Of a stretch of DNA of 42,381 bases, positions 1 through 42,381 are shown piece by piece. Source of the DNA: a virus; the IMG/VR virus record IMGVR_UViG_3300031616_000002; one strand, 5' to 3'. A program made the translations under genes and the position numbers. The stretch's first letter is position 1. Every line of letters begins with the position of its first letter. Under the pieces are notes generated by a model. That model was not told the DNA's origin. It was given only the letters and a program-made list of their open reading frames with translations, and made no database searches.

Positions 1-2
1 AT

Positions 3-392
3 AGCCGAAAGAGCGTTCCGGCCCGTCTCAAGCTGGCGCAGAGCCACAGTGATCATGTCGATCCGGCCGGTAAGGCTGTCAACCTCGGTCCCTTCGAGAA
101 GCGTGCGGCACCGTCGCCGCCGTCGGCGCTCAAGGGTGAGGCTTTGGCGGAGTGGAATCGGGTTGCGCCGACCTTGGCGAAGCTCGGTCTGCTGAAGCCG
201 GAAGATCGCGCTGCGCTGTCGACCTATTGTATGGCGTGGGAGATGCTGGTTGATCCTGCAACGTCCAAGACGACATGGTTCCAGGCCAGTCGTGAGTTGC
301 GGGCATGGGCGGTTCAGTTTGGACTGACCCCGACGTCGGAACAGAAGCTTCCCACGCCTGAGGACGCCGACGATCCCTTCGCGGACGGCTGA
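3..392 (+). CDS. terS: Terminase small subunit (P27-like), 5'-truncated by window edge
   Basis: Frame of ORF 144..392 is open back to position 3 (SRKSVPARLKL...PSPPSALKGEALAEWNRVAPTL...DRAALSTYC...FGLTPTS), matching P27-family small terminase motifs; directly upstream of TerL. Confidence 0.85.
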   Translation, partial: SRKSVPARLKLAQSHSDHVDPAGKAVNLGPFEKRAAPSPPSALKGEALAEWNRVAPTLAKLGLLKPEDRAALSTYCMAWEMLVDPATSKTTWFQASRELRAWAVQFGLTPTSEQKLPTPEDADDPFADG

Positions 393-397
393 CGGCG

Positions 398-2110
398 ATG
401 ATTCGGAATGCCCTGTCTGAGGAGGTGTTGTGGTATCTCGAAGACCGGGGTATCCCGATTCCGGAGCCGTGGCAGGCGCCGTTGGTGCGTACGCCGGAAC
501 CGGTGGATGTCCCTGGAGCACGTTTTAACCCGGCGCGGGTGGATAAGGTGCTGCGGGTCTTCCACGCTCTCCGGCATACGCAGGGCCGGTTGGCTGGGTC
601 GCCGCTGGATTTGGATCCTTGGCAGGTCGCTTACATCATCGCTCCGGTGTTTGGGTGGGAGCGGCAGAATGAGGATGGCGACTGGGTCCGGGTTATTACC
701 GAGGTATGGATTGAGGTCAGCCGCAAGAACGGCAAGACGACCTTGTCCGGCGGCATCGCCATCTATTTGACGTGCGCGGATGGTGAGCCTGGAGCGCAGG
801 TGGTGGCGGCGGCGACGACCCGCGATCAGGCTGGGTTCTGTTTCGACCCGATCGCGGGCCTTGCCGAGAATGCGCCCATGTTGAAGAAGCATGTGCAGTC
901 TTATCGGTCGAGCCATAAGATCATTCACCGGAAGAGCGGTTCGTACTTCCAGGCGATCAGCGGTGTGGCCGAGGTCATCCACGGTGCCAATATCCACGGG
1001 GCCATTATCGACGAGATTCACCTGCACAAGTCTCCGGACCTGGTTGAGGCGATCGAGACCGGTGTCGGTTCGCGTCGGCAGCCGCTGATCGTGCATATCA
1101 CGACTGCCGACGACGGCAAGCCGATGAGCATCTACGCTCGCAAGCGGCACCGCATCGAGCAGCTCGCCGAGCGTACGATTAGCGACCCGTCGGTCTATGG
1201 TGTCATTTGGGCTGCGGCACTGAATGAGCGTGAACTGACGAACCCCTTCAGCGTCGAGGCGCAGATGGCGGCCAATCCGGGATTCGGTGTGAGCCCGGGG
1301 CGGGCCTATCTGGCGAAGAAGGCAGCGGTCGCGAAGGATAACCCTGCCGAGTTGGCGTCGTACCTACGACTGCATCTTGGCGTGCGGACCAAGCAGGTCA
1401 CTCGCTTTATCACCCTGGACGACTGGGATGCTTCGGCGGGGATGATCCGGGGCGAGGACATGATCGGCCAGGATTGCTGGGCCGGTGTCGACCTCGGTTC
1501 CACTTCAGACTTGACGGCTTATGCGCTGACCTTTCCGGACCAGGAAACAGATACGTATCGTACGGCGTGGCGCTTCTGGGTGCCGGAGGCGGCTATGCCG
1601 TCACTGAGTAAGCGCACCGGAGGCGAAGCCGAAGGCTGGCGCAAGCAGGGTTTCCTGACGGTGACGCCCGGGAACGTCATCGACAACCTGGTGATCACGC
1701 AGGCGATTCTTGCCGATGCAAAGCGGTATCGCATCAAGATGGTCGGCCACGACCCCTGGCACGCGCATGATGTGATGCGGCGGCTGGAGGACGAGGGCAT
1801 CGAGACATGCAATGTCGGTCAGAAGTTCTCCTCTCTTTCCGGGCCGCTCAAAGAGATGGAGCGCTTGGTCAAGCAGAAGCGCTACATCCACGGCGGCAAT
1901 CCGATCATGCGCTGGATGATCGATAACCTGACCGTCAAGATTGACCCGGTCGGCAATGTCATGCCCGATAAGGCGACGAGCTTCGAAAAGATCGATGGTG
2001 TAACAGCTGCCGTCGTGGCATTGTCTCAGGCAATAGCTGAAAGCAACCATTCAGTCGTGAATGATCTATGGGTCGAAGAGCGATTCAGGGAGGAGGCGAG
2101 CGAACGATGA
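398..2110 (+). CDS. terL: Terminase large subunit
   Basis: LDPWQ adenine-binding motif, Walker A VSRKNGKTT, Walker B IIDEIH, ITTA coupling motif, nuclease GVDLGSTSDLTA and KIDGVTA. Confidence 0.97.
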   Translation: MIRNALSEEVLWYLEDRGIPIPEPWQAPLVRTPEPVDVPGARFNPARVDKVLRVFHALRHTQGRLAGSPLDLDPWQVAYIIAPVFGWERQNEDGDWVRVITEVWIEVSRKNGKTTLSGGIAIYLTCADGEPGAQVVAAATTRDQAGFCFDPIAGLAENAPMLKKHVQSYRSSHKIIHRKSGSYFQAISGVAEVIHGANIHGAIIDEIHLHKSPDLVEAIETGVGSRRQPLIVHITTADDGKPMSIYARKRHRIEQLAERTISDPSVYGVIWAAALNERELTNPFSVEAQMAANPGFGVSPGRAYLAKKAAVAKDNPAELASYLRLHLGVRTKQVTRFITLDDWDASAGMIRGEDMIGQDCWAGVDLGSTSDLTAYALTFPDQETDTYRTAWRFWVPEAAMPSLSKRTGGEAEGWRKQGFLTVTPGNVIDNLVITQAILADAKRYRIKMVGHDPWHAHDVMRRLEDEGIETCNVGQKFSSLSGPLKEMERLVKQKRYIHGGNPIMRWMIDNLTVKIDPVGNVMPDKATSFEKIDGVTAAVVALSQAIAESNHSVVNDLWVEERFREEASER

Positions 2111-3516
2111 GATGGAATCCCTTCAGGCCTTCACAGGGCTCCGAGGTTGCACTAAGGTCCCTAGCGGAGCAGCGAGGTATTAGCTTCCAGGATGTCTGGG
2201 GCCAGGGTCGCGATGCGGCCTTCGCGTCGCCGATGGCGCTGGAGCGAGCCATTACGCTGGCTCCAGTGTATTCGGCTACCTCGATGATCGCCGGTTTGAC
2301 ATCGTGCTTCCCTATCGATTCGCTGCGAACGCTCAAGGGCGTGACGGAGCCGATGGATCCTCCGGCGACACTCCTTTCCGACCCGACGCAGTTCGGTGGC
2401 CCGATCGATTGGGTGCATCGCGCGGCCATCAGCATGGCGCTGCGCGGCAACGCCTTCGGCATGGTCACCCTCTTTACCGATCAGGGATATCCGCGCCAGA
2501 TCGAGTGGCTGCATCCGGACGAGGTTTCCCTGCGAACCGATCGCTCGGTCGCCGCTCCGCAATGGTTCTGGCTCGGCAAGCCGGTCGATAACTCCAGGTT
2601 CGTTCACATCCCTCTCTATACCGTCCCTGGCCGCATCCTCGGCTTGTCGCCTATCAAGGCATTCGCTAAGACGATCGACCAGGGGCTGCTGGCGCAGAAC
2701 TACGGTGTCGACTGGTTCCGCAACGGCACCGTTCCCGCCGGTATGCTCACGTCCGATCAGCGCGTCAATTCGGATGACGCCGATACCATTGCGGCCCGCT
2801 GGCGGCGCAGTGCGGCAGGACGCGGAACGCCGGTAGTCGGACAGGGCCTCGTCTACAAGGCGATCAGCGTGCCGCCGGAGGAATCGCAATTCCTTCAGAC
2901 CATCAAGGCCACGGCAACGCAGATCGCTGCCGTCTACCACCTCCCGGCGGAGCTGATCGGCGGCGAAACCGGGAAGTCTATGACGTATACCAACGTCGAT
3001 GGCTACCCCATTACCGTGGCGCGCTTCGCGCTCATGGACTACGTGCGTCGTATCGAAGAGGCACTGACGCGCTACCTGCCGCGCCCGCAGTCGGCACGCT
3101 TCGATATGGACCAGTTCCAGCGTCCCGACATGCTGGCTCGCGTCCAGGCCTACGACCTGGCCCTGAAGGACCAGTGGATGACCGTGGACGAGGTGCGCCA
3201 GAACGAGAACCTCAAGCCCTTCGGCGGCACCAAGGGTGGAGTTCTTCAGCCGCAGTTGCCGCAGGGGCAGCACGCTGGCTTCCCGACTCAGGGAAGCGGT
3301 CCCGGCGGCAGGCCGCACACCGATCCCGCGCCGATGAATGACACGCCGAACGATGGTGTCGGCAAGGGTGGCCCGAATCCGGAGCCGAAGAACAACGGCG
3401 CCGGTAATGGTGCCGTGGATTCACACTCGCTGAGCAATGGCAACGGGCACGTGAAGGAGCTGGATCCGAGGCGCCTGAAGCTGGCCCTTATCGAACGCGA
3501 GAATAGGTGGAATTAA
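2107..3516 (+). CDS. Portal protein, HK97 family
   Basis: ALRGNAF, LHPDEV, GLSPI, FRNGTVPAGML, ESQFLQT, MTVDEVRQNENL motifs; ATG 2107 overlaps the TerL stop (ATGA), more likely than the track start 2068. Confidence 0.95.
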   Translation: MRWNPFRPSQGSEVALRSLAEQRGISFQDVWGQGRDAAFASPMALERAITLAPVYSATSMIAGLTSCFPIDSLRTLKGVTEPMDPPATLLSDPTQFGGPIDWVHRAAISMALRGNAFGMVTLFTDQGYPRQIEWLHPDEVSLRTDRSVAAPQWFWLGKPVDNSRFVHIPLYTVPGRILGLSPIKAFAKTIDQGLLAQNYGVDWFRNGTVPAGMLTSDQRVNSDDADTIAARWRRSAAGRGTPVVGQGLVYKAISVPPEESQFLQTIKATATQIAAVYHLPAELIGGETGKSMTYTNVDGYPITVARFALMDYVRRIEEALTRYLPRPQSARFDMDQFQRPDMLARVQAYDLALKDQWMTVDEVRQNENLKPFGGTKGGVLQPQLPQGQHAGFPTQGSGPGGRPHTDPAPMNDTPNDGVGKGGPNPEPKNNGAGNGAVDSHSLSNGNGHVKELDPRRLKLALIERENRWN

Positions 3517-3517
3517 C

Positions 3518-4471
3518 ATGGCCGGTGATCCGAAGAAACCATACGGCGATGTGCCCTATGCCGATCCCGGTTACCAGCCGGACGGGGTTAGTCGGTACCC
3601 CCTTACCAAAGAACACATCCACGCCGCCTTGTCCTACATTGCCAAGGGCTCCAGCAAGGACAAATACTCGCCTGGCGATTATGCCAAGGTGAAGGCGAAG
3701 ATTCATGCAGCAGCTAAAAAGTTTGGCATAGACGTTTCAGACTCCGGGCAGAACAGCTGGTCGGGCGACAATGAGAAGGAGGGGGCTATGAGCCTCGTCG
3801 AGCGGCGCTATACGCCCGGGGTGCTGACGCTTCGCGGAGAGGCCAGCCAGGAGGGTAAGCGGAAGGCAATCGGCGGATACGCCGCTGTCTTCGGCAAGCT
3901 TTCTCGTAACCTCGGCGGCTTTGTGGAGGAGCTGAACAACAGCGTCTTCAACCGTGCTGCGAATGATGGCTGGAACGATGCCATCTGCCGCTACAACCAT
4001 GACGACATGGCACTTCTGGGCACTGTGCAGAGCGGCCACCTTCGGCTCCAGCTCGACAAGACCGGCCTCATCTACGAGGTGGACCCGCCCCAGTCGCGCG
4101 CCGACGTGCTGGAGCTGGTGGAGCGCGGCGATATCACCAAGTCGTCCTTCGCTTTCCGCACCGTGGAAGATGACTGGTCGCAGACCGACCAGGGATACCC
4201 CAAGCGCACCCTGCTCTCGGTGGAACTCGTCGATGTGTCGCCGGTCGTTTCCCCGGCTTACGTTGACAGCAGCGTTGGCCTGCGAAGCCTGGCTAGTTTC
4301 AAGGATGCCGGGTACGATGAGGTCAAGATCCTCGCCGAGCAGGACGAGCTGCGTAAGCTCTTTGTTCGTACCGACGGTCCCCCGGCCCCGCCGCCCAAGA
4401 AGATCATGACGGGGGCGAGTGCTCTTGCGGCGATTATCGCGCGAGACCGCGACCCGTACGACAAGGACTAA
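3518..4471 (+). CDS. HK97-family prohead protease with ~90-aa N-terminal extra domain
   Basis: IGGYAAVFG, LGGFVE, YNHD, SSFAF, LVDVSPVVSPAY motifs; N-terminal PYGDVPYADPGY...RYPL...HIHAALSYI domain; internal RBS plus ATG at 3788. Confidence 0.93.
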   Translation: MAGDPKKPYGDVPYADPGYQPDGVSRYPLTKEHIHAALSYIAKGSSKDKYSPGDYAKVKAKIHAAAKKFGIDVSDSGQNSWSGDNEKEGAMSLVERRYTPGVLTLRGEASQEGKRKAIGGYAAVFGKLSRNLGGFVEELNNSVFNRAANDGWNDAICRYNHDDMALLGTVQSGHLRLQLDKTGLIYEVDPPQSRADVLELVERGDITKSSFAFRTVEDDWSQTDQGYPKRTLLSVELVDVSPVVSPAYVDSSVGLRSLASFKDAGYDEVKILAEQDELRKLFVRTDGPPAPPPKKIMTGASALAAIIARDRDPYDKD

Positions 4472-4480
4472 CAGCATGGC

Positions 4481-4602
4481 CCGACAGGAATCGCATCCAT
4501 CGGGATAGGACGAACGAAGTACCGACCGTCATTCGGCAGGAATCGCATCCACCGGAAATCGGTCGTGGAAATCGTCAGCGGGCAGGCATCGCATCCACCC
4601 GC
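4481..4602 (+). repeat. Three stem-loops with conserved 15-nt loop CAGG(A/C)ATCGCATCCA upstream of the capsid gene
   Basis: Copies at 4485-4499, 4537-4551 and 4583-4597, each closed by a different 5-bp stem (CCCGA/TCGGG, TTCGG/CCGGA, GCGGG/CCCGC). Confidence 0.85.
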
Positions 4603-4634
4603 ATATCCAGTACAGCAGAATGGGTGGAATCGCT

Positions 4635-5912
4635 ATGCCTAGCGACCTGCTGGTCATGCTGCGCAATCAGCGCCTCAATGTGGCGTCGAAGATGCGCGAG
4701 CTCGCCGACCATGCTTCCGATGAAGGAAATCGCCAGTTCACCGGCGAGGAGCAGAACTCCTGGGAGTCTCTGAATTCCGAGCTGGACCGTTATGACCAGC
4801 GCATCAAGGCCACCATGGAGGGCGAGCGCCGCGCCAAGGAGGCCGAGGCCGAGTTCGAGCGCCTCAACGGCAAGCCGCTCGACACCGAGAAGCGCCAGGA
4901 CACCGAGGGTCGCGAGATCCCCAAGGGCCAGGTGGTGGCTCCGCAGACGACTGAGCTGCGGAACTTTCTCCAGGGCAAGGGCGAGCGTATCTACGAGCTC
5001 CCGGCCTCGCGTCAGATCGCGGACATCGTCGAAGGACGTGCCCTGACCGTCGGTTCGCTGACTGCCGGTGGCGACCTCGTTCCGACCGACTTCTACAACC
5101 GGCTCGTCGAGCACCTGATCCAGGTGTCGGCCATCCTCCAGGCCAAGCCGACGATCCTCAACACCGCCGCCGGTGAGGCAATCCAGATCCCGAAGACCAC
5201 CAGCCACTCCACTGGCGTGCTGGTCGCTGAGAACACGGCCATCACCGAGTCGGACCCGGTGTTCGGTCAGGTCACTCTCGGCGCCTACAAGTACGGCGTG
5301 CTGGTCCCGATCAGCCGCGAGCTCATCGCGGACTCGGGTGTCGACCTGGAGGGCTACCTGGCGCGCGAGTGCGGCCGTGCCCTCGGCAACGCCATGGGAA
5401 CGCACTTCATCCTCGGCACCGGCAGCAGCCAGCCGACCGGCGTCATCACCGGCGCCACCCTCGGGGTGACCGGCGGTACCGGCGTCGTGGGTGTCCCCAC
5501 CGCCGACAACCTGATCGACATGTACTACTCGGTGATCCCGCAGTACCGCAACTCGCCGTCCTGCGCGTGGATGATGGCCGACACCACCGTGGCTACCGTC
5601 CGCAAGCTCAAGGACACCCAGAACCGGTACCTGTGGGAGCCCAGCCTCCAGCTCGGCGTTCCGGACTCGTTCCTCGGAAAGCCCGTCATCACGGACTACA
5701 ACGTGGCTGCTACCGGTCTCGGTGCGAAGAGCATCCTCTTCGGTGACTTCTCGACCTACTTCATTCGCTTCGCCGGTGGTGCGCGATTCGAGCGTAGTGA
5801 CGAGTACGCATTCAACACCGACATGGTGACCTTCCGTGCGCTCATGCGTGCCGACGGCAACCTGGTTGACAGGACAGGAAGCGTCAAGTACTTCGCCGGT
5901 GGGGCCACCTGA
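4635..5912 (+). CDS. Major capsid protein, HK97 fold, with N-terminal scaffold (delta) region
   Basis: Coiled-coil N-terminus, GGDLVPTDF, FGQVTLGAYKYG, ISRELIADS, LGTGSSQPTG, KLKDTQNRYLW, ILFGDFS; start 4635 chosen from the upstream GGGTGGA. Confidence 0.96.
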   Translation: MPSDLLVMLRNQRLNVASKMRELADHASDEGNRQFTGEEQNSWESLNSELDRYDQRIKATMEGERRAKEAEAEFERLNGKPLDTEKRQDTEGREIPKGQVVAPQTTELRNFLQGKGERIYELPASRQIADIVEGRALTVGSLTAGGDLVPTDFYNRLVEHLIQVSAILQAKPTILNTAAGEAIQIPKTTSHSTGVLVAENTAITESDPVFGQVTLGAYKYGVLVPISRELIADSGVDLEGYLARECGRALGNAMGTHFILGTGSSQPTGVITGATLGVTGGTGVVGVPTADNLIDMYYSVIPQYRNSPSCAWMMADTTVATVRKLKDTQNRYLWEPSLQLGVPDSFLGKPVITDYNVAATGLGAKSILFGDFSTYFIRFAGGARFERSDEYAFNTDMVTFRALMRADGNLVDRTGSVKYFAGGAT

Positions 5913-6009
5913 TATTGGATTCTGGTTATGGAATCCAATACTGCTTCACCGAGGTAGATATGGATTACAACGAGGTGGTCGTGCTCAGGCGGGCGCGGCC
6001 ACCTCGTTG
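5913..6009 (+). promoter_or_regulatory. Two hairpins after the capsid stop (mRNA stabiliser or partial terminator)
   Basis: TATTGGATTC/GAATCCAATA 10-bp stem at 5913-5940; 19-bp stem with G-U pairs at 5968-6009. Confidence 0.6.
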
Positions 6010-6032
6010 CCGAATAGCGCAAGGAGATGCAA

Positions 6033-6431
6033 ATGAAGGTTCTGATGCTTCAGGACATGTCCGGAAGCCACGACGGGAAGCCGTACCTGTCGCGCGGTGA
6101 GGTTGATGACCTCGACGATGCACACGGCCAGGCTCTGGTTGATTCTGGTGCGGCTGTGGTGTGGGACGGTAAGGACAGCAAGGCTCTGGTCGATGCTGTG
6201 GCGTTTGCGAAGAAGGCGCGTGAGGAGGCGGAGGCGGCGGCGAAGGATGCTGCGGACGCTCAGTCGCTCGCGGACGCGAAGGCGCATGATGCCGCCGTGG
6301 CGGGTATCAAGGCGAATATCGCTGAGGCTAACGCGCTGTCGGTCCGGCGCGGTACGGCGGATTTGTCGGTGGGCGCGCAGGCGGATGCCGAGGTGGCGGC
6401 GGCTACTGCTCCTGTGGATGCGGCGAAGTAA
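6033..6431 (+). CDS. Hypothetical virion-associated protein, paralogous N-terminal domain with next gene
   Basis: AAGGAG RBS at 6021-6026; MKVLMLQDMSGSHDGKPY resembles the next ORF. Confidence 0.75.
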   Translation: MKVLMLQDMSGSHDGKPYLSRGEVDDLDDAHGQALVDSGAAVVWDGKDSKALVDAVAFAKKAREEAEAAAKDAADAQSLADAKAHDAAVAGIKANIAEANALSVRRGTADLSVGAQADAEVAAATAPVDAAK

Positions 6432-6497
6432 GAGCGAATAGCGACTCCGGCGGATCTCGTTTCACCGGGGTCCGCCGGATCGATTAAGGACGACATC

Positions 6498-6764
6498 ATG
6501 CTGGTGAAAATGAAGGCGGACATCTCTGGGTCGCGCGATGGGAAGCCGTGGCCGCGCCCTGGCTTCACTCTCGATGTGCCCGATTGGGAGGCTCGTGAGC
6601 TGATTGATCAGGGTATGGCTGAGTTGGCTCCGGCGGTGGCTCCAGTTGAGGCTGCGGTGGTGTCGACGGAGCCTGCGTCGGTGACGGTGAGTGCGGGTGT
6701 GACGAAGGCGAGTATGCAGGCGGCGACGGTGCCGACGCGCCCGGCTCCGGTCCCGAAGGGGTAG
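6498..6764 (+). CDS. Hypothetical small post-capsid protein
   Basis: AAGGA RBS; VKMKADISGSRDGKPWP...DVPDWEARELIDQGMAE. Confidence 0.8.
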   Translation: MLVKMKADISGSRDGKPWPRPGFTLDVPDWEARELIDQGMAELAPAVAPVEAAVVSTEPASVTVSAGVTKASMQAATVPTRPAPVPKG

Positions 6765-6794
6765 TTGCTGGAGCGAACGGGAGGTGACTGAGGC

Positions 6795-7433
6795 ATGGGA
6801 ATTCAATGGGGTACTGCGGCTGAGTTGGCATCGCTTGTGCAGCGCCCTCTGGTCGATACGGTGACGTGCAACCTGCTGCTTTCCCAGGCCGCCGACCTGG
6901 TGCGGGCTGAATGCAACCAGAATATCGATATCGTCACCACGACCGAGGTGCTCGACGGCCCGCGCTCGGCGGCTTACATGGAGCCGGATCCGGCTGATGC
7001 GGTGATTTTCCTCAGCGAGAAGCCGGTTATCAGCGTGACGTCGGTGACAGAGCTTCAGGTCGCTAACGGGATGACGACTCTTGTCCAGGGCACTGACTTC
7101 ATCCTCGGGAATGGCGGCCGGATCTACCGCATCAAGTCGTCCAGTGCATCGTCGTACTCGTACTACCCCTGGACGGTCAACAAGCAGGGCATTACCGTGA
7201 TCTATTCGCACGGTTATGCCACGACTACTTGGCAGTACAACACAGCGAAGCAGATCAGCCTTCAGATGGCGGGCAGGGCGTACGTCAACCCGGAGGGTCT
7301 GCATCAGATGCGCGTCGGCGGCTATGCGGCACGCTACTTCGGCACTACGACTCCGATTACCGGCATGCTTCAGATGACGCCATTCGAGAAGTTGATGCTG
7401 GCTCCATTGCGCGCAAATACGCTGACGGCATAG
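6795..7433 (+). CDS. Head-to-tail adaptor (connector)
   Basis: Position after capsid; LLSQAADLVRAEC, PVISVTSV, ITVIYSHGY, AGRAYVNPEG motifs typical of actinophage adaptors. Confidence 0.8.
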   Translation: MGIQWGTAAELASLVQRPLVDTVTCNLLLSQAADLVRAECNQNIDIVTTTEVLDGPRSAAYMEPDPADAVIFLSEKPVISVTSVTELQVANGMTTLVQGTDFILGNGGRIYRIKSSSASSYSYYPWTVNKQGITVIYSHGYATTTWQYNTAKQISLQMAGRAYVNPEGLHQMRVGGYAARYFGTTTPITGMLQMTPFEKLMLAPLRANTLTA

Positions 7434-7527
7434 CAGCATGCACAGGAAATCGAGTCGCATGACTACTGACAGATCAATAAGCACCGATGGGCTGCAGGTT
7501 CAGCTCTTCCATGGAGAGGATGACGGC

Positions 7528-8076
7528 ATGACCGATTACAGGGGCATCGCCGATGCGACTGGCATGTGCGGCTTCCTTCACGTGGAGCTGTTCGGCGAGG
7601 ATGGGCTCCTGAAGCAGGAGCAGCACATCCGCAACAAGATCACCGATGCGGGTGACTTGTATCTCGCGAAGATGGCTATTGCGCTCGTGCAGCCCGCCAA
7701 CGCTGCGGCTCCGACCTTGATGACGGGCATGAAGCTCGGCACGGGCTCGACCGCCGTGGCTAAGTCTGGTGCTGGAGCGGCGATCGTCACGTATGTCACG
7801 GCATCGACCTTCAACAAGGTCTTCGATGCGACCTATCCGCAGACCAACAACCTGGGCGCCGGGCTCGGTGTTGCGGCGGTCTACCAGGTGACCTGGAATG
7901 CGGGGCAGGCGACGAATACGACCCTCAACGAGGTTGTCATCGTCAACGATGCTTCTACCGATGCAACGAGCACGGCGGCGAACACGATCAGTCGCGCGCT
8001 TTTCACATCCACCATCAACAAGGGTGCCTCGGACGTTTTGAAGGTCACCTGGAGCCACCTCCAGCTCGGAGCATAA
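7528..8076 (+). CDS. Hypothetical structural protein (beta-rich)
   Basis: GGAGAGGA RBS; NKITDAG...MKLGTGSTA...INKGASDVLKVTW pattern seen in tail/baseplate-associated proteins. Confidence 0.65.
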   Translation: MTDYRGIADATGMCGFLHVELFGEDGLLKQEQHIRNKITDAGDLYLAKMAIALVQPANAAAPTLMTGMKLGTGSTAVAKSGAGAAIVTYVTASTFNKVFDATYPQTNNLGAGLGVAAVYQVTWNAGQATNTTLNEVVIVNDASTDATSTAANTISRALFTSTINKGASDVLKVTWSHLQLGA

Positions 8077-8094
8077 CCAAAAGGAGCACCAATC

Positions 8095-8499
8095 ATGGCC
8101 ACCCTTCCCGTTGTCGACCTGGTCACGCCCTTCGATGCCGACCTGGTGTTCCCGGACGGCTATACCAGTCTCGTATGCAGCGGCATCACCACGACGCTGA
8201 ACACCGATATCAGTGCCGTCTTCTCGCTGCCGTACTTCTCCCTGGCATCCAAGGCCAAGCTCATTGTGGTCGCTACCGCCTTCACCGGAACCTCGGTGAC
8301 TGTCAGCTACTGCGAATCTCCGGATGGCGTGAACTTCGCGGCTGCCTCGACCCTGGTGAGTGCCGCCGTTGCGGCCACCGGTACTACGTCCGGTGCGGTC
8401 ATCGCTACCGGTGGTCTCATGAGCACCGGTCACTTCACCTTCACCGGCACGTTTACCACGGCGACGCTGAGCATCTACCTCGCCACTTGGAACCGCTGA
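8095..8499 (+). CDS. Hypothetical structural protein, tandem paralog 1
   Basis: AAGGAG RBS; 134 aa, closely similar to 8526..8930. Confidence 0.8.
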   Translation: MATLPVVDLVTPFDADLVFPDGYTSLVCSGITTTLNTDISAVFSLPYFSLASKAKLIVVATAFTGTSVTVSYCESPDGVNFAAASTLVSAAVAATGTTSGAVIATGGLMSTGHFTFTGTFTTATLSIYLATWNR

Positions 8500-8525
8500 G
8501 CCATCTCGGCTAAGGAGAACTCGCT

Positions 8526-8930
8526 ATGGCTACTCTTGCTGCTGTCAATACCGTCACGCTTGCTGATGTCGATTCGTTCTATCCGGACGGTTTCTCCGAA
8601 GTCGTGTGCAGCGGTGTCACCACCACGCTGAACACCGACGTCAGTGCCGCCTTCTCGCTGCCGTACTTCTCCCTTACTTCGAAGGCGCGCGTACTTGTTC
8701 AGTGCACCGCCTTTACGGGGACCTCGGTGACCGTCAGCTACTGCGAGTCCCCGGATGGCGTGAACTTCCTCGCAGCCTCGACTCTGGTCAGTCCGGCGGT
8801 AAACGCTACCGGATTCTTCGCCGGTAGCGTGGTGTCCACGGCCGGTCTCCTGAGCTTTGGGCGCTTCACCTTCACCGGCACCTTTACCACGGCGACGCTG
8901 ACCGCGACGATTGTTGGATTCGAGCGCTGA
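8526..8930 (+). CDS. Hypothetical structural protein, tandem paralog 2
   Basis: AAGGAG RBS; 134 aa; shares CSG.TTTLNTD.SA.FSLPYFSL and TAFTGTSVTVSYCESPDGVNF with paralog 1. Confidence 0.8.
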   Translation: MATLAAVNTVTLADVDSFYPDGFSEVVCSGVTTTLNTDVSAAFSLPYFSLTSKARVLVQCTAFTGTSVTVSYCESPDGVNFLAASTLVSPAVNATGFFAGSVVSTAGLLSFGRFTFTGTFTTATLTATIVGFER

Positions 8931-8931
8931 T

Positions 8932-9243
8932 ATGACTGTTATCCTCACGCCCCCGGAGCAGCGCTGGGTGTGTCCTAACTGCATCGAGATCGCCATCACC
9001 GTTGGTGAGTCGAATCGCTTCCATCAGTGCCGTGGCCTCGCGGGAATCTACGCACCCATGGTCCCCGAGGGCATGCGATGCATCGTTTACGCCGTGGAGC
9101 GTGAGGATTACATCGGTGAAGAGCTCGTGCAGTACGACGGCAATGGCCGTCCCATCATGGCCGTCGTTACCGAGCGTCCGGACGGCTCGAATGACCTGGT
9201 CGTTAATGCGCCTACGGCGCAAGGAGGGGTGGGTGTCAACTAA
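8932..9243 (+). CDS. Hypothetical Zn-ribbon protein
   Basis: WVCPNC...FHQC motif; ATG immediately after previous stop. Confidence 0.7.
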   Translation: MTVILTPPEQRWVCPNCIEIAITVGESNRFHQCRGLAGIYAPMVPEGMRCIVYAVEREDYIGEELVQYDGNGRPIMAVVTERPDGSNDLVVNAPTAQGGVGVN

Positions 9244-9746
9244 TGGCATGGTCCACTAGTAACATGTTCCAGGCGTGGGCGCTCAACCCCATGAATGGTG
9301 TGACCGGAGCGTCTGGAGCCGGTCTTCCCACCGGTTACGCTGGTCTGGTTGCCGATACCGTCAACTGTGCACTCTTCGGGACGCTGACGCCGGACCGTAC
9401 CGTTGCCGCCGCTTCTACCGGCTACAACACCGGTGTTTGGGTGACCGGTAGTGAGCTCACCGGTGGCACCGACTGGGTGGCCGGTGGTAGGGCCGTTCCG
9501 GCGACGAAGTCCTTCGCGGCATCCGCTGGTGTCGTCACTTTCGCTACGACCACGAACCTCACTAGCGCGGCGACGGCAACCATCACGGCCGCCTTCGGCG
9601 CACTAATCTACGACAACACCATCACGGCCGGTACCGTCGCCAAGCAGGGTGTCTGCTATCTCTACTTTGGCGGAAGTCAGACGGTGACGTCGGGGACCTT
9701 CTCGCTCAACTGGAATGCCTCTGGCATTTTCACCGTCACCGTGTAG
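9243..9746 (+). CDS. Hypothetical structural protein
   Basis: TAATG coupling, AGGAGG RBS; Gly/Thr/Ala-rich, ending GTFSLNWNASGIFTVTV. Confidence 0.75.
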   Translation: MAWSTSNMFQAWALNPMNGVTGASGAGLPTGYAGLVADTVNCALFGTLTPDRTVAAASTGYNTGVWVTGSELTGGTDWVAGGRAVPATKSFAASAGVVTFATTTNLTSAATATITAAFGALIYDNTITAGTVAKQGVCYLYFGGSQTVTSGTFSLNWNASGIFTVTV

Positions 9747-9751
9747 CCGCC

Positions 9752-10456
9752 GTGGCCATATCTGAGGACACCTCGAATCAGCCGGTTGCGGTGCATGTCA
9801 CCAGCGCCACTACCGGCACTACCGCCAGCTTCTCCCCCGGGGCGGCCACTCTGCAGCTGGCATTGGTGTCGGTCGACGGACCTAACAATGCTGCCACGAC
9901 TGTAGTCATGTCCTCTTCGGTGGCCGGAGCATGGACTCTGCTGAAGCGAGAGAATATCAATACCGGTGTCACGACCGGTGGATCTACCGAGGTCTGGTGC
10001 CGATACTTCGGCAGTGCACCCGGTGCGATGACGGTGACGGCCACATGGACTACCGGCGCCGTCGGCGGCAACCTGGTAGTGCGAAGCCTTCTGGGGGCAG
10101 CCCCCGTCCAACCGGGTGCCACTGGCGCCACGGGTGGCGATAACGTCGCCCCCACGGCGACGCTGACCCCCACGCAATTCGGGTCCTGGATCTATGGAGC
10201 ATCCCTGGCCTGGGTCAGCGCTATCACCTTTACGGCAAACGCCGCCAGTAGCGTGGTCGACCAGTTCGTGGACAGCACCAATGGCGGCACGTGGGCCACA
10301 TTCAAGGGTGCCACGGCGACTTCATCCCTCGCGTCCACGGCGTATGGCTTCAGCAACGGCTCTGCTAGTTACAATACCGCCGCAGCCGAGATCCTCCCAG
10401 CAGTTGTGCAACCGACCATCATTGGTCAATCAATTTCGCGAGCGACAATATGGTGA
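9752..10456 (+). CDS. Hypothetical structural or minor tail protein
   Basis: Ser/Thr/Gly/Trp beta-rich ORF in operon. Confidence 0.7.
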   Translation: MAISEDTSNQPVAVHVTSATTGTTASFSPGAATLQLALVSVDGPNNAATTVVMSSSVAGAWTLLKRENINTGVTTGGSTEVWCRYFGSAPGAMTVTATWTTGAVGGNLVVRSLLGAAPVQPGATGATGGDNVAPTATLTPTQFGSWIYGASLAWVSAITFTANAASSVVDQFVDSTNGGTWATFKGATATSSLASTAYGFSNGSASYNTAAAEILPAVVQPTIIGQSISRATIW

Positions 10457-10463
10457 GGTGATC

Positions 10464-10727
10464 ATGGCAGCTCTTCCTCCGCTCCAGTATCCGATGCGCT
10501 ACATGAGCGGCGACAGCGATCGCTGGGCGGTATTCACGGTACTCAACTGCAATGCTACGGACACTATTGATCTGGGCCAGTTCTTCACCGTCCTCAAGCG
10601 GGCCACGCTCCTAGGCGTCACGGTATCTGCAGCTGTTTCCGCGAGCGTCTCTGGCACGGTGGTGACTATCCCTGCGGGCGCCTCCGCAGACGCTGTCATT
10701 CTTACCGCATATGGGTGTGCTATCTGA
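10464..10727 (+). CDS. Hypothetical protein
   Basis: GAGGTG RBS then ATG 10464 (MAALPPLQYP...); stop overlaps the next start. Confidence 0.7.
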   Translation: MAALPPLQYPMRYMSGDSDRWAVFTVLNCNATDTIDLGQFFTVLKRATLLGVTVSAAVSASVSGTVVTIPAGASADAVILTAYGCAI

Positions 10728-11233
10728 TGAGTGCTCAGTACACAGCATTTAATGGCTTGGTAGATGCCACCACCGCAATGATGGCTGCCGGTACGTCCTA
10801 TACCACCGGCGCCAAAGTGGCGATTCAGATAGCCACCCTCTCGACGGGACGCGTCAGGATCATCGAGTGGGGCGCCATTGGATTCGGTACCGCCGGTGGG
10901 TCCAAGACTCTGATGACCCTGGCGCAGGCATCCGCCGCATCCACCTGTACCAGCGCCCATAGCACGGCGACCATCACTCCAACGGGTGATGACACCACGG
11001 CGTGTCCGCTGACGATGAGTACGACCACATGCGGATATGGCACCGGGGCTATTACCACCAATACCACCGATCGGCAGTTTGCCGCCGTCGGCCTGGATCC
11101 AGCCGAGCACTATGAGAAGCAGTTTCCCTTGGGCCGTGACTACATCGTCGCCCCGTCCAAGTTCCTTCAGCTGAGGATTAATACGGCGGCCACGAACACC
11201 CTCCTATGCTACGTCGTGTTTGAGCTGTGCTAA
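10727..11233 (+). CDS. Hypothetical structural protein
   Basis: TGATG coupling; MSAQYTAFNG...; in operon. Confidence 0.7.
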   Translation: MSAQYTAFNGLVDATTAMMAAGTSYTTGAKVAIQIATLSTGRVRIIEWGAIGFGTAGGSKTLMTLAQASAASTCTSAHSTATITPTGDDTTACPLTMSTTTCGYGTGAITTNTTDRQFAAVGLDPAEHYEKQFPLGRDYIVAPSKFLQLRINTAATNTLLCYVVFELC

Positions 11234-11259
11234 TGAGCTGACCACGAGGGGAGGTCGTA

Positions 11260-13044
11260 GTGGCACGCACCGGCAGGTCATTCCCCTCAGATATCATTCT
11301 CTTCACACCCACTAGCAGCTCCACGAGTACGACCGCCACTGCCGGTATTGCTACCGTCACCGTTGCAGCTCTGCAGCCGATCGTCGCTCTCGTCGTTACT
11401 GCCGGTGTCGCGAATGCGACGGTCGCTGCTCTCGGGCCGACGGTTGCGGCAACGACACTTCCTGGCACCGCCGCAGCGACGGTGGCAGCTCTCGCGCCGA
11501 CGGTTGCGGCGACCACGCTCCCCGGTACCGCCGCACCGACGGTCACGGCCCTCGCGCCGATCGCGGCGCCAGCGGCACTTCCGGGTGTTGCCGCTGCCAC
11601 GATCACCGCTCTCGCGCCGGTACCGGCACCGACGGCGCTGCCCGGTACGGCGGCATCGACGGTTACCGCGCTTCAGCCGATTCCGGGCCCCAACGTTGGT
11701 GTGGCTGCGGCGACGGTCACGGCTCAGCAGCCGACGGCAGCGGTCACTGTTACGGCCGGTATCGCCAATGCGACGGTCGCGGCTCTCGCGCCGACGGCGG
11801 CACCGGCGGCATTGCCGGGTGTGGCTGCCGCTGCTGTCGCGGCTCTCGCCCCGAAGGTAGCGACGGTGGTGCTGCCCGGTACGGCCGCACCGACCGTCAC
11901 GGCCCTTGCGCCGACGGCGGCACCGACGGCACTTCCGGGCGTTGCGACCGCCACGGCGACCGCCCTCGCGCCGACACCATCGCCGACGGTACTGCCCGGT
12001 ACGGCCGCACCGACGGTTGCGGCCCTCGCGCCGATCGCGGCGCCAACCGTACTTCCCGGCGTGGCACCGGTCACGATCGCGGCCCTGCAGCCGACCGTCC
12101 AAATCTCGGGCAGCACGGTTGTCACCGCCGGAGTCGCCACTGTTACCGTCACGGCCCTCGCGCCGACACCGGCACCGACGGTACTGCCTGGTGCTGCACC
12201 GGTCGCTGTTGCGGCACTGCAGGCCGCTTCGGCGGCAACCGCACTTCCCGGCACGGCAGCCGCCACGGCATCGGCTCTCGCGCCGACACCGGCACCGACG
12301 GTACTGCCCGGCACGGCCGCCACGGCCGCCACGGCCCTCGCGCCGACGGCGGCACCGACGGTACTGCCCGCTGCTGCAGCCGCCACGGTCGCGGCCCTCG
12401 CGCCGACGGCAGCGGCAACCGTACTTCCTAGCACGGCTGCCGCCACCGCCACGGCCTATCAGGCGACGGCGGTGCTCGGCGGCAACACGGTCGCCACCGC
12501 CGGGGTTGCTGCCGTCACCGTCACGGCCCTTGCGCCGACGGCGGCACCGACGGCACTTCCGGGCGTTGCGACCGCCACGGCGACCGCCCTCGCGCCGCTA
12601 TCGGCGCCGACGGCACTCCCGGGTACGGCGTCAGTTGCTGCGACGGCTCTTGCTGCGTCGACAGCGCTTGTCGTCCGCACGGGCACCGCCGCCACCACCG
12701 TCACGGCCCTCGCGCCGATACCGGCACCGGCAGCACTGCCGGGCACGGCGGCCGTCACCATTGCGGCCTTCACCTCGATGACGGCCATCGCCGTTATCCC
12801 CGCCACCGCAGCCGCCACCGTCACGGCCTACCAGATCAGCACGGGCGGCCACGAAGTCGATGTTGTTCTCTCCGACTCCACCGGCAGCACCGACTTCCTG
12901 GCGTCGCACGAAACGACGTATCGCCCCGACGGAGGCAACACATCCCGCTCCACGGGCACAACCGTGCGTCCCGACGGCGGCAATACCGCTCGCATCACCG
13001 GGATGACACCACGGCCCTTCTCGGGCAATACGGCTAGGCCCTAA
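11260..13044 (+). CDS. Ala/Thr/Pro-rich repeat protein (fibre-like)
   Basis: GGGGAGG RBS; about 20 tandem ~22-aa repeats (LPG.AA.TV.ALAPT.APT.); C-terminal TxRPDGGNTxR repeats. Confidence 0.8.
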   Translation: MARTGRSFPSDIILFTPTSSSTSTTATAGIATVTVAALQPIVALVVTAGVANATVAALGPTVAATTLPGTAAATVAALAPTVAATTLPGTAAPTVTALAPIAAPAALPGVAAATITALAPVPAPTALPGTAASTVTALQPIPGPNVGVAAATVTAQQPTAAVTVTAGIANATVAALAPTAAPAALPGVAAAAVAALAPKVATVVLPGTAAPTVTALAPTAAPTALPGVATATATALAPTPSPTVLPGTAAPTVAALAPIAAPTVLPGVAPVTIAALQPTVQISGSTVVTAGVATVTVTALAPTPAPTVLPGAAPVAVAALQAASAATALPGTAAATASALAPTPAPTVLPGTAATAATALAPTAAPTVLPAAAAATVAALAPTAAATVLPSTAAATATAYQATAVLGGNTVATAGVAAVTVTALAPTAAPTALPGVATATATALAPLSAPTALPGTASVAATALAASTALVVRTGTAATTVTALAPIPAPAALPGTAAVTIAAFTSMTAIAVIPATAAATVTAYQISTGGHEVDVVLSDSTGSTDFLASHETTYRPDGGNTSRSTGTTVRPDGGNTARITGMTPRPFSGNTARP

Positions 13045-13055
13045 AGGAGGAAGCA

Positions 13056-13433
13056 ATGCCAGCACTCCCGCTCCTCCCGAACTATATCTTCACCACCCCG
13101 GCCTCCGTGATCCGTGCAGTACTCATTCCCAGCGCCTATGGCCAGGAGTACGACTGGGCGCATGCCACCGTCACGGACATCACCGGAAGCGCGGTCATCT
13201 CGCCACTCAGCGCCACCGAGACCGGCAGTGAAGCGGACTCCACCTACACCCAGACCCACTTCGTGTTCCTGGCGCTTCCGACCGTGGATATCGTCGCCAC
13301 GGACCGGGTGTCCTTCAATCCCGGCAACGGTCTCATCACCACCTTCGTGGACGGCGATCCGTTTGTCTGGAGCGATCAGATAGGCAGGCCGCATCACATC
13401 GAAGCAAGACTCAAGATCCTGATTGGGGTGTAG
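13056..13433 (+). CDS. Head-to-tail stopper (head closure)
   Basis: AAGGAGG RBS; YGQEYDW, DIVATDRV, VDGDP..W, HHIEARLK motifs of actinophage stoppers. Confidence 0.8.
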   Translation: MPALPLLPNYIFTTPASVIRAVLIPSAYGQEYDWAHATVTDITGSAVISPLSATETGSEADSTYTQTHFVFLALPTVDIVATDRVSFNPGNGLITTFVDGDPFVWSDQIGRPHHIEARLKILIGV

Positions 13434-13435
13434 TA

Positions 13436-13801
13436 ATGGCTAAGGTCTATGGCATTCAGTTCAGTAGCGACGAGTCCGGCATCGCCCAGATCGTCCTCAC
13501 TGACGACTGGCGCCGCTTCTGCGCCAGGGTTGCCGATGACATGAAGTTCTTCGCGGAGAACGATCAGTATCCCGAGGGCAGTGCGACGGCGGCACGCGGC
13601 ATCCAGCCGCCCGGCCTGTATCGCGAGAACTATGTCGCCTCGGCCGAGCTGTATCGCGATCACTACCATGCCGTCCTCGCCAATACCGAGCGCGAGGCGA
13701 TCTGGATCGAGACCGGTACGCACCCCGGCGGTGGATCTACCTGGATCCCGGGCCATCACGTCATGGAGAGGGCCATGGTGTCGGCTGGGGCGCTGATCTG
13801 A
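13436..13801 (+). CDS. Neck protein, HK97 gp10-like
   Basis: Synteny; GLYRE, AIWIETGT, PGHHVMERA motifs. Confidence 0.7.
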   Translation: MAKVYGIQFSSDESGIAQIVLTDDWRRFCARVADDMKFFAENDQYPEGSATAARGIQPPGLYRENYVASAELYRDHYHAVLANTEREAIWIETGTHPGGGSTWIPGHHVMERAMVSAGALI

Positions 13802-13802
13802 G

Positions 13803-14222
13803 ATGGCAGCTGAGCTGATCATCGAGCCTGATGTTGAGGGTGGAATCATAACGATTCTGACTAATGACCCAAATATTCAGGCATTCGCTCCCGTGACGGT
13901 ATCTGGGTCATATCAGGGCTACGTCAACTCTATGACCTGGATTCACGTCTATCGAGGACCGGGCGGTTCCACATCATGGCCGATGCCAGTCAATGCCATC
14001 ATTCATTTCGATGTCATTGCCGCGACCAGGGAGATCTGCAATCCTCTCGCCAGAACAGTTCGCGGAGTTGTGCATGCTCATCGCGGTGACGTCACCGGTT
14101 CTCCCGGCAACGGGATGCGCATCACTGACCTCGCGGATGTCGCTGGCATTCAGTGGCTTCCAGACCTCGCCGGAATGCCACGCTACATATTTTCCGTGCA
14201 GGTTTCGGCGCGCCCGATCTAA
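13803..14222 (+). CDS. Tail terminator
   Basis: PDVE, IHVYRGPGG, FDVIA, WLPD...PRY; immediately before the tail tube gene. Confidence 0.78.
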   Translation: MAAELIIEPDVEGGIITILTNDPNIQAFAPVTVSGSYQGYVNSMTWIHVYRGPGGSTSWPMPVNAIIHFDVIAATREICNPLARTVRGVVHAHRGDVTGSPGNGMRITDLADVAGIQWLPDLAGMPRYIFSVQVSARPI

Positions 14223-14304
14223 TACCACCAAGCTTGATCCGTTGGGTCATGCTGTCATTCTACCGCATGAGCCCCACGGGGCAGAGATAAGGATGTGAAG
14301 CACC

Positions 14305-14856
14305 ATGGCACTTGACTCGACTCAGCTTGTCATTGCTCCGTTCGGTCATGTTTACACGGCTCCGTCGGCTACAACTCAGCCGACCGACGTTGTGGCAGCG
14401 TGGCCCGCCGGTTGGGTTGAGCTGGGATATACCACGGACACCGGCGTTGCTATCACGCCCGGCATGACCGTGGTGAACCTGCTGGCCTGGCAGGCGTCCG
14501 CCCCCGTGAAGACCATGATCACCGGTTCTTCCCTCGACCTGGCATTCGCTCTGCGCCAGTTCAACGGCAGCACCAGTGGCCTGTACTTCTTCGGTGGCGC
14601 GTGGACGCTCTCCAGCGGCTCCACCTACAAGATGTCCATCGTTTCCTCGCCGCCGGTCAACGAGCGCATGCTCGGAATCGAGTGGAGTGACGGTACGACT
14701 ACCAACCGTCTCATCATTCCTCGCGGCATGGTTTCCAAGCACGACAACATCGTTCTCGACCGCAAGGAAGCTACTATCTTCGGCGTTACCTTCAGTGCAC
14801 TGGACAGCGCCGGTGTTCTTGGTACGATTCTCTCCAACAGCGCTAACCTCCCGTAA
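14305..14856 (+). CDS. Major tail (tube) protein
   Basis: GHVYTAP, WVELGYTTDTGV, AWQ, RLIIPRG, FGVTFSAL motifs. Confidence 0.9.
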   Translation: MALDSTQLVIAPFGHVYTAPSATTQPTDVVAAWPAGWVELGYTTDTGVAITPGMTVVNLLAWQASAPVKTMITGSSLDLAFALRQFNGSTSGLYFFGGAWTLSSGSTYKMSIVSSPPVNERMLGIEWSDGTTTNRLIIPRGMVSKHDNIVLDRKEATIFGVTFSALDSAGVLGTILSNSANLP

Positions 14857-14897
14857 GGCAGGTTGGTGGCGCAGAATCGTAGCGTTAGGAATTTCCG

Positions 14898-15248
14898 ATG
14901 GCGGTACCGCAGAAGCCCCTTCCCCCGGCCCGCTCCACTGATGCTGTTGAAAGGCAGCGGGCCGAGGCGAAGGCCTCCATTTCCATCACCAAGGAGCCCA
15001 ATCCCGCGCCCGACGCGGGGGAGGAGCGGTCCTTCAAGTACGACGACGAAGAGTACATGATCCCCCCTGTCGGGGACTGGCCCATCGATGTTCTGGAATC
15101 AATTCAGGACGACAAGATGATTCCCGCCGTCCGTGCTCTCCTCGGTCCGGTCCAGTGGGGCATCTTCAAGAAGAAGCCGCGTACCAATAGGGACTTCTAT
15201 GACTTGACGGCCGAGCTGTTCAAGGAGGATGGGGGCCGGGGGGAATAA
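14898..15248 (+). CDS. Tail assembly chaperone G
   Basis: Between tail tube and tape measure; VRALLGPVQW; ends in slippery G GGG GAA. Confidence 0.85.
   Translation: MAVPQKPLPPARSTDAVERQRAEAKASISITKEPNPAPDAGEERSFKYDDEEYMIPPVGDWPIDVLESIQDDKMIPAVRALLGPVQWGIFKKKPRTNRDFYDLTAELFKEDGGRGE
15239..15245 (+). other. Programmed -1 frameshift site GGGGGAA
   Basis: The -1 frame reads GIITVWRLLRDHTEAVEADFAHYY... and is continuous with ORF 15353..15682. Confidence 0.88.
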
Positions 15249-15682
15249 TAACCGTCTGGCGGCTTCTGCGTGATCATACGGAAGCCGTCGAGGCGGACTT
15301 CGCGCATTACTACAACCCTTCGGATGACATTCGGGGCATCTGGACGGGTGCCTTGAGTTTTCGACGTGCCTATGCGTTGTTGATCAAGCTGCCGGTCGAG
15401 TCGTCGCTGCGGCGCGAACTCGTCGGTCCTGTGGGGCAATGGACGCAGTCGGAACACATGCTCGCTTCCGTCGTGGACTCGTTGCGTATCCAGAACTGGA
15501 TGTATGGAGCTATGCATCGGGCCGAGAATACGCCGATGCCGCCGCGACCGAAGCCGTTGGTGCGTCCCGGCGATCCCACCCCCGAAGAGCAGGCACAGCA
15601 AGAGGCCGACAAGCCGAAGTTCGGTACCGCCGCAGAGCAGGCACAGGCGCTCTCGAAGATGTTGACAGGGCTGAATGCATAG
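15242..15682 (+). CDS. Tail assembly chaperone T segment (GT fusion via -1 frameshift)
   Basis: EADF..YY, LLIKLPVES, W...EHMLASVVD.L...NW and PKPLVRPG motifs of actinophage GT proteins. Confidence 0.85.
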   Translation, partial: GIITVWRLLRDHTEAVEADFAHYYNPSDDIRGIWTGALSFRRAYALLIKLPVESSLRRELVGPVGQWTQSEHMLASVVDSLRIQNWMYGAMHRAENTPMPPRPKPLVRPGDPTPEEQAQQEADKPKFGTAAEQAQALSKMLTGLNA

Positions 15683-15691
15683 GAGGGTGGC

Positions 15692-18600
15692 ATGGCAGAA
15701 GGCGTCAATGTCGGTAGTGCCCATGTCACTGTCGCCCCTGACACATCGGGCTTCAGTCGCGAACTCGATGTCAAGCTGGAGCAGATCAAGGCTGGCCTGA
15801 GTGTCGAGGTCACGCCGGAGATGAAGGCTTTCGCTCAGACCCTTCGGGCGAAGCTGGATGCCGTTCGCGAGAGTATCGCCATCAAGGCGGAACTCGACGA
15901 GAACAATATCCGGTTGAAGATGCGCTCCCTGGCTGCTGCTGCGGGCCAGGATGTCAAGTTCAAAGTGACCGTTGAGGAGTCCACGGCTCGCGCTGCTGAA
16001 CTTCGTGTACGATCCATGCTTGACCAGGCCTACAAGGACAACGAGAACTACAACAATCGCGTCACCCGCGCTGCCGAACAGGCGGGTCGCGACGAGATCG
16101 CCGCGCGCAATACTGTCGTGGGCACGCGTCGCATGCTCAATGATGCCTACAACGAGCACCGGCTCTTCAACGAGAGGGTTGTCGCCGATTCCCGGCGTGC
16201 CGGTTTCGATGCGGGGCGTAGCTTCTTCGACAACTTCAGGGCTAACGTCAACGGAAACCAGGGCGGCAATCTGGCGTCACTCTTCTCCGGGGCGCTTCCC
16301 GGCGGCCGGAGGGCCGTCGACCCGACCTTCCTCGGTGCGGTCGGCGCCGCCGGTGGTACTCCGCTGGTGGCTGGAGCGCTCTTTCCCTTCGTGGGTGCGC
16401 TGACGGCCGCGACTCCGGCGCTCCTTGGTCTCGCGGCGGCGGCGCCAGCGCTCTCCAGCGCTTTCAGCGGCATCACGACTGCCGCTTCCGCGATGACGAA
16501 GCAGCAGGACATCTTCAATCAGGCGGCGGACCTTTCGCGTATCGCTTTCGGTACGCAGACGACGGCCGCCCAGCAGCTCCAGGCGCAGTTGACGAAGACG
16601 ACCGGTTCGCAGACCTCGGTGGCGAACTCGACCCTGGCGCACCAGAGCGCCCTGAATAGCCTTAGTGCCGCCGAGGCTCGTCTGGCGCAGGTTCAGGCGT
16701 CGGGGGGTCCGACCTCGACGCAGCTCGCGTCGGCGCAGACCTCGGTGGCGAATGCGCAGGATCGTGTCGCTGCGACGGTCAATCGCGTGACGGCCGCGCA
16801 GGACCGTTTGACTGCGGTGGAGGCGCGCGCTCATCCGACAGCGTCGGCTCTCGCGTCGGCCCAGGCCTCTCTGGCGAATGCACAGCTGGCGCACCAGAGT
16901 GCGGTGAATAGCCTGACTCTGGCGCAGGAGCGTTTGACGGCGGTTCAGGCGAAGGGTGGTCCGACATCGGCTGCGCTCGCGTCGGCTCAGGCGGCTGTGG
17001 CGAATGCGCAGAATCGTGTGCAGGCAACCGCGAATAGCGCCTCTGCCGCGCAGGCGAAGCTGGGTACGACCGGCCTGCAGTTGAATACTGCACAGCAGGA
17101 CATTATCAATTCGCTGAGTGTGCAGGACACCAGTTGGGCGACGCTGACGGAGGCGCAGCGTGTCGCCGCTATTCAGCTGCGTGAAAACAACAGTGCTTAT
17201 AAGGATCTGAGCCAGAGCCAGAAGACTGCCCTGAATGCGCTGCTGGCTGAGAAGGCGGCGTGGGATGCGTTGTCTCCGTCGCAGCAGCAGGCGTTGGCTG
17301 GGTATCAGAACCTGACCAAGGCCTATAATGCTTTGAAGGACGGGACGACGCCCGGCGCTTTGATGGCGATTGCGTCGGCGGAGCGTGCGGCGACTGCCGC
17401 GCTGGAGCCGTTGGTTCCGCTCGCCAATGCAGCAACGGGCGCAGTGACGCAGCTCTTCGATATTGTGGCAAACAATTTCGGCGGCGGTTTCTACAAGCAG
17501 TTCATCGCCGACATGACGGGTGCTGCGCCGGGGGCCATTCTTGGCTTCGGCAAGGCTTTGGGTGGTCTTGCGGGTGGCTTTGGCGGCCTTCTCGATACGC
17601 TCATCAAGTCCGGTGTCGGGGACCAGTTCCTCAAGTTCCTCGATGGGATGACATCGAACTTCGCTAATTGGTCGACCAGCGATGCGGGTCGTGCCAGTGT
17701 GATGAAGTTCGTGGCGACGATCGAGCGGGACTGGCCGACGGTTGTCAATACCATCAAGGACTTCGGCAGGGTCATCAGCGACCTGTGGCGCGCCTTCGCG
17801 GCCGACCCGGTGGTCTTCCAGGCCGTTGAGCTGCTTCTTCGCTTCATTTCCTGGGCCGGTGGCACGCCGATCGGGCAGGCCATCATCCAGTTGGCCGCTT
17901 TCGGTGTCGTTCTGGAGCGTGTCGCTGCGGCGCTGCGTATCACCGCTGTGGCGCAGGCGCTGCTGACGGCCGCGAATATCAATGTCTTCGGGTTCGGTGC
18001 GACGGTGGCGGCACCGTCGGCGGCATCGACGGCCGCCCGCGCGGCTGCCTTCTATACGATCCCGGCGGCGGTCACGGCCGCCGAGGCAACCGTGGTGGCC
18101 GAGGCGACGAGCATGGCCACTTCGACGACGGTTGCGGCTACTGAGGCGGCCAATATCCCGCTCGGGACCGCGCGCCTCGCCGCGTGGGTGGACGAGGCCG
18201 CGATCCCGGCGGCGACGATTCCCACGGTGGTGCGCCAGATGGCCGCCGAGGCGGCTCTGGCGGCCGGTGAGACCGCAAGTATGCAGACCTTCATTGCGGA
18301 GGCTGCGGCAACGGCAGGGCTGATTCCTGCTGACGTGGCATCGATCGCGGCCTTCATTTCCGAGGCGTCGGGTGAAGCTGCGGCGATCCCGGCCGCGACC
18401 GCGACTCTTGCCGCGTGGGTGGAAGAAGCGGCGGCCGAAGGTGCGGCAATCCCGACGGCAACGGCTGCCCTCGTGGGGTCGATCGAGGCTGCGGGCCTCG
18501 AAGCGCGTGTCGTTGCGGGCGCCGGTAGCGTCGCCGCCGTCGGTGGTGCCGTTGCGGGCGCCGGTGGCGCCGCTGCAGCTGGCGGGGGCGCCGTGGCGGG

Positions 18601-21600
18601 CGCAGCGGCGGGCGCGGGTGCCTTTACGCTGTCGGCTGCGAGCCTTGGCTTGGGCGCTATCGTGCTCGGTGCCGCCGCGATTTATTTTGGCAACAAGATC
18701 CATGATGCTGCGAACAAGGCAGCTGGCGTGGTTCTCGACAGTAGTGACCGACTCGTTGCTGCTGCGACCGTGGGCGATATTCCCGTCAGTAAGGCTTATC
18801 AGAATCTCGCGAACAATCTGTCCAATGCACTGGTTGTGCCGGTCAACTCTGCGACCACCAACCTCACGCAGCTGGGCAATGATGTCAAGACAGCTAACAT
18901 AGCGCTCGGGAAGGGAACCGGGAGCTATAGCAGTTCAAGCAAAACCTACGTAGATGCAGTAGCGCAGAGTGCTACCGACCTCAAGGCCGTCATGTTCATG
19001 GGCAAGACGGAGCTGGGGCAGGAAGCCGGGCTCTTTGTCAGCAGCTGGGGCGGTGACGTCGCGGCAATGGCGAATGCCTTGAAGAAGTCGGGCAAGACCC
19101 TTAATGACAATATTGCTCTTGCGTTGAGTCAGGCCTTCACTGGGCTGAGCGGTGACACCAAGAGCATGACGACGCAGGTCATGGTCAACACGAAGGCCGA
19201 TTATCTGGCTCTTCAGACCGCAATTCAGCAGTATGAGACGGACAAAAAGAACCACAATATCGCTAATATCGCGCAGGACACCCAGTCTGTCATGCTGGCG
19301 CAGCAGCAGTATCTCAAGGATGCTAATGCTGGCGTCATCTCGACATCGGGAAAGCAGATCAAGCAGCTCGGCGCCGACCTGTCGGCCTTTATGCATGACT
19401 CCGCTATCGACCCCCTGAGCAAGGCGACCCAGCGGGACATTGCTGCGCTGGGGAAGGATGTCACGGGGGCCTTTGATTCCGAGGCGGCAAAGTGGGGTGC
19501 CGTCTTCGCCGCCGCTATCGCTTCGGGGTTCAGCGCTGCCATAGCTGCCGTACAGGTCGGCAATCAGCAATTGATTGCCGGTTCGGTAGCGGCCCAGAAC
19601 GCATGGTCGTCGACAAGCCTGAGCCACACCTTCGGTACGGCCGCACAGGTGCACCCGGCATCCGGTGGCTTCATCACCGGCCCCGGCACCGGCACCTCGG
19701 ACTCCATCCCCGCCATGGTCTCCAACGGCGAGTTCGTGGTGAACGCGCGAGCCACTGCAGCGAACCTGTCGACGCTCTACCGTATGAACCGCATGGCCGG
19801 AGGAGGCCTTGTCGGCGGTACGGTCACCCCGGATATGGCGGCGGCGATTGTCATCACCGACGCGGCCGACCAGGGGAAAATCCTTCAGGCCGCCGTAGGT
19901 GACGAGACGAACACCACAAGGCAGCGCATCGCGGACAGCGTCGTTCAGCACAAGCTGCTGAGCGGTGCCTTCATCGTCGGCTTCCAGAATGCCACCGCCA
20001 GCAACATGGCGGTCCAGAAGCAGAAGCTCCTCGACCTCCAGGGCGACTACAAGACGAACTTCAATACAAAGGTCGCCAACGACCAGGTCGTTCAGCGCAT
20101 CGGCACCATGAGTCTGCAGAACGACTACAGGGCCAACTTCAATAACAAGATTGCCAACGACCAGACCGTTCAGCGCACCGGCGTATCCAACCTCCAGAAC
20201 GACTTCAGGACCAACTTCAACACCAAGGTCTTCAACGACCAGACCGTTCAGCGCACTGGCATTGCCAGCATCCAGTCCAACTTCGCAACGAACTTCAACG
20301 CGATGGGCGTGGCGGCTACCGGCAATGTACGGACGAACATCGCCGCGATCGGTGCGGCTGCTTCGTCCGCTGCCGCAGGCGCGCTGACCAGCGCCCAGAA
20401 TGCCATCACCTCGTCGGCGAAGAGCCTCGGCGGCTCCTTCACCTTCAAGGCCGCCGGTGGTCTGATGCAGGGCCCCGGCACCGGCACCTCGGACTCCATC
20501 CCGACCATGCTGTCCAACGGCGAGTTCGTGGTGAATGCGGCAGCGACCGCAAAGATGCTGCCGCTCCTGCACAAGATCAACAAGATGGCCACCGGCGGTC
20601 TCGTGTCCAGCGCCGATGTGGGCGCCGGATATGATATCGGTGCTGGCGGCGTCTTCGACAGGATGAGCGACCAGGGCATATCCGTCATCCAGATTGCGGC
20701 CATCAACAAGATCGTCGCGGATATCAAGGCCAACACGATGGCGCTCTCCGGGTCGGGCCTCGGAACCATGGACCCCGGCGCCATCCTCAAGTACGCCGCT
20801 CAAATCGGGACCGGACACCCCTACATCTGGGGCGGTACCGGGCCCGTCGGCTATGACTGCTCCGGCCTCACCCAGGCAGCCTACGGCCACTTCGGCATCA
20901 ACATCCCCAGGACGTCGCAGGCACAGTACGCGGCATCCACCAAGGAGACCAAGGCCCAGGCCCTCCCTGGTGACCTGGTCTTCGAGTACTTCCCGGACCC
21001 GAAGGACCCGACCAGCCCCAACCACGTCGGTATCTTCGCCGGGCCGAACTCCATGTTCGATGCCGTATCACCCTCGTCCGGCATCCACTACTCGCCGCTC
21101 CAGAACGTCGTCGGTTTCGGGCGCTTCACTCGCGCGGCAAACCTCATCGGTGGCAATACGCCGGTGGGCAACCAGGGCGCACTGAGCGGCTCGGCGGCAC
21201 AGGCGCAGGCCTATGCTCGCTCGCAGCTGGGAAGGTATGGCTGGGGCGCCAATGAGATGAGCCCGCTGATTAGCCTCTGGAATCAGGAGTCGGGCTGGAA
21301 CGATAATGCGGTGAATCCCAGCTCGGGAGCTTATGGCATTCCCCAGTCGCTCGGACATGGTCACCCGTACAATCTCGGCGACTATGTGGCCCAGGTTAAC
21401 TGGGGTATGAACTACATCAAGAATTCGTATGGCGATCCTGCCGCCGCATGGGCGCATGAGGTAGCGAACAACTGGTATGACCAGGGCGGTATGTGGCCGA
21501 GTGGTACGGCCGGGTTCAATAACTCGGGCCATGCCGAGGGCGTTTTGACTGGAGCCGCAGTTCAGCGCGTGGGCGGAGCCGCAGGCGTAGCCGCACTCAA

Positions 21601-21757
21601 CGCTGGGACTGGCGGAGGTCGTCAAGTCGCCGTGATCGAGGCGAACTTGATTCTGGATGGCGAGCACATAGACAGTCGTGCGTTTGCCATCGTCGAGGAG
21701 AATAACAATTGGCTGGTTCGCATGCTTGAGTCCGGTTCGGGATCGGGAGGTGGCTGA
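15692..21757 (+). CDS. Tape measure protein with C-terminal NlpC/P60 peptidase and lytic transglycosylase-like domains
   Basis: 2021 aa, Ala-rich; VGSAHVTVAPDTSGF N-terminus; PYIWGGTGPVGYDCSGL...IPRTSQAQY...PGDLVF...HVGIF; LWNQESGWN..AVNPSSGAYGIPQ...YIKNSYG. Confidence 0.95.
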   Translation: MAEGVNVGSAHVTVAPDTSGFSRELDVKLEQIKAGLSVEVTPEMKAFAQTLRAKLDAVRESIAIKAELDENNIRLKMRSLAAAAGQDVKFKVTVEESTARAAELRVRSMLDQAYKDNENYNNRVTRAAEQAGRDEIAARNTVVGTRRMLNDAYNEHRLFNERVVADSRRAGFDAGRSFFDNFRANVNGNQGGNLASLFSGALPGGRRAVDPTFLGAVGAAGGTPLVAGALFPFVGALTAATPALLGLAAAAPALSSAFSGITTAASAMTKQQDIFNQAADLSRIAFGTQTTAAQQLQAQLTKTTGSQTSVANSTLAHQSALNSLSAAEARLAQVQASGGPTSTQLASAQTSVANAQDRVAATVNRVTAAQDRLTAVEARAHPTASALASAQASLANAQLAHQSAVNSLTLAQERLTAVQAKGGPTSAALASAQAAVANAQNRVQATANSASAAQAKLGTTGLQLNTAQQDIINSLSVQDTSWATLTEAQRVAAIQLRENNSAYKDLSQSQKTALNALLAEKAAWDALSPSQQQALAGYQNLTKAYNALKDGTTPGALMAIASAERAATAALEPLVPLANAATGAVTQLFDIVANNFGGGFYKQFIADMTGAAPGAILGFGKALGGLAGGFGGLLDTLIKSGVGDQFLKFLDGMTSNFANWSTSDAGRASVMKFVATIERDWPTVVNTIKDFGRVISDLWRAFAADPVVFQAVELLLRFISWAGGTPIGQAIIQLAAFGVVLERVAAALRITAVAQALLTAANINVFGFGATVAAPSAASTAARAAAFYTIPAAVTAAEATVVAEATSMATSTTVAATEAANIPLGTARLAAWVDEAAIPAATIPTVVRQMAAEAALAAGETASMQTFIAEAAATAGLIPADVASIAAFISEASGEAAAIPAATATLAAWVEEAAAEGAAIPTATAALVGSIEAAGLEARVVAGAGSVAAVGGAVAGAGGAAAAGGGAVAGAAAGAGAFTLSAASLGLGAIVLGAAAIYFGNKIHDAANKAAGVVLDSSDRLVAAATVGDIPVSKAYQNLANNLSNALVVPVNSATTNLTQLGNDVKTANIALGKGTGSYSSSSKTYVDAVAQSATDLKAVMFMGKTELGQEAGLFVSSWGGDVAAMANALKKSGKTLNDNIALALSQAFTGLSGDTKSMTTQVMVNTKADYLALQTAIQQYETDKKNHNIANIAQDTQSVMLAQQQYLKDANAGVISTSGKQIKQLGADLSAFMHDSAIDPLSKATQRDIAALGKDVTGAFDSEAAKWGAVFAAAIASGFSAAIAAVQVGNQQLIAGSVAAQNAWSSTSLSHTFGTAAQVHPASGGFITGPGTGTSDSIPAMVSNGEFVVNARATAANLSTLYRMNRMAGGGLVGGTVTPDMAAAIVITDAADQGKILQAAVGDETNTTRQRIADSVVQHKLLSGAFIVGFQNATASNMAVQKQKLLDLQGDYKTNFNTKVANDQVVQRIGTMSLQNDYRANFNNKIANDQTVQRTGVSNLQNDFRTNFNTKVFNDQTVQRTGIASIQSNFATNFNAMGVAATGNVRTNIAAIGAAASSAAAGALTSAQNAITSSAKSLGGSFTFKAAGGLMQGPGTGTSDSIPTMLSNGEFVVNAAATAKMLPLLHKINKMATGGLVSSADVGAGYDIGAGGVFDRMSDQGISVIQIAAINKIVADIKANTMALSGSGLGTMDPGAILKYAAQIGTGHPYIWGGTGPVGYDCSGLTQAAYGHFGINIPRTSQAQYAASTKETKAQALPGDLVFEYFPDPKDPTSPNHVGIFAGPNSMFDAVSPSSGIHYSPLQNVVGFGRFTRAANLIGGNTPVGNQGALSGSAAQAQAYARSQLGRYGWGANEMSPLISLWNQESGWNDNAVNPSSGAYGIPQSLGHGHPYNLGDYVAQVNWGMNYIKNSYGDPAAAWAHEVANNWYDQGGMWPSGTAGFNNSGHAEGVLTGAAVQRVGGAAGVAALNAGTGGGRQVAVIEANLILDGEHIDSRAFAIVEENNNWLVRMLESGSGSGGG

Positions 21758-21760
21758 CAT

Positions 21761-22582
21761 ATGGCACTCTCGTTCACCCTGACTCCGAATACAGCCAATG
21801 CCTACATGTCGGTTACCGTGTCGGGTCTCCTGGCCACTGAAGATACCCTCTTGGTGACCAGGAACAACCCGGACGGATCTATCGGCGTGTGTCGCAATGC
21901 CAATAGCATCTCGACCGGCGGTGTGACGACATTCAACTTCTTCGATTATGAAGCACCGCTCAACTCGGCTGTCACCTATAACGCGACGAGCACAAAGCAC
22001 AATATCGATGGGTCGCTGACGCAGCAGAATGCGACATCGGGTCCGGGAACGATCGTCTTCACCGACCAGGCGATCTGGTTGAAGTCGCTGTCGCAGCCCA
22101 GCCTCTCCATGGAGGTAGAGATTGCCTCTATGGAGCCTGTCGCCCGCAACGCTCGCGTGCAGATCAACCCCATCATCGGTGCGAAGTTCCCGGTGGTCCT
22201 GTCGGACGTCCAGGGCGCCCGCACCGGTGCCATGGTATTGAGGACATACGACCTTCCCTCCCGTCTGGCCATGATCACGCTGCTCGACCTGGGGCAGCCC
22301 ATCTTCATGCAGTGCGACTCTGCGGCTATCGGCGGTGATGGCTTCGAGGACATGTACTTCCAGATCGGTAACTTCACCGAAGGGCGACCGCAGGTGCGCA
22401 GCACCGACACGGTGCGCGAGTGGAACATCATATTCACCGAGGTTGACTCGCCGTCGGGCACTCTCACGTCGCTGGCTGGAAACTCATGGCTTCTGGTCTC
22501 TACGGCATTCGCGAGTTGGAATGATCTGCTGACCCATCGGACCACCTGGTTGGACGTCCTGAACCGTCCGGCCGGTTCCTAA
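21761..22582 (+). CDS. Minor tail protein (distal tail-like)
   Basis: First gene after tape measure; FFDYEAPLN, IWLKS...P.L, SWNDL motifs. Confidence 0.75.
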   Translation: MALSFTLTPNTANAYMSVTVSGLLATEDTLLVTRNNPDGSIGVCRNANSISTGGVTTFNFFDYEAPLNSAVTYNATSTKHNIDGSLTQQNATSGPGTIVFTDQAIWLKSLSQPSLSMEVEIASMEPVARNARVQINPIIGAKFPVVLSDVQGARTGAMVLRTYDLPSRLAMITLLDLGQPIFMQCDSAAIGGDGFEDMYFQIGNFTEGRPQVRSTDTVREWNIIFTEVDSPSGTLTSLAGNSWLLVSTAFASWNDLLTHRTTWLDVLNRPAGS

Positions 22583-22647
22583 TGCATTGCCCATAAGAGC
22601 ACGACTTCACCTGCGGATGAATATGACCTGATCCTGGAGCGAGCATT

Positions 22648-24744
22648 ATGGGCATTGCTTTTTCTAGAAGTATCTGTGGCGACATTATCAATACCAATAC
22701 GGGCACCGTCTCCATGTTTGCCCTCAGTCGGGCATCGGTCGCTGGTACTGTTATCGCGGTTTTTTGCACAAATGAGGCCACCGCTGGTACCACAGTTGTC
22801 TTCACAGATACCAAAGGCAATACCTGGACGGTCGACAATGGTCCGATTCAGCCAAATAATGACTTCATCGTCATGGCCTCCACTCGGCAGAATGCAGGTC
22901 TGCTGGGGACTTCGGACCACATCATTGTAACGCTGAACAATTCACGCAGCGGTGGATCGCTGTTGATCGCTGGTGTTTTCACCGGCGTTCTGTCGGCGAG
23001 CTATCTTGACGGAACGGCGAACAACAGCAACTCCAGCACAACGGGCCCTATCAACAGCGGGACGGTGACGCCAACTCAGGATGGCGATCTCATCGTGAAT
23101 TCGGTCTGCTTCAAAGATGCCGGAAATACGATCTCCTGGGCCGACAACCAAACGGGTACCGTTGGGACATACACAGCTGAGGACTTCAATAACACCACCG
23201 GTGTCGTCACCCATATAGTCATCCAGGAATACCAGGTTCTTGCAGCCGGAAACGGCGTGGCTGAGCGCCAGTACTTCACGCTGACGAGTCCGACATCATT
23301 CGCCGGACTGACGACAGCCTATAAAGCTGCCCCGAGCATGAGCCCATCCATCAGCGATGATGCCGGTTCGAGCGACAGCATCGCCGTGGAGCAGGACAAG
23401 GTTCTCAGCGATGATGCCGGTTCGACCGACAGCATGACTGCGACAAAGGGGCTCTTCACCGACAGCGCCGGTTCGACCGACAGCATCGCCGTGGAGCAGG
23501 ACAAGAGCATCACCGATAGCGCCGGTTCGACCGATAGCATCAAGGTGGAGCAGGACAAGAGCATCACCGATAGCGCCGGTTCGACCGACACGATGGTCGG
23601 CGGAGGTACGGTTCTGACACCGAGCTTCAGTGACAATGCCGGTTCGGCCGATAGCATCGTCTTGACGAAGAATCCTGGCTTGACCGATGGCGCCGGGTCC
23701 GTGGACAGTTTCACGGTAGAGCGGGATATCACCATTACCAGCTCCACGCTGCTTCCGATTGTCCAGGTCGGGTCGAACTTCAGGGGCAACTCGCCTGAGG
23801 CGTCGGGTGTATCGGCTACTATCACTATCGCTGCGAGTTCCACCGTCGGCAATACCCTGATCTTGACGGCAGCAACGAGGCATGTGACCTTCGGGACTAC
23901 CGCTATGGTTACGGATACACGGAACAACACATGGACGATCGACAACGGTCCGGCGCAGACGAGTAACGATCATATATTTATGGCATCGACGCGCCAAGAT
24001 GGCGGTGCGCTCATTGCTGGAATCGATATGCTGACGATCACATACAGCAATGAGCGCAGCGCCGGTTTGGCGATTGATATCCGTGAGTTCTCCGGCGTAT
24101 TTAGCACAAATGCTAACTACACTGATGGCATCAACAATTTCGGTATCGACGCCATCGACGCCATCGCTGGACCAACGCGTTGCGGTATTGTCACACCATC
24201 CATTGATGGCGATCTGATCATAGCCGCTCTCGTGGCTGACGATAGCGGTCCGACCGTTGCGGCAGGTACTGGAAATACCGTGGGTACCTACCTTGATATC
24301 GCTGGGTTGGTTACCGACACCGGAGTAAGGCAGAAGCAATTCGTCTCGGCCTACCAGGTGCTGTCCGGTGGCACCGGGGTGTCGCAGGAGTTTGATGTCA
24401 CATTCTCCGCTCCACTCGGATATCAGGGTATTCTGACGGCGTACTGCGCTAGCAGCCTTGTTGTAACGTGGGATAACGCCGGATCATCCGATACGATGAT
24501 CGCCGAGCGCGATATCACGTTTTCCGATGACTCCGGCTCTTCGGACTCTTCGCTGGTCACGCTCTTGTCGCACATCCCGCCAGACCCGATGGATCCGGCC
24601 GGTTCGGTCGACTCGCTCGCAGTCCAGCGATACATCGTATTCGCTGACGACTCCGGCTCCTCGGACTCCATCGCTATCGAGGATGATGTCGTGTTCGCCG
24701 ATGACTCCGGCTCCACGGACAGTCATGTAGAGGTGTATCCGTGA
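22648..24744 (+). CDS. Minor tail or receptor-binding-like protein with duplicated domain and 18-aa repeats
   Basis: Two homologous ~220-aa beta-rich domains separated and followed by (I/F)TDSAGSTDSI.VEQD repeats. Confidence 0.75.
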   Translation: MGIAFSRSICGDIINTNTGTVSMFALSRASVAGTVIAVFCTNEATAGTTVVFTDTKGNTWTVDNGPIQPNNDFIVMASTRQNAGLLGTSDHIIVTLNNSRSGGSLLIAGVFTGVLSASYLDGTANNSNSSTTGPINSGTVTPTQDGDLIVNSVCFKDAGNTISWADNQTGTVGTYTAEDFNNTTGVVTHIVIQEYQVLAAGNGVAERQYFTLTSPTSFAGLTTAYKAAPSMSPSISDDAGSSDSIAVEQDKVLSDDAGSTDSMTATKGLFTDSAGSTDSIAVEQDKSITDSAGSTDSIKVEQDKSITDSAGSTDTMVGGGTVLTPSFSDNAGSADSIVLTKNPGLTDGAGSVDSFTVERDITITSSTLLPIVQVGSNFRGNSPEASGVSATITIAASSTVGNTLILTAATRHVTFGTTAMVTDTRNNTWTIDNGPAQTSNDHIFMASTRQDGGALIAGIDMLTITYSNERSAGLAIDIREFSGVFSTNANYTDGINNFGIDAIDAIAGPTRCGIVTPSIDGDLIIAALVADDSGPTVAAGTGNTVGTYLDIAGLVTDTGVRQKQFVSAYQVLSGGTGVSQEFDVTFSAPLGYQGILTAYCASSLVVTWDNAGSSDTMIAERDITFSDDSGSSDSSLVTLLSHIPPDPMDPAGSVDSLAVQRYIVFADDSGSSDSIAIEDDVVFADDSGSTDSHVEVYP

Positions 24745-24771
24745 GCATCAAGACATCGAAGGTAGTTTGAG

Positions 24772-26529
24772 ATGACAGCCATCCCCCCGCAGATCAGCAG
24801 CTACCTGAACAGCGGCCTGCTGAGCGCCTCGTACGCGACGGCGGTTCGTGAGTCGCACAAGATCACGGCGCGGGCGGATGTCTGGTATGGCGGCCATTAC
24901 GTCCAGTCGCTGCCGATCGTCTCGGGCACCATCCAGGTGGACAGGACGGCGCAGAACTGCCGCTCAGGCACCTGCACCATTGGTGATCCGAGCTTCTTTC
25001 CCACCTATATCACCTCCCCTATTTCGCCCTTTGGTACGGAGCTACGCATTTTCTCCGGACTGGTTTACGGGAGCGGCAGCACCGAGTGGGTGCCGGTCGG
25101 GGTCTTCACGATCGAGGATGTCAGCGCCGAGGACTCCACCGGTGGCCTGCCCGTTATCGATTTCTTCGACCGTTCCAAGATCATCCAGAGGGCGCAGTTC
25201 TTCTACCCGCACGACCGCTCCGGCTGGGATGTCAAGTATCTGACGACCCGTCTGATCAACGATGTCTGTCCGCAGGCGAAAGTGATTTTCGACCCGTCGA
25301 TCACCTACACCAAGAACCTTCCCGGCGGGACGATCTTCACCGAGGATCGCTGGGCCGCCGTCCAGAGCTGCTGCGCACTCCTCGGCGCCGAGGGCCGCTT
25401 CGGGTGGGATGGCAACTTCTATGTGCTCCCCATCCCGAGCCTGCTCGGATCGGTCGGCCCTGACCCCACCAACGTGGCTGCTGGCGCACCGGTGACGGCA
25501 TCGTCCGTCTTTAACTCCAGCTTCCCCGCAGCGGCGGCCGTGGACGGCTCCTTCAGCACCCGCTGGTCCAGCATCGCGTACGTGGATCCGCAATGGATCT
25601 ATGTCGATCTCGGATCCCCCCAGGCGCTGGCGCAGGTGGTCCTCGCCTGGGACTACAAGGCATACGCCTCGAACTACCTGATCCAGATATCCAACGACCT
25701 GGTGACGTGGACGACCATCTACACCAACGGGACCGGCAAGGGTGGGTACGAGACCATCAACGTCACCGGCACCGGGCGCTACGTTCGCATGTTCGGCCAG
25801 CAGAGAGCCAACCCCAGCTGGCGCGGGTACTCCCTCGTCGAGTTCAAGATCTATCTGACCGGCGGTGTCCCCAGCCAACCACCGGCGGTGTGGAACTTCA
25901 ATTCCGGCCCCGGCGGCGTCCTGGTGTCGGCCAAGCGCGGGGTGGCACGCACCGGCGTAGCAAACTTCATCTCCGTCACCGGGAAGTCCAATGGGCTGAA
26001 TCAGACGCCGGTCGGCTATGCCTGGGATTCAGACAGCCGCTCGCCTACCTTCTGGGGCTTGACGCAGAACTCGGGTGAGCTCCAGCCGAGCCTCTTCGGC
26101 TCCAATGTCATCAACCTGTCGAATGACCTGTTGACGACATCGGCTGAATGCACTTCCTATGCGGCATCCCAGCTCGGTCATTACCTCGGCATGGCGCGTT
26201 CCCTCGACTTCACTGCAGTTCCCAACCCGGCATTGGACGCCGGTGACGTAGTGACAGTGATCTACAAGAACGGGACCAGGGAGTTCCATATCATGGACTC
26301 CTTCCAGCTCCCGCTGGGGCTGGACATCATGGGCGACACGGCCGCGCCTGGGCGCTCGCCCCGGCGCCATCAGGTCAGTGCGACCGGCGGCATGAAGGTC
26401 GGACCCACCGATGCCGTGGCGAAAACGGCAAAGACCAAGGCGATCCCCGCTACGGCTGGAAACATAAACTCCGGGAACTTCGTCGGTAGGACGCGGACTC
26501 TGACTTACCAGACAGCCTCGGGGACCTGA
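24772..26529 (+). CDS. Minor tail (hub/Tal-like) protein with inserted F5/8 type C (CBM32/discoidin) domain
   Basis: EWVPVGVFTIED, DRWAAV, PNPALDAGDVV hub motifs; insert NVAAGAPVTASS...AVDG..STRWSS...QWIYVDLG...GRYVRM...YSLVEF at 25471-25854. Confidence 0.85.
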   Translation: MTAIPPQISSYLNSGLLSASYATAVRESHKITARADVWYGGHYVQSLPIVSGTIQVDRTAQNCRSGTCTIGDPSFFPTYITSPISPFGTELRIFSGLVYGSGSTEWVPVGVFTIEDVSAEDSTGGLPVIDFFDRSKIIQRAQFFYPHDRSGWDVKYLTTRLINDVCPQAKVIFDPSITYTKNLPGGTIFTEDRWAAVQSCCALLGAEGRFGWDGNFYVLPIPSLLGSVGPDPTNVAAGAPVTASSVFNSSFPAAAAVDGSFSTRWSSIAYVDPQWIYVDLGSPQALAQVVLAWDYKAYASNYLIQISNDLVTWTTIYTNGTGKGGYETINVTGTGRYVRMFGQQRANPSWRGYSLVEFKIYLTGGVPSQPPAVWNFNSGPGGVLVSAKRGVARTGVANFISVTGKSNGLNQTPVGYAWDSDSRSPTFWGLTQNSGELQPSLFGSNVINLSNDLLTTSAECTSYAASQLGHYLGMARSLDFTAVPNPALDAGDVVTVIYKNGTREFHIMDSFQLPLGLDIMGDTAAPGRSPRRHQVSATGGMKVGPTDAVAKTAKTKAIPATAGNINSGNFVGRTRTLTYQTASGT

Positions 26530-26530
26530 T

Positions 26531-26875
26531 ATGGCTTCTGACAGCGTACACATCTCGCGCCTCAGGGCAGTTCGCTCCATTACGCGCACCCAGCGAATGA
26601 GGCAGGACGTGCCCACGGCAGACTCAAACCGCATCGATTTCTGGATCGGTATTTTCAACGGATTTGAGACAGTCGACCCGCACCTCATGCGGGTCCTGCA
26701 CGGGTCGGGGACGGAGCTTCGCTACGTCCCGACGAACCAGCATGTCATCAACTCTGGCATCAGCTTTGTTGTCGGAACCACTCTCCTGAGGGTGCTCCAG
26801 CATGGGCAGGTGTGCTGGGTGGACTCCATCCCGAACGGTGATCCGACATTGGCACCACCCTATGTTGCACCGTAG
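26531..26875 (+). CDS. Hypothetical tail-associated protein
   Basis: Starts 1 nt after previous stop; typical position. Confidence 0.7.
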   Translation: MASDSVHISRLRAVRSITRTQRMRQDVPTADSNRIDFWIGIFNGFETVDPHLMRVLHGSGTELRYVPTNQHVINSGISFVVGTTLLRVLQHGQVCWVDSIPNGDPTLAPPYVAP

Positions 26876-26899
26876 CTGGATCGAGGAGGCGCTTAGCGC

Positions 26900-27343
26900 A
26901 TGAAGATGCCACCGGGGCTTATCCATATGATCGGGCGACGCGGCGCCTGCCTCCTGGCTCTGGGGGTGCTGGATGTCGTGATTGGATGGTCGGTCTGGCT
27001 TGCGCCGCAGAGCCCCCTGGTTCTGTTCAGGCACATTCCTTCATTCGTTCTCGGGATGTCGTGGATCGGCGCGGGCGCTCTGGCGCTTATCAGCATTAGA
27101 AGAAAGTATCAGGACTCCTGGGGCTTCATCGGCGCCTGGGCTGTCCCCTTTATCTGGGGCTGCTTGCTCCTTGCGGAACTCGCCGCTCCAGCCAATCTGC
27201 TCGGAATATGGACCGGGATTCGCGCGATTGTGACGTACTGGGGATATGCCGCACTGGTGATGGTGATTTCCGGATGGGCTGAGGGGCAGATTGTGGTAAT
27301 GACAGAAGGGCCGGACCATGTCGACCTGGATAACGGTAGTTAG
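26900..27343 (+). CDS. Membrane protein, ~4 TM (holin-like candidate)
   Basis: Four hydrophobic segments; GAGGAGG RBS. Confidence 0.7.
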   Translation: MKMPPGLIHMIGRRGACLLALGVLDVVIGWSVWLAPQSPLVLFRHIPSFVLGMSWIGAGALALISIRRKYQDSWGFIGAWAVPFIWGCLLLAELAAPANLLGIWTGIRAIVTYWGYAALVMVISGWAEGQIVVMTEGPDHVDLDNGS

Positions 27344-27743
27344 CAGCATTGGCGCGGGTAGCTTCGGATCTATCGTCGTATTCTTTGGAAGCCGATATGT
27401 TGCACGCAGTTCGAGGCGTGCAGCTGCAATAACTACTGCGGCTACCGCTCAGGTTGAGAACCGCAAGGTGGATCTAGATGAATTTCGCGAGTTCAAAGTG
27501 ACGTATCGCGAAGAGTTGGAATCCATGAAGAGTCGCCTCAAGCAGGCCGAGGCGCATAGCGACAAGGCATTGAAGCTGCTCCAGGAAGCCATCAACCATA
27601 TCGATATCCTGCGTGGTTCGATGGTTCAGGCGGGGCTGACGCCCGGACCATTGCCGTCGACATTGAGGGCTGTGCGCTGGGAGGCATTTGCGCGGCGCAC
27701 TTATAACGAGAACGGCACTCCCATGCAGGAGGCGAGCGAATAG
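27318..27743 (+). CDS. N-terminal TM plus coiled-coil protein (lysis-region type)
   Basis: Hydrophobic N-terminus followed by charged helical region. Confidence 0.7.
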   Translation: MSTWITVVSSIGAGSFGSIVVFFGSRYVARSSRRAAAITTAATAQVENRKVDLDEFREFKVTYREELESMKSRLKQAEAHSDKALKLLQEAINHIDILRGSMVQAGLTPGPLPSTLRAVRWEAFARRTYNENGTPMQEASE

Positions 27744-28078
27744 TGGCTAATCCGAGGATCCTCCCTACCTACGCGTCGGCCTCTGCTCGGGACGCCGATT
27801 ACACGGTGCCCTTCAATGGAGCCGTGGTTAGCCGGAGCGACCTGAAAACACTGGAGATCTACGACGGCGATGCCTTGGCATGGAAGGATCTGTCCTTCGA
27901 GGTAGAGTTCGGTCCAGTTATAGCCAATATAACCACATTGCAGTCCCAGGTAGCGACACTCCAGTCCCAGGTCGCATTGCTCCAGGAACTTGTTCGCAAT
28001 GCTCAGAATACGGCAGCAAATGCCATGGCAGCCCTCAACCAGCTGAATGGCATTGTCTCTGGCATGGCCAAGCCGTAA
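27743..28078 (+). CDS. Hypothetical protein with C-terminal coiled coil
   Basis: TAGTG coupling; heptads ITTLQSQVATLQSQVALLQ. Confidence 0.65.
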   Translation: MANPRILPTYASASARDADYTVPFNGAVVSRSDLKTLEIYDGDALAWKDLSFEVEFGPVIANITTLQSQVATLQSQVALLQELVRNAQNTAANAMAALNQLNGIVSGMAKP

Positions 28079-28452
28079 TGGACGCTTCAACAATACAGAC
28101 AATTGTTGCGACTACGGGCGGCATGGGCGGTGTGGGCGGCATCATGGCGATGCTCAATCATCGAGCCGCTAAGCGCCAGATGAACAACGCTGCTAAGTTG
28201 TCGGTTGTGGAGATGGCTAAAGACTTCAACGAGATGGCGCTGGCGCTGCTTGATCCCCTGAGGAAAAGAGCAGATGAGGCCGAGTCTCAAGTTAAGGCTA
28301 TCGAAGGGCAACTTATACAAGTCAAGGAGGTTGTCGTGTCGCTGTCGGACACGAACCGCAAGGCGCTGGCCGAGCTTGACGAAATGCGCGTACAGCTGGC
28401 CATTCGCGATGCTGAGCTTACAGTTTATCGGCGTAGCGAGCCGCCGTCATGA
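28078..28452 (+). CDS. N-terminal TM plus coiled-coil protein
   Basis: TAATG coupling gives MDASTIQTIVATTGGMGGVGGIMAML...; track start 27880 is unlikely. Confidence 0.7.
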   Translation: MDASTIQTIVATTGGMGGVGGIMAMLNHRAAKRQMNNAAKLSVVEMAKDFNEMALALLDPLRKRADEAESQVKAIEGQLIQVKEVVVSLSDTNRKALAELDEMRVQLAIRDAELTVYRRSEPPS

Positions 28453-28664
28453 CGCGAGATGAAGCTAACGACCGTGTCGATGCGGTCAAGGCGGAGATGA
28501 ACGTGGCCTCGATTGCTATCCAGGAACGACTCCTCAGCACAGTGCGGAGTCTGGAAAAATTCTCCCTAGACTTCCAATCTTCTATCGAAGAACTTAAGCG
28601 AGTGGCGACTGACGCGGCTGAACGATTGCGAGAGAGCGAGAGATTCGATGACCATGGGGAGTGA
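28449..28664 (+). CDS. Small coiled-coil hypothetical protein
   Basis: ATGA overlap with previous gene. Confidence 0.6.
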   Translation: MTRDEANDRVDAVKAEMNVASIAIQERLLSTVRSLEKFSLDFQSSIEELKRVATDAAERLRESERFDDHGE

Positions 28665-29208
28665 GTCGGATGACGAGCGCGCCTCGGGACGTATCAGGGC
28701 CACTGCGGATACGGCGGCGGCGCACCTCAAGGCCACTGCCGACGCTGCCGCAGCGGAGCTTGCAGAGGTCGCCGAGGGCATGACGCGGCGTCTGGAGGTT
28801 GTCGCTGGCCTCGCCAACGAGGTGCGCGACCTCAACGCCAGCATGGAGCGCCTGAATGCGCAGGACGAGATCAACCAGCACCAGCTGAAGCGCAACAAGG
28901 TAGTAAACAAAGTGCTCTTGAGCGGCCTCTTGGTCTTTGCTGTCCTCATCGCGGGTATGGGCTTCGCCATCAACGGGAACATGGACACGAGCCAAAAACT
29001 CAAGGAGAGCGTCGCCGTCCAGAATCAGACGATCAATGATGTCCTCTGCCCGCTCTACTCGATCTTCCTGGACTCCTACAACCCGAAGCTGCAGCCGCCG
29101 TCTCACCTCGCGGTCTACGAGGCGCAGTTTGCGGTCATCCGGCACAGCTATGTGATTCTGAAGTGCGTTCCGGCCAGACCGGCACCGACGGCGTCGCCGA
29201 CACCGTAG
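28648..29208 (+). CDS. Single-TM membrane protein
   Basis: Coiled coil, TM VLLSGLLVFAVLIAGMGFAI, and a C-terminal Cys pair (VLCPLY...LKC). Confidence 0.7.
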   Translation: MTMGSESDDERASGRIRATADTAAAHLKATADAAAAELAEVAEGMTRRLEVVAGLANEVRDLNASMERLNAQDEINQHQLKRNKVVNKVLLSGLLVFAVLIAGMGFAINGNMDTSQKLKESVAVQNQTINDVLCPLYSIFLDSYNPKLQPPSHLAVYEAQFAVIRHSYVILKCVPARPAPTASPTP

Positions 29209-29220
29209 CGCGGACGCGGC

Positions 29221-29256
29221 GAGACCCCGGAGCGATAACCATCTTCCGGGGCCTCT
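29221..29256. terminator. Hairpin between convergent transcription units
   Basis: GAGACCCCGGA...TCCGGGGCCTC imperfect stem just after the late operon; weak U-tail. Confidence 0.5.
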
Positions 29257-29302
29257 GTATGACATAGCGTCAATGCCGTCGTTGTGCGCGCTAGCACATT
29301 TA

Positions 29303-29600
29303 AGAATGCAGGTCAGGCTAATCGATGCGAGCTACCACTGCTCCACCCCGGCATGGAGTGCCAGGGACCGGGTTCGAACCGGCGACCTCATCGTCGGAGC
29401 CCACATTCGGTCGATCTAGTACGCGACGGTAATACTGATTCTGGAGCGATAGTCTGAGCTTCGTGCGCTATCCCTTGTCGGGCTGCCTCTGCCAGTTGGG
29501 CTACCGGGGCACGGGTACCCCGGGCAGGACTCGAACCTGCACTTGTTTAGCGCGGTGAGCTTCAACTTCAACTTCAGCTTGCGCTCCATGCGTACCCTAC
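29303..29600 (-). ncRNA. Putative structured RNA with two circularly permuted tRNA-like domains
   Basis: Minus strand: T arm GCAGG-TTCGAGT-CCTGC, loop-closed acceptor CCGGGGT/GCCCCGG and D arm (29484-29542); T arm GCCGG-TTCGAAC-CCGGT, acceptor CCCTGGC/GCCGGGG and D arm GAGC-AGTGGTA-GCTC (29323-29393); nested closing stems. Confidence 0.8.
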
Positions 29601-29624
29601 CCTAAGGCAGGGAGATTGGGGGTA

Positions 29625-30356
29625 TCAGGCGAAGAGGTAGCCGAATACAACATCGCCGATGTGCTTGTCGGTCACCTCGGCGGCGTTCGCGCGCTCGCGA
29701 GCGAACTTGACTGCCTGGTGCAGCTTCTCGACGCGCTCGACGAGCTCGTTGACGCGCCTCGCCGGGAGGGCGCCGGAGAACTTCACCAGCGTCCAGTACC
29801 CGACGGTGATGTCCTCGGTGTAGACATCGACCTGTGCCGGGTGCTTCTCGGTGGCCTCGGCCTTGACGTGGTTCCGCATCACCTTGCGGGTGCGGTGGCT
29901 CTTCGTCGGCTCGGTCTTCCAGGTGTCGCTGGCCTCGTCGCGGTGCCAGGCCTCGGCGGGGTCCAGGACGGGGAGCTTCTTGACGAAGGTCGACAGGGAC
30001 ACCAGCTCCTTCTCCAGGAAGAGCAGGTAGGTCACGGGCACGCCGGTGATGAGCGTCTCGCCATCGACGATGATGTCGGCCTTGGCGGTGCAGTTCGCCC
30101 AGTCCTTCGTCGCGGTGACGTCGAACAGGCGCGTGAGTGTGGCTGCGGTGTCGGTCAGTACCTGCTCGGCCGTGACCTGGACGCGAAGCGACTCGGGGGG
30201 GAGTGTCTCACCCTCCTCGTCCTTCGGCTGGTAGGTGCGTGTCAGTCCAGCCAGCAGCTGGGGCTTCTGGACCTGGTGGTGTGCTGCCGTGAGGTTGGCG
30301 AAGGATGTGGCCTTCACGCCCTTCTCGATAGCGATGATCTGGTTGAGCTTGGTCAT
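29625..30356 (-). CDS. Hypothetical protein (243 aa), directly upstream of the double tRNA-like RNA
   Basis: GAAGGAG RBS, high GC3 codon usage, MTKLNQIIAIEKGVK...TYLLFLEKEL...FSGALPA...VKFARERAN; no function I can assign. Confidence 0.88.
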   Translation of the reverse strand: MTKLNQIIAIEKGVKATSFANLTAAHHQVQKPQLLAGLTRTYQPKDEEGETLPPESLRVQVTAEQVLTDTAATLTRLFDVTATKDWANCTAKADIIVDGETLITGVPVTYLLFLEKELVSLSTFVKKLPVLDPAEAWHRDEASDTWKTEPTKSHRTRKVMRNHVKAEATEKHPAQVDVYTEDITVGYWTLVKFSGALPARRVNELVERVEKLHQAVKFARERANAAEVTDKHIGDVVFGYLFA

Positions 30357-30377
30357 GCCCGCTCCTTCAAGTTGTGA

Positions 30378-30423
30378 GGAACAGTACCACTACTGGAGTC
30401 CGTTCGCTTCGTGCTACTGTTCC
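30378..30423. promoter_or_regulatory. Back-to-back extended -10 promoter candidates (inverted repeat)
   Basis: GGAACAGTACCAC (30378-30390) and GTGCTACTGTTCC (30411-30423) are 12/13 inverted; each reads TGn-TACTGT pointing outward. Confidence 0.6.
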
Positions 30424-30426
30424 GGT

Positions 30427-30475
30427 GGTGGTGTCGGAGCACAATCATGGAGTGGCTGGCTACTCCGACACCACC
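30427..30475 (+). other. 13-bp hairpin at the 5' end of the tRNA cluster
   Basis: GGTGGTGTCGGAG / CTCCGACACCACC perfect stem. Confidence 0.6.
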
Positions 30476-30480
30476 GTCTC

Positions 30481-30552
30481 AGGTCCCTAGCTCAGCGGTG
30501 GAGCATCTCCCTGATAAGGAGAAGGTCACTGGTTCAAATCCAGTGGGACCTA
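30481..30552 (+). tRNA. tRNA-Ile(GAT)
   Basis: Acceptor AGGTCCC/GGGACCT, D arm GCTC/GAGC, anticodon arm TCTCC-CTGATAA-GGAGA, T arm ACTGG-TTCAAAT-CCAGT; no encoded CCA. Confidence 0.92.
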
Positions 30553-30561
30553 CGAGGACGT

Positions 30562-30686
30562 CGTGGAACTACCGTGCCGGAGTGGCCAAACGGTCCGGTT
30601 GAGGGCGATGGTCCGCCCGAGACCGGCGTGACGCCTGCGCGGCCATGCGCACTCGTTAACCGTGGGTTCGAATCCCACCGGCCACG
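30562..30686 (+). ncRNA. Aberrant type-II tRNA-like RNA without a normal anticodon loop
   Basis: D arm GCCG-GAGTGGCCAAA-CGGT, T arm GTGGG-TTCGAAT-CCCAC, long variable arm; acceptor has a 5-nt bulge; anticodon stem CCGGT/ACCGG is extended by a GGGCG/CGCCC hairpin. Confidence 0.65.
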
Positions 30687-30697
30687 CGTCCTTTCCC

Positions 30698-30780
30698 GGA
30701 AGGTCTCCCATTGGAGAGGGAACCGGTCCCGAAAACCGGAGCGCTGCAAGGCGTTGGGGGTTCGAATCCCTCACCTTCCG
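30698..30780 (+). tRNA. tRNA-Ser(CGA), non-canonical (C8, C33)
   Basis: Acceptor GGAAGGT/ACCTTCC plus G73, anticodon arm CCGGT-CCCGAAA-ACCGG, long variable arm, T arm GGGGG-TTCGAAT-CCCTC. Confidence 0.8.
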
Positions 30781-30785
30781 CTCGA

Positions 30786-30857
30786 TCCCCGCTGGTGTAA
30801 GTGGCAGCACAGCCGCCCCTGGAGTGGCTAATCGAGGTTCGAGTCCTCGGCGGGGAG
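30786..30857 (+). tRNA. tRNA-Gln(CTG), C33 variant
   Basis: Acceptor TCCCCGC/GCGGGGA (U1-A72), anticodon arm GCCGC-CCCTGGA-GTGGC, T arm CGAGG-TTCGAGT-CCTCG. Confidence 0.85.
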
Positions 30858-30928
30858 CCCACTCTTGACGTCGATGCGGTTGTTGGATAGCTTCGATCCT
30901 GCACACCTCAGGATGCACTGTGCCCGTC

Positions 30929-30988
30929 GCACCCCCGCCTCACCGCCGTCCCTCCCCAAGGGCAGAGCGGTGGGGCGGGGGTGTTTTG
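30929..30988 (+). terminator. Intrinsic terminator of tRNA cluster
   Basis: 18-bp GC-rich stem (30929-30946 / 30967-30984) followed by TTT. Confidence 0.75.
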
Positions 30989-31049
30989 TCGTTTCCGGCA
31001 GGTCACATCATGATCAATAGACTTTACCTCTACTTGACCCTTTAGTCTG

Positions 31050-31078
31050 TTGCACACTTCAGGTGGAGTCGGTAGTGT
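31050..31078 (+). promoter_or_regulatory. Housekeeping-sigma promoter for the Y-RNA array and Ro60 gene
   Basis: TTGCAC-N17-TAGTGT; predicted start (~31085-31086) coincides with the first base of unit 1's closing stem. Confidence 0.75.
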
Positions 31079-31085
31079 CGTGCTT

Positions 31086-31171
31086 GTTCGGAGCTGCGAA
31101 GGACACCACGGCTACTTCACCCTTCTAAGATGATATGTCGCCGTATCGTTCAGAACTTGTTCTCTTCGGAC
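31086..31171 (+). ncRNA. Y-RNA-like unit 1 (short, no T/D arms)
   Basis: Terminal stem GTTCGGAG/CTTCGGAC; GCTGCGAAG, TACTTC, CTTGTTCT; loop CTTCTAA. Confidence 0.75.
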
Positions 31172-31190
31172 CTACTGAACAACTGATCTT

Positions 31191-31270
31191 GGTGCTTGCT
31201 GCGAAGGAAACCCCGGGTACTTCTTTTGGTGAAATCACCCCGGAACATTCCATACGAGTTCTCAGGCATC
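31191..31270 (+). ncRNA. Y-RNA-like unit 2 (short)
   Basis: Terminal stem GGTGCTTG/CAGGCATC; GCTGCGAAG, TACTTC, GAGTTCT; loop TTTTGGT. Confidence 0.75.
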
Positions 31271-31282
31271 GTACAACTGAAT

Positions 31283-31431
31283 GCAGCCCTAGCTGCGAAG
31301 ACCAGACATACTTCCCTATAAACCGGGGGTCGCGGGTTCAAGTCCCGTCAGCGGTGCGACTTCCGCTGTAACTCAGTTGGCTAGAGTACCGGTCCGAAAA
31401 AGAGTTTGGTCGACTCTGTTCTCTAGGGTGC
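31283..31431 (+). ncRNA. yrlA: Y RNA unit 3, YrlA-like with permuted tRNA domain
   Basis: Stem CCCTAG/CTAGGG; GCTGCGAAG, TACTTC; T arm GCGGG-TTCAAGT-CCCGT, loop-closed acceptor CAGCGG/CCGCTG, D arm ACTC-AGTTGGCTA-GAGT; CTGTTCT. Confidence 0.85.
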
Positions 31432-31578
31432 TCCATACTTCCCCGGCCGCGCGACACCCCCAGAGAGGCGCGCGCGTGGCCGGGGAACACCACGGGGGTC
31501 CGAACCGGCGGCTCGGCGACGGCCCCTCGGCGCACCGGTGACGCAGGGTGATCCGGTCCCGGTGCGCCATTAAGCTTC

Positions 31579-31714
31579 ATCATCCGCTGCGAAGACAAAC
31601 GCCTACTTCACTCACAATGGAAAAGACCCCGGTTCGAATCCGGGCCATCGACCTCGGTCGGCGGTAGCTCAGCGGCCTAGAGCATACGGCGCTGTTACCT
31701 TGTTCTCGGATGAT
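31579..31714 (+). ncRNA. yrlA: Y RNA unit 4, YrlA-like with permuted tRNA domain
   Basis: Stem ATCATCCG/CGGATGAT; GCTGCGAAG, TACTTC; anticodon-like TTCA-CTCACAA-TGGA, T arm CCCGG-TTCGAAT-CCGGG, acceptor CCATCGAC/GTCGGCGG, D arm GCTC/GAGC; CTTGTTCT. Confidence 0.85.
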
Positions 31715-31792
31715 AGACTTCCCCGGCTGCCTCAAACCCAGGGGTGGGGGCGGCGGTCGGGGAGGACCGGCCGATCAACAATCGAATAGCTT

Positions 31793-31873
31793 ATCTTCCG
31801 CTGCGAAGGCACCGTCGGGTTACTTCCTTGAAATGAAATACACCCGCAATCGCCGCACCTGTTCTCGGAAGGT
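31793..31873 (+). ncRNA. Y-RNA-like unit 5 (short)
   Basis: Stem ATCTTCCG/CGGAAGGT; GCTGCGAAG, TACTTC, CCTGTTCT; loop CTTGAAA. Confidence 0.75.
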
Positions 31874-31883
31874 ATTATGCAGC

Positions 31884-31998
31884 GATGTCCGCTGCGAAGG
31901 ATTACGGTTACTTCAGGTTCGATTCCTGGAGGCTCCACTAACCCGGGGCCTCCCGCGCCATGGGGCGCAACCCGTAAACCGCACCGTTCCCGGACGTC
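31884..31998 (+). ncRNA. Y RNA unit 6 with degenerate tRNA-like domain
   Basis: Stem GATGTCCG/CGGACGTC; GCTGCGAAG, TACTTC; T arm CAGG-TTCGATT-CCTG, stem GAGGCTCC/GGGGCCTC, GCGC/GCGC mini-arm; CCGTTCC. Confidence 0.75.
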
Positions 31999-32000
31999 AC

Positions 32001-32038
32001 GCAGAACCCCTTCCGCCGTGCCCTGGAAGGGGTTCTGC
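32001..32038 (+). promoter_or_regulatory. 14-bp hairpin sequestering the RBS of the TROVE gene
   Basis: GCAGAACCCCTTCC / GGAAGGGGTTCTGC, ending 1 nt before ATG 32040. Confidence 0.7.
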
Positions 32039-32039
32039 T

Positions 32040-33707
32040 ATGTCGAAGTTCAACGCCCCGAGCGCCCGCACGACCTATCCGCCGCGCGGCCCGAGCACCA
32101 CCACCGGCCGCACCACCACCTATGAGGGCGGCATCGCTTTCACCCGCGACACCATGTCCGAGCTGGCGCTCCTCGCCGTGACCAACATGGTCGGCGAGAA
32201 GACCTTCTACGAGTCGGCGGCGGACCGCGATGCCCGCTTCAACGGGCTGGTGCGCTCGGTCGCGGTGGGGTCCGGGGCGCAGGCGCTGGCCTTCGCGACC
32301 TGGCTGCGCGGCGAGGGCAACATGCGGTCGGCCTCGATCACCGCTGCGGCGGAAGGGGTCCTGGCGCGCTTGGCCCATGCCGCGAGCGGCCCGCAGGCCC
32401 TTCCGGAGCTGAACCCGGCGTCGGGGATCAACCGCAAGCTGACCGATGCGGTGCTGCAGCGCGCGGACGAGCCGGGTGAGCTGCTCGGCTACTTCGCCAC
32501 GCACTACGGTCAGCAGGGCGAGCGTGCGTGTAACGGTATCGCGCCCGCGCCGAGGATCCCGATGCCGGTCAAGCGCGGTGTCGCCGACGCGGTGCAGCGC
32601 CTGTACACCGAGCGCACCTACCTGAAGTGGAACTCGGCGGCATCGAAGGGCTTCCAGTTCGCCGACATCATCGAGATGGTGCACCCGAAGCCGCGTGACG
32701 CGCGGCAGGCTGCGCTCTTCAGCTACATCCTGGACCGTCGCCACGGCCGGGACCACAAGATCCCGGCGACGCTGCCACTGCTGCGCGCGCACGCCGATCT
32801 CATGCATGTCCCTGTAGCTGATCGGCGTGAGGTGCTGCGGCGGCCGGATGCGGCGGAGGTGCTGAACCGGGCTGGGATGACGTGGGAGTCTCTGGCCGGG
32901 TGGCTGCAGGGCCCGATGGATGCGGAGGCTTGGAGCGCGATCATCCCGAGTATGGGTGCGATGGCGCTCGTGCGGAACCTGCGGAACTTCGACGAGGCGG
33001 GTGTGCCGGATTCGGTGGCGGCGCTGGTCGCGGCGAAGCTGGCGGATCCGGAGGAGATCGCGCGGTCGCGTCAGTTCCCGTACCGCTACCTGTCGGCGTA
33101 CCGTATGGCGCCGTCGCTGCGGTGGGGGTATCCGCTGGAGCAGGCTCTTGCCCTGGCGTGCGCGAACATCCCGCTGCTGCCGGGCCGCACTCTGGTGCTG
33201 GTGGACACGTCGAGCTCGATGCGCGGCCAGGTTTCGGACAAGTCGCAGATCCGGCATGTCGATGTGGGGGCGCTCTTCGGTGTGGCCCTGGCGGCTCGCG
33301 GTGCGCAGGTCGATCTGGTCGGCTACGCGAACGGCACCTTCGTCCATCCGCTGGCGCGGGGCGGTTCGGTGCTGAAGCAGGCCGAGGACTTCACGAAGCG
33401 CATCGGCGAGGTGGGGCACGGTACGGAGACTGGCCTGTCGCTGCGGACGCGCTTTGCCAAGCATGACCGTGTCGTGGTGGTCACGGACGGGCAGGCCTTC
33501 CATGACTGGAGCGGCGTGTCCGTGTCGGACTCGATCCCGGCGGACGTTCCGATGTTCGGGGTGAACACCACGGGCTACGCCCAGACCTCCCTCGACTTGT
33601 CGCGGCGGAACCGGTACGAGATCGGCGGCTTCAGCGACAGGCTCTTCACGATGGTGGACCTGCTGTCGCGGGGCCGGGATGCCAAGTGGCCGTGGGAGGT
33701 TGAGTAG
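32040..33707 (+). CDS. rsr: Ro60-related TROVE plus vWA domain RNA-binding protein (555 aa)
   Basis: TTYEGG.AF, ELALLAVTN, TFYE, NMRS, RADEPGE, MALVRNLRN, SRQFPYRYLSAY; vWA MIDAS LVDTSSSM, GTET and VVVTDGQ; true start MSKFN at 32040, not 31710. Confidence 0.95.
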   Translation: MSKFNAPSARTTYPPRGPSTTTGRTTTYEGGIAFTRDTMSELALLAVTNMVGEKTFYESAADRDARFNGLVRSVAVGSGAQALAFATWLRGEGNMRSASITAAAEGVLARLAHAASGPQALPELNPASGINRKLTDAVLQRADEPGELLGYFATHYGQQGERACNGIAPAPRIPMPVKRGVADAVQRLYTERTYLKWNSAASKGFQFADIIEMVHPKPRDARQAALFSYILDRRHGRDHKIPATLPLLRAHADLMHVPVADRREVLRRPDAAEVLNRAGMTWESLAGWLQGPMDAEAWSAIIPSMGAMALVRNLRNFDEAGVPDSVAALVAAKLADPEEIARSRQFPYRYLSAYRMAPSLRWGYPLEQALALACANIPLLPGRTLVLVDTSSSMRGQVSDKSQIRHVDVGALFGVALAARGAQVDLVGYANGTFVHPLARGGSVLKQAEDFTKRIGEVGHGTETGLSLRTRFAKHDRVVVVTDGQAFHDWSGVSVSDSIPADVPMFGVNTTGYAQTSLDLSRRNRYEIGGFSDRLFTMVDLLSRGRDAKWPWEVE

Positions 33708-33725
33708 GCGTCAGGTAGAGTCGCC

Positions 33726-33765
33726 GCAGAAGGCCGTCAGCATAATGCTGGCGGCCTTCTGCATT
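33726..33765 (+). terminator. Hairpin after the TROVE gene
   Basis: GCAGAAGGCCGTCAGC / GCTGGCGGCCTTCTGC 16-bp stem. Confidence 0.7.
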
Positions 33766-33790
33766 CGCCGGGGCGGTGTTTGCGTGTACC

Positions 33791-33819
33791 TTGCGCGCAA
33801 CGTGATCATCGGTTAGGTT
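33791..33819 (+). promoter_or_regulatory. Putative promoter for early genes
   Basis: TTGCGC-N17-TAGGTT. Confidence 0.55.
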
Positions 33820-33936
33820 AAAGCCAACACCGATCAGCACAGGATCGGAGTTTGAGATAGCGGTGGCGTGACCCCATCTGCCTCGCCGCTGTGGCATTCC
33901 GCCGCCGCTATCTTCACACCGATGAAAGGAATACAC

Positions 33937-34305
33937 ATGCCACGCGCCGCAGATTCGCTCGGGGATTTCGACCTGGAGGCTGCGCTCGCGAGCGCGAAGC
34001 TGGTCGAGGGCAACGTCACTCGTAAGGCGCGCGGCCCGCAGCCGAGTCCCTTCGACGAGATGCTGGAGAAGTCCTGGCAGCACGACCAGAAGATCGTCTT
34101 CTCGGTTCCGGCCGCACATCACACGAAGATCGAGCAGCGGATGCGCACCGCTGCCAAGCGCAAGAACATGGGCCTGCACTCCAGCGACCCGCGTACCGAG
34201 TGGGTGAACGGTGAGGGTGAGACCGTCACCGCGCCCGAGGGTGAGGTCTGGCTGGAGGCCAAGGCCATGCCGCTGCGCGGGTCGGAGACTCCGGCGGCCG
34301 AGTAA
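33937..34305 (+). CDS. Hypothetical protein
   Basis: GAAAGGA RBS, MPRAADS..., strong GC3 bias. Confidence 0.75.
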   Translation: MPRAADSLGDFDLEAALASAKLVEGNVTRKARGPQPSPFDEMLEKSWQHDQKIVFSVPAAHHTKIEQRMRTAAKRKNMGLHSSDPRTEWVNGEGETVTAPEGEVWLEAKAMPLRGSETPAAE

Positions 34306-34452
34306 CTCTCTTCGGCGCGCCTCCCTGTGAACCGAAGAGCAGATCGCATCTGAGCCTTTCCTGCTCGGGGCAGCTCGGGTGCGGTCAGGACCCGGGCGTG
34401 GAGACTAAATATCTTCACGCCTGGGTCCTTTTCCGTCCGAGGAGTAGAGGGC

Positions 34453-34659
34453 ATGCTGAGACGAATTCGCGTCGGCAGTGGCAATACATACCACCTCCCA
34501 CGTATCCGCTCCAGGGGCGATAGCATCATCGTCTGGAGCGAGCTCTTCACCGCCTGCGGCCGGGTGGGAGTGTCGGTCGACAATCCAGAACCATCGGGTC
34601 ATCAGGACTGTCTGAATTGTGTGGCAATCCTGTTCATGGAAGGAATTGTTTATGAGTGA
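34453..34659 (+). CDS. Small putative Zn-binding protein
   Basis: TYH...TACG...DCLNC; GGAG RBS. Confidence 0.6.
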   Translation: MLRRIRVGSGNTYHLPRIRSRGDSIIVWSELFTACGRVGVSVDNPEPSGHQDCLNCVAILFMEGIVYE

Positions 34660-35005
34660 CACCACTGCCAGCGGGGAGCGCATCGTCGATGTACCGCGCG
34701 GCCTGGATCAGCACATCGCGTCCTACAAGGCCATCACCCTGGGCCTGGCTCAGCTGGAGCGGGACACCAAGAAGCTCAAGGCCGAGCGCGACCTGCTGAA
34801 GCAGAAGATCGTGGCGGCCCTGAAGATCAACCCCGATGTGGATACGGCGGAGAAGCTGATCCTGACCCGGAGCACGGTGCCGGTGCTGCGCGTCACCATC
34901 TATCCGCACACGTCCATCGACCCCAACTACATCTCCGAGTTCTACCCGGAGATCTTCCAGAAGGCCAGCCGGACCCGCCAGGAAGTGAGGCTGCTGCCGA
35001 CATGA
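34652..35005 (+). CDS. Hypothetical protein (coiled coil)
   Basis: GGAAGGA RBS; MSDTTASGERIVD... Confidence 0.7.
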   Translation: MSDTTASGERIVDVPRGLDQHIASYKAITLGLAQLERDTKKLKAERDLLKQKIVAALKINPDVDTAEKLILTRSTVPVLRVTIYPHTSIDPNYISEFYPEIFQKASRTRQEVRLLPT

Positions 35006-35163
35006 CCGATCAGCCGACCTTCAGGATCATCGGCCCTGCTGAGAGCCAGCGTACCGCCGTCCTGCTGGAGTGCAGCGAGTGCGGCGCCCTGCTGTGTCAG
35101 CCGTCGCTGCAGAAGCATATCAAGTGGCATGGTTACGATACTTCGGCAGCGGAGAGGGAGTAG
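35002..35163 (+). CDS. 53-aa C2H2-type zinc finger protein (below ORF track threshold)
   Basis: ATGA overlap; MTDQPTFRIIGPAESQRTAVLLECSECGALLCQPSLQKHIKWHGYDTSAAERE. Confidence 0.7.
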   Translation: MTDQPTFRIIGPAESQRTAVLLECSECGALLCQPSLQKHIKWHGYDTSAAERE

Positions 35164-35165
35164 CG

Positions 35166-35447
35166 ATGGGAAAATCCAGAACGCCGAACGGCGAGCTGAA
35201 CCGGGTATGGCGGCTCTATCGGAGTGGCTGGCAGGCGGAGGACATCGCCGCCTACATGGAGTTGTCCAAGAGGCGCGTAGAGGCCTATCTGGCGGTCGGC
35301 GAGCCGCCACCCCGTAATGGTATCGATGAGGCCGATGCCATTGCGGTGACGGTCAGCTCCATACGAGATCGCGAGTCCCCGGGGGATATCAGCGACTGGG
35401 AGCGATACATCGATGGGGGAGTTGTTCGGTGGCGGCAGCCAAGGTAA
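35166..35447 (+). CDS. HTH DNA-binding protein
   Basis: VWRLYRSGWQAEDIAAYMELSKRRVEAYL; GGGAG RBS. Confidence 0.7.
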   Translation: MGKSRTPNGELNRVWRLYRSGWQAEDIAAYMELSKRRVEAYLAVGEPPPRNGIDEADAIAVTVSSIRDRESPGDISDWERYIDGGVVRWRQPR

Positions 35448-35863
35448 CACCGGCGAAGGTGCGACGTTGTAAGGATTGCGTGGTGGAGAATGGCGGAGCC
35501 GTCCCGAGGGGCGGCTTTCGCCCTGCGCCCCATCCCGGCCCGCGCTGTGTGACGCATTGGCGTCAAGAAACGAAGCGCCGGAAAGAGGCGCAGCGCGAAG
35601 TCCGCCGTGAGAAGCTGTATGGATTGAAGCCCGGCGAGTACGAACGGTTGTATATAGCGCAGGGTGGTAAGTGCTGGCTGTGCCGCCGTGCCACCGGCGC
35701 CTCCCGTGCACTATCCGTGGATCACGACCATGCCACCGGCGAGGTAAGAGGCTTGCTCTGCAGAACCGACAACGATCTTCTCGGACATGCCCGGGACAAC
35801 CCCGAGTTCTTCTTTCGTTGCATCGACTATCTACGGCACCCACCCGCCCGGAGGTTCCTTTGA
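35429..35863 (+). CDS. Endonuclease VII (Holliday junction resolvase)
   Basis: YGL...Y..L...QGGKCWLC...LSVDHDHATGEVRGLLCRTDN..LG. Confidence 0.92.
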   Translation: MAAAKVTPAKVRRCKDCVVENGGAVPRGGFRPAPHPGPRCVTHWRQETKRRKEAQREVRREKLYGLKPGEYERLYIAQGGKCWLCRRATGASRALSVDHDHATGEVRGLLCRTDNDLLGHARDNPEFFFRCIDYLRHPPARRFL

Positions 35864-36093
35864 TGGCTGAACTCGAAGATATCGCTGGAGCCGATGGTTA
35901 CGAGCATTACGTAGCCAAGACCGAAGAGATGCTGAATCATCCCATGTTGCGCAGTCGCCCGGACCTGGCCGTCATGGCCTACGCGACACTGGCGCTCGCC
36001 GCCGCCGTCCGCGAACTCGACGACAATATAGAGGGCCACATCGCCGAGAACGTAGCAGCCACCTTCGAGATCATCGAAAAGGTGGTCGACTGA
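35863..36093 (+). CDS. Hypothetical protein
   Basis: TGATG coupling; MAELEDIAG... Confidence 0.6.
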   Translation: MAELEDIAGADGYEHYVAKTEEMLNHPMLRSRPDLAVMAYATLALAAAVRELDDNIEGHIAENVAATFEIIEKVVD

Positions 36094-36094
36094 C

Positions 36095-36319
36095 ATGGGA
36101 TCTCGGTATCACGAGTACCTGGAGCATGCCGATGAGTACTATCGGAGCGAGCCGCTTCAGCGCATAGGCCAGGCTTACTGCAATGCGCTCTACGAGCTGC
36201 ATCCCGAATTCGCCACCGCGCTGGTCGGCACCAACCTCGATCCCTTCTACAACGATGGCCGCCTGGATGAATTCCTTGCAGCGGTGAAGGAGCAACTCGA
36301 TGGGCCAGCCGCAAGGTGA
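36095..36319 (+). CDS. Hypothetical protein
   Basis: QRIGQAYCNAL...DPFY motif common in small phage proteins. Confidence 0.65.
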   Translation: MGSRYHEYLEHADEYYRSEPLQRIGQAYCNALYELHPEFATALVGTNLDPFYNDGRLDEFLAAVKEQLDGPAAR

Positions 36320-37082
36320 GTTTTGGAGCCAGCCCACCGATACCCCGGATACAGATCCCCACACGGCCATCATCTTGGCTGGAGCGAGGGAGATTATCTG
36401 GTCGGCCGAGAATGCGCGGGACCGGTCGCAGCAGCGCGTACCCGGACCGTCGCAGCTGGGCTCGGAGTGCGAGAGGTCGCTGGCCTACACGATCCTAGGA
36501 TATCGACCCGTCAACCATACGGCCGATAAATGGCAGGCTCACGTGGGAACAGCCGTGCATGCCAGCCTGGCGTCGGCATACGAGAGGGCAGACAACAACA
36601 GCGGTCGGTATCTGGTGGAGCATCGCGTGTCGATGACCACACCGCAGGGCATCGTCGTCAGCGGGTCCCTGGATATCTATGATCGACTTACCGGAGTCGT
36701 CATCGACTGGAAATTGCCTGGCTCCAGCTCCAGGAAGAAGTACGCACGCAACGGGCCGCCGAAGGGTTATCGAATCCAGGCGCACCTGTATGCATATGGA
36801 CTGGAGCTGGCTGGCGAGTCACCCAAGCGCGTGGCAAACATCTACCTTCCGCCCGAAGGTCGACTCGACGATGCCGTGGCATGGTCGGAGTCGTATGACC
36901 GACGGATTGCACAAACGGCATTGAAGCGGCTGGAGAAGATCATCGTAACCGTCGGTGGTGATGCTCGGAACATCAAGTCGATTCCCAAGACGGTCACTGT
37001 TCTTTGCCGCTGGTGTTCGTTCTACATGCCGAACTCACCGGATACCATTGTCGGTTGTCAAGGTGCTGAAGGGCCTTTCTGA
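36300..37082 (+). CDS. Cas4-like PD-(D/E)XK exonuclease
   Basis: GPSQLGSECER, GTAVH, GSLDIYD, VIDWK, IQAHLY, CRWCSF...C (4-Cys Fe-S pattern). Confidence 0.88.
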   Translation: MGQPQGEFWSQPTDTPDTDPHTAIILAGAREIIWSAENARDRSQQRVPGPSQLGSECERSLAYTILGYRPVNHTADKWQAHVGTAVHASLASAYERADNNSGRYLVEHRVSMTTPQGIVVSGSLDIYDRLTGVVIDWKLPGSSSRKKYARNGPPKGYRIQAHLYAYGLELAGESPKRVANIYLPPEGRLDDAVAWSESYDRRIAQTALKRLEKIIVTVGGDARNIKSIPKTVTVLCRWCSFYMPNSPDTIVGCQGAEGPF

Positions 37083-37153
37083 CCCTTGAAGCTCCCACTC
37101 CCCTGTGGTAGCTTGTGAAACACCCCCAAGGCCCACCACAAGGAGTGCTTTAT

Positions 37154-38056
37154 ATGGGTACGCCCGATCGTCCGTTGACCCCGGAAGAGCAGTTCCTTTC
37201 TGGCGGCGGAATCGTCTCCATGAGTTTCAAAGGCGCGCCCCCGATTAGCATCGAGGGCTTCGTTATCGGCGAGCCTGTCCTACAGCAACAGAGGAACTTC
37301 GAAACCAGTAAGCCCGTGTTCTGGGGGGATGGCGGCGGAACGACCGACGACGCTTTCGACATCCAGGGGCATCCTCGCCGACCGGTGATGCAGCTGGCGG
37401 TGAAGTTGCAGACGGCGTGGCGTAATGGTGAAGGGGCCCCGCGCCCCGAGACGGTTCAGGCCGATGATGGGATTCGCGGCGTCTATCTGGCATTCGAACG
37501 TCAGAAGGCCGTGAGTGAGGCCCTGAGCCGAGTTCCGGGTATGCGCGGTTTGCATGACGGGGATTGGGTGCGTTTGACCTTCTATGCCGAGGACCATGCC
37601 CGGCAGGTCGGTAAGAAGAATCCTCCGAAGCTGTTCAGCGCGGAGGTGCGCCAGTCGGACCGGCAGCCGCAGGATGACATGTGGGCGACTGCACCGGAGA
37701 CCTACGCGAGGGCCCCGCAGGTTGCTCCTCCGGCGTACTCGCAGCCCGGGAGTGGCTATGGAGCTCCGGCTCCGGATCCGTACAGTCTTCCGCCCGCGCC
37801 CGCGAGCAATGGCTGGGGCGCCCCGGCCGGTTATGCCGAGAATCCGGCGTTGCAGCAGCCGCCGCTCCGTCCGCTTCCGGCTCCGGCAGCTGCGGCCCCG
37901 CAGGCTCCCGCGCCCGCTCCGGCGCCCGCTCCGATTCACCCGGAGGCGCCGCAGGTGCAGACGATTTCGGATGAGATCCTGAAGACGCTGGGTCCGGGTG
38001 CAATTCTGGGTTTGAAGGCGGCCGGGCAGATTCCGGCCAACTGGGGCGATGAGTAG
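37154..38056 (+). CDS. Putative single-stranded DNA-binding protein with Pro/Ala-rich tail
   Basis: AAGGAG RBS; QQRNFET.KP.FW, PVMQL.V.LQT, DDGIR..Y, PPKLFSA pattern of actinophage SSB-like proteins; next to Cas4-like gene. Confidence 0.7.
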   Translation: MGTPDRPLTPEEQFLSGGGIVSMSFKGAPPISIEGFVIGEPVLQQQRNFETSKPVFWGDGGGTTDDAFDIQGHPRRPVMQLAVKLQTAWRNGEGAPRPETVQADDGIRGVYLAFERQKAVSEALSRVPGMRGLHDGDWVRLTFYAEDHARQVGKKNPPKLFSAEVRQSDRQPQDDMWATAPETYARAPQVAPPAYSQPGSGYGAPAPDPYSLPPAPASNGWGAPAGYAENPALQQPPLRPLPAPAAAAPQAPAPAPAPAPIHPEAPQVQTISDEILKTLGPGAILGLKAAGQIPANWGDE

Positions 38057-38087
38057 ATGAGCGTCGACACACCGAAGGTGGGTTGAG

Positions 38088-38393
38088 GTGGAGGAGGTTC
38101 GCATCCTTGCCTGGGAGGAGCCGCCGCCGGTGAGCACCGGGAGGACGGGTGAGCGACGCGGCAGGTATGACGATGTTGTCGATGAGCTGCGTGACAAGCC
38201 CGGACATTGGGCCAAGATCATAGAGTCCGACAACGTTCATCGGATCCATCAGCTCACGACGAGGATCAACACGGAGAAGATCCTGGCCTTCCGCTCCGAC
38301 GAGGTCGGCGAATTCACTGCGGTATCACGCCAGGATCCCGCAACCGGTATCGCATCGGTGTATGCGCGCTACGACAAGAAGGTAGGCCTATGA
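38088..38393 (+). CDS. Hypothetical protein
   Basis: WEEPP...LRDKPGHWAKI...VYARY. Confidence 0.7.
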   Translation: MEEVRILAWEEPPPVSTGRTGERRGRYDDVVDELRDKPGHWAKIIESDNVHRIHQLTTRINTEKILAFRSDEVGEFTAVSRQDPATGIASVYARYDKKVGL

Positions 38394-38584
38394 AGCATGA
38401 GGTACCGGTCGTCGAGCTGGTTGACCGCGCCGGACGAACCTGGAAGTTCAGCAACTATACCTCTCCCACCGGCCCGGCCTTCTGTATCACGCTGCCGGAC
38501 GATCTGATCGAGTGGGCCGGAAACTACACCATCCACTTCAACGGCACGCTGAATATCGAGGAGGCCGAGGGTGGGGTGAAATGA
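38390..38584 (+). CDS. Hypothetical protein
   Basis: ATGA overlap; MKHEVPVVELVD... Confidence 0.6.
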   Translation: MKHEVPVVELVDRAGRTWKFSNYTSPTGPAFCITLPDDLIEWAGNYTIHFNGTLNIEEAEGGVK

Positions 38585-38892
38585 CGCCCGTCCCCGGGGT
38601 GCACAAGTTCGCCGAGGCGATCGAGAAGGAGCGCCGCCGTCAGATACGCAAGTGGGGCGATCAGCACCATCCGGACGGTACGGGTCGCACGGTGGATGTC
38701 TATCTGCGGGATGACGCCATTCATGAGACGCAGAGTGCGGCGGCTCATGGTGAGGTGACGTGGGCGATGATCCTCAAGGAAGAGGTCTTCGAGGCATTCG
38801 CCGAGCTAGACCCGGAGCATCTTCGCATCGAGCTGATTCAGGCTGGCGCTGTCATCGCGGCATGGCTGGCTGACATGGATTCGAGGGGATAG
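38581..38892 (+). CDS. MazG-like nucleotide pyrophosphohydrolase
   Basis: ERRRQIRKWGDQHH...WAMILKEEVFEA...LRIELIQAGAV all-alpha NTP-PPase pattern. Confidence 0.75.
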   Translation: MTPVPGVHKFAEAIEKERRRQIRKWGDQHHPDGTGRTVDVYLRDDAIHETQSAAAHGEVTWAMILKEEVFEAFAELDPEHLRIELIQAGAVIAAWLADMDSRG

Positions 38893-39254
38893 TGACACTC
38901 AAGACTGACCTGGCCGAGCATCATATCTCTGTGCTGAAGTTGTTGGCGGAGGGCATGACGCGCGATCAGGTCAGTCTTGCTATGCGCTTCAGCAAGTACA
39001 GCATCGACACGACATGCCAAGAGATCATCGCTATCCTTGGTGCGGTCAATATGACGAATGCCGTTGCCATCGCCTACGAGCGTGGCATCATGGGACACAT
39101 ACGGCATCATGTCCCCGGCACCACCTATGGCGTACGGTGGCATTCCTTCACGCACGTTCCGATGTGCGACGCCTGTCGTGAGTTCGATAAGGCGTATCGG
39201 CGAGGACGCAGGAGAGCGACACATGGCGAAGACCCTCCTTCCATACGCAATTGA
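38892..39254 (+). CDS. LuxR-type HTH regulator with C-terminal Zn-binding motif
   Basis: VLKLLAEGMTRDQVSLAMRFSKYSI...LGAVNMTNAVAIAYERGI; GT..G.RWH...PMCDACR. Confidence 0.75.
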   Translation: MTLKTDLAEHHISVLKLLAEGMTRDQVSLAMRFSKYSIDTTCQEIIAILGAVNMTNAVAIAYERGIMGHIRHHVPGTTYGVRWHSFTHVPMCDACREFDKAYRRGRRRATHGEDPPSIRN

Positions 39255-40089
39255 GGCAGCGGTAGGGTGGCATGTCTTCCCGGCGCGGCCGGGCACCAAA
39301 ATCCCGCTCGTCAAATGGGGTGACGAGGCGACATGCGATCTCGCCAAGATCGTTGAATGGTGGACGCGCTGGCCGATGGCAAATATCGGAATTGCCGTTA
39401 AGCCCTCCGGCCTGGTCGTGATCGATACCGACACGTTGCGCGACGGCGAGACGATACCGAAAGAGTTCGCCGACCTCGATATCCACGATGGTGAAGATCA
39501 ACTCGCCTACCTCGCCGAAACCCTCGGCGACGGAACCTGGGACTGGCTCAAGACCTACACGGTGCGGACCCCGAGCAACGGGCTGCACCGCTACTTCACC
39601 GCCCCCACCACGCCGCCGATCGTGGCCAACTCGCAGCCCCTCTACGGCTGTTACAAGCTGGACGTGCGCGGCGGTGGCGACACCAAGGGCGGCATCGTCT
39701 TTGCGGCCGGTTCGCGCAACGCGGCCGGAGCGCCCTACGAGATGGCCCTGGACTACAACGTCGGGGCCATGCCGACATGGCTCCAGGCGCGCTGCGCGGT
39801 CCGGCCGCCGACCATCCGAACGTCCCTGCCACGTACCGCGACGGCGCGGCAGGGCGACATACCCGAAGCGCTGCTGAAAAACCTGGCGAGGGCGCCCCAG
39901 GGTGAGCACGCATCACTGATCTACTGGTCGGCGCGTCAATGCCTCAATATGGGCATCCCGGAGGATGCCGCCATCCAAGCACTTCTCGATGTTGCTCTTG
40001 GCTGGCGCGAGAGTAAGCACGGATGGTCGCGCGGGCGTGTCGCTACCGCCGTGCGATCGGCCTACTCCCGGCCTGCACGAAGCGCTTGA
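39223..40089 (+). CDS. Bifunctional DNA primase/polymerase (Prim-Pol)
   Basis: GWHVFP..PGTKIP, ANIGI, GLVVIDTD, VRTPSNGLHRYF, LDVRG; AGGAG RBS before ATG 39223. Confidence 0.92.
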   Translation: MAKTLLPYAIEAAVGWHVFPARPGTKIPLVKWGDEATCDLAKIVEWWTRWPMANIGIAVKPSGLVVIDTDTLRDGETIPKEFADLDIHDGEDQLAYLAETLGDGTWDWLKTYTVRTPSNGLHRYFTAPTTPPIVANSQPLYGCYKLDVRGGGDTKGGIVFAAGSRNAAGAPYEMALDYNVGAMPTWLQARCAVRPPTIRTSLPRTATARQGDIPEALLKNLARAPQGEHASLIYWSARQCLNMGIPEDAAIQALLDVALGWRESKHGWSRGRVATAVRSAYSRPARSA

Positions 40090-40114
40090 CTGAAGACTCC
40101 ACACAACATAGTGT
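40086..40114 (+). promoter_or_regulatory. Housekeeping-sigma promoter
   Basis: TTGACT-N17-TAGTGT. Confidence 0.7.
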
Positions 40115-40156
40115 CAAGGAGCACTCCAAAGACGCCGACGAGGGGATAAGAGGATC

Positions 40157-40432
40157 ATGAACGAAGAGCAAGCTGCCGCACTCGGAGCTGCCATCATGGG
40201 CAGCGGCGACGACGAGGTCATGCTGGCCATGAATTCGGTTCTGGCAGCGGCGGCCATCATCGCTCGTCTCGTTGTTCTGTCCGAACTTCCGCACGACGTG
40301 CTGGAGCTCGTCATCGAGGCCACCCGCGCGGACGAGGACGCGTATCGCGAGTCCGGCCTGTGGAACCCCGAGCAGACCCCGAAGGTGATGCGCTTCAGCC
40401 ACGTCATCGCTGACCTGCTGGAGGGCAAGTGA
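40157..40432 (+). CDS. Hypothetical protein
   Basis: GAGGA RBS; downstream of promoter. Confidence 0.65.
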   Translation: MNEEQAAALGAAIMGSGDDEVMLAMNSVLAAAAIIARLVVLSELPHDVLELVIEATRADEDAYRESGLWNPEQTPKVMRFSHVIADLLEGK

Positions 40433-40629
40433 GCATCGTGCGGATGGTGGAGACGGCGGTAGAGCGACGCATGTCGAACGTGCAGCGCGCCGCGCGAGCG
40501 GCGAGTGATCTGCTGGAGCGTCTTTCGGTCCTGTCGCCCGAGGACCGCGACTCGGTGATCAACCTGATCCGCAACGACCCGTCGGCCAACGACGTGGCCG
40601 ACGCACTGACCATCCCGGAGGCACCATGA
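40429..40629 (+). CDS. Hypothetical protein
   Basis: GTGA overlap. Confidence 0.6.
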   Translation: MSIVRMVETAVERRMSNVQRAARAASDLLERLSVLSPEDRDSVINLIRNDPSANDVADALTIPEAP

Positions 40630-40994
40630 TCAGCGTTCCCGACCTTCTTGATGAGGTCGCCGACGAGGTGTCCCTGCCGGACGGCTGGCTCCAGGAAGAT
40701 CTCGGGGATTACGAGTCGCTCCTCGGCCCGGTCTGTGCCATGGGCGGTATCTACCGAGTCATGCTTCGTCACGGCATGATGCCGTATCGGATGGGAGGGG
40801 GTCAGAACGCTTACACACTTCCCGTCGCGGACTACATCAACGAGCACCCCGACGAGTACGGCGAGTATGGTTCGCGTATTCCCGGTCTTCGCGCCTACTC
40901 GGTCGTCGGCTACAACAACGCCCCCGGTCGTACGGCCGGTGAGGTTGCGGACCTTTTTCGTACCGTCGCCAAGCACCTCCGGGAGGAGACGTGA
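40626..40994 (+). CDS. Hypothetical protein
   Basis: GWLQ...GPVCAMGGI...YNNAPGRTAGEVADLFR, a pattern recurrent in small actinophage proteins. Confidence 0.7.
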   Translation: MISVPDLLDEVADEVSLPDGWLQEDLGDYESLLGPVCAMGGIYRVMLRHGMMPYRMGGGQNAYTLPVADYINEHPDEYGEYGSRIPGLRAYSVVGYNNAPGRTAGEVADLFRTVAKHLREET

Positions 40995-41353
40995 GAGTCA
41001 AAGTAGCGGAGCTGCGCGATGACATCGATGGCGGCGCCGCTCAGGAGACTATCGCTTTCGCGTTCGATGGCGGTCGCTATCAGCTCGACCTTTCGAAGAA
41101 GAATGCGACCAAGTTCCGTGCGGCGATGAGGCCCTATGTCGAGGCTGCGGTCATCAGTCAGTACCGGCGCGTCATCGACCAACACCTCGATGTCGAGATA
41201 CCCCATGTCGAGGCTGCCGCTGTCCGCCGCTGGGCCAATGCAATGAAGCCCGGCAGCGTAGCGGCGCGAGGGCGCATCTCGAAGGCTGTCTACTTCGCCT
41301 ACAATGCCGCGCACGCTGAGACAACCATACATACTACCGAGGGAGCGGTATGA
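40991..41353 (+). CDS. lsr2: Lsr2-like nucleoid-associated protein
   Basis: LRDDIDG..A.ETI.F.FDG..YQLDLS.KNA.KFR..M.PYV dimerisation domain; VRRWA...V.ARGRIS AT-hook RGR domain. Confidence 0.9.
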   Translation: MRVKVAELRDDIDGGAAQETIAFAFDGGRYQLDLSKKNATKFRAAMRPYVEAAVISQYRRVIDQHLDVEIPHVEAAAVRRWANAMKPGSVAARGRISKAVYFAYNAAHAETTIHTTEGAV

Positions 41354-41787
41354 CCGACACGCCCGTGGAACAGACGGCAGTTCTCGCCGTTCAACTCCTA
41401 GAAGCCATCCTCGAAAACCGCATAGCCATGGATGACGATGAATCGGCCGTCAATCTCGACGGTCTCGATGCGGCGATGACGGCCATCTTCGAAGAGCCCG
41501 AGCACATCCCCCAGGTGATCATGCACCTTGCGAGCCTCTTCGGTTCGGCCATCCTCACCATCGGCGCCGCGCTGACCAAGACGGTCGGCATCAACAGCGA
41601 GATGATCAGTATCGAGGTGGCGAAGGCCTTCAAGGACAAGCTCTTCTGCCACTACCTGCTATCCATTCAGGAGCTGGCCGAGAGCCATCCCGACCTCTCT
41701 GTCCCGCGCGACCAACCCGACGCAGCGACATGGATCGTCGATGTTGCTGCCAATGTCGACAAACTGCTCAGCGAAGGAAGACAGTGA
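41350..41787 (+). CDS. Hypothetical protein
   Basis: ATGA overlap, GGGAG RBS. Confidence 0.65.
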   Translation: MTDTPVEQTAVLAVQLLEAILENRIAMDDDESAVNLDGLDAAMTAIFEEPEHIPQVIMHLASLFGSAILTIGAALTKTVGINSEMISIEVAKAFKDKLFCHYLLSIQELAESHPDLSVPRDQPDAATWIVDVAANVDKLLSEGRQ

Positions 41788-42299
41788 AGTTCGATAACAG
41801 CATGTCCTACAGCGAGAGCGTCTCCGCGAACAAGAACGCCCCGGCGAAGCAGCCGAAGCACTACGAGATCGCTCAGCAGGTCGTCGGTGTCGCGGTCGAG
41901 ATCGTCGGCGATGAGAATGTCGTCGTCGCCACCGCCGCCTTCAGCGAGTTCCAGGGCATCGGCACGAGCCGACGCGCGTCCGGTGACCAGAGAGACATGA
42001 TGCTCGGCATCAACCTCGCCGTGCAGCGCGCCCTGGAGCGGCTCACCGAACGCCTGAAGGAGCACAACAGCGAGATCATCCAGCGGGCAGTCGTGGAGCA
42101 CCACGATGCCATCGAGGAATGGAACCGTCGCGCCGCGATCACTGAGGCTCGCCTGGAGAAGGAAGCCTTCAACCTGAGGTATCCGGATGTCCGCGAGGCC
42201 CGGCGTCAAAAGGCCGTCATGAGGCGCGCTGGCGGGGATCGGCAGAGCGTGACGGTGGCGGAAGAGCACGGCACCATCGTTCTCACTATAGGCGAATAG
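41784..42299 (+). CDS. Hypothetical protein with DUF1876/dsRBD-like motif
   Basis: GTGA overlap; GIGTSRRASGD.....LGINLAVQRALERL. Confidence 0.6.
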   Translation: MKFDNSMSYSESVSANKNAPAKQPKHYEIAQQVVGVAVEIVGDENVVVATAAFSEFQGIGTSRRASGDQRDMMLGINLAVQRALERLTERLKEHNSEIIQRAVVEHHDAIEEWNRRAAITEARLEKEAFNLRYPDVREARRQKAVMRRAGGDRQSVTVAEEHGTIVLTIGE

Positions 42300-42308
42300 A
42301 AAAGGAAG

Positions 42309-42381
42309 ATGAACGGCACCGGCGGCCACGAAAGTCCCCATCTCAACGATGGATTCTGTCTCTGCTACTGCATCGCCTGCG
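42309..42381 (+). CDS. Cys-rich ORF, 3'-truncated by window edge
   Basis: AAGGAAG RBS; MNGTGGHESPHLNDGFCLCYCIAC... Confidence 0.45.
   Translation, partial: MNGTGGHESPHLNDGFCLCYCIAC

Follow-up and report, generated by a model that had tools for sequence, protein, structure and literature searches.

A gene for a DUF7873 (PF25283) protein and an RNA of ~350 nt encoded downstream of it form a conserved two-part cassette carried by numerous phages and soil bacteria, one copy of which lies on the minus strand of the IMG/VR virus record IMGVR_UViG_3300031616_000002 (42,381 nt; hereafter the window). Within the literature and the Rfam 15 release searched, this gene-RNA system matches no described family. 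Across the full texts accessible to the search, with subscription journals mostly outside its scope, DUF7873/PF25283 is not named and the RNA is not described. The supplementary files searched from PMC10690425 held no match, and a fragment could be among the 10,006 candidates of that paper. A comparison with Rfam had been suggested in an earlier note on this DNA, and no Rfam 15 family reached threshold for the RNA.

The gene content of the window is that of an actinobacterial tailed phage or prophage: genes for terminase, portal, capsid, and tail occupy 398-26529, and replication-type genes plus Lsr2 lie beyond 35400. The DUF7873 gene points away from a block on the plus strand that contains tRNA genes, YrlA-like RNA, and Ro60/TROVE (Table 1). 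The 243-aa open reading frame reported in the earlier note was confirmed, yet its product, described there as unknown, matches Pfam DUF7873 over residues 1-242 (E 4.9e-114, 380.5 bits versus a cut-off of 27); searches of NCBIfam and PHROGs with it returned no match. The predicted structure, a confident model (pLDDT 89.5), combines a bundle of helices with a long beta-hairpin at residues 151-194. The basic residues R40, R155, K158, R161, R208, and R220 are conserved at 90–100%. Neither a catalytic nor an RNA-binding fold was identified in it. Many Streptomyces copies (L003, L004, L007, L008, L012, and others) are apparently leaderless: a -10-like hexamer precedes their GTG start by a few bases.

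Table 1. Features of the cassette and its surroundings in the window
Feature	Position	Strand	Basis
DUF7873 (PF25283) gene, 243 aa	29625..30356	-	Pfam match, structure model, homologue alignment
-10-like hexamer	30386-30381	-	Upstream of DUF7873 gene, read by eye
Shine-Dalgarno-like GAAGGAG	30368-30362	-	Upstream of DUF7873 gene, read by eye
Hairpin just 3' of stop codon	29595..29612	-	Similar ones in many homologues
P1 helix GAGCG (29586-29582) / CGCUC (29448-29444)	29444..29586	-	77% paired, 63 RNAs
Four A-R-R-Y-U-N hexamers	29557..29580	-	5' of domain 1
Permuted tRNA-like domain 1: T arm, 7-bp loop-closed acceptor, tRNA-Leu-like D arm	29540-29485	-	Comparison
Two hexamers, UCGCUCC heptamer, two more hexamers	29431..29461	-	Repeat comparison
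Possible outer helix CCGUCG (29429-29424) / CGACGG (29281-29276)	29276..29429	-	Complementary here, by eye in several homologues
Second arm	29289..29421	-	Two covarying helices and conserved internal loop
Second-arm helix	29421-29416/29294-29289	-	89.5% paired, both sides vary in every pair, 63 RNAs
Second-arm 9-bp helix	29408-29400/29312-29304	-	86.4% paired, both sides vary in every pair
Permuted tRNA-like domain 2	29383-29329	-	Covarying Levitt pair, 29384 with 29338
One more hexamer after domain 2	29319-29314	-	Within second arm
Terminal hairpin with GGNUA loop	29221..29255	-	68/82 homologues versus 1/83 upstream controls
Context outside cassette: divergent tRNA genes, YrlA-like RNAs, Ro60/TROVE gene	30481..33707	+	Rfam, ARAGORN, Pfam, NCBIfam
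Ro60/TROVE gene	32040-33707	+	Context of window

Relatives of DUF7873 made up 7,405 of 8,000 scored candidates, and the family comprises 2,692 protein clusters at 50% identity. We compared 182 loci drawn from three sources: bacterial matches (the best 80 of 572), viral matches (12, then the best 80 of 156), and annotated phage records (10 of 75). The best 80 bacterial matches are mostly from Streptomyces (the protein of Streptomyces venezuelae ATCC 10712 is CCA60217.1), and the hosts or names of the annotated phages include Arthrobacter, Gordonia, Rhodococcus, Pseudanabaena, Microcoleus, Vibrio, Rhizobium, Ralstonia, and Klebsiella. The cultured phages Racecar, Phendrix, and NiceHouse carry both the gene and the RNA. 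The earlier note had proposed looking in the 3' flanks of homologous genes, and the RNA is kept there: with matches counted at 40 bits or above, a profile built from 63 of the 163 distinct loci placed it no more than 300 nt downstream of the gene in 148 of the 163, including 80/80 of the best 80 bacterial matches. This tally is not independent, because the profile came from 63 of the same loci. In five further loci the RNA lies 387-691 nt downstream; L160 has an intact RNA upstream of its gene, L088 has one on the strand opposite to the gene, the match in L098 is doubtful, and four loci have weaker matches (< 40 bits). No profile match was obtained in 3 of the 163 (L099, L129, and L161), and hexamers with one tRNA-like domain can be seen by eye in L099. 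Among the upstream control regions, only that of L160 scored with the RNA profile. Of 301 genomes sampled evenly across the phylum, 7 contained the gene; the core RNA pattern occurred in 6 of the 301, all among these gene carriers and each ~250 nt or less from the gene, and the RNA of the seventh was present by profile. No neighbouring gene was common to more than 26 of the best 80 bacterial loci.

Because the RNA is nearly always directly downstream and co-oriented, we considered whether it might be a cis-acting 3' element of the DUF7873 mRNA, with tRNA-like processing or stability signals and repeats serving as an autoregulatory site. Single contigs from RNA libraries of relatives span gene and RNA (on L007, at 80% likeness), and they are a weak indication of transcription, where DNA carry-over is possible; such contigs carry no strand, end, or level information, and do not prove one transcript. 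The positions in L160 and L088 favour action in trans, and together with the five more distant RNAs and a conserved structure that exceeds the needs of a processing signal, they make a purely cis role distinctly unlikely.

The folding energy of the region alone is no more stable than that of shuffles (z -0.61); therefore, the case for a structure rests on the comparison of homologues. In a first screen of 85 non-redundant RNAs, of which 76 were used and 9 dropped as truncated, interrupted, or poorly aligned, mutual information was strong for the T, acceptor, and D stems of both domains and for two long helices. Structure statistics were then taken from an alignment of 63 homologous RNAs carrying both tRNA-like domains. 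The model pairs 85.3% of cells in this alignment versus 60.3% when shuffled (0 of 500 as high) and 41–50% when slid. T stems are paired in 99.4% of cells, acceptor stems in 99.5% and 99.8%, and D stems in 96.8% and 92.9%, which bears out the two permuted domains of the earlier note, each running from a T arm through a loop-closed acceptor to a D arm. The Levitt pair of domain 2 covaries (UA 46, CG 17), and that of domain 1 is conserved (UA 60, CG 2, one unpaired). Decayed tRNA genes or integration-site relics without RNA function might be expected from tRNA-derived sequence in a phage with no excess folding energy, but this reading is largely refuted by the 59 of 62 model pairs that vary on both sides, by the covarying tertiary pair, and by an architecture fixed across phages of distant hosts, and we give it next to no weight.

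The helices around the domains fared unevenly. The GAAUGU/GCAUUC stem of the earlier note is real and extends to the 9-bp second-arm helix, next to which a conserved internal loop sets AUCGAC opposite UUAAAUG. Of TGGAGCG/CGCTCCA, the GAGCG/CGCUC core is retained as P1, which encloses repeats and domain 1 and has moderate support, being only slightly above independence in another test. Three more of its stems, GUACGC/GCGUAC, GCGCUA/UAGCGC, and GGGCU/AGCCU, could form in this copy but have no comparative support: 39.9% of their cells are paired, versus 41.0% in shuffles, and the last also overlaps the covarying 9-bp register. In the same note's list, CGAUG/CAUCG reached 48% pairing in a region of variable length that is possibly misaligned. 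The outer helix CCGUCG/CGACGG is paired in only ~41% of cells across the 63 RNAs and is hence unproven. The hairpin next to the stop codon is likely the 5' boundary of the RNA. At the other side, the RNA runs past the end at 29303 given in the earlier note, with a covarying helix closing at 29289 and a conserved terminal hairpin beyond it that is likely the 3' end of the transcript. This GGNUA-loop hairpin could be a separate recognition motif; it is retained even where tRNA genes lie between it and the RNA. Domain 1 was skipped by the profile match in 22 of the best 80 of 572 bacterial loci, its absence being seen directly in seven, and the Leu-like domain is therefore dispensable. In L113, a ~600-nt protein-coding-like insertion splits the RNA inside domain 1 (~90-690 nt past the stop). 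Part of the RNA region in Klebsiella phage LPKP23 (L102, 3845-3928) is annotated as tRNA-Stop(tta), likely a misreading of the element.

The hexamer repeats come in runs: four 5' of domain 1, two on each side of UCGCUCC, and one or two after domain 2. The profile of 296 units shows A in 287, R in 282, Y in 280, and U in 293, with A and U having been required in half. No pairing covariation was detected between hexamers in 74 RNAs, where values stood at the level of independent columns, and a later test gave 64% paired. The units can be read as Lys/Arg-Leu codons, with translations such as KLKLKLKL and RLRL and an in-frame ATG in this copy, so that an alternating beta-strand peptide might be encoded. 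Coding tests on the hexamers gave no sign of coding selection, and the details run against such a peptide: Arg codons are CGN 1 and AGR 104 in the units versus CGN 839 and AGR 72 in adjacent genes, Leu and Phe follow UU equally (39 versus 38), an in-frame start occurs in 26 of 74 RNAs, and frames between runs are random-looking (20/27/27). We consider this encoding scarcely credible. A sequence kept at a fixed period without pairing or coding would resemble repeated protein-binding sites, and the hexamers are the core of the RNA and its likeliest protein-binding element.

To characterise the domains as tRNA mimics, we parsed the 85 RNAs into 65 domain-1 and 71 domain-2 modules, at least six of the seven acceptor pairs being required. 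NCCA is encoded after the 7-bp acceptor in 26/65 and 28/71 of these, respectively, so the earlier note's statement that CCA is missing holds for this copy, which has ACCC and ACUC instead, but not for the family; more than half of all domains, both of this copy included, are without an encoded CCA. Acceptor identity bases vary across homologues. A73 is present in 47/65 domain-1 modules, the domain-2 discriminator is mixed (U 42, G 22, A 7), and a G-U at 3-70 was seen in 1/65 and 0/71. Among ARAGORN calls in the loci, the D-arm patterns of domain 1 recur only in tRNA-Leu genes (7 and 8 of 46), and the D arm of domain 2 is generic class I. Leucyl-tRNA synthetase largely ignores the anticodon. 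As the earlier note had stated, there is no anticodon loop: the anticodon-stem position runs on into the RNA body, and ARAGORN made no call on the element.

Several of these features would suit a translation-engaging particle, in which charged ends enter stalled ribosomes or donate residues and DUF7873 acts in an SmpB-like way. The permuted layout, 7-bp acceptors, frequent NCCA, and Leu-like domain 1 all fit, as does the placement of phage cassettes among tRNA genes in 5 of the 10 annotated loci inspected (Racecar, Phendrix, NiceHouse, Keelan, and D517), once adjoining a tmRNA gene. The placement among tRNA genes also counts for the decoy particle proposed below; against that particle, the surroundings of the Streptomyces chromosomal copies are not obviously defence or tRNA contexts. 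Two-piece tmRNA likewise has a permuted domain, an acceptor loop whose removal could leave a CCA end, and a protein partner, and its members carry an alanine acceptor with G3-U70 and A73. The DUF7873 RNA, in contrast, has two domains, no fixed alanine or other acceptor identity, no tag frame, and repeats that fail coding tests; ARAGORN and Rfam gave no tmRNA match on the element, and DUF7873 is unrelated to SmpB by the libraries searched. We judge this particle rather unlikely.

YrlA (RF02553), the bacterial Y RNA group bound by Ro60/Rsr, shares with the DUF7873 RNA the T arm, acceptor, D arm order, a compensatory Levitt pair, and the lack of an anticodon loop; also alike are the RNase P-type 7-bp acceptor of the Mycobacterium smegmatis YrlA and an RNA gene adjoining a protein gene (PMC4201824). 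RNase P cuts the M. smegmatis YrlA, and CCA is added to it (Chen et al. 2014, PMC4201824), which makes the same fate plausible for the domains here. The DUF7873 RNA differs from YrlA in its size (~350 nt with two modules versus ~110-150 nt with one), its hexamer repeats, and its linkage to DUF7873 instead of Ro60. That the element might be a divergent Y RNA with the neighbouring Ro60 as its partner was suggested by the YrlA domain order, by a fragment of Rfam RF02553 over domain 1 (26.2 bits, gathering threshold 69), and by the Ro60 gene ~2.4 kb away in the window, on the opposite strand to the cassette. On eight further DUF7873 loci, however, Rfam 15 gave nothing at threshold over the element, YrlA included. 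The Ro60-binding motif of Y RNAs is GNCGAAN0-1G near the 5' end (PMC4201824); it was found there in 5/85 RNAs, and GNCGAAG was absent from the minus strand over 29221-29612, in line with the earlier note's remark that the Y-array motif is missing. A Ro60 gene occurred within the 3-4 kb flanks of 2/182 loci, and 14 of 40 cassette-bearing genomes had no TROVE match, absence being no proof in an incomplete genome. A Ro60-bound Y RNA is thus highly improbable; the DUF7873 RNA resembles YrlA in its tRNA module and, as far as sequence comparison can tell, falls outside the Y RNAs. The earlier note's central idea of a conserved tRNA-elbow mimic that belongs with the adjacent gene rather than with Ro60 stands with corrected details, its observations being partly confirmed and its interpretation partly supported; its picture had missed the hexamers, the frequent NCCA, the Leu-like D arm, the optional domain 1, and the 3' extension.

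Apart from the window, only two of the fetched loci have a Ro60-like gene nearby, L162 (611-1717) and L170 (5890-6723). In the window, a GCTGCGAAG...TACTTC unit array upstream of Ro60 (31090-31920, +) has no exact GNCGAAG match in its motif. A YrlA match inside it covers 31301-31413 (+) but, with 37.4 bits, stays below threshold, and more permuted tRNA-like pieces occur around 31625-31680 (+). A tRNA-like gene at 30570-30690 (+), with a class II D arm, a normal T arm, and a long insertion at the anticodon-arm position, received no ARAGORN or Rfam call.

Our preferred reading, held tentatively, is that DUF7873 and its RNA form a ribonucleoprotein, with subunits on the hexamers and two tRNA-like ends displayed as decoys. 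DUF7873 would probably bind the hexamers through its basic beta-hairpin at about one subunit per repeat, and several subunits would coat the unpaired six-nucleotide repeats as an oligomer. We lean slightly towards RNase P and CCA addition opening the acceptor loops to CCA ends. Less confidently, the particle might titrate or sense factors that attack, or survey, the acceptor ends and elbows of tRNAs, and such a decoy or sensor role would protect translation during phage infection or stress. Having no anticodon, the particle cannot decode. The evidence examined points to no particular target of the decoy. The Cas7 backbone, which steps along crRNA by six nucleotides, offers an analogy only, in the six-nucleotide period of the RNA and the long beta-hairpin of the protein. 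Foldseek rows for DUF7873 versus Cas7 were weak and not significant (E 6e-3, TM 0.14, rmsd ~30 A), Pfam gave no match to the RRM-derived RAMP fold, and unlike Cas7 systems, the cassette has no spacers, has repeats conserved in sequence, and lies in loci where cas genes are absent nearby.

Beside the translation-engaging particle, the main rival to the decoy ribonucleoprotein is a toxin-antitoxin or guard module, in which the protein would be harmful alone, the repeat RNA would restrain it, and damaged tRNA-like tripwires would release it. Such logic resembles that of type III toxin-antitoxin systems, which also pair one protein gene with a repeat-bearing RNA in a compact cassette, and it agrees with a self-contained unit found at varied sites, with its patchy spread (7/301 genomes), and with a gene rarely seen without the RNA. 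In type III systems, the RNA lies upstream of the protein gene, whereas the DUF7873 RNA is downstream and has 6-nt repeats; Pfam, NCBIfam, and PHROGs gave no nuclease or toxin family match, toxin RNases included, L129 and L161 seem to be without the RNA, and lytic phages carry the cassette. We regard the guard module as unlikely.

A second protein family may be related. DIP1984 (NF038048, PF20935, PDB 3kdq) has 153 aa and, unlike DUF7873, is missing the long hairpin; the 243-aa open reading frame gave no match to NF038048 or PF20935, and homology between the two families is suggestive. DIP1984 genes have a conserved ~230-nt non-coding motif downstream, with GCAC-type repeats and in several cases a T-arm-like hairpin (L190, L191, L195, L200-L204, and L206-L214), and all three marker motifs were present in 17/25 loci. 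Neither Rfam, on the downstream regions scanned, nor the DUF7873-RNA profile matched this motif. An AT-rich conserved stretch lies 3' of the DIP1984 gene in L196 and L218, and four genomes (G001, G272, G285, and G298) have both DUF7873 and DIP1984 cassettes, at different places. The DIP1984 gene and its motif are possibly a sister system.

A joint reading, doubtful at present, would make DUF7873 and DIP1984 two branches of an unrecognised superfamily that polymerises on its own repeat-bearing RNAs. The DUF7873 branch, present in streptomycete chromosomes and in phages whose hosts span at least three phyla, would form a filament with chargeable ends, holding two RNase P-opened, CCA-bearing tRNA ends, one of them leucine-specific, and this filament would act either on translation or on defence enzymes that attack tRNAs. 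The cassette represents a large class of RNAs with strong covariation and a protein of their own, apparently missing from Rfam 15 and from the literature searched. If the proposals above are true, it would show that the permuted tRNA module has a second use that does not depend on Ro60, would supply a function for DUF7873 and perhaps for DIP1984, and would bear on why phages carry tRNA-like genes.
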